64,000 bases of DNA, from the NCBI GenBank assembly GCA_019244185.1, contig JAFATB010000018.1:96001-160000 (forward strand). The letters run 5' to 3'. The notes under the pieces were generated by a model that had not been told where the DNA came from, searched no databases, and was given only the letters and a program-made list of their open reading frames with translations. Source of the stretch: Acidobacteriota bacterium (GTDB taxonomy: Bacteria; Acidobacteriota; Thermoanaerobaculia; Gp7-AA8). This document shows positions 1-64,000 of this stretch, in pieces. The translations under genes and the position numbers were made by a program. Each line of letters opens with the position of its first letter. Position 1 is the first letter of the stretch.

Positions 1-2
1 CC

Positions 3-365
3 TACATCGAAGGCGCCGTCCTCGCCCGCGAGCTGCGCGGCGTGCGCGGCGTCTCCTTCACCCCCATCCGCTTCACGCCCACCGCGAGCACGTTCGCCAA
101 CACGGAATGCGGCGGCCTCCGCATCGCGATCACGAACCGCCGCCAACTCCGCAGCGTGGAGCTCGGCGTCGCCATCGCCTCCGCCCTCGTCCGCCTCTAC
201 CCCTCGCAGTTCGCCGTCGACGAGATCGAGCCGCTCCTCCGCGACAAGGAAACCCTCAACGCCATCCGCGCCGGCAGGACCCTCGACGACATGCGCGTCT
301 TCTGGCGCATCGACGCGTTCCTCGCCCGGCGCGCGAAGTACCTGACGCGTTGGCCGTCGCAGTGA
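3..365 (+). CDS. C-terminal fragment of a DUF1343/NamZ-like exo-beta-N-acetylmuramidase domain protein (5' end outside window)
   Basis: Open frame from window start; GVSFTPIRFTP..STF....CGG.RI.ITNR resembles the C-terminal part of the DUF1343 protein at 28143-29339 (GVRFRPHYFLP...CGGVEL.VTNR). Confidence 0.7.
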   Translation, partial: YIEGAVLARELRGVRGVSFTPIRFTPTASTFANTECGGLRIAITNRRQLRSVELGVAIASALVRLYPSQFAVDEIEPLLRDKETLNAIRAGRTLDDMRVFWRIDAFLARRAKYLTRWPSQ

Positions 366-560
366 CGCCGAGGGATACCGACCGGGAGCGCCTCCGGCGG
401 GCCGGCACGGCCGGCAGCGCTAAGGGCCTAGCCTAGACGCACGTGCGGTCGCGGTTAACGTTGTTGACGGCAGCCGCACGTGCGTACTGGCTAAGCCCTT
501 AGCGCTGCCGGCCGCGCCGGCCCGCCGGAGGCGCTCCTCGTCGGTCTCTCCGGCGCATCA
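363..560. repeat. Long imperfect inverted repeat (arms 363-448 and 474-560) between convergent genes; REP/MITE-like
   Basis: Left arm ...gagcgcctccggcgggccggcacggccggcagcgctaagggcctagcctagacgcacgtgcgg is the near reverse complement of ccgcacgtgcgtactggctaagcccttagcgctgccggccgcgccggcccgccggaggcgctc; one arm recurs at 55911-55980. Confidence 0.85.
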
Positions 561-3551
561 CCGCAGCGCCAAGGCGACAGCGTCCTCGGTCGTGCCGTCC
601 CAGCGCGCGCCGAGGGCTTCGATGTCGGCTTCGACTTGCGAGCGTTCGGCGGGGGGGACGGGGGCGCCGAGTTTGGCGCGGAGTATGGCGGCGGCGCCGA
701 GGAGGCGTGCGTCGCGGCGGAGGCCGCCGAGGGCTTCGAGGACGCTCGCGCTGCGCCAGCGGTCGCCGAGCTCCCAGTGCAGCGTGAGGCTGTCCTGGAG
801 AACCGGGATTGCGCGTTGGGCGGAGCCGCGGGCGCGGAGGACGTAGCCGAGGAGATTGAGCGACCACGCGATGCCCTCGCGGAACCCGCCGGCGCGCGAC
901 CATGACAGGCACTCGTCGAGCCACTGCTCGGAGGTGTCGAGTGCGCCGGAGTAAAGCGATGCGGCGGCGAGATTGAGGAGCGACCAGGCCACGCCTTCGG
1001 TATCGCGGCGTTCGCGGAAGAGTTGCAGCGTCTCCTCGCACAGCTCGAAGGTATGCGCGTAATTGCGATTGAGCCATGACGCGAAGCCGACGTAGTTGAG
1101 CGAGCGGCCCGCGTTCGCGACGTCTTCGAGCTCGAGCCAGATCGTGCGGGAGAGCAAGTGGAGATCGATCGCGTGATCGTACTCGCCGCGTTCGCGGGCG
1201 ATCGAGCCGCGGAACTGCAGCGACTGCGCGAGGCTCATCGGATCGCCGTGGCGTCGTGCGAGCTCGATGCTCGACTCGAGCAGCTCGATGGCGTGGTCGT
1301 AATCGCATTGCAGGAACGCGAGCGCGCCGGCGCCGGTGAGGACTTTCGTACGGATGGGAACGTCGTTGCCGCCGGGAACGCCGAGGGCCGTTTCGAGCGA
1401 GCGGCGTCCCTCGGCGTAATGGCCGCCGAGATACCACGACCACCAGAGTGCGGCGCCGAGGCGGAGGGCGAGCTCCGCGTCGCCGGCGCGTGCGGCCCAA
1501 TCGAGCGCGGTGCGGAAATTGTCGGCGTCCCAGGCGAGGGTGTCCGGTTCCAGCTCGCATTCTTCCGCGATCGACGTCATGAGTTGCGCGTGCGCGCGGC
1601 CGATCTCGCCGGCGCGGTTTTGTTCGCGGAGGAGCTCGAGACCGTAGTCGCGGATCGTCGCGAGCATCGTGAAGCGCGGCTGTTCTTCAGAGGATGCTGG
1701 ATCGCGGCGGAGGAACGACTTCTCGAGCAATGAGGAGATGCCATCGAGGACATCGTCGCCGGCGAGGCGTTCCGCTTCGGCGAGCGTGAAGCCGCCGCGG
1801 AAAACCGAGAGTGTGGTGAAGAGTTGCTTATCGCGTTCGTCGAGCAGGTTGTAGCCCCACGAGATCGCGTTGCGCATCGTCTGCTGGCGTTCGGGCAGAT
1901 CGCGCGCGCCGCCGGAGAGGAGCGACAGGCGATTCTCCACGCGTGCGAGCATCGCTTTCGGCGGCAGCAGCTTCACGCGCGCGGCGGCGAGCTCGATCGC
2001 GAGCGGGAGGCCGTCGAGGCGGACGCAGATCTCCGCGATCGCGCGCGCGTTGTCGGCGTTCAGCACGAAGTCGCTTTTGACCGCGGACGCGCGCTCGACG
2101 AACAGCGCGACTGCCGGGTAGTGCGCGAATGCGTCGGGCTCCATCGGCAGATCGAGCGGCGGCGTCGGTAGCGGCGGCACCGCGTATTCGCGTTCGCCGG
2201 AGATACGCAGCGGCGCGCGGCTCGTCGCAAGCGCTTTCACCCGCGGCGCGCCGGCGAGCAGCGCGGCCACGACCGGCGCGGCATCGAGCACTTGCTCGAA
2301 ATTGTCGAAGACGAACAGCATGCGCTTCTCGCGGATCGCGAAGCGCACCGCGTCGAGCAGCGACGCGCCGCCTTCGGGAAGGCCCAGCGTTTCGGCGATC
2401 TCGGAGAGCACCAGCTGCGGATCGTTGATCGATGAGAGCGGAATCCACCAGACGCCGTCGTCGTAGTCGCGGAGGAGCTCCGCGCCCAACGCGAGGGCGA
2501 GGCGCGTCTTGCCGGTGCCGCCGGGGCCGGTGAGCGTGACGAGGCGGATTTCGTCGCGGCGGAGGAGCGAGAGGACGTCGTCGCGTTCGAGATCGCGGCC
2601 GACGAGCGGCGTGATGCGCAGAGGAAGATTGCTCGGCGGCGGCTCGGTGACGGTCACCGATTCCGTGGTTGCGAGGCGCGACTCGCTCGAGCCGCGGACG
2701 CGCGCCGCGTCGCGTGCGAGCTCGGCGCGGAGGCGTTGCAGATCGTCGAGCAGCTCGCTCGCGCTTTGGTAGCGGCGCGCGCGGTCCTTCGTCATCGCCT
2801 TGTCGACGATCGCGGCGAGGCGCGGTGCGGCGGGGAGATTGTCGTGGCGCGTGAGCGGCGGCGGCTGATTGCGCAGGATCGCGGCGGCGACGTCGGAGGT
2901 GCTGTCACCTTCGAACGGAAGGCGTCCGCTGATCAGCTCGTACATCACGACGCCGGTGCTCCAGATGTCGCTGCGCGAGTCGAGCGGCAGGCCGCGCAGC
3001 TGCTCGGGCGACATGTAGAACACCGTGCCGCGCACGACGTACGGATCCGTCTTCGAGACGCCCGGCTCCGGCTCCGCGTTCGTGCGCGCGAGGCCGAAGT
3101 CGAGCAGCTTCACGTAGCCGTCGCCGCGCAGCATGATGTTGTCCGGCTTGATGTCGCGGTGCACGAGGCCGACCGCTTCCGCCGCGGTGATCGCGGAGGC
3201 GATCTGCATGGCCAGATCGAGCACCTCGTCGATGGTCGGCTCCGCGCGCAGCAGCCGCTGGCGCAGCGTGATGCCGTCGACGTACTCGGTGGCGATGAAA
3301 TGGTCCTCGCCGAACGTGCCGACGTCGTAGACCGTGAGGATGTTCGGGTGATTGAGTGCGGACGCGGCGCGCGCCTCGTACTCGAGCCGCTTGCGCAGTT
3401 CCTCGTCGTGGCGGATCTCGCCGGCGAGGACTTTCAGCGCGACGGGCCGCTGCAGCTGCGCGTCGTGCGCGAGGTAGACCTCGCCCATCCCCCCCGCGCC
3501 GATAAGCGAGCGGATCTCGTAGCGGCCGTGACGGGAGCCCGGGAGAAGCAT
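558..3551 (-). CDS. Ser/Thr protein kinase fused to NB-ARC/STAND-type ATPase and TPR repeats
   Basis: GAGGMG, VALK, HRDIKPDN, DFG, SPE kinase motifs; Walker A GPGGTGKT, FVFDNFEQV, LDGLPLAIELAA; helical repeat C-terminus. Confidence 0.9.
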   Translation of the reverse strand: MLLPGSRHGRYEIRSLIGAGGMGEVYLAHDAQLQRPVALKVLAGEIRHDEELRKRLEYEARAASALNHPNILTVYDVGTFGEDHFIATEYVDGITLRQRLLRAEPTIDEVLDLAMQIASAITAAEAVGLVHRDIKPDNIMLRGDGYVKLLDFGLARTNAEPEPGVSKTDPYVVRGTVFYMSPEQLRGLPLDSRSDIWSTGVVMYELISGRLPFEGDSTSDVAAAILRNQPPPLTRHDNLPAAPRLAAIVDKAMTKDRARRYQSASELLDDLQRLRAELARDAARVRGSSESRLATTESVTVTEPPPSNLPLRITPLVGRDLERDDVLSLLRRDEIRLVTLTGPGGTGKTRLALALGAELLRDYDDGVWWIPLSSINDPQLVLSEIAETLGLPEGGASLLDAVRFAIREKRMLFVFDNFEQVLDAAPVVAALLAGAPRVKALATSRAPLRISGEREYAVPPLPTPPLDLPMEPDAFAHYPAVALFVERASAVKSDFVLNADNARAIAEICVRLDGLPLAIELAAARVKLLPPKAMLARVENRLSLLSGGARDLPERQQTMRNAISWGYNLLDERDKQLFTTLSVFRGGFTLAEAERLAGDDVLDGISSLLEKSFLRRDPASSEEQPRFTMLATIRDYGLELLREQNRAGEIGRAHAQLMTSIAEECELEPDTLAWDADNFRTALDWAARAGDAELALRLGAALWWSWYLGGHYAEGRRSLETALGVPGGNDVPIRTKVLTGAGALAFLQCDYDHAIELLESSIELARRHGDPMSLAQSLQFRGSIARERGEYDHAIDLHLLSRTIWLELEDVANAGRSLNYVGFASWLNRNYAHTFELCEETLQLFRERRDTEGVAWSLLNLAAASLYSGALDTSEQWLDECLSWSRAGGFREGIAWSLNLLGYVLRARGSAQRAIPVLQDSLTLHWELGDRWRSASVLEALGGLRRDARLLGAAAILRAKLGAPVPPAERSQVEADIEALGARWDGTTEDAVALALR

Positions 3552-3622
3552 GGATCGGACGAATTGTATGCTGCGGACCCGACACGACCGGCCGCGTGGG
3601 CGTATCCTTCTCTCCGTCCAAA

Positions 3623-5191
3623 ATGAATGCGCAACGCGGCGTTCCGATCCTGCTGGCGTTCTCGCTCGCCTTCCCGCTCGCGGCGCAGAACCGCGCGGTC
3701 GATGTGCTGCACTACCGCATCGAGCTCGCGATTCCGCAGAGCGTCGATGCGATCGACGGCAGCGCGGAGCTGACGGTGAGGCCGGTCGCAGCGCCGCTCG
3801 CGTCGCTCGTGCTCGACTTCGCGGGGCTCACGGTGGACGGCGTGACGGTCGACGACGCGGCGGCGACGTTCACGCGCGACGGCGCGAAGCTCTCCATCGC
3901 GCTGCCGCGGCCCGCGTCTGCGGTCTTCCGCGCGCGCATCCGCTATCACGGCAAACCGGCGGACGGCCTCTTTCTCCAGCGCAACAAGTACGGCGACGCG
4001 GGCGTCTTCGCCGACAACTGGCCGAACCGCGCGCACTTCTGGTTTCCGGCCGTCGATCATCCGTCGGACAAAGCGAGCGTCGAGTTCATCGTCACCGCGC
4101 CGGACCGCTTCGACGTCATCGCCAACGGCACGCGCGTCGAGTCGACCAGCCTGCAGAACGGCTTCAAGCGCACGCACTGGAGCGAGGCCACGCCCATTCC
4201 CGTGCACTGCATGGTCTTCGGCGCCGCGGAGTTCTCCGTCCTGCGCGCCGGCGCGTACGGCGGCACCGAGATCTCGTATTACCTCTACCCGCGCGACCGC
4301 GACCTCGGCGCGCGCGGACTCGGGCGCACGCCGCAGATGGTCAACGTCTTTACCGATCTGATCGGACCGTTCCCGTACGACAAGCTCGCGCTCGTCGAGT
4401 CGTCCACGCGCTTCGGCGGGATGGAGAACGCGACCGCGATCTTTCTGAACGAGAAGCGCGTCGGCGAGAAGCCGTCGATGGAGGCGGTCGTCGCGCACGA
4501 GATCGCGCACCAGTGGTTCGGCGACGCGCTGTCGCAGACCGACTGGCACGACCTCTGGCTCAGCGAAGGCTTCGCGACGTACTTCGGCACCGTCTTCTTC
4601 GAGCGCGCGGACGGCGTGGGCGCGTTCCGCCGCGTCATGCGCGAGCGCTTCGCCGAATACCTCGAGTCGAACGGCGAGGACGCGCGGCCGGTCTTCGATC
4701 CGTCCATCGTCGACCTCCCGTCGCTGCTCAACAAACGCAACTACAACAAGGGCGCGTGGGTGCTGCACATGCTGCGCGGCGTCATGGGCGACGCCGCGTT
4801 TTTCGACGGCATCCGCGACTACTACGCCGCGTACCGCAACGGCAACGTCTCCACCGCCGACTTCCGCACCATCATGGAGCGCCACGCCGGCCAGCCGCTC
4901 GACTGGTTCTTCCGCGAATGGATCTTCGAGCCCGGACATCCCGTCTTCTCGCTCGCGTGGACGTGGGACGAGAAGCGCGCGAAAGTGGCCGTGACGATCG
5001 AGCAGCGCCAGACCACGCCCACGACGTTCCGCATGCCGCTCACGCTCGAGATGCGCGGCGACGGCTTCCGCAGCCGCGAGATCGTCACCGTCGGCGGCCG
5101 CAGCGAGCAGTTCGAGCTCGACAGCCCGCAGCGTCCGGACGAAGTGGTCGTCGATCCCGACGAGATGGTGATGAAAGAAGTGCTGCGCTGA
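3623..5191 (+). CDS. Secreted M1-family aminopeptidase
   Basis: Signal peptide ending LAA-Q; GGMEN and HEIAHQW...WLSEGFA zinc motifs; YNKG. Confidence 0.9.
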   Translation: MNAQRGVPILLAFSLAFPLAAQNRAVDVLHYRIELAIPQSVDAIDGSAELTVRPVAAPLASLVLDFAGLTVDGVTVDDAAATFTRDGAKLSIALPRPASAVFRARIRYHGKPADGLFLQRNKYGDAGVFADNWPNRAHFWFPAVDHPSDKASVEFIVTAPDRFDVIANGTRVESTSLQNGFKRTHWSEATPIPVHCMVFGAAEFSVLRAGAYGGTEISYYLYPRDRDLGARGLGRTPQMVNVFTDLIGPFPYDKLALVESSTRFGGMENATAIFLNEKRVGEKPSMEAVVAHEIAHQWFGDALSQTDWHDLWLSEGFATYFGTVFFERADGVGAFRRVMRERFAEYLESNGEDARPVFDPSIVDLPSLLNKRNYNKGAWVLHMLRGVMGDAAFFDGIRDYYAAYRNGNVSTADFRTIMERHAGQPLDWFFREWIFEPGHPVFSLAWTWDEKRAKVAVTIEQRQTTPTTFRMPLTLEMRGDGFRSREIVTVGGRSEQFELDSPQRPDEVVVDPDEMVMKEVLR

Positions 5192-5193
5192 CC

Positions 5194-5243
5194 TTGACGA
5201 ACCGGCCGTCGTGGCTTACTGTATTAATCACTTAGTACAGTAA
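5194..5243 (+). promoter_or_regulatory. Sigma70-type promoter overlapped by a palindromic GntR (YtrA-type) operator
   Basis: TTGACG (5194-5199), 17 bp spacer, TACTGT (5217-5222); inverted repeat TTACTGTATTAA-tcac-TTAGTACAGTAA at 5216-5243 (one mismatch). Confidence 0.8.
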
Positions 5244-5255
5244 GGCAACGAGGCC

Positions 5256-5651
5256 ATGTTCGATATCCATCCCGCCAGCGCCGTTCCGATCTGGCGCCAG
5301 ATCGAAGAGGGAATGCGGCGCATGATCTCCCTCGGCACGCTGCGGCCGGGAGCCGCCGTCCCTTCCGTACGCGATCTCGCGCGCGACTTGAGCGTCAACC
5401 CCAACACCGTCGCTCGCGCGTACCAGCGCCTCTCCGACGCCGGCGTCTTCGTCGTGCGGAGAGGCGAGGGGACGTTCGTTGCCGACGCGCCCGCGCAACT
5501 GCGCAAGGCGCAGCGCAACGAGAAGCTGCGCGACTCCGCGACCAGCTACGCCGGCACCGCGCTCGCCGTGGGCGCCTCGCTCGAGGACGCCGCGGCCGAG
5601 CTCGAGAACGCATACGAACGCCTCACCCGCGAGCACAGGAGCAAAGCATGA
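5256..5651 (+). CDS. GntR-family (YtrA-like) transcriptional regulator
   Basis: PIWRQI...LRPG..VPSVRDLARDLSVNPNTVARAY...RRGEGTFV; short C-domain; heads an ABC operon. Confidence 0.92.
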   Translation: MFDIHPASAVPIWRQIEEGMRRMISLGTLRPGAAVPSVRDLARDLSVNPNTVARAYQRLSDAGVFVVRRGEGTFVADAPAQLRKAQRNEKLRDSATSYAGTALAVGASLEDAAAELENAYERLTREHRSKA

Positions 5652-6538
5652 GCGACGCCCGGCCCGACATCGAGCTCTCGCACGTCGGCATCCGCTATGG
5701 CCGCCGCGTGGCCGTCGACGACATCAACCTGCGCGTTGCGCGCGGCAGCGTCTACGCGCTCCTCGGCCGCAACGGCGCCGGCAAGTCCTCGCTCGTCCGC
5801 GCGCTGCTCGGACAGCTGCAGCCGCAGCACGGCAGCATCGCGCTCTTCGGCGAAGACGTCTGGCGCCGCCGCGCGCAGCTGATGGAGCGCGTCGGCGTCG
5901 TCGCGGAAGAAACCGACGCGCCGCCGGAGATGCGCGTGCGCGACCTCGGCCGCTTCTGCGCGAAGTTGTACGCGCGCTGGGACGCGGCCGCGTACGACGC
6001 GCGCATCGCGCGGTTCGAGATCGAGCCGCTCGCGCGCTACGGCGAGCTGTCGAAAGGCCAGCGCAAGCAGGTGTCGCTCGCGCTCGCGCTGGCGTCGTCG
6101 CCGCAGCTGCTCGTCCTCGACGATCCGACCCTCGGTCTCGACGTCGTCGCGCGCAAGGCGCTCTTCGATGAAGTCATCGTCGATCTCGCCGACCGCGGCA
6201 TCACGGTCTTCATCGCCACGCACGATCTCGCCGCGACGGAGTCGATCGCCGACCGCGTCGGCATCCTCCGCGGCGGACGGCTCGTGCTCGACGAGGAAGT
6301 GGAGACGCTGAAGGCGCGCTTCCGCCGCATCCGCGTCGCGGACCCGCCGGCCGCGCTGGCGCACGCGAACCTCCGCACGACGGCGGTGCGGCAGTGGGGC
6401 GGCGGCACGGAGGCGGTCGTCTCGAACTACGACGACCTCGCGCTGGCGAAGCTCGGGAACGTCGCCGAGGCGGCGGCGATGTCGCTGGAAGACATCTTCA
6501 TCGCGGTGGCCGGTGAGGCCGAGGGAGGGCAGTCATGA
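5648..6538 (+). CDS. ABC transporter ATP-binding protein (YtrB-like)
   Basis: GRNGAGKS, LSKGQ signature, LVLDDPTLGLD, H-loop ATHD; ATGA overlap with gntR. Confidence 0.92.
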   Translation: MSDARPDIELSHVGIRYGRRVAVDDINLRVARGSVYALLGRNGAGKSSLVRALLGQLQPQHGSIALFGEDVWRRRAQLMERVGVVAEETDAPPEMRVRDLGRFCAKLYARWDAAAYDARIARFEIEPLARYGELSKGQRKQVSLALALASSPQLLVLDDPTLGLDVVARKALFDEVIVDLADRGITVFIATHDLAATESIADRVGILRGGRLVLDEEVETLKARFRRIRVADPPAALAHANLRTTAVRQWGGGTEAVVSNYDDLALAKLGNVAEAAAMSLEDIFIAVAGEAEGGQS

Positions 6539-8394
6539 CGGCAGTCGTCATTGCGGCGCGCGAGCTGCGCGCGCGGACGCGGTTCTTTCTGCTTTGCTCG
6601 GCGTTCGCGGTGCTGCCGTTCCTCGCGGCGCTTCTTTCCGCGGCGCGCGGCGATGCCTCGACGGTCATCGCGATGATCGGCGGCTCGCTGGCGCTGGTGA
6701 TGGCGTTCGGAAGCGCGGTGACCCTCGGCGCGAATGCGGTCGGACACGAGCTCGGCGAGCGGCGGCTGTCGTTCTACTTCGCGCGGCCGATCTCGCCCGC
6801 GGCATTGTGGGCCGGCAAAGCGTGCGCGTCGGCCGCGGTGTTTCTCGGCGCGTTCGCGATCATCGCCGTGCCGGCCATGCTCGGCGCGTGGGACGTCTGG
6901 TTCAACGTGTGGCCCGTGCCGTTTCTCGTGAAGGCGTGCGCGATCGTCATCGTCACCTTCCTGCTCGCGCACGCGCTCGGCACGATGATCCGCTCGCGTT
7001 CCGCGCTCATCGCGCTCGACTTTCTCCTCGCCGTCGTCGTCCTCGGCATCGGCGCGGCCGCGCTCTATCCGCTGCTGGTTGCGCACGCGGTTCAGGATGC
7101 GGGAGCGATCGCGGTCGCATGCGCCATCGGCATCATCGTGATCCTCGCGGTCGCGCCGGTGTGGCAGCTCGCGAACGGCCGCACCGACGCGCGCCGCAAC
7201 CACGTCGCGTTCGCGCGCGCGTTCTGGCCCCCGCTCTTCGTGCTGGTGCTCGCCGCGGCGGCGTATGCGTGGTGGATCGTGTCGGCGTCGCCGCTCGACT
7301 TCACGCGCGTGGCGCTGCTCGACATGTCGCCGACGGGGGAGTGGATGCTCGCCACCGGCGTCGCGCCGGGACGCGGCGACTATCAGCCGACGTTGATTGC
7401 GAACGTCCGCGACGGGCGCTTCCGCCGGCTCGCGGCGCCGCCGTACTACGGCATCGCGTACGCGCGCGACGGCCAGACGATGGCGTGGATGCAGCCTTCC
7501 GGGCCGTCCTTCGATGCGCCGCGCGAGCTCTTCGTCCTGCATCTCGCCGACCGGCGCGCGCGGCCGCTTGCGACCGGCATCCGCGTCGACGGCGTGCCGC
7601 ACTTCACGCTGTCGGATGACGGCACGCGCGTCGCGATCGCCGACGCGCGCACGCTCGCGGTGCACGACCTCGCGGCGGCGCGCCTGGTCGCGTCGGTGCC
7701 GGTGAGCACGTTCACCACGACGAGCCTCTTCTTCGCGACGCCGGACGTCGTGCGTCTCGTCGGCGTCGACGTCGGAGGCACGGCCGGGTTGCGCGTCAGC
7801 GAGCTCGATCTGCGCACGCGCGAGCTGCGCACGACGGGCGAGCTGCACGCGCCGGTGGCGCCGGGCATTCGCGCCTCGTCCGATGGCTCGCGCCTTCTCG
7901 TGAACACGCCGCTGCGTGTCCTCGACGGTCGCACCGCGGCGGTCGTCGCCGATCCGCGCATCACCGCGGCGCAGTACTCGCGCGCGATGCTCGCGGACGG
8001 CTCGTTCGTCGTCGTCACCGGCGCCGCGAAGAACGCGCGCCTCTCGACGTTCGACGCGAACGGCGCTCCCGGCGTCGAAGTCGTGCTGCCGGGCGTTGTG
8101 CGCGCGGGCGTGTCCGCCGAACTGCCGGCGCATCGGCTCGTGCTCACCAGCTACACGCCGGGACAATTCGCGGCGACCGGCAAAGGCACGCGCGTCTTCG
8201 TCGTCGACTTGCAGCGCGGCGTCATCGAGCACGTCATCGACGGCGTGCGTTGTCCGATCGGCTCGGAGTGGAACGGCGCCGATCCGCGCGCGCGCATCGT
8301 GCCGGCGGGCATGCCGCTGCCGGCCGTCGATGAAGCGGGGAAGCTGATCCTCGTCGATCCCGCGACCGGCGCGCGGCGCGCGTTTCCGTCGTAG
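6535..8394 (+). CDS. ABC-2-type permease with C-terminal soluble beta-propeller-like domain
   Basis: Multiple TM segments with FYFARPIS...LWAGK; then SPTG/ARDG/SDDG/SSDG repeats; ATGA coupling. Confidence 0.7.
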   Translation: MTAVVIAARELRARTRFFLLCSAFAVLPFLAALLSAARGDASTVIAMIGGSLALVMAFGSAVTLGANAVGHELGERRLSFYFARPISPAALWAGKACASAAVFLGAFAIIAVPAMLGAWDVWFNVWPVPFLVKACAIVIVTFLLAHALGTMIRSRSALIALDFLLAVVVLGIGAAALYPLLVAHAVQDAGAIAVACAIGIIVILAVAPVWQLANGRTDARRNHVAFARAFWPPLFVLVLAAAAYAWWIVSASPLDFTRVALLDMSPTGEWMLATGVAPGRGDYQPTLIANVRDGRFRRLAAPPYYGIAYARDGQTMAWMQPSGPSFDAPRELFVLHLADRRARPLATGIRVDGVPHFTLSDDGTRVAIADARTLAVHDLAAARLVASVPVSTFTTTSLFFATPDVVRLVGVDVGGTAGLRVSELDLRTRELRTTGELHAPVAPGIRASSDGSRLLVNTPLRVLDGRTAAVVADPRITAAQYSRAMLADGSFVVVTGAAKNARLSTFDANGAPGVEVVLPGVVRAGVSAELPAHRLVLTSYTPGQFAATGKGTRVFVVDLQRGVIEHVIDGVRCPIGSEWNGADPRARIVPAGMPLPAVDEAGKLILVDPATGARRAFPS

Positions 8395-8417
8395 AAAAGA
8401 AAAAGGCCGGATGTAAA

Positions 8418-8444
8418 AAAAGGCCGGACAGCGTCCGGCCTTTT
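8418..8444. terminator. Bidirectional intrinsic terminator between the permease and rplT
   Basis: aaaaggccggac-agc-gtccggcctttt with A/T tracts on both sides. Confidence 0.8.
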
Positions 8445-8470
8445 CGCATCGCGTGCTGCTGCGATTCGCG

Positions 8471-8842
8471 TTACGCGTTCTTCGGCGTTGCCAGTCCGGC
8501 GCGCGCGGCGTCGACGAGCGCGGTGAAGCCCGCGGCGTCATGGACGGCCATGTCGGCCAGCACCTTGCGGTCGAGCGTGTTGCCCGCGGCCTTCAGGCCG
8601 GCGATGAACTGCGAGTAGGACATGCCGTTCTGGCGCGCGGCCGCGTTGATGCGGGCGATCCAGAGCTTCCGGAAATCTCCCTTGCGATCCTTGCGGCCGG
8701 TGAAGGCGGAGTTGAGCGCCTTGTCGACGGCCTGCTGCGCGATGCGGTGTCCGCGCGACCTCATCCCGTAGAAGCCCTTGGCGAGCTTCAGGACTTTTGC
8801 GCGGCGGTTCTTTCTCTTTGGACCTCGTTTGACTCTCGGCAT
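8471..8842 (-). CDS. rplT: 50S ribosomal protein L20
   Basis: MPRVKRG...KVLKLAKGF...[14 protein letters not shown]...YSQFI..LK...LDRKVLA. Confidence 0.98.
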
Positions 8843-8926
8843 TGCGTTCTCCCTGTTTCCTTTCGTTTCGAGCGGCCGGGTCAGGAGGGTGAGTTACCCG
8901 GCGCGCTCCGTTGACTGCATCCGTAC

Positions 8927-9124
8927 TTAGTCGTACGGAAGCATGCGCTTCACGGTCTTCGCATTCGCGGGCGAGACTTCGACTTCGCCGGCGAGCTTCG
9001 ACTTCCGGCCCGGCGACTTCTTGGTCAGGATGTGCGAATGGAAGGCGTGGTTGCGCTGGAGCTTGCCGCTGCCGGTCTTCTTGAACCGTTTCGCGGCCCC
9101 ACGATGCGTCTTCATCTTAGGCAT
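8927..9124 (-). CDS. rpmI: 50S ribosomal protein L35
   Basis: [21 protein letters not shown]...HILTKKS; start moved to ATG at 9124. Confidence 0.98.
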
Positions 9125-9211
9125 AGCTGTCCCCTTAAAGCCTCGCTGGTAACGGAGCGGGCCGCGGGTTGATTCCCGCGGCGCGTTCAACGGTTCGTCT
9201 GCGATGCGGCG

Positions 9212-9766
<555 letters not shown>

Positions 9767-9805
9767 CTGGGCTTCCTCCTGAAATATGGTTGTTCTGAAC
9801 GGCGC

Positions 9806-9835
9806 AATCTACGGATAAAGGCGCCACAAAGTCAA
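9806..9835 (-). promoter_or_regulatory. Probable promoter for infC-rpmI-rplT
   Basis: TTGACT, 18 bp spacer, TAGATT on the minus strand just after the thrS stop. Confidence 0.6.
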
Positions 9836-9839
9836 CGCG

Positions 9840-11750
9840 TCACAAGGAGAGGCTCCGCGTGCGCACCAGTTCCCGCGCCTGCGCGATCCACTCTTCCACC
9901 GCCGCCGCCGACTGCTCGCCGCTGCGCTTGCGGATGCTCACCGAGTCCGACGACGTTTCCTTCTCGCCCACGATCAGCATGTGCGGCACCTTCTGCATCT
10001 GGGCCATGCGGATCTTCGCGCCGAGCTTCTCGTTGCTGCGGTCGACGTCCACGCGGAACCCCGCCGCGCGCAGCCGCGCCGCGGTCGCGTCCGCGTAGTC
10101 GACGAACTTCTCCGACAGCGGCAGCACCGACGCCTGCACCGGCGCGAGCCAGAACGGGAACGCACCCGCGAAGTGCTCGATGATGATGCCGATGAACCGC
10201 TCCAGCGACCCGAGTATTGCGCGGTGGATCATCACCGGGCGGTGCTCCGCGCCGTCCGAGCCGATGTACTCGAGCTTGAACCGCTCCGGCAGCGCGTAGT
10301 CGAGCTGGATCGTGCCGAGCTGCCAGGGGCGCCCGATCGCGTCGGTGACCTGGAACTCAAGCTTCGGTCCGTAGAACGCGCCTTCGCCCGGATTGATGTG
10401 GAACTCGAGCCCGTTCTTGCGCAGCGCATTCTCGAGCGCGCCTTCCGCTGCATCCCACATCGCGTCGTCGCCGAGGCGCTTTTCGGGGCGCGTGGAGTGC
10501 GCGATGCGGACCTCGCGGAAATCGAAGGTGTCGTAGATCTCCTTGATCAGGCGCAGCTCGCGGTTGATCTCCTCCTCGATCTGATCGGGAGTGACGAAGA
10601 GATGCGCGTCGTCCTGCGCGAACGAGCGCACGCGCGCGAGACCGTGCGTCACGCCGCTGCGCTCGTAGCGGTGCAGGCGCGTGAATTCCGCGTAGCGGAT
10701 CGGCAGGTCGCGATACGAACGGCGCTCCATCGCGAAGATCTGCGTGTGACCCGGGCAGTTCATCGGCTTCACGCCGTACTCGCGCTCCTCGATCTCCGAG
10801 AAGAACATGTTGTCGCGGTAGTTGTCGTAGTGGCCGGAGATCTTGAAGAGCTCCGTGTCGAAGATGATCGGCGCGATGACTTCGGTGTAGCCGTCGCGCC
10901 GATAGTACTGGCGGACGAAGTCCATCAGCTCGTTGTAGATCACCGCGCCCTTCGGCAGGAAGATCGGCATCGCCGGCGCGAACTGCGAGAAGTGGAAGAG
11001 CGAGAGCTCCTTGCCGAGCTTGCGGTGGTCGCGCGCCTTCGCCTCCTCGATGCGCTTGAGATACGCCTCGAGCTGCTCCTTGTCGCCCCACGCGGTGCCG
11101 TAGATGCGCTGCAGCATCGCGTTGCGCTCGTCGCCGCGCCAGTACGCGCCGGCCACGCTGGTCAGCTTGAATGCGCCGAGGCGGCCGGTGGAGGGGACGT
11201 GCGGGCCGCGGCAGAGATCGAACCACGGTCCCTGGCGGTAGACCGACAGCGGCTCGTCGCCGGGGATCGCTTTGATGATCTCGACCTTGTACTGCTCGCC
11301 GAGCTTCTCGAACGTATCGATCGCTTCCTCGCGCGACCACACCTCGCGCCGGACCGGCAGATCGCGCGCGACGATCTCCTGCATCTTCTCCTCGATGCGG
11401 CGAAGGTCTTCGTCGCTGAACGGACGGTCGGTGCCGAAGTCGTAGAAGAAGCCGTTCTCGATCACGGGACCGATCGTGACCTGCGTGCCGGGGAAGAGCT
11501 CCTGGACGGCCATGGCCATGAGGTGCGCGGTGGAGTGGCGGATCGTGTCGATGCCGTCCTCGGATTTCGGCGTGACGATCTCCACCTTCGCGCCGTCGGG
11601 CACTGGCGTGTAGACGTCGACGACCTTGCCGTTCACCTTGCCGGCGATCGCGTCTTTCGCCAGACGCTTGCCGATCGACGCGGCGACGTCGGCGACGGTG
11701 GCCTGTTCGGGGACTTCTCGGATCGAGCCGTCGGGGAGCTGGATGTTCAT
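9840..11750 (-). CDS. thrS: Threonine--tRNA ligase
   Basis: TGS domain IQLPDGS, RHSTAHL, DLCRGPHVP, RDHRKLG, KPMNCPGH, HRAILGSLERF. Confidence 0.98.
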   Translation of the reverse strand: MNIQLPDGSIREVPEQATVADVAASIGKRLAKDAIAGKVNGKVVDVYTPVPDGAKVEIVTPKSEDGIDTIRHSTAHLMAMAVQELFPGTQVTIGPVIENGFFYDFGTDRPFSDEDLRRIEEKMQEIVARDLPVRREVWSREEAIDTFEKLGEQYKVEIIKAIPGDEPLSVYRQGPWFDLCRGPHVPSTGRLGAFKLTSVAGAYWRGDERNAMLQRIYGTAWGDKEQLEAYLKRIEEAKARDHRKLGKELSLFHFSQFAPAMPIFLPKGAVIYNELMDFVRQYYRRDGYTEVIAPIIFDTELFKISGHYDNYRDNMFFSEIEEREYGVKPMNCPGHTQIFAMERRSYRDLPIRYAEFTRLHRYERSGVTHGLARVRSFAQDDAHLFVTPDQIEEEINRELRLIKEIYDTFDFREVRIAHSTRPEKRLGDDAMWDAAEGALENALRKNGLEFHINPGEGAFYGPKLEFQVTDAIGRPWQLGTIQLDYALPERFKLEYIGSDGAEHRPVMIHRAILGSLERFIGIIIEHFAGAFPFWLAPVQASVLPLSEKFVDYADATAARLRAAGFRVDVDRSNEKLGAKIRMAQMQKVPHMLIVGEKETSSDSVSIRKRSGEQSAAAVEEWIAQARELVRTRSLSL

Positions 11751-11778
11751 CGCGTGAGCCTCTCGCCAAACTACGTAC

Positions 11779-11810
11779 AAAAACAAAAGACAGGGCGGGG
11801 AGCCCTGTCT
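11779..11810 (-). terminator. Attenuator terminator in the thrS leader
   Basis: mRNA agacagggc-ucccc-gcccugucu followed by uuuguuuuu, about 30 nt before the thrS start. Confidence 0.85.
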
Positions 11811-11841
11811 CGATCATCGCTTCGGTGTGATTGCTCGACGA

Positions 11842-11904
11842 TCAACGACAGGGCGCGGGAGTGCGTCCCGTTCGCGTCTGTGCGGTCGTAGTCGTTCGAG
11901 TCAT
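11842..11904 (-). CDS. Threonine-rich leader peptide of thrS (MTRTTTTAQTRTGRTPAPCR)
   Basis: 20 codons, 8 Thr including 4 consecutive; preceded by extended -10 TGtTATACT (11914-11922); 3' end overlaps the antiterminator strand. Confidence 0.85.
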   Translation of the reverse strand: MTRTTTTAQTRTGRTPAPCR

Positions 11905-12025
11905 GGGACGCGGAGTATAACACGCGGGGTCAGGCGCTTCGTCCCGCCTGTTTCCCGCCGCTTCGCCCATGGCGCTTCGCGCGCGAACGACCTAACATGT
12001 GCGCATCCACCTAGGTGAAGCTCTC

Positions 12026-13174
12026 ATGCCGCACGCCTGCAGCATCGTGCCGCCGCGCATTCTGCGCAATCTCGCCGAGCGCGGCGATGACGACGACCGC
12101 GTCCGCGCGCGGCTCGCGCTGACGCTCTCCGCGGGACCGCGCCGCGAACGGCTCGCATCCGTCGAAGTCGCCGGCGCGATCGTGCTGCTGCCGCGCGCGA
12201 AACGCCGCACGATCTACGACGCGCATCACGCTCACGAGCTGCCCGGCGTCATCGCGCGCCCCGAAGGCGGACGCCGCGTGCGCGACGTCGCCGTGAACGA
12301 GGCCTACGACGGCGCCGGCCGTACGTACGACTTCTTCCGCCGCGTCTACGGCCGCAGCTCCGTCGACGACCAGGGACTGCGTCTCGAGTCGACCGTGCAC
12401 TTCGGCGACGGCTTCAACAACGCGCACTGGAACGGCCGGCAGATGATCTACGGCGACGGCGACGGCAAGTACTTCAACCGCTTCACCTCCGCGCTCGAGG
12501 TGATCGGCCACGAGCTGACGCACGGCGTCTCGCAGTACTGCGCGGCGTTCGCCGCGAGCGGCCAGGCCGGCGCGCTCGCCGAGCACTTCTCCGATGTCTT
12601 CGGCGTGCTCGTCAAACAGTACGCGCTGCGCCAGACCGCCGCGCGCGCGAACTGGCTCGTCGGCGAAGGACTCTTCACGAAACGCGTGCACGGCGTCGCC
12701 ATCCGTTCGATGAAAGCGCCCGGTTCCGCCTACGACGATCCGATCCTCGGCCGCGACGAACAGCCGTCGCACATGCGCGACTACGTCACCACCGCGTCCG
12801 ACGATCGCGGCGTGCACGTCAACTCCGGCATTCCGAACCACGCCTTCTATCGCGCGGCCACGCTCCTCGGCGGACACGCGTGGGACGTCGCGGGTCGCAT
12901 CTGGTATCACGCGCTCGCGCACGAGCTCGGACCGCGCGCGCGTTTCCAGCAGTGCGCCGACGCCACGTTCCGCGCCGCGGGCGCGCTCTACGGATCGGTC
13001 AGCGAGCCGCAGGATGCGGTGCGCGCCGCGTGGCGAGCCGTCGGCATCGACGTCGCCGCAATCGACGAGCCTCGTCTGCCGATCCGCAAGCCATCATCGC
13101 GCAAGCCTGCATCGCGCGACGTCTTCGAACACCTCGGCCCCGGCGCCGAGGTGCCGCTCTTCGACGTAGGTTGA
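12026..13174 (+). CDS. M4-family metallopeptidase, protealysin-like
   Basis: Short propeptide CSIVPPRIL; NNAHWNG, GDGDG, HELTHG, GALAEHFSD, VHVNSGIPN. Confidence 0.88.
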   Translation: MPHACSIVPPRILRNLAERGDDDDRVRARLALTLSAGPRRERLASVEVAGAIVLLPRAKRRTIYDAHHAHELPGVIARPEGGRRVRDVAVNEAYDGAGRTYDFFRRVYGRSSVDDQGLRLESTVHFGDGFNNAHWNGRQMIYGDGDGKYFNRFTSALEVIGHELTHGVSQYCAAFAASGQAGALAEHFSDVFGVLVKQYALRQTAARANWLVGEGLFTKRVHGVAIRSMKAPGSAYDDPILGRDEQPSHMRDYVTTASDDRGVHVNSGIPNHAFYRAATLLGGHAWDVAGRIWYHALAHELGPRARFQQCADATFRAAGALYGSVSEPQDAVRAAWRAVGIDVAAIDEPRLPIRKPSSRKPASRDVFEHLGPGAEVPLFDVG

Positions 13175-13181
13175 TGCGCTG

Positions 13182-13625
13182 CTACGCGGCGCTCGTGCGG
13201 CGCACGCGTCCGGGTGCCGCGGTCGTGTGCGACGAGGACGAAGACGACTCGCTCGCGCCGGCGCTGCTCTCGCGACGCTCTTCGCCGTTCCACTCGCGGC
13301 GGCTGTTCAGCCACACCAGGATGCCGGTGGCCACCGTCATCGTGCCGAGCGAGACCACGAGCACCTCGGGGTTGCGCTTGAGATAGTCGGAGATGTCGTC
13401 GAACAGCTCGTCGAGGTCCGTCTCTTCGATGCGCGATTTCAGGCGCCCGATCACCAGGTCGACGATGCCGAGCTTCTCCACGAGATCGATCAGCGCGTCC
13501 GTGCTCGCCGCACCCGCCACGACATTGCGCAGCACGCTCGACGTCGAGCCGCTGCTGCTGCTGCCGCTGCTGCTGGAACGCTTCTTCTTCGAGCTGCTGC
13601 TGCCCTCTTTGTCTGCTTTCGCCAT
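13182..13625 (-). CDS. Hypothetical protein with Ser-rich ends and one hydrophobic helix
   Basis: AGGAGG SD before ATG; YLKRNPEVLVVSLGTMTVATGILVWL segment. Confidence 0.7.
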   Translation of the reverse strand: MAKADKEGSSSSKKKRSSSSGSSSSGSTSSVLRNVVAGAASTDALIDLVEKLGIVDLVIGRLKSRIEETDLDELFDDISDYLKRNPEVLVVSLGTMTVATGILVWLNSRREWNGEERRESSAGASESSSSSSHTTAAPGRVRRTSAA

Positions 13626-13687
13626 AGTTCCTCCTGCGCGACGTATTGCAAGAGGTGTGACCAGCCCGCGCGTATCATCGCCGCCGC

Positions 13688-14527
13688 ATGATCACCGACG
13701 CCGCAACCATCCGCCGCATGATCGACGAGCACGGACGCTGGTGGCACGAGATCGAGCTCGCGCCCGGCATCGTCACGCCCGGCGACGACTCGAATCGGAT
13801 GAAGCTTCCGATCCTCGATCGCCTCGGCCTGCCGCAGTCGCTGGCCGGCCTTCGCGCGCTCGACATCGGCTGCTCCGACGGCTACTTCACGTTCGAGCTG
13901 GAGCGCCGCGGCGCCACGATGACCGCCATCGACTTCGTTCCCGAAACGCACTCCGGCTTCGCCACCGCGCGCGCCATCCTCGGCAGCCGCGCCGAGTACC
14001 TCGTCGAGAACGTCTACAACCTCGCGCCCGAGAAGCACGGTCTCTTCGATGTGGTGCTCTTCCTCGGCGTGCTCTACCACCTCCGCAAGCCGCTCGCCGC
14101 GCTCGACGCGATCCGCTCCGTGATGAAGCCCGGCGGGCTGCTGTTCGTCGGCACGATGATGATCGACGAGTACTTTGCGCTGCCCGACGGCCGCGTGACT
14201 TCGCTCGATGCGCTCAATCCGCTGCTGCGCAACGTGCCGCTCTGGCAGGCGTATCCGGGCGACTCGCTCAACGGCGACTACACGAATTGCTTCGCCCCGA
14301 ATCGCCGCGCGCTCGAAGTCGCGCTCGAGGAAGCGCAGTTCCGCGTCGATGTGCTGGAGGTGGTGTCGATGGGCGGCTACGCGCGCGCGTCCGCGGTCGA
14401 GAACCCGATCGCCGCAAAGTACCAGCGCCTCGACGCGCGACTCGAGAAAACGCCGCTCGATCCGAGCGTGCCGTACTTTCTCGACGAGGAAGGCTCGGTG
14501 CAGACCGTGACGCCGCGGCGCCGCTGA
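13688..14527 (+). CDS. Class I SAM-dependent methyltransferase (CmoB/DUF1698-like)
   Basis: WWHEIEL..G..TPG, ALDIGCSDGYF, FDVVLFLGVLYHL, MKPGG. Confidence 0.85.
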   Translation: MITDAATIRRMIDEHGRWWHEIELAPGIVTPGDDSNRMKLPILDRLGLPQSLAGLRALDIGCSDGYFTFELERRGATMTAIDFVPETHSGFATARAILGSRAEYLVENVYNLAPEKHGLFDVVLFLGVLYHLRKPLAALDAIRSVMKPGGLLFVGTMMIDEYFALPDGRVTSLDALNPLLRNVPLWQAYPGDSLNGDYTNCFAPNRRALEVALEEAQFRVDVLEVVSMGGYARASAVENPIAAKYQRLDARLEKTPLDPSVPYFLDEEGSVQTVTPRRR

Positions 14528-14542
14528 AATGCCGTCAAACGA

Positions 14543-14570
14543 GAAACGCCGCGCTGGCGCGCGGCGTTTC
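14543..14570. terminator. Hairpin terminator between the methyltransferase and tRNA-Val(GAC)
   Basis: gaaacgccgcgc-tggc-gcgcggcgtttc, 12-bp perfect stem. Confidence 0.7.
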
Positions 14571-14584
14571 GAAGGGTGATCGTT

Positions 14585-14661
14585 TGGTAGACCCCAGCGG
14601 ACTCGAACCGCTGACCTCCACCGTGTCAAGGTGGCGCTCTAACCAGCTGAGCTAGGGGTCT
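14585..14661 (-). tRNA. tRNA-Val(GAC)
   Basis: Acceptor AGACCCC/GGGGTCT-A-CCA, D arm TAGCTCAGCTGGTTAGAGC, anticodon arm CCACC-TTGACAC-GGTGG, GGTTCGAGTCC. Confidence 0.97.
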
Positions 14662-14747
14662 GCAACTGCTCGGCGGACGATAGCGTACGCCGTCAGCGGG
14701 TGCAAGAACTCGTCGTGTGCGCGAGGCATTCCCGCGCAGCGCGGCGG

Positions 14748-15755
14748 TCAGAACGCGCGCTCGATCGTGAGCCCGACCGTCGTGCCCTGCGAGAACGTCT
14801 CGTGCTCGGCGGCGTTGAGACCGTGCGAGTAGAGCTCGCGATAGATCGAAGGCGTCACCGTCGCGCCGAGGAGCGGATAGGTGAGCTGCAGGCGCAAGCC
14901 GCCGTTCGAGAAACCGGTGCCTTCGTCGACCGCTCCGTGCCAGCGCCCGATCGTCTGGTATTGACCGGCGGCGCGGAGGCCCAGGCTTCCGCGTCCAACG
15001 CTGAACGACGGCCCGATGCTCCAGCGGAAATTCTTCGGCGCGCGGAAGCCGTGCGCGTTCGTCGTGAGCGGCACCGTCGCCTGCAGCAAAGCGGAAGCGA
15101 TGGCGTTGCGCAGCGGCCGGCTCCACGCGATCTCCGCTTCCGGCGCGAAGACGCCGCTGCCGAACTGCAGGTGTTCGTGCTTCTCGCCTTCGAGTCCGAG
15201 ACGCACGGGATCGGGAACGGTATGTCCGAGAGGCAGCGTGGTGCCGAGCCCGAAGCGCCACCGCGACGCGCCGGTCGCCCGCGGCGCCCACAGCACGAGC
15301 AGATCGCCGTCCGAAACACCGCGCAGCGTTTCGGTGCGATGGTGAATGTCGCCGTACGGCGGGATGAAGGATTGGCCGTCGAGCGTCGTGTAGCGCACGC
15401 GTTGATCCTTGATGTCGTACGGCAGCCGCAGCGACACGCCGATGCCGTCGCGCACGCCGTAGATCGCGTTCAGCTCCGCGTGAAAGAGCGCGAGACGCAC
15501 GTGGTGCTCGTGATCCGGAATCGTCATCGCCGCACACTCGACCGGCGCAACGTCGGGACACGTCGCCACGTGCGCGGTGTTGAACGTGCCGTGCGCGAAC
15601 GACGTGGAGATCGACCACGCGCCGGGCGCCGGAACCGTCTGCGTTGCCCCTCCGCCGGAGAGGTTGGGATTCGCTCAGGCGGGTCAGGCGTAAGCGCTCG
15701 GCAGGATGCCGAGCATCGCGACGACGAGCAGCACGAAACGAAGCGCGCGCGTCAT
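14748..15755 (-). CDS. Candidate selenoprotein: exported outer-membrane beta-barrel/transporter-like protein with N-terminal UxxU motif (in-frame TGA at codons 24 and 27)
   Basis: ATG 15755 overlaps the upstream stop (ATGA), GGAG SD; signal peptide MTRALRFVLLVVAMLGILPSAYA, then TGA CCC GCC TGA, then open frame to 14748 ending ...GLTIERAF; His clusters DHEHH, DIHH, KHEH. Confidence 0.75.
15647..15663 (-). promoter_or_regulatory. Putative bacterial SECIS hairpin
   Basis: mRNA ccucucc-GGC-ggagggg; G-led apical loop 18 nt after the second UGA and 27 nt after the first. Confidence 0.55.
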
Positions 15756-16408
15756 CGCTCCGCCTTCTCGATCGCCGCCAGCACTTCGTCCCACATCCCG
15801 CCCGTCACCGCGACGACGAACTTGCCGCGCGCGTCGTACACGCGAATGTACGGCAGCGCTTCCGCGCGCAACGCCGTCGCCTGCTTCGCCGCGTCGTTGT
15901 CCCACTTGCCGATGTTCACCCGACGCACCGCGAGATTCGGCTTGCCGCCGATCATGAGGTGCTGCAGCCGCGCCTCGAGCACGCGACACGGCCCGCACCA
16001 GTCGCCGTAGAAGTCGACGATCGTGACCTTGCCCGGCGCAAGGATCGCCGGGATTTCGACGCGCCGCCCATCCGCATACGTACGAATGTCGAGCCGCGCC
16101 ACGACCTCCGCCGGCAACGGCTCGATCCCCCGCGCCGTCTCGCCGGGAAACACCGCCTGGAACCCCGCGTTGCTCACCGCCACCCGCAGCTTCTCCCGAT
16201 CGAAACCGGCCGCCACCTCCACCGTCGCCGTCTTCGCCTTCGCATCGACGCGCGCACGCTTCACGCCGTCGACCGCCCCGAGCGCCTTCTCGATCGGCGG
16301 CCCGCACATCGCGCAGTCGATTCCCACCACCTCGAACGTGAACGTATCCGCCGCGGCCATGACCGCGGTGAAGAACGTCAGCAACAGCGAAAACGCAATG
16401 CGAATCAT
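15752..16408 (-). CDS. Exported heavy-metal-associated (HMA) domain plus thioredoxin domain protein
   Basis: Signal peptide ending AMA; HMA motif GIDCAMC..IEKAL..VDGV; thioredoxin motif IVDFYGDWCGPC; AAAGGA SD. Confidence 0.88.
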   Translation of the reverse strand: MIRIAFSLLLTFFTAVMAAADTFTFEVVGIDCAMCGPPIEKALGAVDGVKRARVDAKAKTATVEVAAGFDREKLRVAVSNAGFQAVFPGETARGIEPLPAEVVARLDIRTYADGRRVEIPAILAPGKVTIVDFYGDWCGPCRVLEARLQHLMIGGKPNLAVRRVNIGKWDNDAAKQATALRAEALPYIRVYDARGKFVVAVTGGMWDEVLAAIEKAER

Positions 16409-16422
16409 CGGATCCTTTCGCA

Positions 16423-16461
16423 CGAAAACGAAACGCCGCTCCGGTATAACCGGAGCGGCGT
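16423..16461 (-). terminator. Intrinsic terminator after tRNA-Val(CAC)
   Basis: 13-bp perfect stem acgccgctccggt/accggagcggcgt followed on the minus strand by ttcgttttcg. Confidence 0.8.
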
Positions 16462-16475
16462 GAGAAATGTTCGTT

Positions 16476-16551
16476 TGGTAGGCGCTAGCGGACTCGAACC
16501 GCTGACCCCCACCGTGTGAAGGTGATGCTCTACCGACTGAGCTAAGCGCCT
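16476..16551 (-). tRNA. tRNA-Val(CAC)
   Basis: Acceptor AGGCGCT/AGCGCCT-A-CCA, anticodon arm TCACC-TTCACAC-GGTGG, GGTTCGAGTCC; upstream TTGACG-18 bp-TATCTT promoter. Confidence 0.97.
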
Positions 16552-16681
16552 GAAGGGAAACCTGTCAACGAACGCGGCCTGCGGGGGATTCCCCGCGAGG
16601 GGTGGCGAAGATAGCGCGGGCGTGCGGGGCGCGTCAACCGGGCGCGAACGCGGCACGCATCGCGACGCGCATCACGCCGCG

Positions 16682-16789
16682 TCAGGGAACGGGGCAGATG
16701 CCGTGCAGCATCTGCCACAGGAACGAGGCGGCGATGATCGCGAAGACGGCGGCGTAGAGCGGCACGAAGAACCGGCGCAGGCGGGTCAT
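16682..16789 (-). CDS. Small membrane protein, 35 aa (MTRLRRFFVPLYAAVFAIIAASFLWQMLHGICPVP)
   Basis: Absent from the ORF track; basic N-terminus, one TM helix, GC3-rich codons, follows the DUF6496 gene by 13 nt. Confidence 0.6.
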   Translation of the reverse strand: MTRLRRFFVPLYAAVFAIIAASFLWQMLHGICPVP

Positions 16790-16802
16790 GCCGCGTGCAA
16801 CG

Positions 16803-17195
16803 CTACTTCTTCTTCGACGATTTCTTCGAGCTTGAGGACTTCTTCGAAGAGCTCGACTTCTTCGACGACGACGACTTCTTCGACAAGGACTTCGACGGCG
16901 AGCGTTTCGTCGACGACGAGGACTTCTTCGACGACGACTTCCGCGATCCGCCCGACGACTTCTTCGCGCTCGACTTCTTCGACGACGACTTCGAGCTCGA
17001 CGACTTCGACGACGACGACTTCTTCGACGGCACTTTGCCGCCCTCGCGACGCGCCTCGGAGAGACCGATCGCGATCGCCTGCTTGCGGCTCGTCACCTTC
17101 TTGCCCGAGCCACCGCTCTTGAGCGTGCCGTGTTTGCGCTCGTGCATCACCTTCTCCACTTTGTCGTGCGACTTCTTCCCGTACTTACTGGCCAT
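16803..17195 (-). CDS. DUF6496-type small basic protein with Ser/Lys-repeat tail
   Basis: KVEKVMHERKHGTLKSGGSGKKVTSRKQAIAIGLSEARREG; AGGAGG SD; SSSKK repeats. Confidence 0.85.
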   Translation of the reverse strand: MASKYGKKSHDKVEKVMHERKHGTLKSGGSGKKVTSRKQAIAIGLSEARREGGKVPSKKSSSSKSSSSKSSSKKSSAKKSSGGSRKSSSKKSSSSTKRSPSKSLSKKSSSSKKSSSSKKSSSSKKSSKKK

Positions 17196-17261
17196 CCAAA
17201 ACCTCCTGCACAGAACGTTGTGCAAGCGGCGAGCCCGTGCATTCGCGCATACAATCCGCCG

Positions 17262-18680
17262 ATGCGCTGCCGACTGCTTTTGCTCGCGTGTCTCGCACTC
17301 CTCGCCGCATCGTCGCTCCACGCCGCGACGTTCGACGAACAGTTCCTCGACAAGACCATGCGCGTCGACTACTTCCACACGTCGACGCCGCGCGGCGACG
17401 AGATCCTCGCGCTCGACGCGATCGTCTCCGACGGCCCGTGGTCCGGCAGCCGCACGCAGCTCATTGATCGCTCGAACCTCGGCAAGTACTACTTCGAAGT
17501 CGTCGATCGCGACACGAATCAGTCGCTCTACTCACGCGGCTTCGCGTCCGTGTTCGGCGAGTGGGAAACGACGCCCGACGCCAAGTTTCGTCCCGGCACG
17601 TTTCACGAGTCGCTGCGCTTTCCATGGCCGAAGAAGCCGGTGCAGGTGATCCTCAAGAAGCGCGACGAAGCGAACGCGTTTCAGCAGATCTGGTCGACGG
17701 TCATCGATCCGAACTCGCGCGCCGTCAATCCCGCCGATCGCGCGCCGGCGGGACGCGTGTGGTCGTACCTCGACAACGGTCCCGCGTCGCAGAAAGTCGA
17801 TCTGCTCGTGATCGGCGAGGGGTACACCGCCGCGGAGATGCCGAAGCTGCACAAGGACGTCGAGCGTCTCGTCGGGAAGCTCTTCGCGACGGACCCCTTC
17901 AAGTCGCACAGGTCCGACTTCAACGTGCGCGTGCTCGAGTTGCCGTCGGCGAAGAGCGGCATCCATCAGCCGCGCACGCGCGACGACCGCCGCACGACGA
18001 CCGGCGTCGAGTACAACATCTTCGACTCCGAGCGTTACGTGCTCACGCTCGACAACAAAGCGATGCGCGACGCCGCGTCGTCCGCGCCCTACGACTTCCT
18101 GGAGATCCTCGTCAACGAACAGCAGTACGGCGGCGGCGGGATCTTCAACGATCAGGCGACGGCGGCGGTCGACACCGGCTTCGCCGAGTACGTCTTCGTC
18201 CACGAGTTCGGCCATCACTTCGCGGGCCTCGCCGACGAGTACTACACCTCGCCCGTGTCGTACGCGACCGGCGCGACGGAACATCCGGAGCCGTGGGAGC
18301 CGAACATCACCGCGAACGGCGCGCATCCGAAGTGGATGGATCTCGTCACGCCCGGCACGCCGCTGCCGACGCCGTGGGACAAGGCCGCCTTCGACAAGCA
18401 TTCGGTCGAATACCAGGCCGAGCGCGTGCGGCTGCGCGAGTCGGGCGTCCCCGAGGCGCAGATGGACGCGCTCTTCCGCCGCGAGCTCGATTGGGACACG
18501 AAGTTCCTCGGGTCGCAGCAGTATGCGAACCGCGTCGGCGCGTTCGAGGGCGCGGGCTACGAGTCGACCGGCCTCTATCGGCCGCAGAGCGACTGCATCA
18601 TGTTCTCGCGTGACGAGGTCGGGTTCTGCCGCGTATGCACGCGCGCGATCGAGCGCGTGATCGACCTGTACTCGCATTAG
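17262..18680 (+). CDS. M64-family (IgA peptidase-like) secreted metallopeptidase
   Basis: Signal peptide; KVDLLVIGEGYT, YGGGGI, HEFGHHFAGLADEY, YRP..DCIM....FC.VC. Confidence 0.9.
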   Translation: MRCRLLLLACLALLAASSLHAATFDEQFLDKTMRVDYFHTSTPRGDEILALDAIVSDGPWSGSRTQLIDRSNLGKYYFEVVDRDTNQSLYSRGFASVFGEWETTPDAKFRPGTFHESLRFPWPKKPVQVILKKRDEANAFQQIWSTVIDPNSRAVNPADRAPAGRVWSYLDNGPASQKVDLLVIGEGYTAAEMPKLHKDVERLVGKLFATDPFKSHRSDFNVRVLELPSAKSGIHQPRTRDDRRTTTGVEYNIFDSERYVLTLDNKAMRDAASSAPYDFLEILVNEQQYGGGGIFNDQATAAVDTGFAEYVFVHEFGHHFAGLADEYYTSPVSYATGATEHPEPWEPNITANGAHPKWMDLVTPGTPLPTPWDKAAFDKHSVEYQAERVRLRESGVPEAQMDALFRRELDWDTKFLGSQQYANRVGAFEGAGYESTGLYRPQSDCIMFSRDEVGFCRVCTRAIERVIDLYSH

Positions 18681-18692
18681 AATTCAGGCGTC

Positions 18693-19202
18693 GTGTCCCT
18701 CACCTTCGTGATCGGTACCGCCGCCGACGTGTTCGGCGAGGCGCTCGCCCGCGCGGTCGAAAGCGCGCTGGCGCCGCACTTCGCCGTGCCCGCGTCGCAC
18801 GCGCAGGGCGCGTACGAATCCGAGCCGGTCGATGCCACGGGATGGCGACGGCTGCAGGAGCGCGTCCTGCGCACGCTCGACGTCGCGCCGCAGCTCACGA
18901 CGATCGATGCCTATCAAGCGGTCTACGTCCCCGAGGCGCACGCGCAGATCGAGCATCTGCCGGTGGCGAATGCGGCCGATCCGCTGCAGGTCGGCAGCCT
19001 CCCGGCGCTCATCGACGAACTGCAGCGCTTCGCCGCGAGCGCGTCGCTGCCGACGGACGACGTGGAGCTCATGCAGCTCGCAGCGCATTATCTCGAAGGC
19101 GACGACGCGGACCGCGATCTCGACGTGCAAACGTACGTGCAGCTGATGCTCACCGCGAAGCAGGCGTCGGCGCGCGGGCAGGCGCTCTGGGTCGTTACTT
19201 AG
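18693..19202 (+). CDS. Hypothetical protein
   Basis: Open frame with host-like codon usage filling the gap; TAGAAT just upstream. Confidence 0.65.
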   Translation: MSLTFVIGTAADVFGEALARAVESALAPHFAVPASHAQGAYESEPVDATGWRRLQERVLRTLDVAPQLTTIDAYQAVYVPEAHAQIEHLPVANAADPLQVGSLPALIDELQRFAASASLPTDDVELMQLAAHYLEGDDADRDLDVQTYVQLMLTAKQASARGQALWVVT

Positions 19203-20028
19203 TTCGCGCGGGCTCGCGCGGCAGCTCCTCGTTGCGGCACCACTCGCTCCAGCTGCCGACGTAGAGCGACGCGCCGTGCAGCCCCGCGGCTTCGAGCGCG
19301 AGCAGCGTGTGGCACGCGGTGACGCCGGAGCCGCAGTGCACGATGACGCGTTCCGGCGGGATGTCGCCGAGGAACGCTTCGTATTGGCGACGAAGCGCGG
19401 CGGACGGCTTGAAGCGGCCGTGCACGAGGTTCTCGACGAACGGCAGATTGAGCGCGCCGGGGATGTGCCCCGCGATCGGATCGATCGGCTCGGTCTCGCC
19501 GCGATAGCGTTCGCCGCTGCGCACGTCGAGCACGCGCCACGACGGATCGTTGCGCAGCGTGTCGACGGCATCGCGATCGACGATGGGCCACTGCCACGAC
19601 GTCGCGGGATACGGCGGACGCGGCGCGGTGTGCGGCTCGTGCGTCGTCACGGGCACGCCCGCGACCGTCGCGGCTTCGAGGCCGCCGTCGAGCACGTCGA
19701 CGCGTTCGTGGCCGAGCGCGCGCAGCATCCACCACGCACGGGCGGCGGCGTTCGCGCCGAACTGGTCGTCGTAGACGATGACGCGGGTCTCGGGACCGAT
19801 GCCCCATGCGCCAAGCTGCGCGGCGAAGCGCTCGACCGGCGGCAGCGGATGGCGTCCGCCGCGCGTCGCATCCGCGCCCGCGTCGCGCGCGGCGCTGAGA
19901 TGCTCGTCGACGTTCGCGCGGCGCGCGCCGTCGAGATGTCCCTGCTCGTAGCCAGCCGCGCGCGCGTCGAGCAGTACGACGTCGGGATCGGCGTAAACGC
20001 GCGCGAGCTCTTCGGGCGAGACGATCAT
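19195..20028 (-). CDS. Tandem-domain sulfurtransferase (rhodanese/SseA-like)
   Basis: GRHPLP, AARAWWML, LDGG, GHIPGA, active loop CGSGVTAC, LYVGSWSEW. Confidence 0.93.
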   Translation of the reverse strand: MIVSPEELARVYADPDVVLLDARAAGYEQGHLDGARRANVDEHLSAARDAGADATRGGRHPLPPVERFAAQLGAWGIGPETRVIVYDDQFGANAAARAWWMLRALGHERVDVLDGGLEAATVAGVPVTTHEPHTAPRPPYPATSWQWPIVDRDAVDTLRNDPSWRVLDVRSGERYRGETEPIDPIAGHIPGALNLPFVENLVHGRFKPSAALRRQYEAFLGDIPPERVIVHCGSGVTACHTLLALEAAGLHGASLYVGSWSEWCRNEELPREPARTK

Positions 20029-20046
20029 CGCGTCATTCTACGAGCG

Positions 20047-20973
20047 TCAGCCGATGACGCGCGACGGCGGCAGCAGCGACTCGTTGATGGCGATCGCGGC
20101 GATGGCGCCGTCGGCGGCGGAGGTGATGACGAGCTGCGAGCCGGGCACGAGATCGCCGATCGCGTAGACGCCTTCGACGCTGGTCTGGCGGTGCGCGTCG
20201 ACGACGATGTCGGGATGCGGGTCGTCGCAGCGGCAGCCGAGCGATTCGGCGAGATCGCACGCGCGCTCGACCTTGATGTTGAAGAAGAGCGCGCCCGCGG
20301 CGACGCGTTCGCCGGTCGCGAGCACGGCCGCGGCGACAATGCCGTCGCGACCTTCGAGCGCGACGATGCGTTCGTCTTTGATGTCGATCTGTTCCGCGAG
20401 CAGCTTGCTGTTCGTCTCCTCGTCCCACTCGCGCGCGTGACCGTGCGCGAAGACGACGACGTCGTCCGACCACTGCAAAAGCTTGAGCGCCATCGCGGCG
20501 GCTTTCGCGCCCCATCCGATGACGCCGATGCGGCGGTCGCGCGATTCGTAGCCGTCGCAGTCTGGGCAGTGATGCACGCTGATGCCGTAGTACGACTCGA
20601 TCTCGGGGATGTCGGGCAGCGTGTCGCGCACGCCGTACGCGAGGACGACGCGCCGCGCGCGCAAGACGCCGTCGCTCGTCGTGACGTCGAAGACGTCGGC
20701 GACGCGCTCGATCTTCGTCGCGCGTCCGCGGAGAAACTCCACGCCGCACGCTTCCGCTTCCGCGCGTCCGCGCGCGATGAGCTCCGCGGGTTGGATGGAG
20801 TGGTAGCCGAGGAAGCCGTGGATGCCGCGCGAGGCGTGATTGCGCGGGCGCGCGTCATCGACGACGAGCACGCGGCGGCGGTAGCGGCCGAGGAAGATCG
20901 CGCAGGTGAGACCGGCCGGTCCGCCGCCGATGATGATTGCGTCGTACGGCGGCGAAGACTCGTTCAACCGCAT
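20047..20973 (-). CDS. Thioredoxin-reductase-like FAD-dependent oxidoreductase
   Basis: IIIGGGPAG, HCPDCDG, TSVEGVYAIGD. Confidence 0.88.
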   Translation of the reverse strand: MRLNESSPPYDAIIIGGGPAGLTCAIFLGRYRRRVLVVDDARPRNHASRGIHGFLGYHSIQPAELIARGRAEAEACGVEFLRGRATKIERVADVFDVTTSDGVLRARRVVLAYGVRDTLPDIPEIESYYGISVHHCPDCDGYESRDRRIGVIGWGAKAAAMALKLLQWSDDVVVFAHGHAREWDEETNSKLLAEQIDIKDERIVALEGRDGIVAAAVLATGERVAAGALFFNIKVERACDLAESLGCRCDDPHPDIVVDAHRQTSVEGVYAIGDLVPGSQLVITSAADGAIAAIAINESLLPPSRVIG

Positions 20974-20987
20974 CCGGCCACGGATGC

Positions 20988-22010
20988 TCAACGACGCCCG
21001 CCGGCGGCGGTTTGCCCGAGACCAGCCGGCGTCGCGGCATCGACGCGAATGGAGATGTTGCTCGCGGCGATCGGCGAGGTCGCGTTGCCGGGCTTCTGCA
21101 CCCACACCACGACGGTGTAGATGCCGGCGCCGTCGGCGAACGGCACGGAGAACGAGAACGCGCCGTCGTCGCCGACGCGAAAGTCGCCGCGGCTGCCGTT
21201 CGCGTATTGCTGCACGTTCACGGCGAGCGTGCCGTCGTCGCGGCGGCTGTAGGTCGTCTTGAGGCGCGGCAGATACTCGCGGCGCGACGCGGGCAGCGCG
21301 TACGAGTCGAGGCGGTTCGCGGTCACGACGTCGAGCGGATGCGGGAACGGCTCGTGATGCACGGTGATGCCGGCGATGCGCATGCCGCGCAGCGGCTTGC
21401 CCGCGAGCAGCACGGCGTCCGTGAGTTGCGCGCGGCGCGGCAGCGGACGCGTCCAGTCGACGTAGCGGCGCACGAATTCGTGCACGAGCCGGAACTCGCC
21501 GCGCTGATGTGAATTATCCCAGGCGAGCCCGATCCCGACATGCGTCGCGTACGGATCGAGGATCGTCTTCCGATGCCCATCATGCGGGGCCATCTCCGCC
21601 ATCATCGCGTCCTCGGAACGCCGCACGAGCTCGTACAGCGCGCGGTCGCTGAACGCGTACGTCGCCGACCACGCCGCGGCGTTCTCGCTGATGCCGTCGT
21701 TGCCGCCGGCGAACGAGTAGCGCATGTACGGCGCGAGCCCGTCGAGCGTGAAGTGTCCGGTGGTGTGGTTGACGATCTGCTCGCGGCAGTAGGCGTCGGC
21801 GAGCGCGGAGGCCGCGACGTCGAGCTCGACGGGCGGCAGGTGATCGAGCGCGCGATCGCGGTTGATGAGGCGCAGCACGTGCGCGCGGAGCGTGCCACGC
21901 GTCTCGTCGTATACCGATGCGGCTTCGCCGTGCGCCGAGACGCTGTCGCCGTGCGCGAGTGGGGCCGCGAGCGCGGCGATCGTGAGGGCGGCGATCAGTG
22001 CGTGCTTCAT
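20988..22010 (-). CDS. Secreted CAP/SCP-domain protein
   Basis: Signal peptide; LINRDR...[19 protein letters not shown]. Confidence 0.78.
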
Positions 22011-25000
22011 GACGGCGTCGACGTCCGTACCGGCAATTCGATCACAACCTTCAGGCCCGGATGCACATTCTCCGCGTGAATGCGGCCGCCGTGTTCCTCG
22101 ACCGCTTTGCGCGCGATCGCGAGTCCGAGTCCGGTGCCGCTCGACTTGGTCGAAAAGTACGGGTCGAAGATTTTCGGCAGCAGGTCGGGCTCGACGCCCG
22201 GTCCCGAGTCTTCGACGCTGATGACGACGCGCGAGTCGACGCCGTGGCTGCCGAGGCGCACGCGTCCGCCAGGCGCGGCCTGTAGCGCGTTCTCGATGAG
22301 GTTCGCGACGGCGCCGCGCAGCAGGCGCTCGTCACCGCTGAAGACGCGCGGCGTCGAAGGCTCGATGTCCGCCTCGAAGTCGATGCCGCGCTCGCGCGTC
22401 TCGGCGTAGCTCGCGGCGAGATCGCCGAGGAGCTTCTGCAGATCGAGCGGCTTGCGCTGCACCTGGCGCAGCGACGCGTAGTCGCTGAACTCGCGCGAGG
22501 TCTCGCGCAGCGTGACGACCTGGCGGAGGATGTTCTCGACGGCGCTGTCGACGACGCGCGGCAGATTCGGATCGTTGCGCTCCGCGACGGCGCGCAGATG
22601 TTCGGCGGTGAGCTGGATCGGCGTGAGCGGATTCTTGATCTCGTGCGCGACCTGCCGCGCCATCTCGCCCCACGCCTCGAGCCGGTTGCTGCGCAGGATT
22701 TCCGTGACGTCTTCGGCAATGAGCATGTCTTCCGCGGTCTCGGGCAGCGGCACGATGGAGACGCGCAGCGTGCGCAGGTTGCCGTCGATCGTGACTTCGA
22801 TCTCGCGCGACTCGGTGTGGCGCGGGCGATGGGCGGCGAGGAACTCGCGCACTTCGTCGAAGCGCGGAAACGCATCCGCGCCGAAGAGCCGCCGCGCGAG
22901 GCCGTTCATCGCGGTGACGCGCGCTCCTTCGAGCACGACCACCGCGGCGTTGATGTTCTCGACGAGCGTCTGCAGGCGGTCGCGTTCGTGGCGCAGCTCT
23001 TCCTGTTGTTTCTTCAGCGACCGCGACATGTCGCCGAACGTCGTGACGAGCAGGCCGAGGTCGGGATCGGGCGGCGGCGCCAGGCGGACGTCGAAGTCGC
23101 CGCGCGCGACCGCGCGCGCGCCGGCGACGAGGCTCTGCACGGGACGGGTGACGCTGCCGGCGATGCGGAACGCGACCGCGATCGCGCCGAGGGCGATGAA
23201 GGCGAGCAGCAGGTAGATCGTCGTCGCGAGATCGTTGACCTGCGCCTCGATCTGCCGCCCCTGCACGATGAACGGCAGCGCGAGCGTGTAACTGTGCCCG
23301 CTGCCGAGGTGCACCGGGCTGTAGATCTCGATGTACTGCGTGGAGCCGGAGGTGCGTTTCGCGCGGATGATCTGGCGCCCGCGCAAGACGAGACGGAGGT
23401 AGACGTCGCCGGGCAATCGCTCCGACTCGATGTGCGCGGCGAAGAGATCGCGCCGGCTCGACGCGATGAGCCGCTCGCCGCGATAGAGATGGAGGTCGTG
23501 GCCGATGACGCGCGCGAGCCAGCTGAGGATCTCGTCGTCGAGCACCTGTTCCGGCGCGGCCGACTGCGAGCCGATGTAATCCTCGATCACGCGCTGCGCG
23601 GCGTTGAGCGCCGTTTGTCCACGCTCGATCGACTCGGTCTCGAGGCGATCCGCGAGATACGCGCGCACGAACAGCACGAAGAGGATCAGCGGCACGATGA
23701 CGACGGCAGTCAAATAGATCGACGTCCGCGCGCGGAAGTCGAGGCTCAGCGGACGCCGCCGCAGGATCGCGACGTAGCGCGGCAGCGAGCCGCCGAGCGC
23801 GATGGCGAAGAGCGCGAGCAGCGACCAGATCGCGACGCCGCCCGCGCGGCGGATGTCCTGCGCGACCGTCGGCAGTTGCAGCGGAAAGACGAAGAGCGCG
23901 TTCTCGCTGCGGCGCACGAAGAGGGTCTGCGGATCGGAGTCCGCGGACAGCACCCAGATGCCGCGTCCCGGCTTCAGCGTCGCGTAGTACGTCGCCGCGC
24001 TGTCGGGCAGTCGGAACGTGACGCTGCTCTGCGGCGTGCCGTCCGCGTCGTACACGGCGGGCTCGCGCTGCGGATGCAGTCCCGTCGGGTCCTCGCTCGT
24101 CGACTCGAAGAAGTCGCGGTAGACGTCCGCGTACGACGACGCACCGGGATCGGCGGGATTGACGACGTGCACGGACCCGAGTCCGATCGTGGTGCCGAGG
24201 ACCGTGACGTCGAAGTCGTGATGCAGCAGCTCGCGCCGGCTCGCGCCGACCTGCAGCACCTCCCGCGACTCCTCGGTATGCCCTTCGCCGAACTGCGGCA
24301 GCCCGACGCCGAAGCGGCTCATCACGCCGCGCGTGAACTCGTCGCTGATCGTGATCACCGCCGGCACGCGCCACTTCGACAGATCGGAGCGGAGCCACAG
24401 CGCGTACGCGAGGTCTTCCATGCTCATGCGGCGGTAGTCGTCGGGCAGGATCGTGGCGAGATCGATGCGTGAGAACTCGCTCTCGAGCGTCGTGCCGATC
24501 ATCGTCCGCAGCTGGCCCGACTCGCCCGCGACGAGCGGCGCGTACGTATCGGCGATGAAGTCGCGAGCGCTCTCGCTGCCGAAGACGTGTTGCGGCACGT
24601 ACAGCAGCGCCGCCGCCGCGAGCGCCGTGAGCACGATGCGGAAGCCGCCGCGCTGCAGCGGCGCGACGAGGAAGACCACCGCGAACGCGAAGAGCAGCAG
24701 CGCCGCGAAGAGCACTCCCTGCGCGACCGTGGCCGGGATGACGTGATCGGGCAGCGCGGTGACGTGCGAGTTTGCCACGAAGTTGTTCGCGAGCTGCACG
24801 TATCCGAACGCCGCGACGAGCGCGGCGACGATGCGGATGACGATGTGCACGCGCACGATCCACGGCCGCAGCAGCGCGACGAGGCCCGCGACCGTCGCGG
24901 CGGTGAGCAGCAGGTCGAACGGCGACTTGCTGAACGGTCCGAGGAACTTCGAGCCGTACAGTCCGAAGCCGAAGATGCCGAACGGATCGTCGGCGAGCCG

Positions 25001-25762
25001 CGCGGGCAGCAGCGCGACGCGCGCGAGAAGCAGGCAGAGGATCGCGAGCCAGCGCGACTCGACGACCGTCAGCATCAGCAGCGCGCCGATGGCGACGAGC
25101 GCGGCGACGACGGTGTTGCCTTCCGCCTGCACCGCGTCCGCCACTTCGTCCGCGCTGCGTAGTTTGATATCCACGTAAAGTGCGGAGTCGGCGTGCTTCG
25201 CGACGAGGAAGCGCTGCGTGCCCGCTTCCTGTCGCGGGAAGCCGGCGTGAAAGAAGAGCGACGACACCCACGCATCGGTGGGATGGAGCTTCGTCCGCCG
25301 CCGCGGCACGTTCTCGATCCGCTCGAACGTCTGAATCGTGAACGCGCCGGCCTTGCGCTGGTGCGTGATGTAGAAGTTCGTGAGCTCGAACTGGAACGTG
25401 CGGTCGGACGGCGCGCGGTAGTCCTCGCCCCACCACGCGACCGGCGCGCCGTCGTTGCCGAGGATTCGCGCGCCGCGGCCGGCTTTCTGCGTTTCGGCGC
25501 GGAGGATGCGGAAGAGCTCCGCGCGGTCGTTCTCGTGGCCGGCGATCTTATGCGCGATGTGCGCGGCAGTCGCGTCGAGCTCTGACTCACGCGCGGCGAG
25601 GTTGTCGCGAATGCGCGCGACGTCGTGCGCGAGGTGTTCCGACGCGCGCTCGGGGAACGCGCGCGTCACGCGCCGCACGCGCCAGAGCGCGAGCAGCTCG
25701 ACGAGCGTGACCAAAAACACGAACAGCGCGGCGAGCCGCGCTGTTTTGGTGTTCCACGTCAT
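22007..25762 (-). CDS. Large multi-TM sensor histidine kinase (NtrY-like HAMP-PAS-HisKA-HATPase)
   Basis: [45 protein letters not shown]. Confidence 0.9.
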
Positions 25763-25771
25763 GGATGGAGT

Positions 25772-26194
25772 TTACTGCCCCCCGGATTTCGCGGAGGCGA
25801 CGACCCACTTGCCGTCTTTCTGCTTGAGCGTGATGTAGAGGTCGCGCGGCCCGCCGTTGATCGTCCAGCGCGCCGTGATCTGATACTGCCCCTCGGCACG
25901 CACACCCTTCGCGCTGACGCGCTCGAAGCCGCTCGGCTTGACCTTATTGAAGAGCGCGTCGAGCAGATACGCCGCCTGATCGCGGCCGAAGAAGCCGCTC
26001 TTGTCGGCGAGGCCGGGGAACTGGAGCATGACCTGATCGCCGGAGCCGATTCCCGAAACGATCGCGTCCACGTCGCCGCTGCCGAAGCCGCGTTCGAGGT
26101 TGGACATGGCCGTATCGAGATCGCGGAACTGAGCCGAGGCGACCAGCGGTACGAACAGCAACATGAAAGCAGCGATGCGCGTGAAGAGTTTCAT
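25772..26194 (-). CDS. Secreted protein, DUF4783-like
   Basis: Signal peptide ending ASA; GDVDAI...FFGRDQAAYLL..LF...KP.GF pattern; AGGAG SD. Confidence 0.6.
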   Translation of the reverse strand: MKLFTRIAAFMLLFVPLVASAQFRDLDTAMSNLERGFGSGDVDAIVSGIGSGDQVMLQFPGLADKSGFFGRDQAAYLLDALFNKVKPSGFERVSAKGVRAEGQYQITARWTINGGPRDLYITLKQKDGKWVVASAKSGGQ

Positions 26195-26259
26195 TCGGAT
26201 GTCTCCTGTGCTATCGGTAACGGGTTGGGGTCGCCGTTTATTCTAACGCTATCAGTCAT

Positions 26260-26934
26260 TTAGCTGAACTCCCCCGATGTCGCTTCGTCCTCTTGCGCGG
26301 ACGCGATGCCGCGCCGTTTCAGCTCTTCCGTGAAGTCGCCGGGCAGCGGCGCCGCGACCCGAAGTGGTTGTCCTGTCAATGGATGCGTCATGTCGAGCTG
26401 CGCGGCGTGCAACATCGGACGCGCCGCGTCCCTCCTTCCATAGAGCCAGTCGCCTGCCAGCGGATGACCGATGGCGGACAGATGCACGCGGATCTGATGC
26501 GTCCGCCCGGTCTCGAGATGAATGTCGAGCAGCGAGCCGTTCCGTGTCGCGCGCAGCGGGCGGACGTGCGTCACCGCGCGCTTGCCACGTTCGCGGATGC
26601 CGAACTGGATCGCGCCGATGCGCGCGATCGGCGCGTCGATCGTCTGTGCCTCGCCGAGCTCGTGCGTGCAGATCGCGAGATAGCGCTTGCGGATCCGATG
26701 CTGTTCGAACTGCCGCGTCACCCGCGCGTTGACCTTGCTCATCTTCGTGAAAAACAACACGCCGCTCGTCCCGCGGTCGAGCCGCTGCATGAGATACGCG
26801 GGCGACGTATGCCGCGTCACGAGTTCGTGAAAAAAAGGCTCGTCCGGCTCATGCATGCGCTGCTGCACGACGACGCCCGCCGGCTTGTTGAGGAAGATGA
26901 TCGCGTCGTCTTCGTAGAGGATGTCGAGTTGCAC
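26260..26934 (-). CDS. RluA-family pseudouridine synthase
   Basis: ILYED....NKPAG, QRLDRGTSG, LETGRTHQIRVH, GHPLAGD..YG, LHA. Confidence 0.92.
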   Translation of the reverse strand: MQLDILYEDDAIIFLNKPAGVVVQQRMHEPDEPFFHELVTRHTSPAYLMQRLDRGTSGVLFFTKMSKVNARVTRQFEQHRIRKRYLAICTHELGEAQTIDAPIARIGAIQFGIRERGKRAVTHVRPLRATRNGSLLDIHLETGRTHQIRVHLSAIGHPLAGDWLYGRRDAARPMLHAAQLDMTHPLTGQPLRVAAPLPGDFTEELKRRGIASAQEDEATSGEFS

Positions 26935-26959
26935 GGGGTGGCTCCGGGGCGGGCGGCAT

Positions 26960-27699
26960 TCTCCGATTCTTGCGGCCGCAAAGTCGCGCGACGTGAACGA
27001 GTCTGACACGTCGATGATCGTCACGGACATGCTCGCGGAGATTTACGGCTACGACAAGTACAGCGAGGTCACGCGCGAGCTTGCAATTCGCGGAACGTAT
27101 TGCGATCTGGCGACGCGCATCGACGGCAAGTTCCAGATGCTGATCGAGGCGAATCAAGGCGTCGAATGCGTAGCGTTGTCGAATGGGTGGCGTTGACGAA
27201 TGGTCAGATGTGGCGAGTGTTTCGCGTCATCTTCGCGAAACCGATCGACGCGGAGCTCGTGCTCGACATCGATCTGCTCGCGCTCAATGCGAAGAACCAC
27301 AATGACCTCGAAAGCCTGTACCTGCTGACGCGCGAGAGCATGCTCAAGTCGGGTCTGTACGCGTACCACGATCATCTGCAGGCCACGAACAAGTTCTATC
27401 TGGCCGCCGTGATGCTGAGCGACGCGGTGCTGGACACCGTGCGTCGCGAGCTGCGGCGCGTGTCCGACGCGAAAATCGAGCTCGATGAATTGCGCGAGGC
27501 GCTCAAGCAGGAAGTGATCAAGCGCGAAGTCATTGAAGGTGAGAAGGCCGACGGCGCGCGCAAGAAGGTCGCGAAAGCCGCCGGCAAGATGCTGCGAATC
27601 CGTAAGAGCAAGGACGACGCGGAAGAAGACGCCGCGGATGCGACGTCCGTCGTGGTCGCGCAGTCTGCGAGTCGTCCTCGTAAGGAAGACGCTCTGTAG
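26960..27699 (+). pseudogene. Decayed HsdR_N-like (type I restriction enzyme R N-terminal domain) nuclease gene
   Basis: PILAAAKSRDVNESDT...GYDKY.EVT.E.AIRGTYCDLA...LIEA then frameshift to VEWVALTNG..WRVFRVIF.KPID; 17-bp tandem duplication at 27161-27194; no evident native N-terminus. Confidence 0.72.
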
Positions 27700-27712
27700 C
27701 GGGCGACCTCAC

Positions 27713-28102
27713 TCACTTCACGTACTTCAGCTCCCACGGCCCCTCGCACGTCAGCTGCAGCACCGTCTCCTCGTCGATGAGGAGGTAGTGCGCCTCGTTC
27801 GGCGGGTTGACGTAGAAGCCGCCGGTGGTGAACGTCGTCGACGCGTCGTGTGCGCCGATCTTCGTGGCGAAGGCGATGCGCACGCGCCCGGAGAGCACGG
27901 TCACGCGTTCGGGGCGGGGGTGGGTGTGCGGGGGGACGACGGCGCCTTTGGGGAGCTTGAGGCGAATCGTGAACATGCCCGGCTCGCGCGGGCTGCCTTC
28001 GAGGATCGCGATCTTCGTTCCGGCCGGCATCGACGGCGGGGCGTCGTTCCACACCGGGGTCGTGATCTGGATGGCGAACAGGAGCGCGAGCAGTGCGTGC
28101 AT
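27713..28102 (-). CDS. Cupin-domain protein
   Basis: ILEGSP..PGMFTIRLKLP.G..VPPHTHP..E.VTVLSG...P....HY. Confidence 0.85.
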   Translation of the reverse strand: MHALLALLFAIQITTPVWNDAPPSMPAGTKIAILEGSPREPGMFTIRLKLPKGAVVPPHTHPRPERVTVLSGRVRIAFATKIGAHDASTTFTTGGFYVNPPNEAHYLLIDEETVLQLTCEGPWELKYVK

Positions 28103-28142
28103 GCGGCGATTGTAGGCCGCGTGCACGCACGATTCGCGTGCA

Positions 28143-29339
28143 CTATTCGCGATACAGCAGGAACTCGTCGCGCACGCGGGCGAACTCGTGCAGGCCGTCT
28201 TCCCACTCGCGCACCCATGAGTCGATGTTGCCGCCGCTCTCGACCAGCTCGCGGTAGCGCGCGCTGCCGGCGAGGAGGTCGATGGCCAGGCGGTCGGACA
28301 CGAACTCGTACGTCTCCGTCCGCCACTTGAATTCGTCGGGGTTCTCGTCGCGCGCGACCTTCACGCACCAGAGGCCCGTGCGGTACGGCTCGAAGAGGCT
28401 GCGGTTGGTGACGTGCAGCTCCACGCCGCCGCACACTTTGCCGGCGTGCTTGTGGAACGTTGGGAGGAAGTAGTGCGGGCGGAAGCGGACGCCGGGGAGT
28501 CCGAGGTGATTGAGGCGCTCGGCGAACTTGAACGCGTCCTTGATCCACGGTGCGCCGAAAAACTCAAACGGGTGCGTCGTGCCGCGGCCTTCGCTGAGGT
28601 TCGTGCCTTCGACGAGGCACATGCCGGGATACACCGTCGCGGTGTAGACCGTCGGCATGTTCGGCGACGGGATCACCCAAGGCAGTCCCGTGTCGCCCCA
28701 CCACATCGAACGGCTCCAGCCCTTCATCGGCACGACGGTCAGATTGCACTCGAGCTTGTGCACGTCGCGGTAGTAGCGCGCGAACCAGCGTGCCAGCTCG
28801 CCCGCGGTCATGCCGTGGCGCGTCGGCAGCGGGAACATGCCGACGAAGCTCGAATACTTTTCCTCGCGGATGTTGCCCTCGAGGTGGATGCCGTCGATCG
28901 GATTCGGACGATCGAGCACGATCACCTCGAGTCCGAGCGCGGCCGCCTCGCGCATGCAGAGCGCCATCGTGTAGATGAAGGTGTAGTAGCGCGAGCCGAT
29001 GTCCTGGAGGTCGATGACGAGCGCGTCGAGGTTGCGCAGCACCTCGCGGCGCGGCGCGAGGTCAGATTCGTTTTTTCCGTACAGTGAATAGACGGGGAGG
29101 CCGGTCAGCGGGTCGGTCGAGTGATCGACGTGCGCCATGTCCTGTGCCTCGCCCCAGATGCCGTGCTCGGGGCCGAAAAGCGCGGTGAGCTTCCAGCCGC
29201 GGCCCGCGTGCAGCAGCTTCACGGCATGCTGCAGGTCGTGCGTGACGGCGCTTTGATTCGAGACCAGGCCGATGCGCTTGCCTTGAATGCGCCGCGGTTC
29301 CTGATGGATGAGCACTTCGAGTCCGGGTAAGACGTTCAT
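28143..29339 (-). CDS. DUF1343 / NamZ-like exo-beta-N-acetylmuramidase
   Basis: LFGPEHG, VYSLYG, DLQDIGSRYYTF, LDRPNP, RHGMTAGEL, PSPNMP, SEGRGT. Confidence 0.92.
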   Translation of the reverse strand: MNVLPGLEVLIHQEPRRIQGKRIGLVSNQSAVTHDLQHAVKLLHAGRGWKLTALFGPEHGIWGEAQDMAHVDHSTDPLTGLPVYSLYGKNESDLAPRREVLRNLDALVIDLQDIGSRYYTFIYTMALCMREAAALGLEVIVLDRPNPIDGIHLEGNIREEKYSSFVGMFPLPTRHGMTAGELARWFARYYRDVHKLECNLTVVPMKGWSRSMWWGDTGLPWVIPSPNMPTVYTATVYPGMCLVEGTNLSEGRGTTHPFEFFGAPWIKDAFKFAERLNHLGLPGVRFRPHYFLPTFHKHAGKVCGGVELHVTNRSLFEPYRTGLWCVKVARDENPDEFKWRTETYEFVSDRLAIDLLAGSARYRELVESGGNIDSWVREWEDGLHEFARVRDEFLLYRE

Positions 29340-29824
29340 GCGGGATGCTTCTCTACTTTCTCGCCGCCGAGGAGTTCCAGCGCGTGCGGAAGCAATTGCA
29401 GGACTGCTTCCAGATTCTCGACGGCGCCGCGCGGACTCCCCGGCAGATTGAGAACGAGCGCGTTCCCGCGGGTGGCCGCCTGCGCGCGCGAGAGCGCGGC
29501 CATCGGCGTTTTCTTCCGCGATTCCGCGCGCATCAGCTCGCCGAACCCCGGCACGAGGCGATCGCAGACGCGCATCGTCGCCTCGGGTGTCACGTCGCGG
29601 GCTGCGACGCCGGTGCCGCCGGTCGTGACGACGAGGCGGATGCCGCCGTCGATCGCGTCCGCGATCGCGCGCGCGATCGTCTCGATCTCGTCCGGCACAA
29701 TGACGACGTCCGCGACGTCGTAGCCGTTCGCCACGAGCAGCGCGCGCACCGCGGGGCCGGAGCGGTCCTCGCGCGCGCCGATCGACGCGGCGTCGCTGCA
29801 GGTGATGACCAGCGCGCGAATCAC
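29336..29824 (-). CDS. Molybdenum cofactor biosynthesis protein, MogA/MoaB family
   Basis: ITCSD, REDRSGP, TTGGTG...RDVTPEA, NLPGSP. Confidence 0.92.
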   Translation of the reverse strand: MIRALVITCSDAASIGAREDRSGPAVRALLVANGYDVADVVIVPDEIETIARAIADAIDGGIRLVVTTGGTGVAARDVTPEATMRVCDRLVPGFGELMRAESRKKTPMAALSRAQAATRGNALVLNLPGSPRGAVENLEAVLQLLPHALELLGGEKVEKHPA

Positions 29825-29863
29825 GCGCGCATTCTACGGCGCGGCATTAAAGTAGCGCCGCCC

Positions 29864-30903
29864 ATGCAGCGCACCGACTTCGCGTACGAGCTGCCCGACT
29901 CGCTGATCGCGCAGGAGCCGCGCGAGCGCGGCCGCTCGCGCATGCTCGTGCTCACGCCCACGGACGGCGCGCCGCGCATCGAGCACGATTCCTTCGCCAG
30001 CTTCCCCGAACGACTCGGCGAACGCGACGTCCTCGTCATCAACGACACGCGCGTCATCCCCGCGCGGCTCTACGCACGGCCGAAGGGGCAGATGCAGAGG
30101 CCGATCGAGTTCCTGCTCACGCGCGAGCGCGAGCCGGGCACGTGGGAGACGTGGTGCCGTCCGGCGAAGCGCGTGAAGCCGGGCGACGTCGTCACGTTCT
30201 CCGACGCGCTGCACGCGGAGGTTCTCGAGAAAGGCGAAGGCATCGTCGTGATCCGCTTCGACGGCGATCTCGACGAGATCGAGCGCCTCGGCGTGCCGCC
30301 GCTGCCGCCGTACATCGCGCGCGAGTCGCCGCGCGCGTCCGACAAAGATGCATATCAAACGGTCTACGCCGCGGCGCGCGGGGCGATCGCCGCGCCGACC
30401 GCGGGCCTGCACTTCACGCGGGAGATCCTCGACGCCATCGCCGCACGCGGCATCGACATCGTGCGCGTGACGCTGCACGTCGGCATCGGCACCTTCAAAC
30501 CGGTGAAGGTCGACCGCATCGACGAGCATCAGATGGACAGCGAGCGTTACGAGATCAGCGCGGACGCCGCGGCGCGACTCAACGTGGCGCTCGACGAACG
30601 GCGGCCGATCGTCGCCGTCGGCACGACCAGCGTGCGCACGCTCGAGAGCGCGATCCGCGCGGGCGACGGCCGCTTCGTCGCCGGCGCGGCCGAGACGTCG
30701 ATCTTCATCACGCCCGGCTTCGCGTTCCAGGCCGTCGACCGCCTGGTCACGAACTTTCATCTGCCGGAGTCGACGCTGCTGATGCTCGTCTCCGCGTTTG
30801 CCGGAATGGATACGATTCGCGCCGCGTACGCCGAGGCGATTCGGGAGAGGTACTTCTTCTACAGCTACGGCGACTGCATGTTCATCAGGAATCGAGGGGA
30901 TCG

Positions 30904-30907
<4 letters not shown>
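29864..30907 (+). CDS. queA: S-adenosylmethionine:tRNA ribosyltransferase-isomerase
   Basis: DFAYELP..LIAQ.P, NDTRVIPAR, PLPPYI, AAPTAGLHF, VGTTSVR, TNFHLP.STL, FYSYGD. Confidence 0.97.
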
Positions 30908-34344
<3,437 letters not shown>

Positions 34345-34365
34345 GGAGCGGCGGAGAGCCGCGTC

Positions 34366-35397
34366 TCAGGCTCGCTCGAGCAATCGCACGAGCCGGAGGA
34401 AGTTCGTCACGGTCTTCGCAGCGTCGAACGCCGGTCGTTGGGAGTACGTGAGGAATGCGTTGATCTCTTCGGCGACGGGGTGCTGCAGGGGCTCCGGGAG
34501 CGCGCCCACGGCGACCGTGTTCCCGGTGACGCGCAGGCCGATCGCCGTGAGGTCGGCGACGAGTGCTGCGCGACGAGCAACTGCGGTGGCCGCGAGCGTG
34601 CCACAACACCGGAGGTTGCTGACCGCCAATTCGCTCAATGGCTGCGCGCTCAGGGAGAAGGGGTCGGCGTAGGAGTTGATGTCGCTTGCCGACATGCCGA
34701 TCGCCATCAGAAAATTTCGAAGAACGCGCGGCAATGCGCGCTCGGGCGGCTCCGCCCCCGCCAGCTCGACGTAGACCGCCGCCGGAGCCTCGGCCGCAGC
34801 CGCTCCGCCTGGGCCTGCGCCATGCGCTGGCCCGCGCGGGGCAGAGCTGAAGCAACTGGTGATTGCCTTCCACAGCCAGCCGCAGAGTGGCTGTACAGGT
34901 TCGGCGGATCCACGCGCCACGTGCGGCCGGATCGCCGGCGCATGCATGGACCATCTCTGCGCCATCCGCTCCGCTTCGGCTTCGAGCATCTGATCCTGAA
35001 CGATCGCCGTCCCGGATCCGAATGGGTTGCGTACGCGTCCGGTGCGTTGCTGCACGACGTGCGCGAGCTCGTGCACGAGGATCTGTGGGCCGCGCGACGC
35101 GAATGCATGCGAACCGTGCGAAGTCACATGAATCTGCGATCCCTGCGTGAACGCAATCGCGCCCATGGCGGCCGCTTGGGGACACGCATGGACGCGGACG
35201 TCGCTGAAGCCGGCGCCGAAGAACGACTCCATGGCCTGGCGCACAGTGCCGGGCAGGAACATGCCGGCGCCGCAGTGATGAACGAAGTTCCCACCGAGCT
35301 TCGTGGCCGTGCCGTTCTGCAGGCGCTGAATGGTGGCGTTGTGTTGCTGCCGCAGCCCATGAGGGAAGAACCCCTGAAGCACCGTTCCGGCCTGCAT
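34366..35397 (-). CDS. DUF4157 (eCIS core domain) protein with variable C-terminus
   Basis: LP..VRQAMESFFGA.FSDVRVH...AIAFTQGSQIH...HELAHVVQQR...LEAEA. Confidence 0.85.
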   Translation of the reverse strand: MQAGTVLQGFFPHGLRQQHNATIQRLQNGTATKLGGNFVHHCGAGMFLPGTVRQAMESFFGAGFSDVRVHACPQAAAMGAIAFTQGSQIHVTSHGSHAFASRGPQILVHELAHVVQQRTGRVRNPFGSGTAIVQDQMLEAEAERMAQRWSMHAPAIRPHVARGSAEPVQPLCGWLWKAITSCFSSAPRGPAHGAGPGGAAAAEAPAAVYVELAGAEPPERALPRVLRNFLMAIGMSASDINSYADPFSLSAQPLSELAVSNLRCCGTLAATAVARRAALVADLTAIGLRVTGNTVAVGALPEPLQHPVAEEINAFLTYSQRPAFDAAKTVTNFLRLVRLLERA

Positions 35398-35458
35398 GAA
35401 AAAAGTATAGGAGCATGGGCCGGCGAACGCGAATTCGCGACATCCGGCACCGTCGCGC

Positions 35459-35776
35459 TTACCAGTACGTGGTCGTCACGGTGCAGTCGCCCGTGACGAC
35501 CGCCTGACACGCCATCCGCTCGCCGGCGGCAAATCGGTTCGCGGCGCCGAAGCGTAGCTCGATCGACGTCGGGGCGCTGAGCGCCTCGCTGCCTTCGACG
35601 ACGCGCACTTTGCAGCGCGTGCAGACGCCGACGCCGCCGCAGGAGTTGCCGAGGGGGGCGCCGGCGCGGCGGGCGACGTCGAGGACGGATTCGTTCGCGA
35701 GGGCAGCTGCGGTGATGCCGAGGGGCGCGAACGTCACGAGTCTTGACGGGCTGTTCACCGCGAATTCATCGGACAA
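35459..35776 (-). CDS. 2Fe-2S ferredoxin-domain protein
   Basis: SCGGVGVCTRC...ERMACQ; start uncertain (TTG 35776 or GTG 35758). Confidence 0.88.
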   Translation of the reverse strand: MSDEFAVNSPSRLVTFAPLGITAAALANESVLDVARRAGAPLGNSCGGVGVCTRCKVRVVEGSEALSAPTSIELRFGAANRFAAGERMACQAVVTGDCTVTTTYW

Positions 35777-35813
35777 AAGAAAACTTTCGACCGTTTCCGA
35801 CGTCTATTACAGC

Positions 35814-36155
35814 ATGAACACCCAGACACTGAACCAGACGGACAGCATCGACGAAACGCGCATTGCCGAAGCGATCGTGAGCGTGCTTCCCGACGGGGTC
35901 GTGCGCGAGCTGTCGGGCGAGCGCCGCTCGATCCGCTTCGCCGTGCGCGCGGCGGGTCTCAAGCTGCGGACGATCGTGCTGAGCCGCGCCTCGCTGCGCA
36001 AGCTCATCGCCGATCCCGCGCGCGACGTGAAGATCGAGTACCTGCAGCGCGACCTCGCCGCGACGGCCGTGCGTCGCTGCGAATACCGCTACCCGCGCGT
36101 GACGCGCGTCCCGGCCTTTCAGGCGGCGGCGCGGCCGTTCGCCTTCGCTGGCTGA
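35814..36155 (+). CDS. Hypothetical protein
   Basis: ATG 35814, host-like codon usage, divergent from the ferredoxin gene. Confidence 0.6.
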   Translation: MNTQTLNQTDSIDETRIAEAIVSVLPDGVVRELSGERRSIRFAVRAAGLKLRTIVLSRASLRKLIADPARDVKIEYLQRDLAATAVRRCEYRYPRVTRVPAFQAAARPFAFAG

Positions 36156-36209
36156 CGATTCGACGGTCGGCCTCTTGCTTTTCCGTCGATTCGACGCCAT
36201 ATTGCGAAT

Positions 36210-36704
36210 ATGGCTGTCGAGTTGGATGAGCTGGACCTTCGCATCGTCAACCTGCTTCTCCGCGACGCGCGCACTCCCGCCGCGCAGATCGCCGAGCAGA
36301 TCGGCCTCTCCCGCCCTGCCGTCGCCGACCGTCTCGACAAGCTCGAACGGCAGGGCGTGATCCGCGGCACGACCGCGGTCGTCGATCCCGTGGCGCTGGG
36401 ACGCACGATCACCGCGTTCATCTCCGCGCGCGCGACGACGCTCGGCACCGCCGCGTGGAAGAAGTTCCGCGAAGTCATGCAGCGCGACGAGGTGCTCGAA
36501 GTGCACACCGTCGCCGGCGACGACTGCTATCTGATGAAGGTCCGCGCGGAGTCGATCGGCGCGCTGAACACGCTCGTGCAGCAGCTCACGACCCCGCCGC
36601 TCTCGCTCTCCACGCGCACGACCATTGTGATGGAAACGCATTGCGAGAAGGTCGGCGGCATCAACCTCGGCGGCGCCACGGCGGCGAAGGAGGCCACCCG
36701 ATGA
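36210..36704 (+). CDS. Lrp/AsnC-family transcriptional regulator
   Basis: LDELDLRI..LL.RDAR....IAEQIGLS...V..R..KLE..GVI; EVHTVAGDDCYLMKV. Confidence 0.93.
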   Translation: MAVELDELDLRIVNLLLRDARTPAAQIAEQIGLSRPAVADRLDKLERQGVIRGTTAVVDPVALGRTITAFISARATTLGTAAWKKFREVMQRDEVLEVHTVAGDDCYLMKVRAESIGALNTLVQQLTTPPLSLSTRTTIVMETHCEKVGGINLGGATAAKEATR

Positions 36705-37639
36705 ACCACGGACGCGGACTCGCTTACGCGGCCTTCGCCACGGTCTGCATCGTCTGGGGCACGACGTATCTCGCCATCCGCATCGGCCTCGAGACGATTC
36801 CGCCGCTGCTGCTCACCGGCTTCCGTTACACCGCGGCCGGATTGCTGCTGTTCACGATCGCGCTCGTGCGGCGCACGCCGATCCCGCGCGACCGGCGGAC
36901 GCTCGTCAACCTCGCCGTGTGCGGCTTCCTCATGGTCGGTCTGGGCAACCTCGCGGTGGTGTGGTCCGAGCAGTGGGTGCCGAGCGGACTCGCGGCGCTC
37001 CTCGTCGCCACGGCGCCGTTCTGGATGGCCATCATCGAGATGTTCCGCCGCGACGGCGAACGTCTCAACACGCGCGGCGTGATCGGCACGCTCATCGGCT
37101 TCGGCGGCGTGGCGCTGCTCGTCACTCCGAAAGGCTCCGGCGGTGCGTGGAGCACGGCGTTCCTCGTCGGCGCGCTCGTGATCCAGGTCGGCTCGCTCGG
37201 CTGGCAGCTCGGCTCGTTCCAGAGCAAGTACCACCTCAAGCACGTGCCGCTGCTCGCCTCCGCCGCGCTGCAGATGCTCTTCGGCGGCGTCATCGTGACG
37301 ATCGTCGGATTCGCGATCGGCGAATGGCCGCAGTTCGTCCTCACCCCGCGCACGTTCGCCGCGCTCGCGTACCTCACGCTCGTCGGCTCCGTCATCGCGT
37401 ACAGCGCGTACGTCTACGCGCTCGCGCACATGCGCACCACGCACACCTCGCTCTACGCGTACGTCAACCCCGTCGTGGCCGTCTTCCTCGGCTGGCTGAT
37501 TCTCCACGAGCCGCTGACGTGGCTGTCGATCGCCGCGATGGTGGTGATCCTCGCCGGCGTCGCGCTCGTGCAGTCGTCGTCGTGGACGCGCGCGCCGCGC
37601 GTCGCGGCGGCGGTGGAGACGGAGCAGCGTGCGGCGTAG
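36701..37639 (+). CDS. EamA/DMT-family transporter
   Basis: IVWGTTYLAIR, about 10 TM helices, YAYVNPVVAVFLG; AAGGAGG SD; ATGA overlap with lrp. Confidence 0.92.
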   Translation: MNHGRGLAYAAFATVCIVWGTTYLAIRIGLETIPPLLLTGFRYTAAGLLLFTIALVRRTPIPRDRRTLVNLAVCGFLMVGLGNLAVVWSEQWVPSGLAALLVATAPFWMAIIEMFRRDGERLNTRGVIGTLIGFGGVALLVTPKGSGGAWSTAFLVGALVIQVGSLGWQLGSFQSKYHLKHVPLLASAALQMLFGGVIVTIVGFAIGEWPQFVLTPRTFAALAYLTLVGSVIAYSAYVYALAHMRTTHTSLYAYVNPVVAVFLGWLILHEPLTWLSIAAMVVILAGVALVQSSSWTRAPRVAAAVETEQRAA

Positions 37640-37719
37640 CGGAGCGACGCCACGGGCGACGTCGCCCGCCGCGCGTCTCGAAAGACGTCGTGCACAACAT
37701 CGTTAGGTAGACTGCGCAC

Positions 37720-39177
37720 ATGACCTCCACCGCGATCCCCGCCCCTGCCACGACAGACAAGAACCGCACGCTGCGCGTCGGCGTCCTCGCCGGAGTCGGA
37801 ACGCTCGATCCGCGCGAGCTGGGGGACACGATCACCGGGCTCGTGCTCGGCCAGATTTTCGAGACGGCGTACCGCGTCACGCCGGCCGGCACCATCGAGC
37901 CGCATCTCTTCGCCGAGCTGCTTCGCGAAGACCGTGCAGGGTCAGAGCCTGTCTATTCAGCGGCCGTGCGCGAGGGGATCGTCTTCTCCGACGGGACTCC
38001 GCTCACCGCGCAGCTCGCCGCCGCGTCACTGGCGAAGGCAGGCGCTCTTCGCGGCCGCGCCACGGTCTCGGTCCGCGACGGCCGGGTGCAATTCGCGATG
38101 ACCGGTCCGAGCCCGCGATTCGAAAACGTCCTGACGCAGTGGAACTGCGGAATCGTCCTCGAGAAGGGCGGCACGCTGTACGGCACGGGTCCGTATCGCT
38201 TTCCGGCGGCGGTGTCGATGTATGCGCTGCGCGACGCGCGTGAGATGCGCCTGGTGCGCAATCCGAGCTATCACGGGAAGGCGAATGCGGATGAACTGAT
38301 CTTCGCCATTTATCCGCCGGACGCGGACGGCACGCCGGCGGCACTCATTGCCGCCGCGAAACAGGGGCAGTTCGACGTGACGCTTCACCTCGCCGCCCAC
38401 GATCTCATCCGCCACGCCATCTCCGGCTATCAGCCGATGATGCAGCCCGGCAACTCCACCGGGTTCATCTTCCTCAATTGCGAAAAGCCTATGTTCCGCG
38501 ACGCGTCGCTGCGCCGAGCATTTCGCGACGCGGTCGACCCGGTACCGATCGCGGAGATCAATTACGAGAAGAATCACTTCGCGTTTCTCGCGCGCGACAT
38601 CATCCCGCTCGTCATGGCCAAACCGGCCGGCATTACTCCGACACGCGACCGCGAGCTGTTGCGCAACCATCCGGCCAAGCCGGCGCGCATTCAGGCCGTG
38701 ATGCCATGGACGCCTCGACCCTACCTCCCGAAACCGCTCGCCTCGGCGCAGGAGATCGTCCGTCAGCTCGCCGGCTATGGCATCGACCTGCAATTGAAGC
38801 GGCCGCGGAACAGCGAAGAGACGTTTCACATCCTGGCGAACGGCGACTACGACATCGGCATCGGCGGCTGGGTTGCGGACAATCCCGATCCGACCGAGTT
38901 CTACGAATCGCTGCTGTCGTCGGCGCAGGTCTCGCGCAATGGCCAGTACCTTTCGAACCTGGCGCGCTGGAGCGACCCGGCGACGGACGCCGCGCTGGCC
39001 GCACTGCGCGTGAACCCGTCTGCCGCAAACCGCAAAGTGGTCACCGATCTCATCGAATCGCAAGCGATGATGGTGCCGCTGATCTACGGCGCATCCACCG
39101 CCATTCGCGCGCGCAAAGTGCGTGATTTTCACATCACGCCTTCGGGACACGTCTCGTTTGCGGACGTCGTGTTCTGA
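37720..39177 (+). CDS. Family-5 (OppA/DppA-like) solute-binding protein lacking a signal peptide
   Basis: TLDP, IFET, LFAE, VREGIVFSDGTPLTA, GTGPYR, RNPSY.G, GW.AD.PDP. Confidence 0.8.
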   Translation: MTSTAIPAPATTDKNRTLRVGVLAGVGTLDPRELGDTITGLVLGQIFETAYRVTPAGTIEPHLFAELLREDRAGSEPVYSAAVREGIVFSDGTPLTAQLAAASLAKAGALRGRATVSVRDGRVQFAMTGPSPRFENVLTQWNCGIVLEKGGTLYGTGPYRFPAAVSMYALRDAREMRLVRNPSYHGKANADELIFAIYPPDADGTPAALIAAAKQGQFDVTLHLAAHDLIRHAISGYQPMMQPGNSTGFIFLNCEKPMFRDASLRRAFRDAVDPVPIAEINYEKNHFAFLARDIIPLVMAKPAGITPTRDRELLRNHPAKPARIQAVMPWTPRPYLPKPLASAQEIVRQLAGYGIDLQLKRPRNSEETFHILANGDYDIGIGGWVADNPDPTEFYESLLSSAQVSRNGQYLSNLARWSDPATDAALAALRVNPSAANRKVVTDLIESQAMMVPLIYGASTAIRARKVRDFHITPSGHVSFADVVF

Positions 39178-39234
39178 GGGGATGTCGCCGGTGAACCGGC
39201 GCAAGGACGCGGGTCGCCTGTGGCGAGCGCCGTC

Positions 39235-40386
39235 TTATGCGTCGCGCCGGTCGGATTCCGTCTTGCGGTGACGGGGCAGACGTACGGTGAAGGCCGTGCC
39301 GGTGTCGTCCGAGGTCACGGCAATCGTTCCACCGTGCGCGATGACGATCTGCCGGGCGATGTACAGGCCGAGGCCGACACCGCGGCGGTGCGTCGATGCG
39401 CCCTCCGGGGCGCGGACAAACGGATCGAAAATCGTTGGCAGCGCTGACCGCGGGATCGGAGTGCCCTCATTGCCGACGACCAGAAGAACGTCGGATTCAT
39501 CGCCTCGTGCCGACACTTCAACGGGTGTTGTATCCGCACCGTATTGCACCGCATTCGCAACGAGGTTCGACACGACTTGCCGCAGCCGCGCCGCATCCCA
39601 TTCTCCGGATGTCGCGCCGGACGATTCGAAGCGCAGCGGCCGGTGCGGATAGGCCGCGCGAAACTCGTCCAGCACGTTGCGGCAAAGCTCCTGAAGGTCG
39701 ACGGGTGCGGCCGACACGGGCATTCCGCCGCCGAGGCGCGTGCGGGTGAAATCGAGCAGATCGTGGATCATCTCGGTCATCACCTTCGCGAAGCCCGACA
39801 TCTGCGACGCGATGCGCGTGTTCTCGTCATCGAGTTGCCCCGATCGCGCCAGCAGTCCCGATGAGACGACGATGGCATTGAGCGGGTTGCGCAGGTCGTG
39901 TCCCAGCGTGGCGAGAAAGAGCTCGCGGGACTCGTCGACGCGGTGCGTGTAGCTCTTCACCGCTTCCGCGAGCGATTGGTCCATCGACTCGTTGAAGCGG
40001 GTCACGTCGTGGAGATCGTGCTCGTCGGCGGTGCGGACGCTTTCGCCCCACAGGCGGAGGACGCTGGCGCGCAGTGCGCGATATTCGGAGACGACCTCCA
40101 AAAGGTCGAATCCCGAGCCGAGCCGCGCTAGCGCGTGCTCGTTGGATGCTCGATCGAGTCCGGCGCTTTCCGTTCCGCCGCCGCCGTACCCTTTCGATTT
40201 ATCGGCCTGCTGTTCCGCGGTCTGCGAGGAGACCATGTCCCGTGCCGCGACGCGGAGGATGTCTTCGGCGTGATCGCGAAGAGCGATGACATCCATGGCC
40301 GCGCCGGGAGCGAGACTCCGCGCGAACTTTTCCCATTCGGCGAGGATCGGTTCGATGTTTGTGAGGATGAAGTCGGCCAGGCGCAT
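39235..40386 (-). CDS. Soluble sensor histidine kinase with RsbRD_N-like N-terminus
   Basis: MRLADFI..N.E.IL.EWE.FA...HA.AR...GF....V.EYRALR; GHDLRNPL, NLVANA, GVGLGL. Confidence 0.88.
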   Translation of the reverse strand: MRLADFILTNIEPILAEWEKFARSLAPGAAMDVIALRDHAEDILRVAARDMVSSQTAEQQADKSKGYGGGGTESAGLDRASNEHALARLGSGFDLLEVVSEYRALRASVLRLWGESVRTADEHDLHDVTRFNESMDQSLAEAVKSYTHRVDESRELFLATLGHDLRNPLNAIVVSSGLLARSGQLDDENTRIASQMSGFAKVMTEMIHDLLDFTRTRLGGGMPVSAAPVDLQELCRNVLDEFRAAYPHRPLRFESSGATSGEWDAARLRQVVSNLVANAVQYGADTTPVEVSARGDESDVLLVVGNEGTPIPRSALPTIFDPFVRAPEGASTHRRGVGLGLYIARQIVIAHGGTIAVTSDDTGTAFTVRLPRHRKTESDRRDA

Positions 40387-40477
40387 GAATGAGCGGGGTT
40401 CAGCATACTTGAGCGCGCGATCGAATTCATTATCCGCGGCGCTCGATCGCTTTGGATTCGAGTGCCGACGCCCCTCG

Positions 40478-41434
40478 TCATCCCGCGCAACGCGCTTTCG
40501 CGGCGTCGCTGCGCAGCACATCGACGTAGTAGCCCATCAGCGAGCGCGTGAACTTTTCGTCGGCGTCGCTGAGGGGGCGGATGGCGGCGGTCCAGTCGTC
40601 GATGCAGCGTTGTTTCTCGTTCGTGCTGGCGGCGCACGAGACGAGGGCGTGATACGCGGACTGATACGCGGTGAACTGCTTGCGCGTCATGGGCGCTCCG
40701 TGGCCGGGGATGACGAGGTCGAAGTCGAGGGCGGCGAGGCGGTCGAGCGACTCGCCCCAGCGCGACGGGCAGGCGGTGTCGAGGAACGGGGCGGGGAGCG
40801 TGATGAGATCGCCGGAGACGAGGACGGAGCGGCTTTCGTCGAAGAGCCAGACGTCGCCGGCGGTGACGCTGTTCGTTTCGAGGCCGACGCGCAGCGTGCG
40901 TCCGGCGATCGTGCGCGGGCCGGAGCTGGTGATGACGACGTCCGGCGCGAGCTTGGTGCCGAGGTCGATCAGGTGGACTTCGGATTCATAGGCTGTGCGC
41001 TGATCGGCGTCCTGCGTCTCGGGGATCACGCCCTGCAATTGCTTTTTGTAATTCGCGAGGAAGCCGGTGAGCGCGCCGTTCAAGGCGTTGCTCGCGTAGA
41101 CGTGCACGTTCGGATACGCGTCGCGGATCATGGCGTTGCCGCCGATGTGATCGAGGTGCCAGTGCGAGTTGACGACGGCGGCGATGGGGCGGTTGCGCTG
41201 TTTCGCGAAATCGAGGATCGCCTGCGTATGCGCGACGTGGCGTCCCGTGTCGACGACGATCAGGCCATCGGTGCCGTCGAACACGATCGTGTTGCCGTCG
41301 GGCTGATGTCCGGGCGTGAACGTGCCGCGCAGCAGCCAGATGCCGGGAACGACCTCGTGCACCTGCGCGGCGGCACTCGACGCGAGTGCGCCGGCAACGA
41401 CGAAAGCGGCAAAGACGAAAGCGAGTCTGCGCAT
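40478..41434 (-). CDS. Secreted MBL-fold metallo-hydrolase
   Basis: Signal peptide; VVDTG, NSHWHLDHIGG, SGDL, IPGHG. Confidence 0.88.
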   Translation of the reverse strand: MRRLAFVFAAFVVAGALASSAAAQVHEVVPGIWLLRGTFTPGHQPDGNTIVFDGTDGLIVVDTGRHVAHTQAILDFAKQRNRPIAAVVNSHWHLDHIGGNAMIRDAYPNVHVYASNALNGALTGFLANYKKQLQGVIPETQDADQRTAYESEVHLIDLGTKLAPDVVITSSGPRTIAGRTLRVGLETNSVTAGDVWLFDESRSVLVSGDLITLPAPFLDTACPSRWGESLDRLAALDFDLVIPGHGAPMTRKQFTAYQSAYHALVSCAASTNEKQRCIDDWTAAIRPLSDADEKFTRSLMGYYVDVLRSDAAKARCAG

Positions 41435-41582
41435 GCGCCGGATCATACGCAGCGCACGCGCGTCCGCCGCGCGCCGTGACAGGAACGTTGCGTGGGCGAC
41501 ACCCGCGCAGTAACGCCAAAGCCGGCGATGCGCGCAACGCCTGAAGAAGCCTGGGGCGACCCGCGCAGCCGGCCGGGCCGGC

Positions 41583-42500
41583 TCAGCCGTCGCGCCGGAT
41601 CGTCTCGAGGATCTCCGCGATCTTCGCTTCCGCGTCCGCGAGCGGCAGCTGACACGTGCCCGCGCCGCGATGGCCGCCGCCGCCGTAGCGCGACATCAGC
41701 TCGCCGACGTCGGTGCGCGAGGTGCGGTTGAAGATGCTGTGGCCGACGGCGCAGACGACGAACTCGCCCTTGCGCCCGTCGAACACGCGCACCTGGATGT
41801 TCGCCTTCGGGAACATCGTGTACACGAGAAAACGGTTGCCGACCGGCAGCTCGCCGGCGCCGCGCAGATCGGTGAAGATGAGGTTCCCGTCGACGGTCGA
41901 ACGCTCGCGCAGCACGCGCTCGAACTCGGCGGTCTGCGCGAAGTAGCGGTCGATGCGCTCCTTCACGTCCGGATCGGCGAGCACGATGTCGGGATCGTTC
42001 GGATGCTGCGCGATGAGGTCGATCATCTTCATCATCAGCTCGCGATTGCTGATGCGATAGCCGTGGTGGTACGCGAGTCCGGTGCGCGGATCCATGACGT
42101 ACGAGAGGAGGATCCAGCCGCGCGGATGCGTGACGTCTTCGACGTCGAGCTTCGCGGAGTCGGACTTGTCGACGGCGACGAGGAGCGACTCGTACTTGCC
42201 GAGCTTCGCGGCGCCGTAGTGATTGAAGACGACGCGCGCGGCGGACGGCGCGATCTCGAAGCGGCCGCGGTACGCGACCGTGTCCTCGTTGCGCGCGATC
42301 TCGCTGGAGTGATGGTCGAACCAGAGGCCGACGCCCTGCACGTACGGCAGGTTCGTGAGAATATCGTGGCGGCCGACGCGCACCTTGCCGTCCTGCACGT
42401 CCTTGGGATGGACGAACTCGACCTCGTCCACGTCCTCGACTTCACGCAGGAGCACCGCGCAGGCCAGGCCGTCAAAGTCGGAGCGCGTGATGAGACGCAT
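41583..42500 (-). CDS. DHH/DHHA1-family phosphoesterase
   Basis: ITRSDFDG, FDHH, SAARVV, GGGGHRGAGTC; AGGAG SD. Confidence 0.88.
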   Translation of the reverse strand: MRLITRSDFDGLACAVLLREVEDVDEVEFVHPKDVQDGKVRVGRHDILTNLPYVQGVGLWFDHHSSEIARNEDTVAYRGRFEIAPSAARVVFNHYGAAKLGKYESLLVAVDKSDSAKLDVEDVTHPRGWILLSYVMDPRTGLAYHHGYRISNRELMMKMIDLIAQHPNDPDIVLADPDVKERIDRYFAQTAEFERVLRERSTVDGNLIFTDLRGAGELPVGNRFLVYTMFPKANIQVRVFDGRKGEFVVCAVGHSIFNRTSRTDVGELMSRYGGGGHRGAGTCQLPLADAEAKIAEILETIRRDG

Positions 42501-43242
42501 GTTCGAAACTCCTCTCGCGAAAGTCGCGGGGATTCTAGCAGTGACCGCCGCCGCGGTTTTCGCGATCCAGCTGTACTCCGCGCCGCGTCCCGGCGACGCG
42601 CCGGTCGTGCTCGAGCTCTTCACCTCGCAAGGCTGTTCGAGCTGCCCTCCGGCGGACGAGCTGCTGCGCACGCTGGCAAACGATGCGTCGCTCCGCGGCC
42701 ACGTGATCCCGCTCGCGTTCCACGTCGACTACTGGAACTCCCTCGGCTGGCGCGATCCGTTCTCGGCGCACGAGTGGTCGCAGCGCCAGGGCGACTACGT
42801 GCGCGCGCTGCACGCCGCCAGCGCGTACACGCCGCAGATGGTCGTCGACGGCGCGCGGCAGTTCGTCGGCTCGAGCTCGTTCGAGATCCGCCGCGCGATC
42901 GGCGAGGAGTCGCACCGCGCCATCGCCGGCACGATTGCGCTGACGCGCGACAAGGACGGCGTCGTCGTGCGCGCCTCGTCGCCGCATGCGAACACCGACG
43001 TGATCGTCGTCGCCTACGAAAACGGTGCGACGACGAACGTGACGCGCGGCGAGAACGGCGGCCGCACGCTGCGGAACGACGGCATCGTGCGCACGCTCGT
43101 GCGCGCGGCGACGCTCGACGGCACGCGCGCCGCGGAGACCCGCGTCGCGATCGAGCCGCAGTATGAAGTCGCGGCGTTTCTGCAGGACCGCGCCACGAAG
43201 AAGATCGACGCGGCCGCCAGCCTCGGCGCGGCGCGGCACTGA
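42499..43242 (+). CDS. DUF1223 thioredoxin-fold secreted protein
   Basis: ELFTSQGCSSCPPAD, FHVDYW..LGW.DPF, YTPQMVVDG, RGENGG; start uncertain (ATG 42499 or GTG 42541). Confidence 0.88.
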   Translation: MFETPLAKVAGILAVTAAAVFAIQLYSAPRPGDAPVVLELFTSQGCSSCPPADELLRTLANDASLRGHVIPLAFHVDYWNSLGWRDPFSAHEWSQRQGDYVRALHAASAYTPQMVVDGARQFVGSSSFEIRRAIGEESHRAIAGTIALTRDKDGVVVRASSPHANTDVIVVAYENGATTNVTRGENGGRTLRNDGIVRTLVRAATLDGTRAAETRVAIEPQYEVAAFLQDRATKKIDAAASLGAARH

Positions 43243-43298
43243 TTCGTCGCGATTCGCTCTTCTCGTCGCGCGCGCAATGCGATAATCGCCCTCTCTCC

Positions 43299-47089
<3,791 letters not shown>

Positions 47090-47090
<1 letters not shown>

Positions 47091-48817
47091 TGAAGAAATG
47101 CGATCTCGTGATGAAGGGCGGCATCACCAGCGGCATCGTCTATCCGGGCGCGGTGGCGGAGCTGGCGAAGGAGTACGAGTTCGTCAACATCGGCGGCACG
47201 TCCGCCGGCGCCATCGCGGCCGCGGTCACCGCGGCGGCGGAGTACGGCCGCAAGAGCGGCAAGAACGCGAACGCGTTTGCTGGCGTGAAGGCGCTCTCCG
47301 GCTGGCTCGCCGGATCGGAAGGCGGACGCTCGCGGCTCCTGCAACTCTTCCAGCCGTCGGCGGCGACGAAGCCGCTGTTCGACCTCGCGATCGCGTGGCT
47401 CGAAACGAAAAACCTCGTGAAGGTCGTGCGGAAGCTGCTGGCGACATTCGCGACGTACGCGGGACCCGCGTTCGTGATCGGCCTCGGCGCCGCGGCGATC
47501 GCCGGCGTTGCCGCCTGGAAGACGCCGTCGCTGCTGCTCGGAATCCTCCTGCTCGTCGTCGCCCTCGCGCTCCTCGCCCTCGGCGGCGTGGCCGCCGTCG
47601 TTGCGTCGGTGGGCGAGGCCGCGAAGTACGCGTGGGACGTGCTGCCCCGCGAGCAGTTCGGCATGTGCAACGGCGCGACGCACGAGCGCGGTCCGGTGCC
47701 GGGGCTCACGCAGTGGCTGCACGAGAAGATCATGGAGCTCGCGGGCGTGAACGACGCGCTCACGTGCGGCGATCTCGAGAGCGTGGGCGTGCATCTCGAG
47801 ATGATGACCACGAACCTCACGTGGGGACGGCCGCATCGGCTGCCGTTCGAGCAGAATCACTTCTTCTTCGATGCGGCGGAGCTGCGGCGCTTGTTCCCCG
47901 AGGCGGTCGTGCAGCGGATGATCGGCAGCGCGGCGCCGAACGCCGACGGGCTCTATCCGTTTCCCGATGCGGCGAATCTGCCGATCGTCGTCGCCGCGCG
48001 CATGAGCCTCAGCTTTCCGGTGCTGCTCACCGCGCTGCCGCTGCGCGCGTACGACTACGGCCGCAAGTGGCCGGCCGGCACGCCGCGCCAGCCGGAAGTC
48101 TGCTGGTTCTCGGACGGCGGCATCAGCAGCAACTTTCCGGTGCATTTCTTCGACGCGCCGATCCCGCGCTGGCCGACGTTCGCGATCAACCTCGACAACT
48201 GGACGAAGCGCTATCACGACGATGGTCAACGTGTTTACGTTCCGGACTCGAACCGCAGCGGCATCGTCGCGCGCTGGCGTTCGGTCACGAGCCTGGTCTC
48301 GTTCTTCGGCGCGATCGTGAACACGATGCAGAACTGGCGCGACAACATGCTGCTGCACGTCCCCGGGCAACGCGACCGCATCGCGCACGTGCTGCTCCTC
48401 GGCGACGAGGGCGGTCTCAACCTGACGATGGACGAGACGCAGATGACCAGCCTCGCGTCGCGCGGTGCCGAGGCGGCGCAGATTCTCGGGGCGCGCTTCG
48501 GAGATCATCCGCCGGCGGGCACGAAGCTCACGTGGACGAATCACAAGTGGGTGCGCTTCCTCTCGTTCATGGGCGCGCTGCAACGCTCGTTCGCGTCGAT
48601 CGACAACGCGTTCGTCGACGCCGACGTGCCGCGCTATCCCGATCTCGTGTGCGGAAGCGAGCCGCCGCCGTCGTACGACAGCGCGAAGACGCAGGCGATG
48701 TGCGCGGCGGTGACCGACTTCGCGAAGCACATCCACGAAGACTTCGCGCAGCAGCCGTTCGTCAAAGAAAACCTGCCGAAGCCGCCGCTCGATCTGCGCG
48801 CGATGCCGCGGGAGTAG
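47090..48817 (+). CDS. Patatin-like phospholipase with internal transmembrane hairpin
   Basis: MKGGITSG, nucleophile GTSAG, ARMS.SFP, catalytic DGG; two hydrophobic helices; TGATG overlap with the kinase stop. Confidence 0.88.
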
Positions 48818-48832
48818 CGTCGCCGTCGAGCG

Positions 48833-50569
48833 TCATCCGCGGCGGCGTTTGACTCCGCGCCGCGACGGTGGGGCTCCCGGTCCTGCTGTAGCGGCTCCGA
48901 CCGTGGCCGTCGCCGCAACTGTAGCGGCAGCTGCCGCAGCCGCAGCTGCGGCTGACACGACGACCGCGGCCGGAGGCGTCGGCGTTGGCGTCGGAACCGA
49001 GGTGGCGGGCGCTGCGACTGCCGCGGCCGCGGCGGGAGCCGTGGCTACGGCCGCCGCAGTCGGCGCCGCAGCTCTTCTCCGTGCGGTTTCGGCCGTGACG
49101 AGCGCGCGGCCGCCGCGCGCCGCGGGCGCGTAAACCGGGGCGTCGGTCGAGAACACCTCACGGAACGTGCGATCGTTGGTGAGAGCCGCCAACGCCGATC
49201 GGATGTACTCGGAATTGCCGCTGCCTTTGATGAAGTCGCAAGCCATCGCCGCGACGGCTTCTGCCTCGTCGGGAGTCAGCGTTGCCCGCTCGCCACGGAA
49301 CTCGTTGAAGATCCGGGCGCGCTTCGCAGCGCGGTCCTCAGGTGTCGGCGCCGCGGCGTCGAGCTGGTCCGCGAGGTTCTTCCAGTTGAAGCTCGACGTG
49401 GATCCGGCACGCTCGTACGTTCCCGGTCCCGTGCTTCGCAGCGGAAACGCATAGACGTCCTCTGTTCCCGGCGAGTCGAACTCGATCCTGTGCCCGTTGT
49501 AGTTCGCGACGAGCGGCAGGTGGCCGAGACGGCGCGCGTCGCGAATGCCCGAGCGCGCGATCTGCCGCCCGATGCGGATGACTTCCACGCGGTCGACGAC
49601 CGGCACGTTCGAAACCGTTGCGCCGCCACCGCGGCGGAGGGTCACTCGTTCGGTGATCCTTCCCAGCGTCGCGGCCACGTCCATCTTCCGATCGTCGTCC
49701 GAGTCGTAGCCGGAAAAATCGAACTGCGGACTGATGGTCACGACTTGGTCCGGCAGGAGGTCGGCCGGCATCGCGATGCGGTCGGGCTGCCGTGCCTTTC
49801 CGCGCCGGTTCCACGCGCGGAGCAGTTCCCGGCGGCGCTGCTCGGGATTGGCGGTGTTCGCGATGTATGCGCGGATGTCGGCGCCGGTGGAGCCGATTCC
49901 GAGCGCGTGCGTTCGGATGTACGCCATCGCGTGCGACTTGAGCAACTGAACGGCGACCCGGCGCTCCGTGGCGCGCAGAGCGACGGCCGCGTGGCGTTCC
50001 GCCTCCGCTTCCAGCATTGCGTCGTGCACGATCGCGACGCCGCTGCCGAATGGATTGCGCGCGCGTCCGGCGCGCTGCTGCACCACGTGCGCGAGCTCGT
50101 GTGCGAGCAACTGCCGCCCGCGCGGCGAGCGCGGATCGTATTGCCCTGGCGCAAAGTGAATGTGCGAACCCTGCGTGTACGCGGTGGCGCCGAGGGTCTG
50201 CACGTGGGGACCGACGTGCACGCGGACATCGTGGAACGCCGTGCGGAAAACCGACTCCATGAGCTGGCGCACATCATTCGGCAGCGCCTGGCCGGCCAGG
50301 GTGATGCGCGGAGGCGAGGGGAGGAGCACGGCCATGCCGCTCGCCGTCTGCCGCGTCTGAATGGCCAGCGAAGTCTGATGCGGCATCGGCGGCCGATGCG
50401 GCGCCGCGTGCAACTGCGCGACCTGCGCCGCCACGTGCGGCGCCATCTGCGCCGCGTGCGGTTGCACCGCTCCGGTCTGCGCCGGACCGCAGGGCCGCTG
50501 CCGTTGCAGTGCGGCATGCAGCGATGCGATCCCGCCCGGGAACGAGCCCTGGATGACGCTGTCGCTCAT
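48833..50569 (-). CDS. DUF4157 (eCIS core domain) protein with long variable C-terminus
   Basis: LPNDVRQLMESVF...FHDVRVH...AYTQGSHIHFAPGQYDP.S..G..LLAHELAHVVQQR...LEAEA. Confidence 0.88.
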   Translation of the reverse strand: MSDSVIQGSFPGGIASLHAALQRQRPCGPAQTGAVQPHAAQMAPHVAAQVAQLHAAPHRPPMPHQTSLAIQTRQTASGMAVLLPSPPRITLAGQALPNDVRQLMESVFRTAFHDVRVHVGPHVQTLGATAYTQGSHIHFAPGQYDPRSPRGRQLLAHELAHVVQQRAGRARNPFGSGVAIVHDAMLEAEAERHAAVALRATERRVAVQLLKSHAMAYIRTHALGIGSTGADIRAYIANTANPEQRRRELLRAWNRRGKARQPDRIAMPADLLPDQVVTISPQFDFSGYDSDDDRKMDVAATLGRITERVTLRRGGGATVSNVPVVDRVEVIRIGRQIARSGIRDARRLGHLPLVANYNGHRIEFDSPGTEDVYAFPLRSTGPGTYERAGSTSSFNWKNLADQLDAAAPTPEDRAAKRARIFNEFRGERATLTPDEAEAVAAMACDFIKGSGNSEYIRSALAALTNDRTFREVFSTDAPVYAPAARGGRALVTAETARRRAAAPTAAAVATAPAAAAAVAAPATSVPTPTPTPPAAVVVSAAAAAAAAAATVAATATVGAATAGPGAPPSRRGVKRRRG

Positions 50570-50615
50570 ACGTTGTGGCCTTAGAGTACGCCGCGCGCCG
50601 CGACAATGCGAGCCG

Positions 50616-50855
50616 CTACAGCGCCGCGAAGCCCGCGTTGTCCACCGGCTCCTGCTTCCGATCGAGCCGCGTCACGATCCATTGCTCGCCGCGGCGCTCG
50701 ATCTCGACGATCACGGCGGCCCACATCCCGCCGTCGAGGTTCTCGCTCCAGCGGAAGCGGAGGCCGGGCCATTGCGACGCCGGAATGCCTTCGCGGCGCA
50801 GGTGCGCTTCGGCCATTTCGATGAGCTCCGGGCCGCCCTTGTGATCGCAAGCCAT
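50616..50855 (-). CDS. Small hypothetical protein
   Basis: MACDHKGGPELIEMAE...WIVTRLDR; host-like codons; fills the intergenic gap; start uncertain. Confidence 0.55.
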   Translation of the reverse strand: MACDHKGGPELIEMAEAHLRREGIPASQWPGLRFRWSENLDGGMWAAVIVEIERRGEQWIVTRLDRKQEPVDNAGFAAL

Positions 50856-50875
50856 TCGCATATGCTACCCGCCCT

Positions 50876-52636
50876 ATGAACGACATCCATTCCTTCGCGC
50901 GGCCCGACGAGGCGGTCGTGCGGCATCTCGCGCTCGATCTCGCCGTCGACTTCGAGCGTCAGATCCTCTCCGGCTCGGCGACGCTCTCGATCGACGTGCA
51001 TGACGGCGCGCGCGAGCTCGTGCTCGACACGAATGGCCTCACCATCGATCGCGTCACGCTCGACGACGGCAGCGAAACGACGTTTGCGCTCGGCGACGAG
51101 CAGCCGTACCTCGGCCGCTCGCTGACGATCGCCATCAACGCCGGCACGAAGTCGGTGAAGATCGAGTACGCGTCGTCGCCGGAAGCGGCGGCCGTGCAGT
51201 GGCTGACGCCCGCGCAGACCGCGGGCGGGAAGGATCCGTTCCTCTTCACGCAATCGCAGGCCATCCTCGCGCGCACGTGGGTGCCGTGTCAGGACACGCC
51301 GGGCGTGCGCATGACGTACGAGGCCACGATCCGGGTGCCGCGCGGCCTCATGGCCGTGATGAGCGCGGAGAATCCGACCGAGGCGAGCGCCGACGGCGTC
51401 TATCACTTCAAGATGCCGCAGCCGATCCCGTCGTATCTCCTCGCGCTCGCGGTCGGCGACCTCGCGTTCCGCTCGCTCGGGCGCAACAGCGGCGTGTACG
51501 CGGAGAAGCCGATGATCGAGGCGAGCGCGTACGAGCTCGCGGACACGCAGAAGATGATCGACGCGGCCGAGCGCATCTACGGCCCGTACCGCTGGGGACA
51601 GTACGACGTGCTCGTGCTGCCGCCGAGCTTTCCGTTCGGCGGGATGGAGAATCCGCGCCTCACGTTCGCCACGCCGACGATCCTGGCGGGCGATCGGTCG
51701 CTGGTGAGCCTTGTCGCGCACGAGCTCGCGCATTCGTGGTCGGGCAATCTCGTCACGAACGCGACGTGGAACGACTTCTGGCTCAACGAAGGCTTCACCG
51801 TCTACTTCGAGCGCCGCATCATGGAAGAAGTCGCGGGCCGCGAATACTCGGAGATGCTCGCGCTCCTCGGCTATCAGGATCTCGAGGCCACCGTCGCCGA
51901 GCTGCCGCCGCGCGACACGCATCTCTTCCTCGATCTCACCGGCCGCGATCCGGACGAAGCCGCGACGAAGCTGCCGTACGAGAAAGGCTATTCGCTGCTG
52001 CGCCTCATCGAGGAGAGCGTCGGCCGCGAGGCGTTCGACAAGTTCCTGCGCGCCTACTTCGACCGGCATGCGTTCCAGTCGATGACCACGTCCGCGTTCG
52101 TCGCGGAGCTGCGCGAGCAGCTGCTGTCGCAGTTTCCCGGCAGCGAGGACAAGATCGGCGTCGAGCAGTGGATCCATACGCCCGGCATTCCGGAGAACGC
52201 GCCGCAGATCAAGTCGGACGCGTTCACGCGCGTCGAGGATCAGGTCGAGGCGTTCCAGCGCGGCACGCCCGCGGGCGAGCTCGCGACGAAGGGGTGGTCC
52301 ACGCATGAATGGATTCACTTCCTGCGGCATTTGCCGAAGAACCTGACGCGCGAGCAGATGGCGCAGCTCGACGCCGCGTTCCACTTCACCGACAGCGGGA
52401 ACTCCGAGGTGTTGCACGAATGGCTCATGGCGGCCATCGAGCATCGCTACGAGACCGCGTACGATGCGCTCGAGCGTTTCCTGCTGCGGCAGGGACGCCG
52501 CAAGTTCCTCAAGCCGCTGTACCAGAAACTCGCCGAAACGCCCGAAGGCCTCGAGCGCGCGGGGAAGATCTACGCGAAGGCGCGCCCGACGTACCACTCG
52601 GTGTCGTATCGGACGATCGATCAAATCGTGAAGTAG
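50876..52636 (+). CDS. M1-family aminopeptidase (leukotriene A4 hydrolase-like)
   Basis: D.HSFA.P, FTQSQAI.AR, PCQDTP, GGMENP, HELAHSW...WLNEG, PYEKG, GRRKF. Confidence 0.94.
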   Translation: MNDIHSFARPDEAVVRHLALDLAVDFERQILSGSATLSIDVHDGARELVLDTNGLTIDRVTLDDGSETTFALGDEQPYLGRSLTIAINAGTKSVKIEYASSPEAAAVQWLTPAQTAGGKDPFLFTQSQAILARTWVPCQDTPGVRMTYEATIRVPRGLMAVMSAENPTEASADGVYHFKMPQPIPSYLLALAVGDLAFRSLGRNSGVYAEKPMIEASAYELADTQKMIDAAERIYGPYRWGQYDVLVLPPSFPFGGMENPRLTFATPTILAGDRSLVSLVAHELAHSWSGNLVTNATWNDFWLNEGFTVYFERRIMEEVAGREYSEMLALLGYQDLEATVAELPPRDTHLFLDLTGRDPDEAATKLPYEKGYSLLRLIEESVGREAFDKFLRAYFDRHAFQSMTTSAFVAELREQLLSQFPGSEDKIGVEQWIHTPGIPENAPQIKSDAFTRVEDQVEAFQRGTPAGELATKGWSTHEWIHFLRHLPKNLTREQMAQLDAAFHFTDSGNSEVLHEWLMAAIEHRYETAYDALERFLLRQGRRKFLKPLYQKLAETPEGLERAGKIYAKARPTYHSVSYRTIDQIVK

Positions 52637-52646
52637 GAGCGCGCGC

Positions 52647-54641
52647 ATGGAAACGACCGAGTCGAAGTCACTTCCCGAGAACGCGTACGTCCCGTTGCCC
52701 GCCGGCGTCGAATACGAGCCGATGGTGCCCTCGAGCGTCGCGCCGCCCGAGGCGACCGGCCGGTCGATCTTCTGGGGCGTGCTGCTGTGCTTCATCTTCT
52801 CCGCGGCGTCGGCGTACTCGGGACTGAAAGTCGGGCAGGTGATGGAGGCAGCGATTCCGATCGCGATCCTCGCCATCGGACTCGCGCGCGTGTACGCGCG
52901 GCGCTCGTCGGTGCTCGAGAACGTGATCATCACCAGCATCGGCGGCGCGGCCGGCGCGGTCGTCGCGGGCGCGATCTTCACGCTGCCGGCGCTCTACTCG
53001 CTGCAACTCCATCCGCATCCGGTGCAGACGATTTTCATCTGCGTCGCCGGCGGCTGCCTCGGCGTGATGTTCCTCATTCCGCTGCGGCGCTACTTCGTGC
53101 GCGAGATGCACGGCCTGCTGCCGTATCCGGAAGCGACCGCGATCACCGAGGTGCTCGTCACCGGCGAGAAAGGCGGCTCGCAGGCGAAGCTGCTCCTGCA
53201 GGCCACGGCGCTGGCCGGCATCTACGACTTCTTCGTCACCACGTTCCAGGTGTGGAAGGAGTTCCTCGACTTCCAGTTCATCCCGGTGATGCGCACGCTC
53301 GCGGAGCGCGCGCGCATCGTGGTCCGCTTCGACGCGATCGGCTTCATCCTCGGCCTCGGCTACGTGATGGGGCTGCGCTCGTCGATGATCCTCGTCGCGG
53401 GCGGCGTGGTCTCGAACTTCGTACTCGTGCCGCTGATCTACATGATCGGCCAGCACTTCCCGAACGCCGTCTATCCGGCCACGGTGCCGATCGCGCAGAT
53501 GGACGCGTCGCAGATCTTCCGCGGCTACGTGCGCTACATCGGCGTCGGCGCGATCGCGACCGCGGGCATCTTCGGCATCCTGAAATCGCTGCGCGTCATC
53601 GCGGGATCGTTCGGCGTCGCCGCGCGCGCGTTCCGCGCGGGCGAGACGCACGGCGAACGCACCGATCGCGATCTGCCGGTGGTCACGATTCTCCTCGGCA
53701 TCGTGATCGGCGCGATCCTCGTCGCGGCGTTCTTCGGCACGCTGCGGCCGACGGCGGTCGTGCTCATCATCGGCCTGCTGCTCACGCTCGTCTTCTCGTT
53801 CTTCTTCACGTCCGTCGCCGCGAACGCGATCGCCACGACCGCGCGCAATCCGGTCTCGGGCATGACCATGCTGACGATCATCATCTCGTCGGTGGTGCTG
53901 CTGCAGTTCGGGCTCTCCGGCACGACGGGCATGTTCTTCGTGATGGCCATCGCGGGCATGGTGTGCACCGCGCTGTCGGTGTCGGGCCAGACCATCACCG
54001 ATCTCAAGACCGGCTACTGGCTCGGTTCGACGCCGGCGACGCAGGAGAAGGTGAAGTTCCTCGGCGTCGTCGTGGCCGCGATCGCCTCGGGTCTCACGAT
54101 CGTCATGCTGGCCGGGATCTTCCAGTTCGGCGAGGCGGCGCCGGGCGACACGCGGCTGGTGCTGGCCGCGCCGCAAGCGTCGATCATGCAGGCGCTGGTG
54201 CAGGGCTTCATGAACCGGCAGCCGATCGCGTACATGCTCTTCGTCGCCGGCGCGTTCATCGCCGTGGCGATGGAGATGCTCGGCGCGCCGGCGCTGATCT
54301 TCGCGCTGGGCATGTACCTGCCGCTCGAGCTCAACACGCCGGCGCTCGTCGGCGGCTTCATCTCGCATCTCATCTCGCGGAAGTCGGAGCGCGTGGGCGG
54401 CGCGCGCGGACGCACGATGCGCGAGCGGGGCGTCGTGATCGCGTCGGGTCTCATGGCTGGCGGCGCGCTCGGCGGCGTGCTCGGCGCGTCGCTGCGGCTC
54501 ATTCCGAGCTTCAAAGAGAGCTGGGTCACGACGCCGTTCTACGGCAATGACACGGTCTCGCAGATCGTCTCGCTCGTGCTGTTCGTCGCGTTGTGTCTCT
54601 ACCTCTGGATCGACGCGACGCGCGTGCGGCAGGAAGTGTGA
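52647..54641 (+). CDS. OPT-family oligopeptide transporter
   Basis: YSGLKVG, LENVI, IFTLPAL, LPYPEATA, NPVSG, DLKTG, APQA. Confidence 0.93.
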   Translation: METTESKSLPENAYVPLPAGVEYEPMVPSSVAPPEATGRSIFWGVLLCFIFSAASAYSGLKVGQVMEAAIPIAILAIGLARVYARRSSVLENVIITSIGGAAGAVVAGAIFTLPALYSLQLHPHPVQTIFICVAGGCLGVMFLIPLRRYFVREMHGLLPYPEATAITEVLVTGEKGGSQAKLLLQATALAGIYDFFVTTFQVWKEFLDFQFIPVMRTLAERARIVVRFDAIGFILGLGYVMGLRSSMILVAGGVVSNFVLVPLIYMIGQHFPNAVYPATVPIAQMDASQIFRGYVRYIGVGAIATAGIFGILKSLRVIAGSFGVAARAFRAGETHGERTDRDLPVVTILLGIVIGAILVAAFFGTLRPTAVVLIIGLLLTLVFSFFFTSVAANAIATTARNPVSGMTMLTIIISSVVLLQFGLSGTTGMFFVMAIAGMVCTALSVSGQTITDLKTGYWLGSTPATQEKVKFLGVVVAAIASGLTIVMLAGIFQFGEAAPGDTRLVLAAPQASIMQALVQGFMNRQPIAYMLFVAGAFIAVAMEMLGAPALIFALGMYLPLELNTPALVGGFISHLISRKSERVGGARGRTMRERGVVIASGLMAGGALGGVLGASLRLIPSFKESWVTTPFYGNDTVSQIVSLVLFVALCLYLWIDATRVRQEV

Positions 54642-55381
54642 CGCGGCCACCATTCACCGCGCTGCACGCGCTGCTTTCGTTCGCGCTCGTCTTTCTCGCG
54701 CAGGTGGTGGCGGGCTTCGGAGTCGTGTTCGCCGCCGTGATCGTGAAGATGGCGTCGGGTGAGAACGTGTCGGAGTCCGGCGCGATGCGGCAGCTGACCG
54801 AGTCGCTCGGCATTCCGCTGCTGCTCGCGTCGGCGTGGATCTCCGCGGCGGTGCTGATCGTCGTGCTGCGCGCGTGGGCGTGGCCGCTCGTTCCCGATCG
54901 CACCGATGAAGGTCTCGGCCTCGTCGCACCGGCGCGGAACCAGATCCTCGCGCTCGCACTGATCGGCGTCGCGTGCGCCGGCACGTACCTCGCGCTCATC
55001 AGTCTCGCGCATCTCAAACCCACCGGCCCGCTCGGTCCGATCGCGCGCGTGGCGCTGGAAAGCCGCGCGGGCCGCACCGCGTGGATCGTCGTCGCGCTCT
55101 GCTATGCGCCGGTCATCGAAGAGCTGCTCTTCCGCGGGCTGATGTGGCGCGGACTGCGCGCGAGCTGGGGCGTGATCCCCGCGGGCGCGATCGTGACGCT
55201 GCTCTTCTTCGCGCTGCACCTCGGCGAGACGATGCACTTCTGGCCGGCGATGATCGCCATCGCCACGCTGTCGGTCGCGACGCTGCTCGCGCGCGTCCGC
55301 ACGGGAAGCGTCGTCGCGTCGATGGTGCTGCACGCCGCGTACAACGGCACGATCGCCGTCGCCGCGCTGCTTGCGGGTTAA
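54638..55381 (+). CDS. CPBP/Abi-family intramembrane metalloprotease
   Basis: APVIEELLFRG, FFALH, H..YN; GTGA overlap with the OPT stop. Confidence 0.88.
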   Translation: MTRPPFTALHALLSFALVFLAQVVAGFGVVFAAVIVKMASGENVSESGAMRQLTESLGIPLLLASAWISAAVLIVVLRAWAWPLVPDRTDEGLGLVAPARNQILALALIGVACAGTYLALISLAHLKPTGPLGPIARVALESRAGRTAWIVVALCYAPVIEELLFRGLMWRGLRASWGVIPAGAIVTLLFFALHLGETMHFWPAMIAIATLSVATLLARVRTGSVVASMVLHAAYNGTIAVAALLAG

Positions 55382-55390
55382 GGCGCGGGG

Positions 55391-55876
55391 CTAAGGCTTC
55401 GGCTCAGGGTTCGTCAGGCGCTCGACGAGCGTCGTCAGCAGATCGAGCTGCTTCTGCTGCGTCTCGAGCAGCTGCGCCCATTCGTGCCGCAGCAGGTGAT
55501 CCCATTTCTCGTGCAGCGCCGAGATCTCGAGCTCCGCGCGGAGATTGACCTCGTAGTCGTGCGACGCGTCGAGCCGGTCCTTCGCCGCCTGCCGGTTCTG
55601 CGACATCATGATCACCGGCGCCTGCAGCGCGGCGATCATCGACAGCATCAGATTGAGCAGGATGTACGGGAAGGGATCGAACGCGCGCCTGGCCAGCATC
55701 CACGAGTTGAGCGCGATCCACGCGACGAGCACGCATCCGAAGAGGATGATGAACGTCCACGAGCCGCCGAACGTGGCCACGCGGTCGGCGACGCGCTGGC
55801 CGAACGTCAGCCGCTCATCGAACTCACGGTTCGTATCGCGGGCGATCGGCGCGGGACGAGGGGACGCAAGGTGCAT
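55391..55876 (-). CDS. DUF1003-family membrane protein
   Basis: GQRVADRVATFGGSWTFI, FDPFPYILLNL, QAPVIMMSQNRQ..KDR, DYEVNL.AE.EI. Confidence 0.92.
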   Translation of the reverse strand: MHLASPRPAPIARDTNREFDERLTFGQRVADRVATFGGSWTFIILFGCVLVAWIALNSWMLARRAFDPFPYILLNLMLSMIAALQAPVIMMSQNRQAAKDRLDASHDYEVNLRAELEISALHEKWDHLLRHEWAQLLETQQKQLDLLTTLVERLTNPEPKP

Positions 55877-55910
55877 GAAGGCCTCCTCGCGAAAGAGTAC
55901 CCGCAAGCCC

Positions 55911-55980
55911 GCCGCACGTGCGTACTGGCTATGCCCTCAGCGCTGCCGGCCGCGCCGGCCCGCCGGAGGCCTCTCGTCGC
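55911..55980. repeat. Single-arm copy of the 363-560 repeat element
   Basis: gccgcacgtgcgtactggctatgccctcagcgctgccggccgcgccggcccgccggaggc matches 473-532 with two substitutions. Confidence 0.88.
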
Positions 55981-55981
55981 G

Positions 55982-57364
55982 TTAGACCGCGTCGGTCAGA
56001 TCGACGCCGAGGCGCGACTTGAGGAAGATGCGCGCGGGGCGCGAGCTCTCGCGCAGCCAGTCCCACGACTTCTTGAGCTTTGGGTGTTCCTGGATGAAGA
56101 GCTCCGCGGCGCGTTTGCGCGCTTTGTTGCCGCCGAACATCCAGCGGATCTCTTTCTTGCGCACCTGCTCGAGGGTCTGGTCGAGCTCCGCGTAGAACTC
56201 CTCGTCGGCACGGAAGTACATGTTCTTGAGCCAGCAGAGACCGTCGGTCACGCACGGCTCCTTGAGCACGTCGAAGCGCGCGGGGGAGTACGCGATGCGG
56301 TTCTTCATCAGCATCACTTCGCGCATCTCGTCGCGCATCTTCGCGAACTCGGGACCGTTCCACTGCTCGGCGAAGGTCGGCTTGTCGTGCACGTTGCCGA
56401 GCGGCTTCACGCTCGGGTTGAGCAGCAGGCAGCACGGGCGGATGTCGCCGTTGCCGGTGATGGCCGCGGTGTACCAGGCGAAGAAGCAGCCGCCGTTCTC
56501 GTTCTTGAACGACGGCGCGATCGGATACGCGTTGTGCGCGGGCGTGTTCACGCGCGCGCGGACGGCGCTGAGCATCTCGTTCCAGCCGGCGATGGCGAAG
56601 TCGACCTGCAGCATGCCGATCTCGCGGTCGCGGCGGAGGATCTCCTCGACCAGCGGCTCGGCGGCGTAGCGGTCGTCCGGCGTCAGCAGCACCTGGCGAT
56701 CGATCCGGTCCATCGGGATCTCGAGCACGGCGTTGATGGCCACGCGGTCGGGACCGACGGAACGCGCGAGCTCGTACATGTCGACGAGGCGCGAGACGTT
56801 CTTCTGATCGATGAGGAACTGAATGACGATCGACGGATAGATCGAGTCGCCGCGCACCGCGACGAGGTTCTTCATGTTCTCGACGACCTTGTCGAAGAGC
56901 GCGGGCTTGACCTTCATCATGCGCGCGTAGTCTTCGGCGTCGGCGGCGTTGAGCGAGAAGATGACCTCGCGCGCCTGATTTTTCACGAGACGCTCGGCGA
57001 CCTCGTTCGTCAGCGCGACGCCGTTCGTGGTCAGGTTGTCGATGATCACGCCGCGCAGCGCGAGGTGATCCATGACGTTCAGGACGTCGCGGTGGAACAG
57101 CGGATCGCCGCCGCCGGAGAGACGCACCGACTTGAGGCCGGTCGACTGCAGCTCGTCGATGAGCTCCGTGAGCTTCGGCAGCGGAATCGATTCTTTCGTG
57201 CGGAGGTCCTGCTGGTTGCAGAAGTAGCAGGCCACGTTGCAGCGGTCGGTGAGGTCGAGCTCGGCGTGCACCGGTCCGCGCGTCGGACGATTCTCCGCAA
57301 TGGCCGCAATGATCTCGCGCTTGCGCTCCCGCGCGACCTCGGCCCATCCATGTGTTCCACGCAT
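55982..57364 (-). CDS. Radical SAM protein with SPASM/twitch domain
   Basis: DLTDRCNVACYFC, SGGGDP, TTNG; C-terminal CFFAW....ITGNGDIRPCC....LGN.....W plus later Cys. Confidence 0.9.
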   Translation of the reverse strand: MRGTHGWAEVARERKREIIAAIAENRPTRGPVHAELDLTDRCNVACYFCNQQDLRTKESIPLPKLTELIDELQSTGLKSVRLSGGGDPLFHRDVLNVMDHLALRGVIIDNLTTNGVALTNEVAERLVKNQAREVIFSLNAADAEDYARMMKVKPALFDKVVENMKNLVAVRGDSIYPSIVIQFLIDQKNVSRLVDMYELARSVGPDRVAINAVLEIPMDRIDRQVLLTPDDRYAAEPLVEEILRRDREIGMLQVDFAIAGWNEMLSAVRARVNTPAHNAYPIAPSFKNENGGCFFAWYTAAITGNGDIRPCCLLLNPSVKPLGNVHDKPTFAEQWNGPEFAKMRDEMREVMLMKNRIAYSPARFDVLKEPCVTDGLCWLKNMYFRADEEFYAELDQTLEQVRKKEIRWMFGGNKARKRAAELFIQEHPKLKKSWDWLRESSRPARIFLKSRLGVDLTDAV

Positions 57365-57412
57365 TCGAGTCCGTTTAATCCTTGCCGTTCGAAGGGTATT
57401 CCTATTCCGCGC

Positions 57413-57790
57413 TTACGACACGAGTTGCGGCCGCGGCGCGTGTTCGAGCGAGGCCGGCAGCTTCTGCGCGCAGCAGGCCTTCTGCAGCGCGAGGCGGTCG
57501 CGCTGCATCTGCCGTTCGTTGGCGATCGCGGCCAGCGTCGCGTCGAGCACCGCCGCCGCATTCGCGTCCGCCGGCTTGTTGAGGCTGTAGTGAATCCACT
57601 TCCCGTCGCGGCGCGCGCGTACGACGCCGGCGCGGCGGAGATACGCGAGGTGCCGCGAGATCTTCGGCTGCGTCTCGCCGAGGATCTCGACGAAATAGCA
57701 GACGCAGACCTCGCCGCATTGCAGGAGGTTCAGCAGCCGCAGCCGCGTCGGATCGGCCAGCGCCGAAAAGAGGATGACGAAGTCGCCCAC
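57413..57790 (-). CDS. ArsR/SmtB-family metalloregulator
   Basis: FSALADPTRLRLL..L..GEVCVC...ETQPKISRHLAYLRRAG.V..RRDGKWIHY; C-terminal CC; GTG start 6 nt after TATACT. Confidence 0.9.
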   Translation of the reverse strand: MGDFVILFSALADPTRLRLLNLLQCGEVCVCYFVEILGETQPKISRHLAYLRRAGVVRARRDGKWIHYSLNKPADANAAAVLDATLAAIANERQMQRDRLALQKACCAQKLPASLEHAPRPQLVS

Positions 57791-57834
57791 GTGCGCAGTA
57801 TATACATGCGCGCGCGCGAATTTATGCCGTCGCG

Positions 57835-59064
57835 CTACTCGTAGCGCAGCGCGTCGATCGGATCGAGCCGCGCCGCTTTGCGCGCGGGATAGAAGCCGAA
57901 GAAGATGCCGACCGTCGCGGCCACGCCGAACGAGAGCAGGATCGCGGTCGGGCTGACGACGATCGGCCAGTGCGCGATTTTGCCGATGCCGGTCGCGACG
58001 CCGACGCCGACGAGCACGCCGATGAGGCCGCCGAGTACCGAGAGCGTCACGGCCTCGAAGAGGAACTGCAGCAGCACGTGGCGGCCGCGCGCGCCGATGG
58101 CCATGCGGATGCCGATCTCGCGCGTGCGCTCGGTGACGCTGACCAGCATGATGTTCATGATGCCGATGCCGCCGACGGCGAGCGAGACGATGGCGATGCC
58201 GAGGAGCAGGTTGCGCATCAGCTGCACCTGCTGCTGATTCGCCTGCGCGATCTCTTCCTGCGAGCGCAGCATGAAGTCGGCGTCGCCGCCGGGAGGAATG
58301 CGGTGGCGCTGGCGGAGGATTGCGTCGATCTGATCGAGCGCCTCGCCGACCTGCTCGGCCGACGACGCCGACGCGATGATGCCGCCGAGCTTCTGCTGGC
58401 CCATCAGCCGCTTCATCGCGGTGGTGTAGGGGATCACGACGGTGTCGTCCTGATCGCTTCCCATCATGCTGCCGCCTTTTTTCTCGAGCACGCCGACGAC
58501 GCGGAACGGAACGTTCTTCACGCGCACGACGGAGCCGACGGCGTCGCCGTTCGGAAAGAGGTTGTCGGCGACGGTCTTGCCGAGGACGAGCACTTTCGCG
58601 CCGGAACGAACGTCGCCATCGGTGAAGAACGCGCCCTGCTCGACGTTCCACGAGCGAATGTTCGGCCAGTCGACGTCGACGCCCTGGATCTGCGTCGACC
58701 AGTTGAGCTCACCCGCGACGAGTTGCGCGGCGGTGCGCAGGTTCGGCGAGATGTACGCGAGCGCCGAAGCCTCGCGACGCAGCGCCTGCACGTCTTCCTC
58801 GGTGAGCGTCGACTGGCCGGTGAAGATGCGCGCGCCGCTCTGCGTCGCGGCGCCGGGCATGATCATGATGAAGTTCGAGCCGAGGGAGTTGATCATCTCG
58901 GAGACCGACTGCGCGACGCCCGCGCCGATGGCAACCGAAACGATCACGCACGCGACGCCGATGACGACGCCGAGCGCGGTGAGCAGCGAGCGCATCTTGT
59001 TGCGCGCGATCGACTTCAAACCGACGATGGTGATGTTGCCGAGGCGAACGAACGAGTTGCGCAT
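57835..59064 (-). CDS. MacB/FtsX-family ABC permease
   Basis: RSLLTALGVVIG, VGGIGIMNIMLVSVTERTREIGIRMAIGA, YPARKAARLDPIDALRYE. Confidence 0.95.
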   Translation of the reverse strand: MRNSFVRLGNITIVGLKSIARNKMRSLLTALGVVIGVACVIVSVAIGAGVAQSVSEMINSLGSNFIMIMPGAATQSGARIFTGQSTLTEEDVQALRREASALAYISPNLRTAAQLVAGELNWSTQIQGVDVDWPNIRSWNVEQGAFFTDGDVRSGAKVLVLGKTVADNLFPNGDAVGSVVRVKNVPFRVVGVLEKKGGSMMGSDQDDTVVIPYTTAMKRLMGQQKLGGIIASASSAEQVGEALDQIDAILRQRHRIPPGGDADFMLRSQEEIAQANQQQVQLMRNLLLGIAIVSLAVGGIGIMNIMLVSVTERTREIGIRMAIGARGRHVLLQFLFEAVTLSVLGGLIGVLVGVGVATGIGKIAHWPIVVSPTAILLSFGVAATVGIFFGFYPARKAARLDPIDALRYE

Positions 59065-59076
59065 GACGGTTCTCCG

Positions 59077-59826
59077 CTATCTCACTACAGGCGCGACCGG
59101 CGCCGCGATTCCCTGACGCTGCACGCGCAGCTGCTCGACGCGCTCGTCCTGCTGGATGAGACCGTCGCGCACGTGCACGATGCGCTTCGCGTACTGCGCG
59201 ATGTCCGGCTCGTGCGTGATGAGCACGACCGTTTTGCCGCTGTCGTTGAGCTCCTGAAAGATGCCCATGATCTCGACGGACGTGCGCGAGTCGAGGTTGC
59301 CGGTCGGCTCGTCCGCGAGCAGGATGGCCGGATTCGTGACGAGCGCGCGGGCGATGGCGACGCGCTGCTGCTGTCCGCCGGAGAGCTGCGACGGATAGTT
59401 GCCCTCGCGGCCTTTGAGACCGACGCGGTAGAGCGCGTCGAGCGCGAGGTCGCGGCGCGAGCGGCGCGAGCCGGTGTTGTCGCTGTAGAGCATCGGCAGC
59501 TCGACGTTCTCGAGCGCGGACGTGCGGGCGAGCAGGTTGAAGCTCTGGAAGACGAAGCCGATCTTCGCATTGCGAATGATCGCGCGCTGGTCGCGGCTGA
59601 GCTCCGAGACATTCGCGCCGTCGAGCACGTACGTGCCGCTGGTCGGGCGATCGAGGCAGCCGATGATGTTCATCAGCGTCGACTTGCCCGAGCCCGACGG
59701 ACCCATGATGGCGATGAACTCGCCCGCGTCGACGACGAGATTGACGCCGTCGAGCGCGCGGACCTCGACCTCGCCAAGACGATAGATCTTGACGAGGTCC
59801 TTGATCTCGATGACGTGGGACGCCAT
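59077..59826 (-). CDS. ABC transporter ATP-binding protein (MacB/LolD-type)
   Basis: [36 protein letters not shown]. Confidence 0.95.
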
Positions 59827-59831
59827 GACGG

Positions 59832-61094
59832 TCAACCTCTCCGGTTGCCGCCGCGTGGCGCGCCGCCGCCACCACCACCGCCGCCCATCGGCGGAGGTCC
59901 TTCGACCTTCGACGTGGCGAGACCGACGACGACCGCGTCGCCCTCATGCAACTCGCCGCTGAGGACCTGCGTGTAGCGGCCGTCGGTGATGCCGGTGCGG
60001 ATCGACACCGGCTTGAGCTTCTTCTCCGGCGTCGTGTCGAGGATGTAGACGGTCTGCTGTTTGCCGCCGCCCGCCGCGGCGCGTCCGCCGGGGAACTGCC
60101 GCGCGGCGCCCGCGAGTCCGCCGCCGCCGGTCTGCGCGGCGCGGCGCATGGCGTCGCCGCCGTTGCCGCTTGGGCCGCCACCGGCGTTGCCCGCGGTTTC
60201 TGTCGACGGTTTGAAGCGCAGCGCGGCGTTCGGCACGCGCAGCACGTTCTCGACGGTGGCCACATCGATGGTGACGTTCGCGGTCATCTTCGGCAGCAGC
60301 CGCTCCTCGGGATTCGCGACCTCGATGATGACGGGATACGTGACGACGTTCTGGTTGATCTGCGCGTTGTAGCGGATCTGTGCGATGCGTCCGCGGAACT
60401 CTTCTTCCGGATACGCGTCGACGGTGAAGCGCGCGACCTGGCCGACCTTGATGCGGCCGATGTCCGACTGATCGACGTCGGCCTGCAGCTGCATCTTGGT
60501 GAGGTCCTGCGCGATCTCGAAGAGCGTCGGCGCCTGGAACGATGCGGCGACGGTCTGGCCGATGTCGTACTTGCGGTCGACGACGACGCCGTCGATCGGC
60601 GAGACGATGCGCGTGTAGCGCACGTTCGTCTCCGCCTGGCGCAGCGCGGCGGCGGCCTGCGTCACCTGCGCGGCCGCGGCCTGGTACTGCGCGCGCGCGG
60701 AGTCGACGTCGGCCTGCGACGAGAGACCGGCGGACGAGAGGCGGCTGAGGCGGTCGTAGTTGATCTTCGCGTTGCTCGCCTCGACCTGCGCGCGCGTGAC
60801 GTCGGCGCGGCGTTGTTCGGCCTGTGCCTGCAGCGGCGCGGGATCGAGCTCGGCGATGAGCTGCCCGGTTTTCACGCGGCTCTTGAAGTCGGCGTGCAGC
60901 GCGGCGATGACGCCGGAGACCTGGCTGCCGACCTGCACGGTCGTGACGGCGGAGAGCGTGCCGGTCGCGGTCACGGTCATGGTGACGTTGCCGCGGTCCG
61001 CTTTCTCCGTTTTGTATTGTTCGTCTTTCTTGCCGCGTCCCTTGCAGTCGAGGAGCACGGCCACGAGAAGCAGTGTCGTCGTTGTACGTCGCAC
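59832..61094 (-). CDS. MacA-like periplasmic adaptor (membrane fusion protein)
   Basis: VTATGTL, VGSQVSG, IVSPIDGVV, GQTVAASFQAPTLF, TVDAYP; start placed at GTG 61094 (uncertain). Confidence 0.9.
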   Translation of the reverse strand: MRRTTTTLLLVAVLLDCKGRGKKDEQYKTEKADRGNVTMTVTATGTLSAVTTVQVGSQVSGVIAALHADFKSRVKTGQLIAELDPAPLQAQAEQRRADVTRAQVEASNAKINYDRLSRLSSAGLSSQADVDSARAQYQAAAAQVTQAAAALRQAETNVRYTRIVSPIDGVVVDRKYDIGQTVAASFQAPTLFEIAQDLTKMQLQADVDQSDIGRIKVGQVARFTVDAYPEEEFRGRIAQIRYNAQINQNVVTYPVIIEVANPEERLLPKMTANVTIDVATVENVLRVPNAALRFKPSTETAGNAGGGPSGNGGDAMRRAAQTGGGGLAGAARQFPGGRAAAGGGKQQTVYILDTTPEKKLKPVSIRTGITDGRYTQVLSGELHEGDAVVVGLATSKVEGPPPMGGGGGGGGAPRGGNRRG

Positions 61095-61236
61095 GTTTTG
61101 CTGGACCCTTTCGCAGTAGAGCGGCGGGAAGTCTATCGCGTCGCACAGCTGCGACGGGTGACCGCGTGTTTCGGTTTTGCGAACGGCCGCGGAGCGCATG
61201 CTATGCTTCCGCCCCCAGTCTGCGAGGTTCTCGAGC

Positions 61237-61662
61237 ATGGCCCTTTTCTCCTCGACCAAAGATCCCGCTCCGTCCCGTCCCGTCGTCGGCACCGCCACGC
61301 CCGCATCCCAGGGGCCGACCATGCTGGGACCGAACGTGATCATCGAGGGAACGGTCACGGGATCGGAGCCGGTCTTCGTGGAAGGGACCGTGCGCGGCAG
61401 GATTCATCTGTCGAGCGATCTGGTGGTCGGGACGAAGGCGCGCGTCGAGGCGACGGTGCACGCGCGCAACGTGACCATCGAAGGAAGACTGACCGGCGAC
61501 GTGAGCGCCGACGACCGCGTGGAGCTCGTCGCCAGCGCGACCGTCGACGGCAACATCAAGGCGCCGAAGATCGTCGTGGCCGAGGGCGCGAAGTTCCGCG
61601 GCTCGGTCGACATGGGCTCGCGCGTGCCGCGCGACGAGTCCGCCCCCGCAAAAACGAAGTAA
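61237..61662 (+). CDS. Bactofilin (polymer-forming cytoskeletal protein)
   Basis: Beta-helix repeats IEGTV.G...VEGTV.G.I...V.G.I.AP.I.V.EGAKF.G.VDM. Confidence 0.9.
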   Translation: MALFSSTKDPAPSRPVVGTATPASQGPTMLGPNVIIEGTVTGSEPVFVEGTVRGRIHLSSDLVVGTKARVEATVHARNVTIEGRLTGDVSADDRVELVASATVDGNIKAPKIVVAEGAKFRGSVDMGSRVPRDESAPAKTK

Positions 61663-61692
61663 ACGCCCACCTCGAAACAAAGGAGCACGTTC

Positions 61693-63234
61693 ATGTCTGC
61701 AACCGCTACCACCTCGTTCGCGCAGGAGCGCGCCTTGCGCGAGCCGCGCGAATACTCGAACTACATCGACGGCGAATGGGTGAAGTCGTCGTCGGGCAAG
61801 GTCTTCGAGAACCGCAATCCGGCCAACGAAGACGATCTCGTCGGCACGTTCCAGGAGTCGAACGAAGACGATCTCAACGCCGCGGTCGACGCCGCGCATC
61901 GCGCGTACGACGCGTGGCGCCTCACGCCCGCGCCGAAGCGCGCCGAGTATCTTTATCGCGTCGGCGACATCCTCAAGCGCGACAAGGAAAAGATCGCGCG
62001 CGAGATGACCCGCGAGATGGGCAAGGTGCTCGACGAGACGAAAGGCGATGTGCAGGAAGCGATCGACATGGCCTTCCTCGCCGCCGGCGAAGGCCGCCGT
62101 CTCTTCGGCGTCACCACTCCTTCCGAGCTCTCGAACAAGTTCAACATGGCCGTGCGCATGCCCCTCGGCGTGGCCGGTCTCATCACGCCGTGGAACTTCC
62201 CGATCGCCATTCCGGCGTGGAAGGGCATGGCCGCGCTGATCTGCGGCAACACGGTCGTCATCAAGCCGGCCTCGCTCACGCCGCTGTCGGTGATCATGCT
62301 GGCCGAGGCGTTCGAGGAAGCGGGACTGCCGAAAGGCGTGTGGAACGTGGTGACCGGCGGCGGACGCGAAGTCGGCGATCCGATGACGCGCCACGAGAAG
62401 GTGAAGGTGATCTCGTTCACCGGCTCGACGCAGGTCGGCCGCGACATCTCGGTCGCGTGCGCGCCGTCGTTCAAGCACGTCCACCTGGAGATGGGCGGGA
62501 AGAACGTGATCATGGTGATGGACGACGCGGACGTCGACCTCGCCGTCGACGGCGCGCTGTGGGGCGCCTTCGGCACGGCCGGCCAGCGCTGCACCGCGGC
62601 CTCGCGCATCGTCGTGCACAAGAAGGTGTACGAGCAGTTTGTCGACAAGCTCGCCGGACGCGCGAAGAAGCTGCGCGTCGGCAACGGCCTCGACGCGAAC
62701 GTCGACATGGGACCGAACGTCTCCGCCTCGCAGTTGAAGACGGTCGAGTCGTACGTGCAGATCGGCAAGGACGAAGGCGCGACGTGCGTGGCCGGCGGCA
62801 GCGCGCTGCGCGACGGAGACTACGCGAAAGGCTTCTTCCACCAGCCGACCGTCTTCGCCGACGTGAAGCGCGACATGCGCATCGCGCAGGAAGAGATCTT
62901 CGGGCCGGTGACGGCGGTGATCCCGTGCGACTCGCTCGAAGACGCGATCGCGATCGGCAACGGCGTGCGCTACGGCCTCTCGTCGTCGATCTATACGCGC
63001 GACATCAACAAGGCGTTCGCCGCGATGCGCGACATGTACACCGGCATCTTCTACGTGAACGCGCCGACGATCGGCGCGGAAGTGCACCTGCCGTTCGGCG
63101 GCACGAAGGAAACCGGCAACGGCCACCGCGAAGCAGGCGTGGCCGGCATCGACGTGTTCTCGGAGTGGAAGTCGATCTACGTCGACTACTCGGGATCGCT
63201 GCAGAGGGCGCAGATTGATACGGAAGACATTTAG
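61693..63234 (+). CDS. Aldehyde dehydrogenase family protein
   Basis: ITPWNFP, KPAS, FTGS, LEMGGKN, catalytic GQRCTA, EEIFGPV, PFGG.K. Confidence 0.95.
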
Positions 63235-64000
63235 CCTCGCCGCAACATTCATCTGCGCGGGCGCCCTGGCACTGCCGGCGCTCGCGCAGAGCGACGCCGA
63301 CCGCGCGATTGACTACGAGCTCGCGAACTCGCGCGCGTACGACACGCTCGAATACCTCACCGACAACATCGGCCCGCGCCTCTCCGGCTCGAAGGGCGCC
63401 GCGCTCGCGGTGACGTGGGCGACCAAGCAGTTGCGCGCGATGAAGCTCGACGACGTGCGCAACGAGCCGGTGATGGTGCCGCACTGGGTCCGCGGCGTGG
63501 AGCGCGCAACACTCGTTTCGCACAACGATCAGAAGATCGTGCTCACGGCTCTGGGCGGCAGCGTGGCCACGCCGGAGAACGGCATCACGGCGGACGTCGT
63601 CGAGGTGTCGTCGTTCGAGGAGCTCGATCGGCTCGGACGCAAGGTGGCCGGCAAGATCGTCTACTTCAACAATCCGATCGACATGTCGCTGGTCGAGAGC
63701 GGCCGTGCGTTCGACGCGTACAGCAAGGCGGTGGAGTTCCGCGGCGCGGGACCGTCGCACGCGGCGCAGTACGGCGCGGTCGCGGCGCTGATCCGCTCGG
63801 TCGCCTCGGCGTCGCTGCGCTCGCCGCACACCGGCTCGCTGCGCTACGACGAGAAGCAGCCGAAGATCCCGGGCGCCGCGCTCAGCGTCGAGGACGCGCT
63901 CCTCGTGCACCGGCTCCTCGCGAAGGGCGAGCGCGTGCGCATGCATCTCGTCCTCACGCCGCGCACGCTGCCCGACGCGCCGTCGTTCAACGTGGTCGCC
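63215..64000 (+). CDS. M28-family carboxypeptidase Q-like protein (3' end outside window)
   Basis: TTG start with GAGGG SD; signal peptide ending ALA-Q; [35 protein letters not shown]. Confidence 0.82.

Follow-up and report, generated by a model that had tools for sequence, protein, structure and literature searches.

We describe a gene from an Acidobacteriota bacterium that very probably encodes an outer-membrane β-barrel protein with two selenocysteines, and that represents a real, widespread and as yet unnamed family accompanied by a thioredoxin partner. The gene lies in a 64,000-nucleotide stretch of contig JAFATB010000018.1 (assembly GCA_019244185.1), hereafter the window, and its features are listed in Table 1. 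We infer selenium insertion at both in-frame UGA codons from the established mode of selenocysteine (Sec) decoding in bacteria.

Table 1. Features of the double-Sec barrel gene and of its upstream neighbor (window coordinates)
Feature	Position	Strand	Description
Double-Sec barrel gene	14748..15755	-	335 codons plus stop TGA 14750-14748; two in-frame UGA codons taken as selenocysteine
Signal peptide MTRALRFVLLVVAMLGILPSAYA	15687..15755	-	23 codons; AxA cleavage site abuts UGA1
UGA-CCC-GCC-UGA = Sec-Pro-Ala-Sec	15675..15686	-	Predicted mature residues 1-4; UGA1 15686-15684, UGA2 15677-15675
Mature body	14751..15674	-	19-residue tether (ANPNLSGGG...) after U-P-A-U, then 12-stranded β-barrel; last residue Phe
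SECIS-like hairpin CCUCUCC-GGC-GGAGGGG	15647..15663	-	7-bp stem CCUCUCC/GGAGGGG, loop GGC 15656-15654, -9.3 kcal/mol alone
Secreted HMA (GIDCAMC) and thioredoxin (WCGPC) fusion protein gene	15752..16423	-	Likely start ATG 16408; upstream, translationally coupled

The layout of the gene had been proposed in an earlier note made from the sequence alone, and all of its coordinates proved right: an overlapping start at ATG 15755, a 23-residue signal peptide ending in AYA, the codons TGA CCC GCC TGA and a read-through product of 335 residues. The start codon (15755-15753) shares the tetranucleotide ATGA with the stop codon of the upstream gene (TGA 15754-15752). Past UGA2, 308 codons are open as far as the terminal stop, and the resulting protein, which ends in ...IERAF, displays His clusters and a Cys pair (CPDVAPVEC) in its translation. 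The note had also held that without read-through the barrel is deprived of a signal peptide; the longest ORF in the same frame indeed starts at GTG 15569 and encodes 273 amino acids with no such peptide. Among the sequencing runs listed for this stretch, five hold DNA and none RNA. Positions 15333-15845, the two TGA codons included, are spanned with 0 differences by contigs from runs X1-X3, which are possibly the source samples. A single 1918-nt contig from an independent soil run (X4) spans the whole stretch concerned with 88 differences, and those listed do not reach positions 15675-15686.

To place this protein among its relatives, we considered a family of 1512 clusters at 50% identity, with 387 matches in a one-genome-per-species collection, the best 80 of which, from several phyla, constitute our locus set. 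A [U/C]xx[U/C] motif straight after the signal peptide, which the earlier note had set as its test in the forms CxxC, CxxU, UxxC or UxxU, was found at 76 of these 80 loci, all 76 with a signal peptide. TGA-containing forms account for 59/80 loci (43 UPAU, 9 UAGU, 4 UAAU, 1 UGAU, 1 CPGU and 1 CSAU) and all-Cys forms, with motifs including CPAC, CAGC and CAAC, for another 17. The CPGU and CSAU forms demonstrate that mixed pairs exist, and one Poribacteria MAG carries both a UGAU copy and a CSAU copy. At the 57 two-TGA loci, the TGAs occupy the same two codons down to approximately 30% protein identity and are aligned with Cys in full-length homologs. Both TGAs were likewise present in 15/15 matches reaching the N-terminus when 61 related genomes were searched, such that in-frame UGAs with conserved flanks on both sides are found in the near relatives (15/15) as well as across the locus set (59/80), and Cys-aligned counterparts are provided by the 17 all-Cys and the two mixed forms. 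In an alignment of 72 sequences (U shown as C), columns C24 and C27 are invariant, and CxxC is found in 16 of the 18 representatives with a complete N-terminus.

A reading of the TGAs as true stops would turn the region into a pseudogene, or into a leader ORF of 23 codons with an independent barrel gene starting further down. It agrees with the gene-caller annotation and with the protein databases, where all of the homologs among the matches listed (at least 120) start downstream, extend over no more than 88% of the query and are devoid of the N-terminus; similarly, 133 of the best 150 profile matches start after profile position 10. We nevertheless find this reading hardly credible. The same two TGA codons recur at the 57 loci mentioned above, aligned with Cys; the region past the TGAs encodes a barrel needing export but offers no signal peptide for it; and the sequencing contigs from the possible source samples show 0 differences at the site. 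Far from being private nonsense mutations, the TGAs are common to relatives, and the downstream frame exhibits no decay.

The preferred reading, recoding of both UGAs as Sec, calls for a SECIS element. Bacterial SECIS (bSECIS) constraints comprise a loop of 3-9 nt with a G in its first two positions, a stem of 4-16 bp, a location 16-37 nt past the UGA and an MFE ≤ -7.5 kcal/mol (PMC13188914). In the window, the distance to the first loop nucleotide is 27 nt from UGA1 and 18 nt from UGA2. We applied these constraints for both codons as a strict, bulge-free test, which is passed by the window locus and, across the locus set, by 40/59 Sec forms vs 0/17 Cys forms; the expectation of the earlier note that the hairpin would be confined to TGA versions thus held. 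The 19 other Sec forms fail the strict test because their stems are bulged or their loops have no G near the start, and a lowest-energy hairpin with a loop start at nt 26-32 is found in 59/59 TGA forms. Conservation of pairing was assessed by clade. In the group with a GGUC loop (n=12), 98.8% of cells pair, a compensatory change occurs in 3/7 pairs, the covariation score was reached by 0/500 shuffles and slid registers pair at 43-58%; in the clade of the window (n=40), 93.4% of cells pair. The compensatory changes fall at synonymous sites.

For the 50 nt from UGA1 in the window, the folding energy is -13.6 kcal/mol (z = 0.03), a value equalled or bettered by 98/200 shuffles, and the lowest-energy fold is a competing pairing, not the hairpin. 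RNAalifold did not recover the hairpin from a mixed 14-sequence alignment, owing to a one-base offset in register between clades, and the structure is therefore named per clade (GGUC-loop group and window's clade). An Rfam search returned two tRNA-Val genes alone and no SECIS family. The case for the putative recoding rests on conservation, not on folding energy. Separately, we set aside as weak a possible pairing of columns 19-23 to columns 49-53 in the CPAC forms, whose one variable pair is kept in only 7/10 sequences.

The genome of the window possesses the complete Sec machinery that we looked for. Profile searches identified selA (402 bits), selB (378 bits) and selD (372 bits), the latter with its own in-frame TGA, and a tRNA-Sec (71 bits, anticodon TCA) was also detected. 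SelA was found in 5/5 tested Sec-form genomes of other phyla, vs 0/5 Cys-form genomes. These data bear on the alternative that read-through inserts cysteine, or some other standard amino acid, at the UGAs. Cys at both positions in 17 homologs does indicate that Cys is functionally acceptable, but we regard such decoding as highly improbable in view of the covarying SECIS-like hairpin present in TGA forms and missing from Cys forms, the parallel distribution of SelA, and the fact that tRNA-Sec is the sole TCA-anticodon tRNA of the genome, the second tRNA match above the cut-off being a tRNA-Ser. Moreover, TGA also terminates both the barrel gene and the upstream gene.

In the Sec reading, SelB loaded with Sec-tRNA(Sec) would be recruited by the single conserved hairpin, which would serve both UGAs. 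The yield may be low because stopping at either UGA leaves the signal peptide alone. After export, signal peptidase I would cut behind AYA, and the mature protein would start with Sec-Pro-Ala-Sec, followed by a tether of about 19 residues and a COG4313/FapF-type barrel of 12 strands. A lipoprotein reading, with Cys/Sec at +1, was considered and rejected: by inspection, the preceding residues (AYA, AQA, GQT, GFA and ADA) resemble signal peptidase I sites.

The β-barrel nature of the body, initially guessed from its sequence, is now backed by a high-confidence predicted fold. The AlphaFold2 model is a 12-stranded barrel (pLDDT 91.6, pTM 0.86), as found in outer-membrane channels, and fold comparison (VIA) gave a Z score of 22.7 with an rmsd of 2.7 Å over 247 residues to the COG4313 channel Pput2725 (4rl8) and a Z score of 22.5 to FapF (5o65), the latter also retrieved by Foldseek with an E-value of 2e-10. 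The fold is shared at a sequence identity of only 13-14%. PcoB (7pge), examined as another fold match, was merely middling (Z 11.7). Residues H84, H138, H139, D149, H193 and H195 and the QFGxG motif are invariant and map to predicted outer loops. The N-terminus of 4rl8 is aligned with residues 35-46 of the model, whose residues 20-40 have a pLDDT of only 60-71. COG4313 channels and FapF transport hydrophobic molecules or polypeptides rather than metals.

The earlier note knew of no described family of this kind, which agrees with the Pfam, NCBIfam and literature that we examined. The read-through protein matched 0 Pfam families at E ≤ 1, and five Cys forms yielded a single 12.8-bit match to OMP_b-brl, in one form. 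The atlas neighbors of one Cys form partly belong to clusters of PF13557 (Phenol_MetA_deg), but no Pfam profile match accompanies them. In NCBIfam, the barrel protein had no match at E ≤ 1, and hence none to the selenoprotein families NF041115, NF041027 and NF049945. The family is also absent from a 2026 catalog of 119 prokaryotic selenoprotein families.

Several known systems nonetheless share traits with it. NF041115 is bacterial and has two Sec spaced like CxxC and a link to soft-metal (mercury-type) chemistry, but it is a small soluble protein with the HMA fold, whereas here UxxU opens a mature outer-membrane barrel; its profile touches only the HMA domain of the neighboring protein, and weakly (29.2 bits vs a cut-off of 95, and 31.2 bits in a search of the window's own genome). 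Selenoprotein L is a eukaryotic protein that shares the UxxU motif but differs in its soluble thioredoxin fold and 3'-UTR SECIS. Outer-membrane barrel selenoproteins are already known, namely the GSU2204 / MtrB-PioB family (NF041027) and TonB-dependent receptors of the FCYXU type (NF049945) (PMC13188914). Both resemble the present family in being outer-membrane β-barrels, but they contain one Sec each and belong to other, larger barrel families. Finally, in the available part of PMC4493636, we found for COG4313 no mention of a U/CxxU/C motif, an invariant His cluster, a thioredoxin partner or a metal context.

The genomic neighborhood offers further clues. A thioredoxin gene lies directly upstream of the barrel gene in most loci, across phyla, and its product often contains an HMA domain; the thioredoxin partners of Myxococcota are without the HMA part. 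In other lineages, barrel and thioredoxin are fused. Among 18 long family members, 15 have a C-terminal thioredoxin match (one of these under the Pfam cut-off), 4 of these 15 also harbor a cupredoxin-like domain, and HMA occurs in 1/18. Based on this conserved adjacency and on the fusions, the co-transcribed periplasmic HMA-thioredoxin protein is predicted to be the working partner of the barrel. Its thioredoxin domain (WCGPC) would keep or reset the diselenol, and its HMA domain (CxxC) would exchange a thiophilic metal with it.

In separate phyla, family members repeatedly have metal-handling genes as neighbors or such domains as fusion partners, namely HMA, cupredoxin-like, MerTP, MerA, MerR, ArsR, P-type ATPase and YHS. 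One Cys-form locus (L095) has the order ArsR - MerTP - HMA-Trx - barrel - MerA, where MerTP scores 268 bits (cut-off 180) and MerA 503.8 bits (cut-off 454.45). Bacteroidota Cys forms sit within mer operons (MerTP, MerA), and MerT adjoins 6/10 CPAC loci. MerA is found in the flanks of L095 and L111 and, at L115, about 5 kb off on the same strand; MerR and ArsR adjoin one Polyangia UAGU form. In the window's genome (98.9% complete), no MerA was found above the cut-off (best 366.6 bits vs 454.45) and MerT had no match, and the neighbors of the gene pair in the window are unrelated peptidases; the link to mercury is for these reasons borrowed from the Bacteroidota Cys forms. Mer proteins have no sequence kinship with the barrel. 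The likeness lies in the Cys-pair hand-over of Hg(II) by MerP, MerT, MerTP and MerA, and in the Cys-form gene pair lying inside the mer operon of L095. No outer-membrane component of the mer system was found in the available part of PMC8261052, where diffusion is what the legend to Figure 1 indicates.

Taken together, the most likely function, which we advance tentatively and rate a little short of an even chance, is the handling of soft metals by the gene pair at the outer membrane, the metal being Hg(II) for pairs located in mer operons and copper for members with cupredoxin-like fusions. The N-terminal U/CxxU/C pair would be a high-affinity metal ligand and may run inside the lumen of the barrel in the direction of the invariant His residues. 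The metal-binding role put forward in the earlier note draws its support from context, that is, from the HMA-thioredoxin partner, the fusions with thioredoxin, cupredoxin-like and HMA domains, and the mer operons.

The double-Sec barrel could also be real and its job not metal handling. It might be a redox-gated channel of the COG4313 type, in which a diselenide, itself reduced by thioredoxin, would lock or release an N-terminal plug, or a selenol/thiol oxidoreductase anchored in the outer membrane, with substrates in the envelope or outside the cell. Among solved structures, the COG4313 channel and FapF have the closest folds, and the N-terminal ~14 residues of the COG4313 channel fill its lumen according to the available part of PMC4493636. 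Thioredoxin, not HMA, is the partner in most loci and the common fusion, the Myxococcota partners are without HMA, and MerA and MerT are missing from the window's genome. We consider this possibility unlikely but serious: it has to accommodate the recurrence of metal genes and domains in separate phyla, and the resemblance of the five invariant His and the U/C pair to a metal site.

Returning to the soft-metal reading, a more specific and rather doubtful version is an outer-membrane selenol relay. The Sec-x-x-Sec peptide would thread the lumen, be reduced by thioredoxin from the periplasm and form, with the outer-loop His, an externally reachable metal site. Such a relay might act as a gate passing Hg(II) or Cu inward to HMA, MerT and MerA, or might serve in the reduction or sequestration of metal at the surface.

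This work thus points to a large selenoprotein family, spread across phyla, whose members are systematically truncated in current annotation, and therefore to counts of the selenoproteome and of the outer-membrane proteome that are too low in Acidobacteriota, Myxococcota, Planctomycetota and others. It provides a natural and well-sampled example in which one hairpin would serve two UGAs separated by 9 nt, and the variants with GGUC and GGC loops, together with the Cys forms as controls, lend themselves to testing the rules of spacing in SelB-dependent decoding. It also ties selenium, at the strength given above, to soft-metal handling at the outer membrane, where the literature examined places no mer or copper component. 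If the selenol relay is true, it would be the first component dedicated to mercury and copper detoxification in the outer membrane, and the much tighter Hg-Se bond would explain the predominance of Sec forms wherever the Sec machinery exists.

The barrel gene starts at ATG 15755 on the minus strand, overlapping the TGA that ends the gene upstream. Its frame begins with MTRALRFVLLVVAMLGILPSAYA, followed by TGA CCC GCC TGA (15686-15675), and then stays open until the TGA at 14750-14748, giving 335 residues, the last of which is Phe. Read with translation table 11, the frame yields at most a 273-aa ORF, beginning at GTG 15569. The earlier note had read the gene, its two TGAs and a downstream hairpin as encoding a double-selenocysteine outer-membrane protein; its coordinates for all three were correct, and the sequence comparisons support its interpretation, the function being what we infer. 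Short metagenome contigs match the gene only in a 41-nt core at 15650-15690 (1-2 differences), which contains both TGAs and the larger part of the hairpin, and diverge on either side; this core therefore appears to be where the gene's DNA is best conserved among relatives that co-occur.

Features of the barrel locus and its neighbors in the window
Feature	Coordinates	Strand	Remark
Barrel gene	14748-15755	-	335 codons
UGA1	15686-15684	-	first codon of the UPAU motif
UGA2	15677-15675	-	last codon of the UPAU motif
SECIS-like hairpin	15663-15647	-	CCUCUCC-GGC-GGAGGGG; loop starts 27 nt past UGA1, 18 nt past UGA2
Partner gene	16423/16408-15752	-	upstream of barrel gene; secreted HMA (CAMC) + thioredoxin (WCGPC) fusion
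Terminator-like hairpin, 13 bp	16461-16433		between tRNA-Val(CAC) and partner-gene start; about 25 nt left for a promoter
tRNA-Val(CAC)	16476-16551		flanks the two-gene unit, partner-gene side
tRNA-Val(GAC)	14585-14661		flanks the two-gene unit, barrel-gene side
Next terminator-like site	14560-14546		past tRNA-Val(GAC)
M64 peptidase	17130-18680	+	neighbor
Two-domain rhodanese protein	19195-20028	-	neighbor
Thermolysin-type M4 peptidase	11999-13174	+	neighbor

A six-frame search found the barrel gene in 15 of 61 related genomes; G002, G024 and G042, which carry an unpublished flag, count among the 61 and, lacking the gene, affect denominators only. All 15 matches covering the N-terminus carry two TGAs, and the two matches without TGA begin at query residues 69 and 258. 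Sec-Pro-Ala-Sec (UPAU) immediately follows a signal peptide of 17-24 residues in 14 loci of these genomes, including a clade that shares just about 31% identity with the window protein (GQT-UPAU-SNPAIPRGG). From a one-genome-per-species scan yielding 387 relatives, the best 80 were kept; [U/C]xx[U/C] stands right behind the signal peptide in 76 of them, 145-185 residues ahead of an HxHxQFGxG motif. Among these best 80 of 387, the motif is UPAU in 43 loci (Acidobacteriota, Planctomycetota), UAGU in nine and UAAU in four (both mostly Myxococcota), UGAU and CSAU in one each (sharing a Poribacteria MAG), CPGU in one (Sericytochromatia), CPAC in ten (Bacteroidota), CAGC in six and CAAC in one. The four motif-less loci comprise two ending at a contig edge (L090, L091), one whose UPAU and body lie in different frames (L077) and a split copy matched as two pieces in the search of related genomes (L072). 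Two other loci, L074 and L075, were omitted from the tree (70 of 72 aligned proteins) for their scrambled, frameshifted C-termini; the frame breaks in L072, L074, L075 and L077 may stem from indels introduced by assembly or from decay of the gene copies. On this tree the Sec/Cys state changed at least three times, at least two of the changes being forced by well-supported branches. The comparison shows that both UGAs are selected as sense codons, interchangeable with Cys, in an intact gene.

By energy, the window hairpin is no better than chance: starting at UGA1, 50 nt give a folding energy of -13.6 kcal/mol (z = 0.03 vs shuffles), and their lowest-energy fold is a competing pairing. What carries the case is comparison with related sequences, across which the region aligns without gaps, in two registers. 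The GGUC-loop group (n = 12) has 98.8% of cells paired, compared with 43-58% in slid registers, and compensatory changes in three of seven pairs; at Leu and Gly third codon positions the pair is C-G, G-C, U-A or G-U, and the covariation score was reached by none of 500 shuffles. In the window's clade (n = 40, GGC or GGU loop), 93.4% of cells are paired and one pair is compensatory (C-G to U-A, 6 cells). When the bSECIS constraints of PMC13188914 were applied as a strict, bulge-free script at both codon positions, 40 of 59 TGA forms passed, as against 0 of 17 Cys forms; the 19 failing TGA forms are less stable, have bulges in the stem or lack a G early in the loop. All 59 TGA forms nevertheless possess a lowest-energy hairpin with its loop starting at nt 26-32. 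The comparisons show that the hairpin is under structural selection. Separately, in the Bacteroidota CPAC loci (L079-L115), CCNGC can pair with GCNGG (nt 19-23 and 49-53 past the first Cys codon, about 25 nt apart), the single variable pair being kept in seven of ten sequences; this weak pairing may be a by-product of Pro-Ala and Ala-Gly codons.

The window's genome (98.9% complete) encodes selA (402 bits), selB (378 bits), selD (372 bits) and a tRNA-Sec with anticodon TCA, a second match above the tRNA-Sec cut-off being a tRNA-Ser. Its selD (G000:C6:611614-612546, locus L025) has one in-frame TGA, and SelD is therefore itself a selenoprotein. Since selB is above cut-off in 58 of 61 relatives, it does not separate carriers from non-carriers within the class. 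Across phyla, the Sec machinery does separate the two forms: SelA was found in five of five Sec-form genomes (Myxococcota, Planctomycetota, Poribacteria, Sericytochromatia) vs none of five Cys-form genomes, all ten being of uncertain completeness.

The read-through protein matched no Pfam or NCBIfam family at E <= 1; Cys forms, annotated at source as 'hypothetical protein', matched no Pfam family in five tested and no NCBIfam family in one tested. AlphaFold2, run on the 72-sequence alignment, returned a barrel (pLDDT 91.6, pTM 0.86; 12 strands as read from the strand list) with residues 20-40 at a pLDDT of just 60-71. Among solved structures, the model most resembles the COG4313 channel 4rl8 (Z 22.7, rmsd 2.7 Å, 247 residues) and FapF 5o65 (Z 22.5); autotransporter barrels trail well behind (Z about 16.8), PcoB scores 11.7, and Foldseek agrees. 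The comparison gives an exported 12-stranded barrel as the product. Invariant in the 72 sequences are U/C24, U/C27, N29, P30, H84, H138, H139, D149, H193, H195 and Q197-F-G-x-G, and strand order would place the invariant His residues on outer loops. Searching 1.84 billion cluster representatives with a family profile retrieved 1512 members at E <= 0.001, of which 327 reach E <= 1e-30; of the best 150 matches, 133 begin beyond profile position 10, as is characteristic of clipped Sec forms or of fragments. Among 18 fetched representatives (17 beginning at position <=10, one at 18), 16 have CxxC and two only the second Cys (QATC). P0274 and P0284 belong to a distant subgroup with the second Cys only (GQATCSNPG), and P0284 has a WCPPC stretch behind the barrel.

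According to tblastn, a partner-gene relative lies immediately upstream in most of the 76 motif loci, eight having none at E <= 1e-3; in Acidobacteriota and Bacteroidota the match covers the entire protein, in Myxococcota mostly the thioredoxin part alone. Among 18 family members of at least 398 aa screened for fusions, 15 have a C-terminal thioredoxin match (one below Pfam's cut-off), four of these also a cupredoxin-like domain, and one of the 18 an HMA domain. P0146 joins an HMA domain to the C-terminus of a CPAC barrel, while P0235, P0250, P0261 and P0269 are barrel - thioredoxin - cupredoxin-like triple fusions, whose architecture points to copper in some lineages. Comparison shows that the thioredoxin is the dedicated partner of the barrel protein; the two ends of the barrel are expected on the periplasmic side, which would put a fused thioredoxin next to the N-terminal U/CxxU/C.

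Some relatives lie among metal genes. The Saprospiraceae locus L095 reads ArsR/SmtB - MerTP - HMA-Trx - barrel - MerA (MerTP 268 bits, cut-off 180; MerA 503.8 bits, cut-off 454.45); MerT adjoins six of ten CPAC loci, and the sequences flanking L095 and L111 contain MerA. A Polyangia UAGU locus is accompanied by MerR, ArsR and a second thioredoxin, one Saprospiraceae locus by a P-type ATPase and one Poribacteria locus by a YHS-redoxin with BlaI and BlaR. A metal-handling role for the family is the leading, if tentative, reading. The window's genome yields no MerT and no MerA scoring above cut-off; the barrel and partner genes stand alone between two tRNA-Val genes on the minus strand, flanks seen in none of 12 related loci checked, and the neighboring rhodanese, M64 and M4 genes showed no link to the barrel gene. 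A non-metal redox or gating role is the less likely alternative. Mechanistically, SelB would decode both UGAs from the single hairpin and signal-peptide cleavage would leave Sec as mature residue 1; the diselenol might bind a soft metal or cycle with thioredoxin, and the barrel lumen may admit the tether. In COG4313, according to PMC4493636, the lumen is filled by the N-terminal ~14 residues.

Among the 119 prokaryotic selenoprotein families catalogued in 2026 (PMC13188914, Table 1), three are of the UxxU type (Prx-like, NF041115 and FmdB), two are barrels of the outer membrane (GSU2204/MtrB-PioB and a TonB-dependent receptor), and none resembles the present family, which the sections consulted of PMC9312934 and PMC12013277 do not mention either. 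The open full-text literature on bacterial UxxU, outer-membrane beta-barrel or Acidobacteriota selenoproteins gave no description, an earlier mention being possible in supplements and subscription papers, nor did that on Bacteroidetes mer operons with merT and thioredoxin. Judged by its sequences, this is a real, previously unnamed family of double-selenocysteine outer-membrane barrels.
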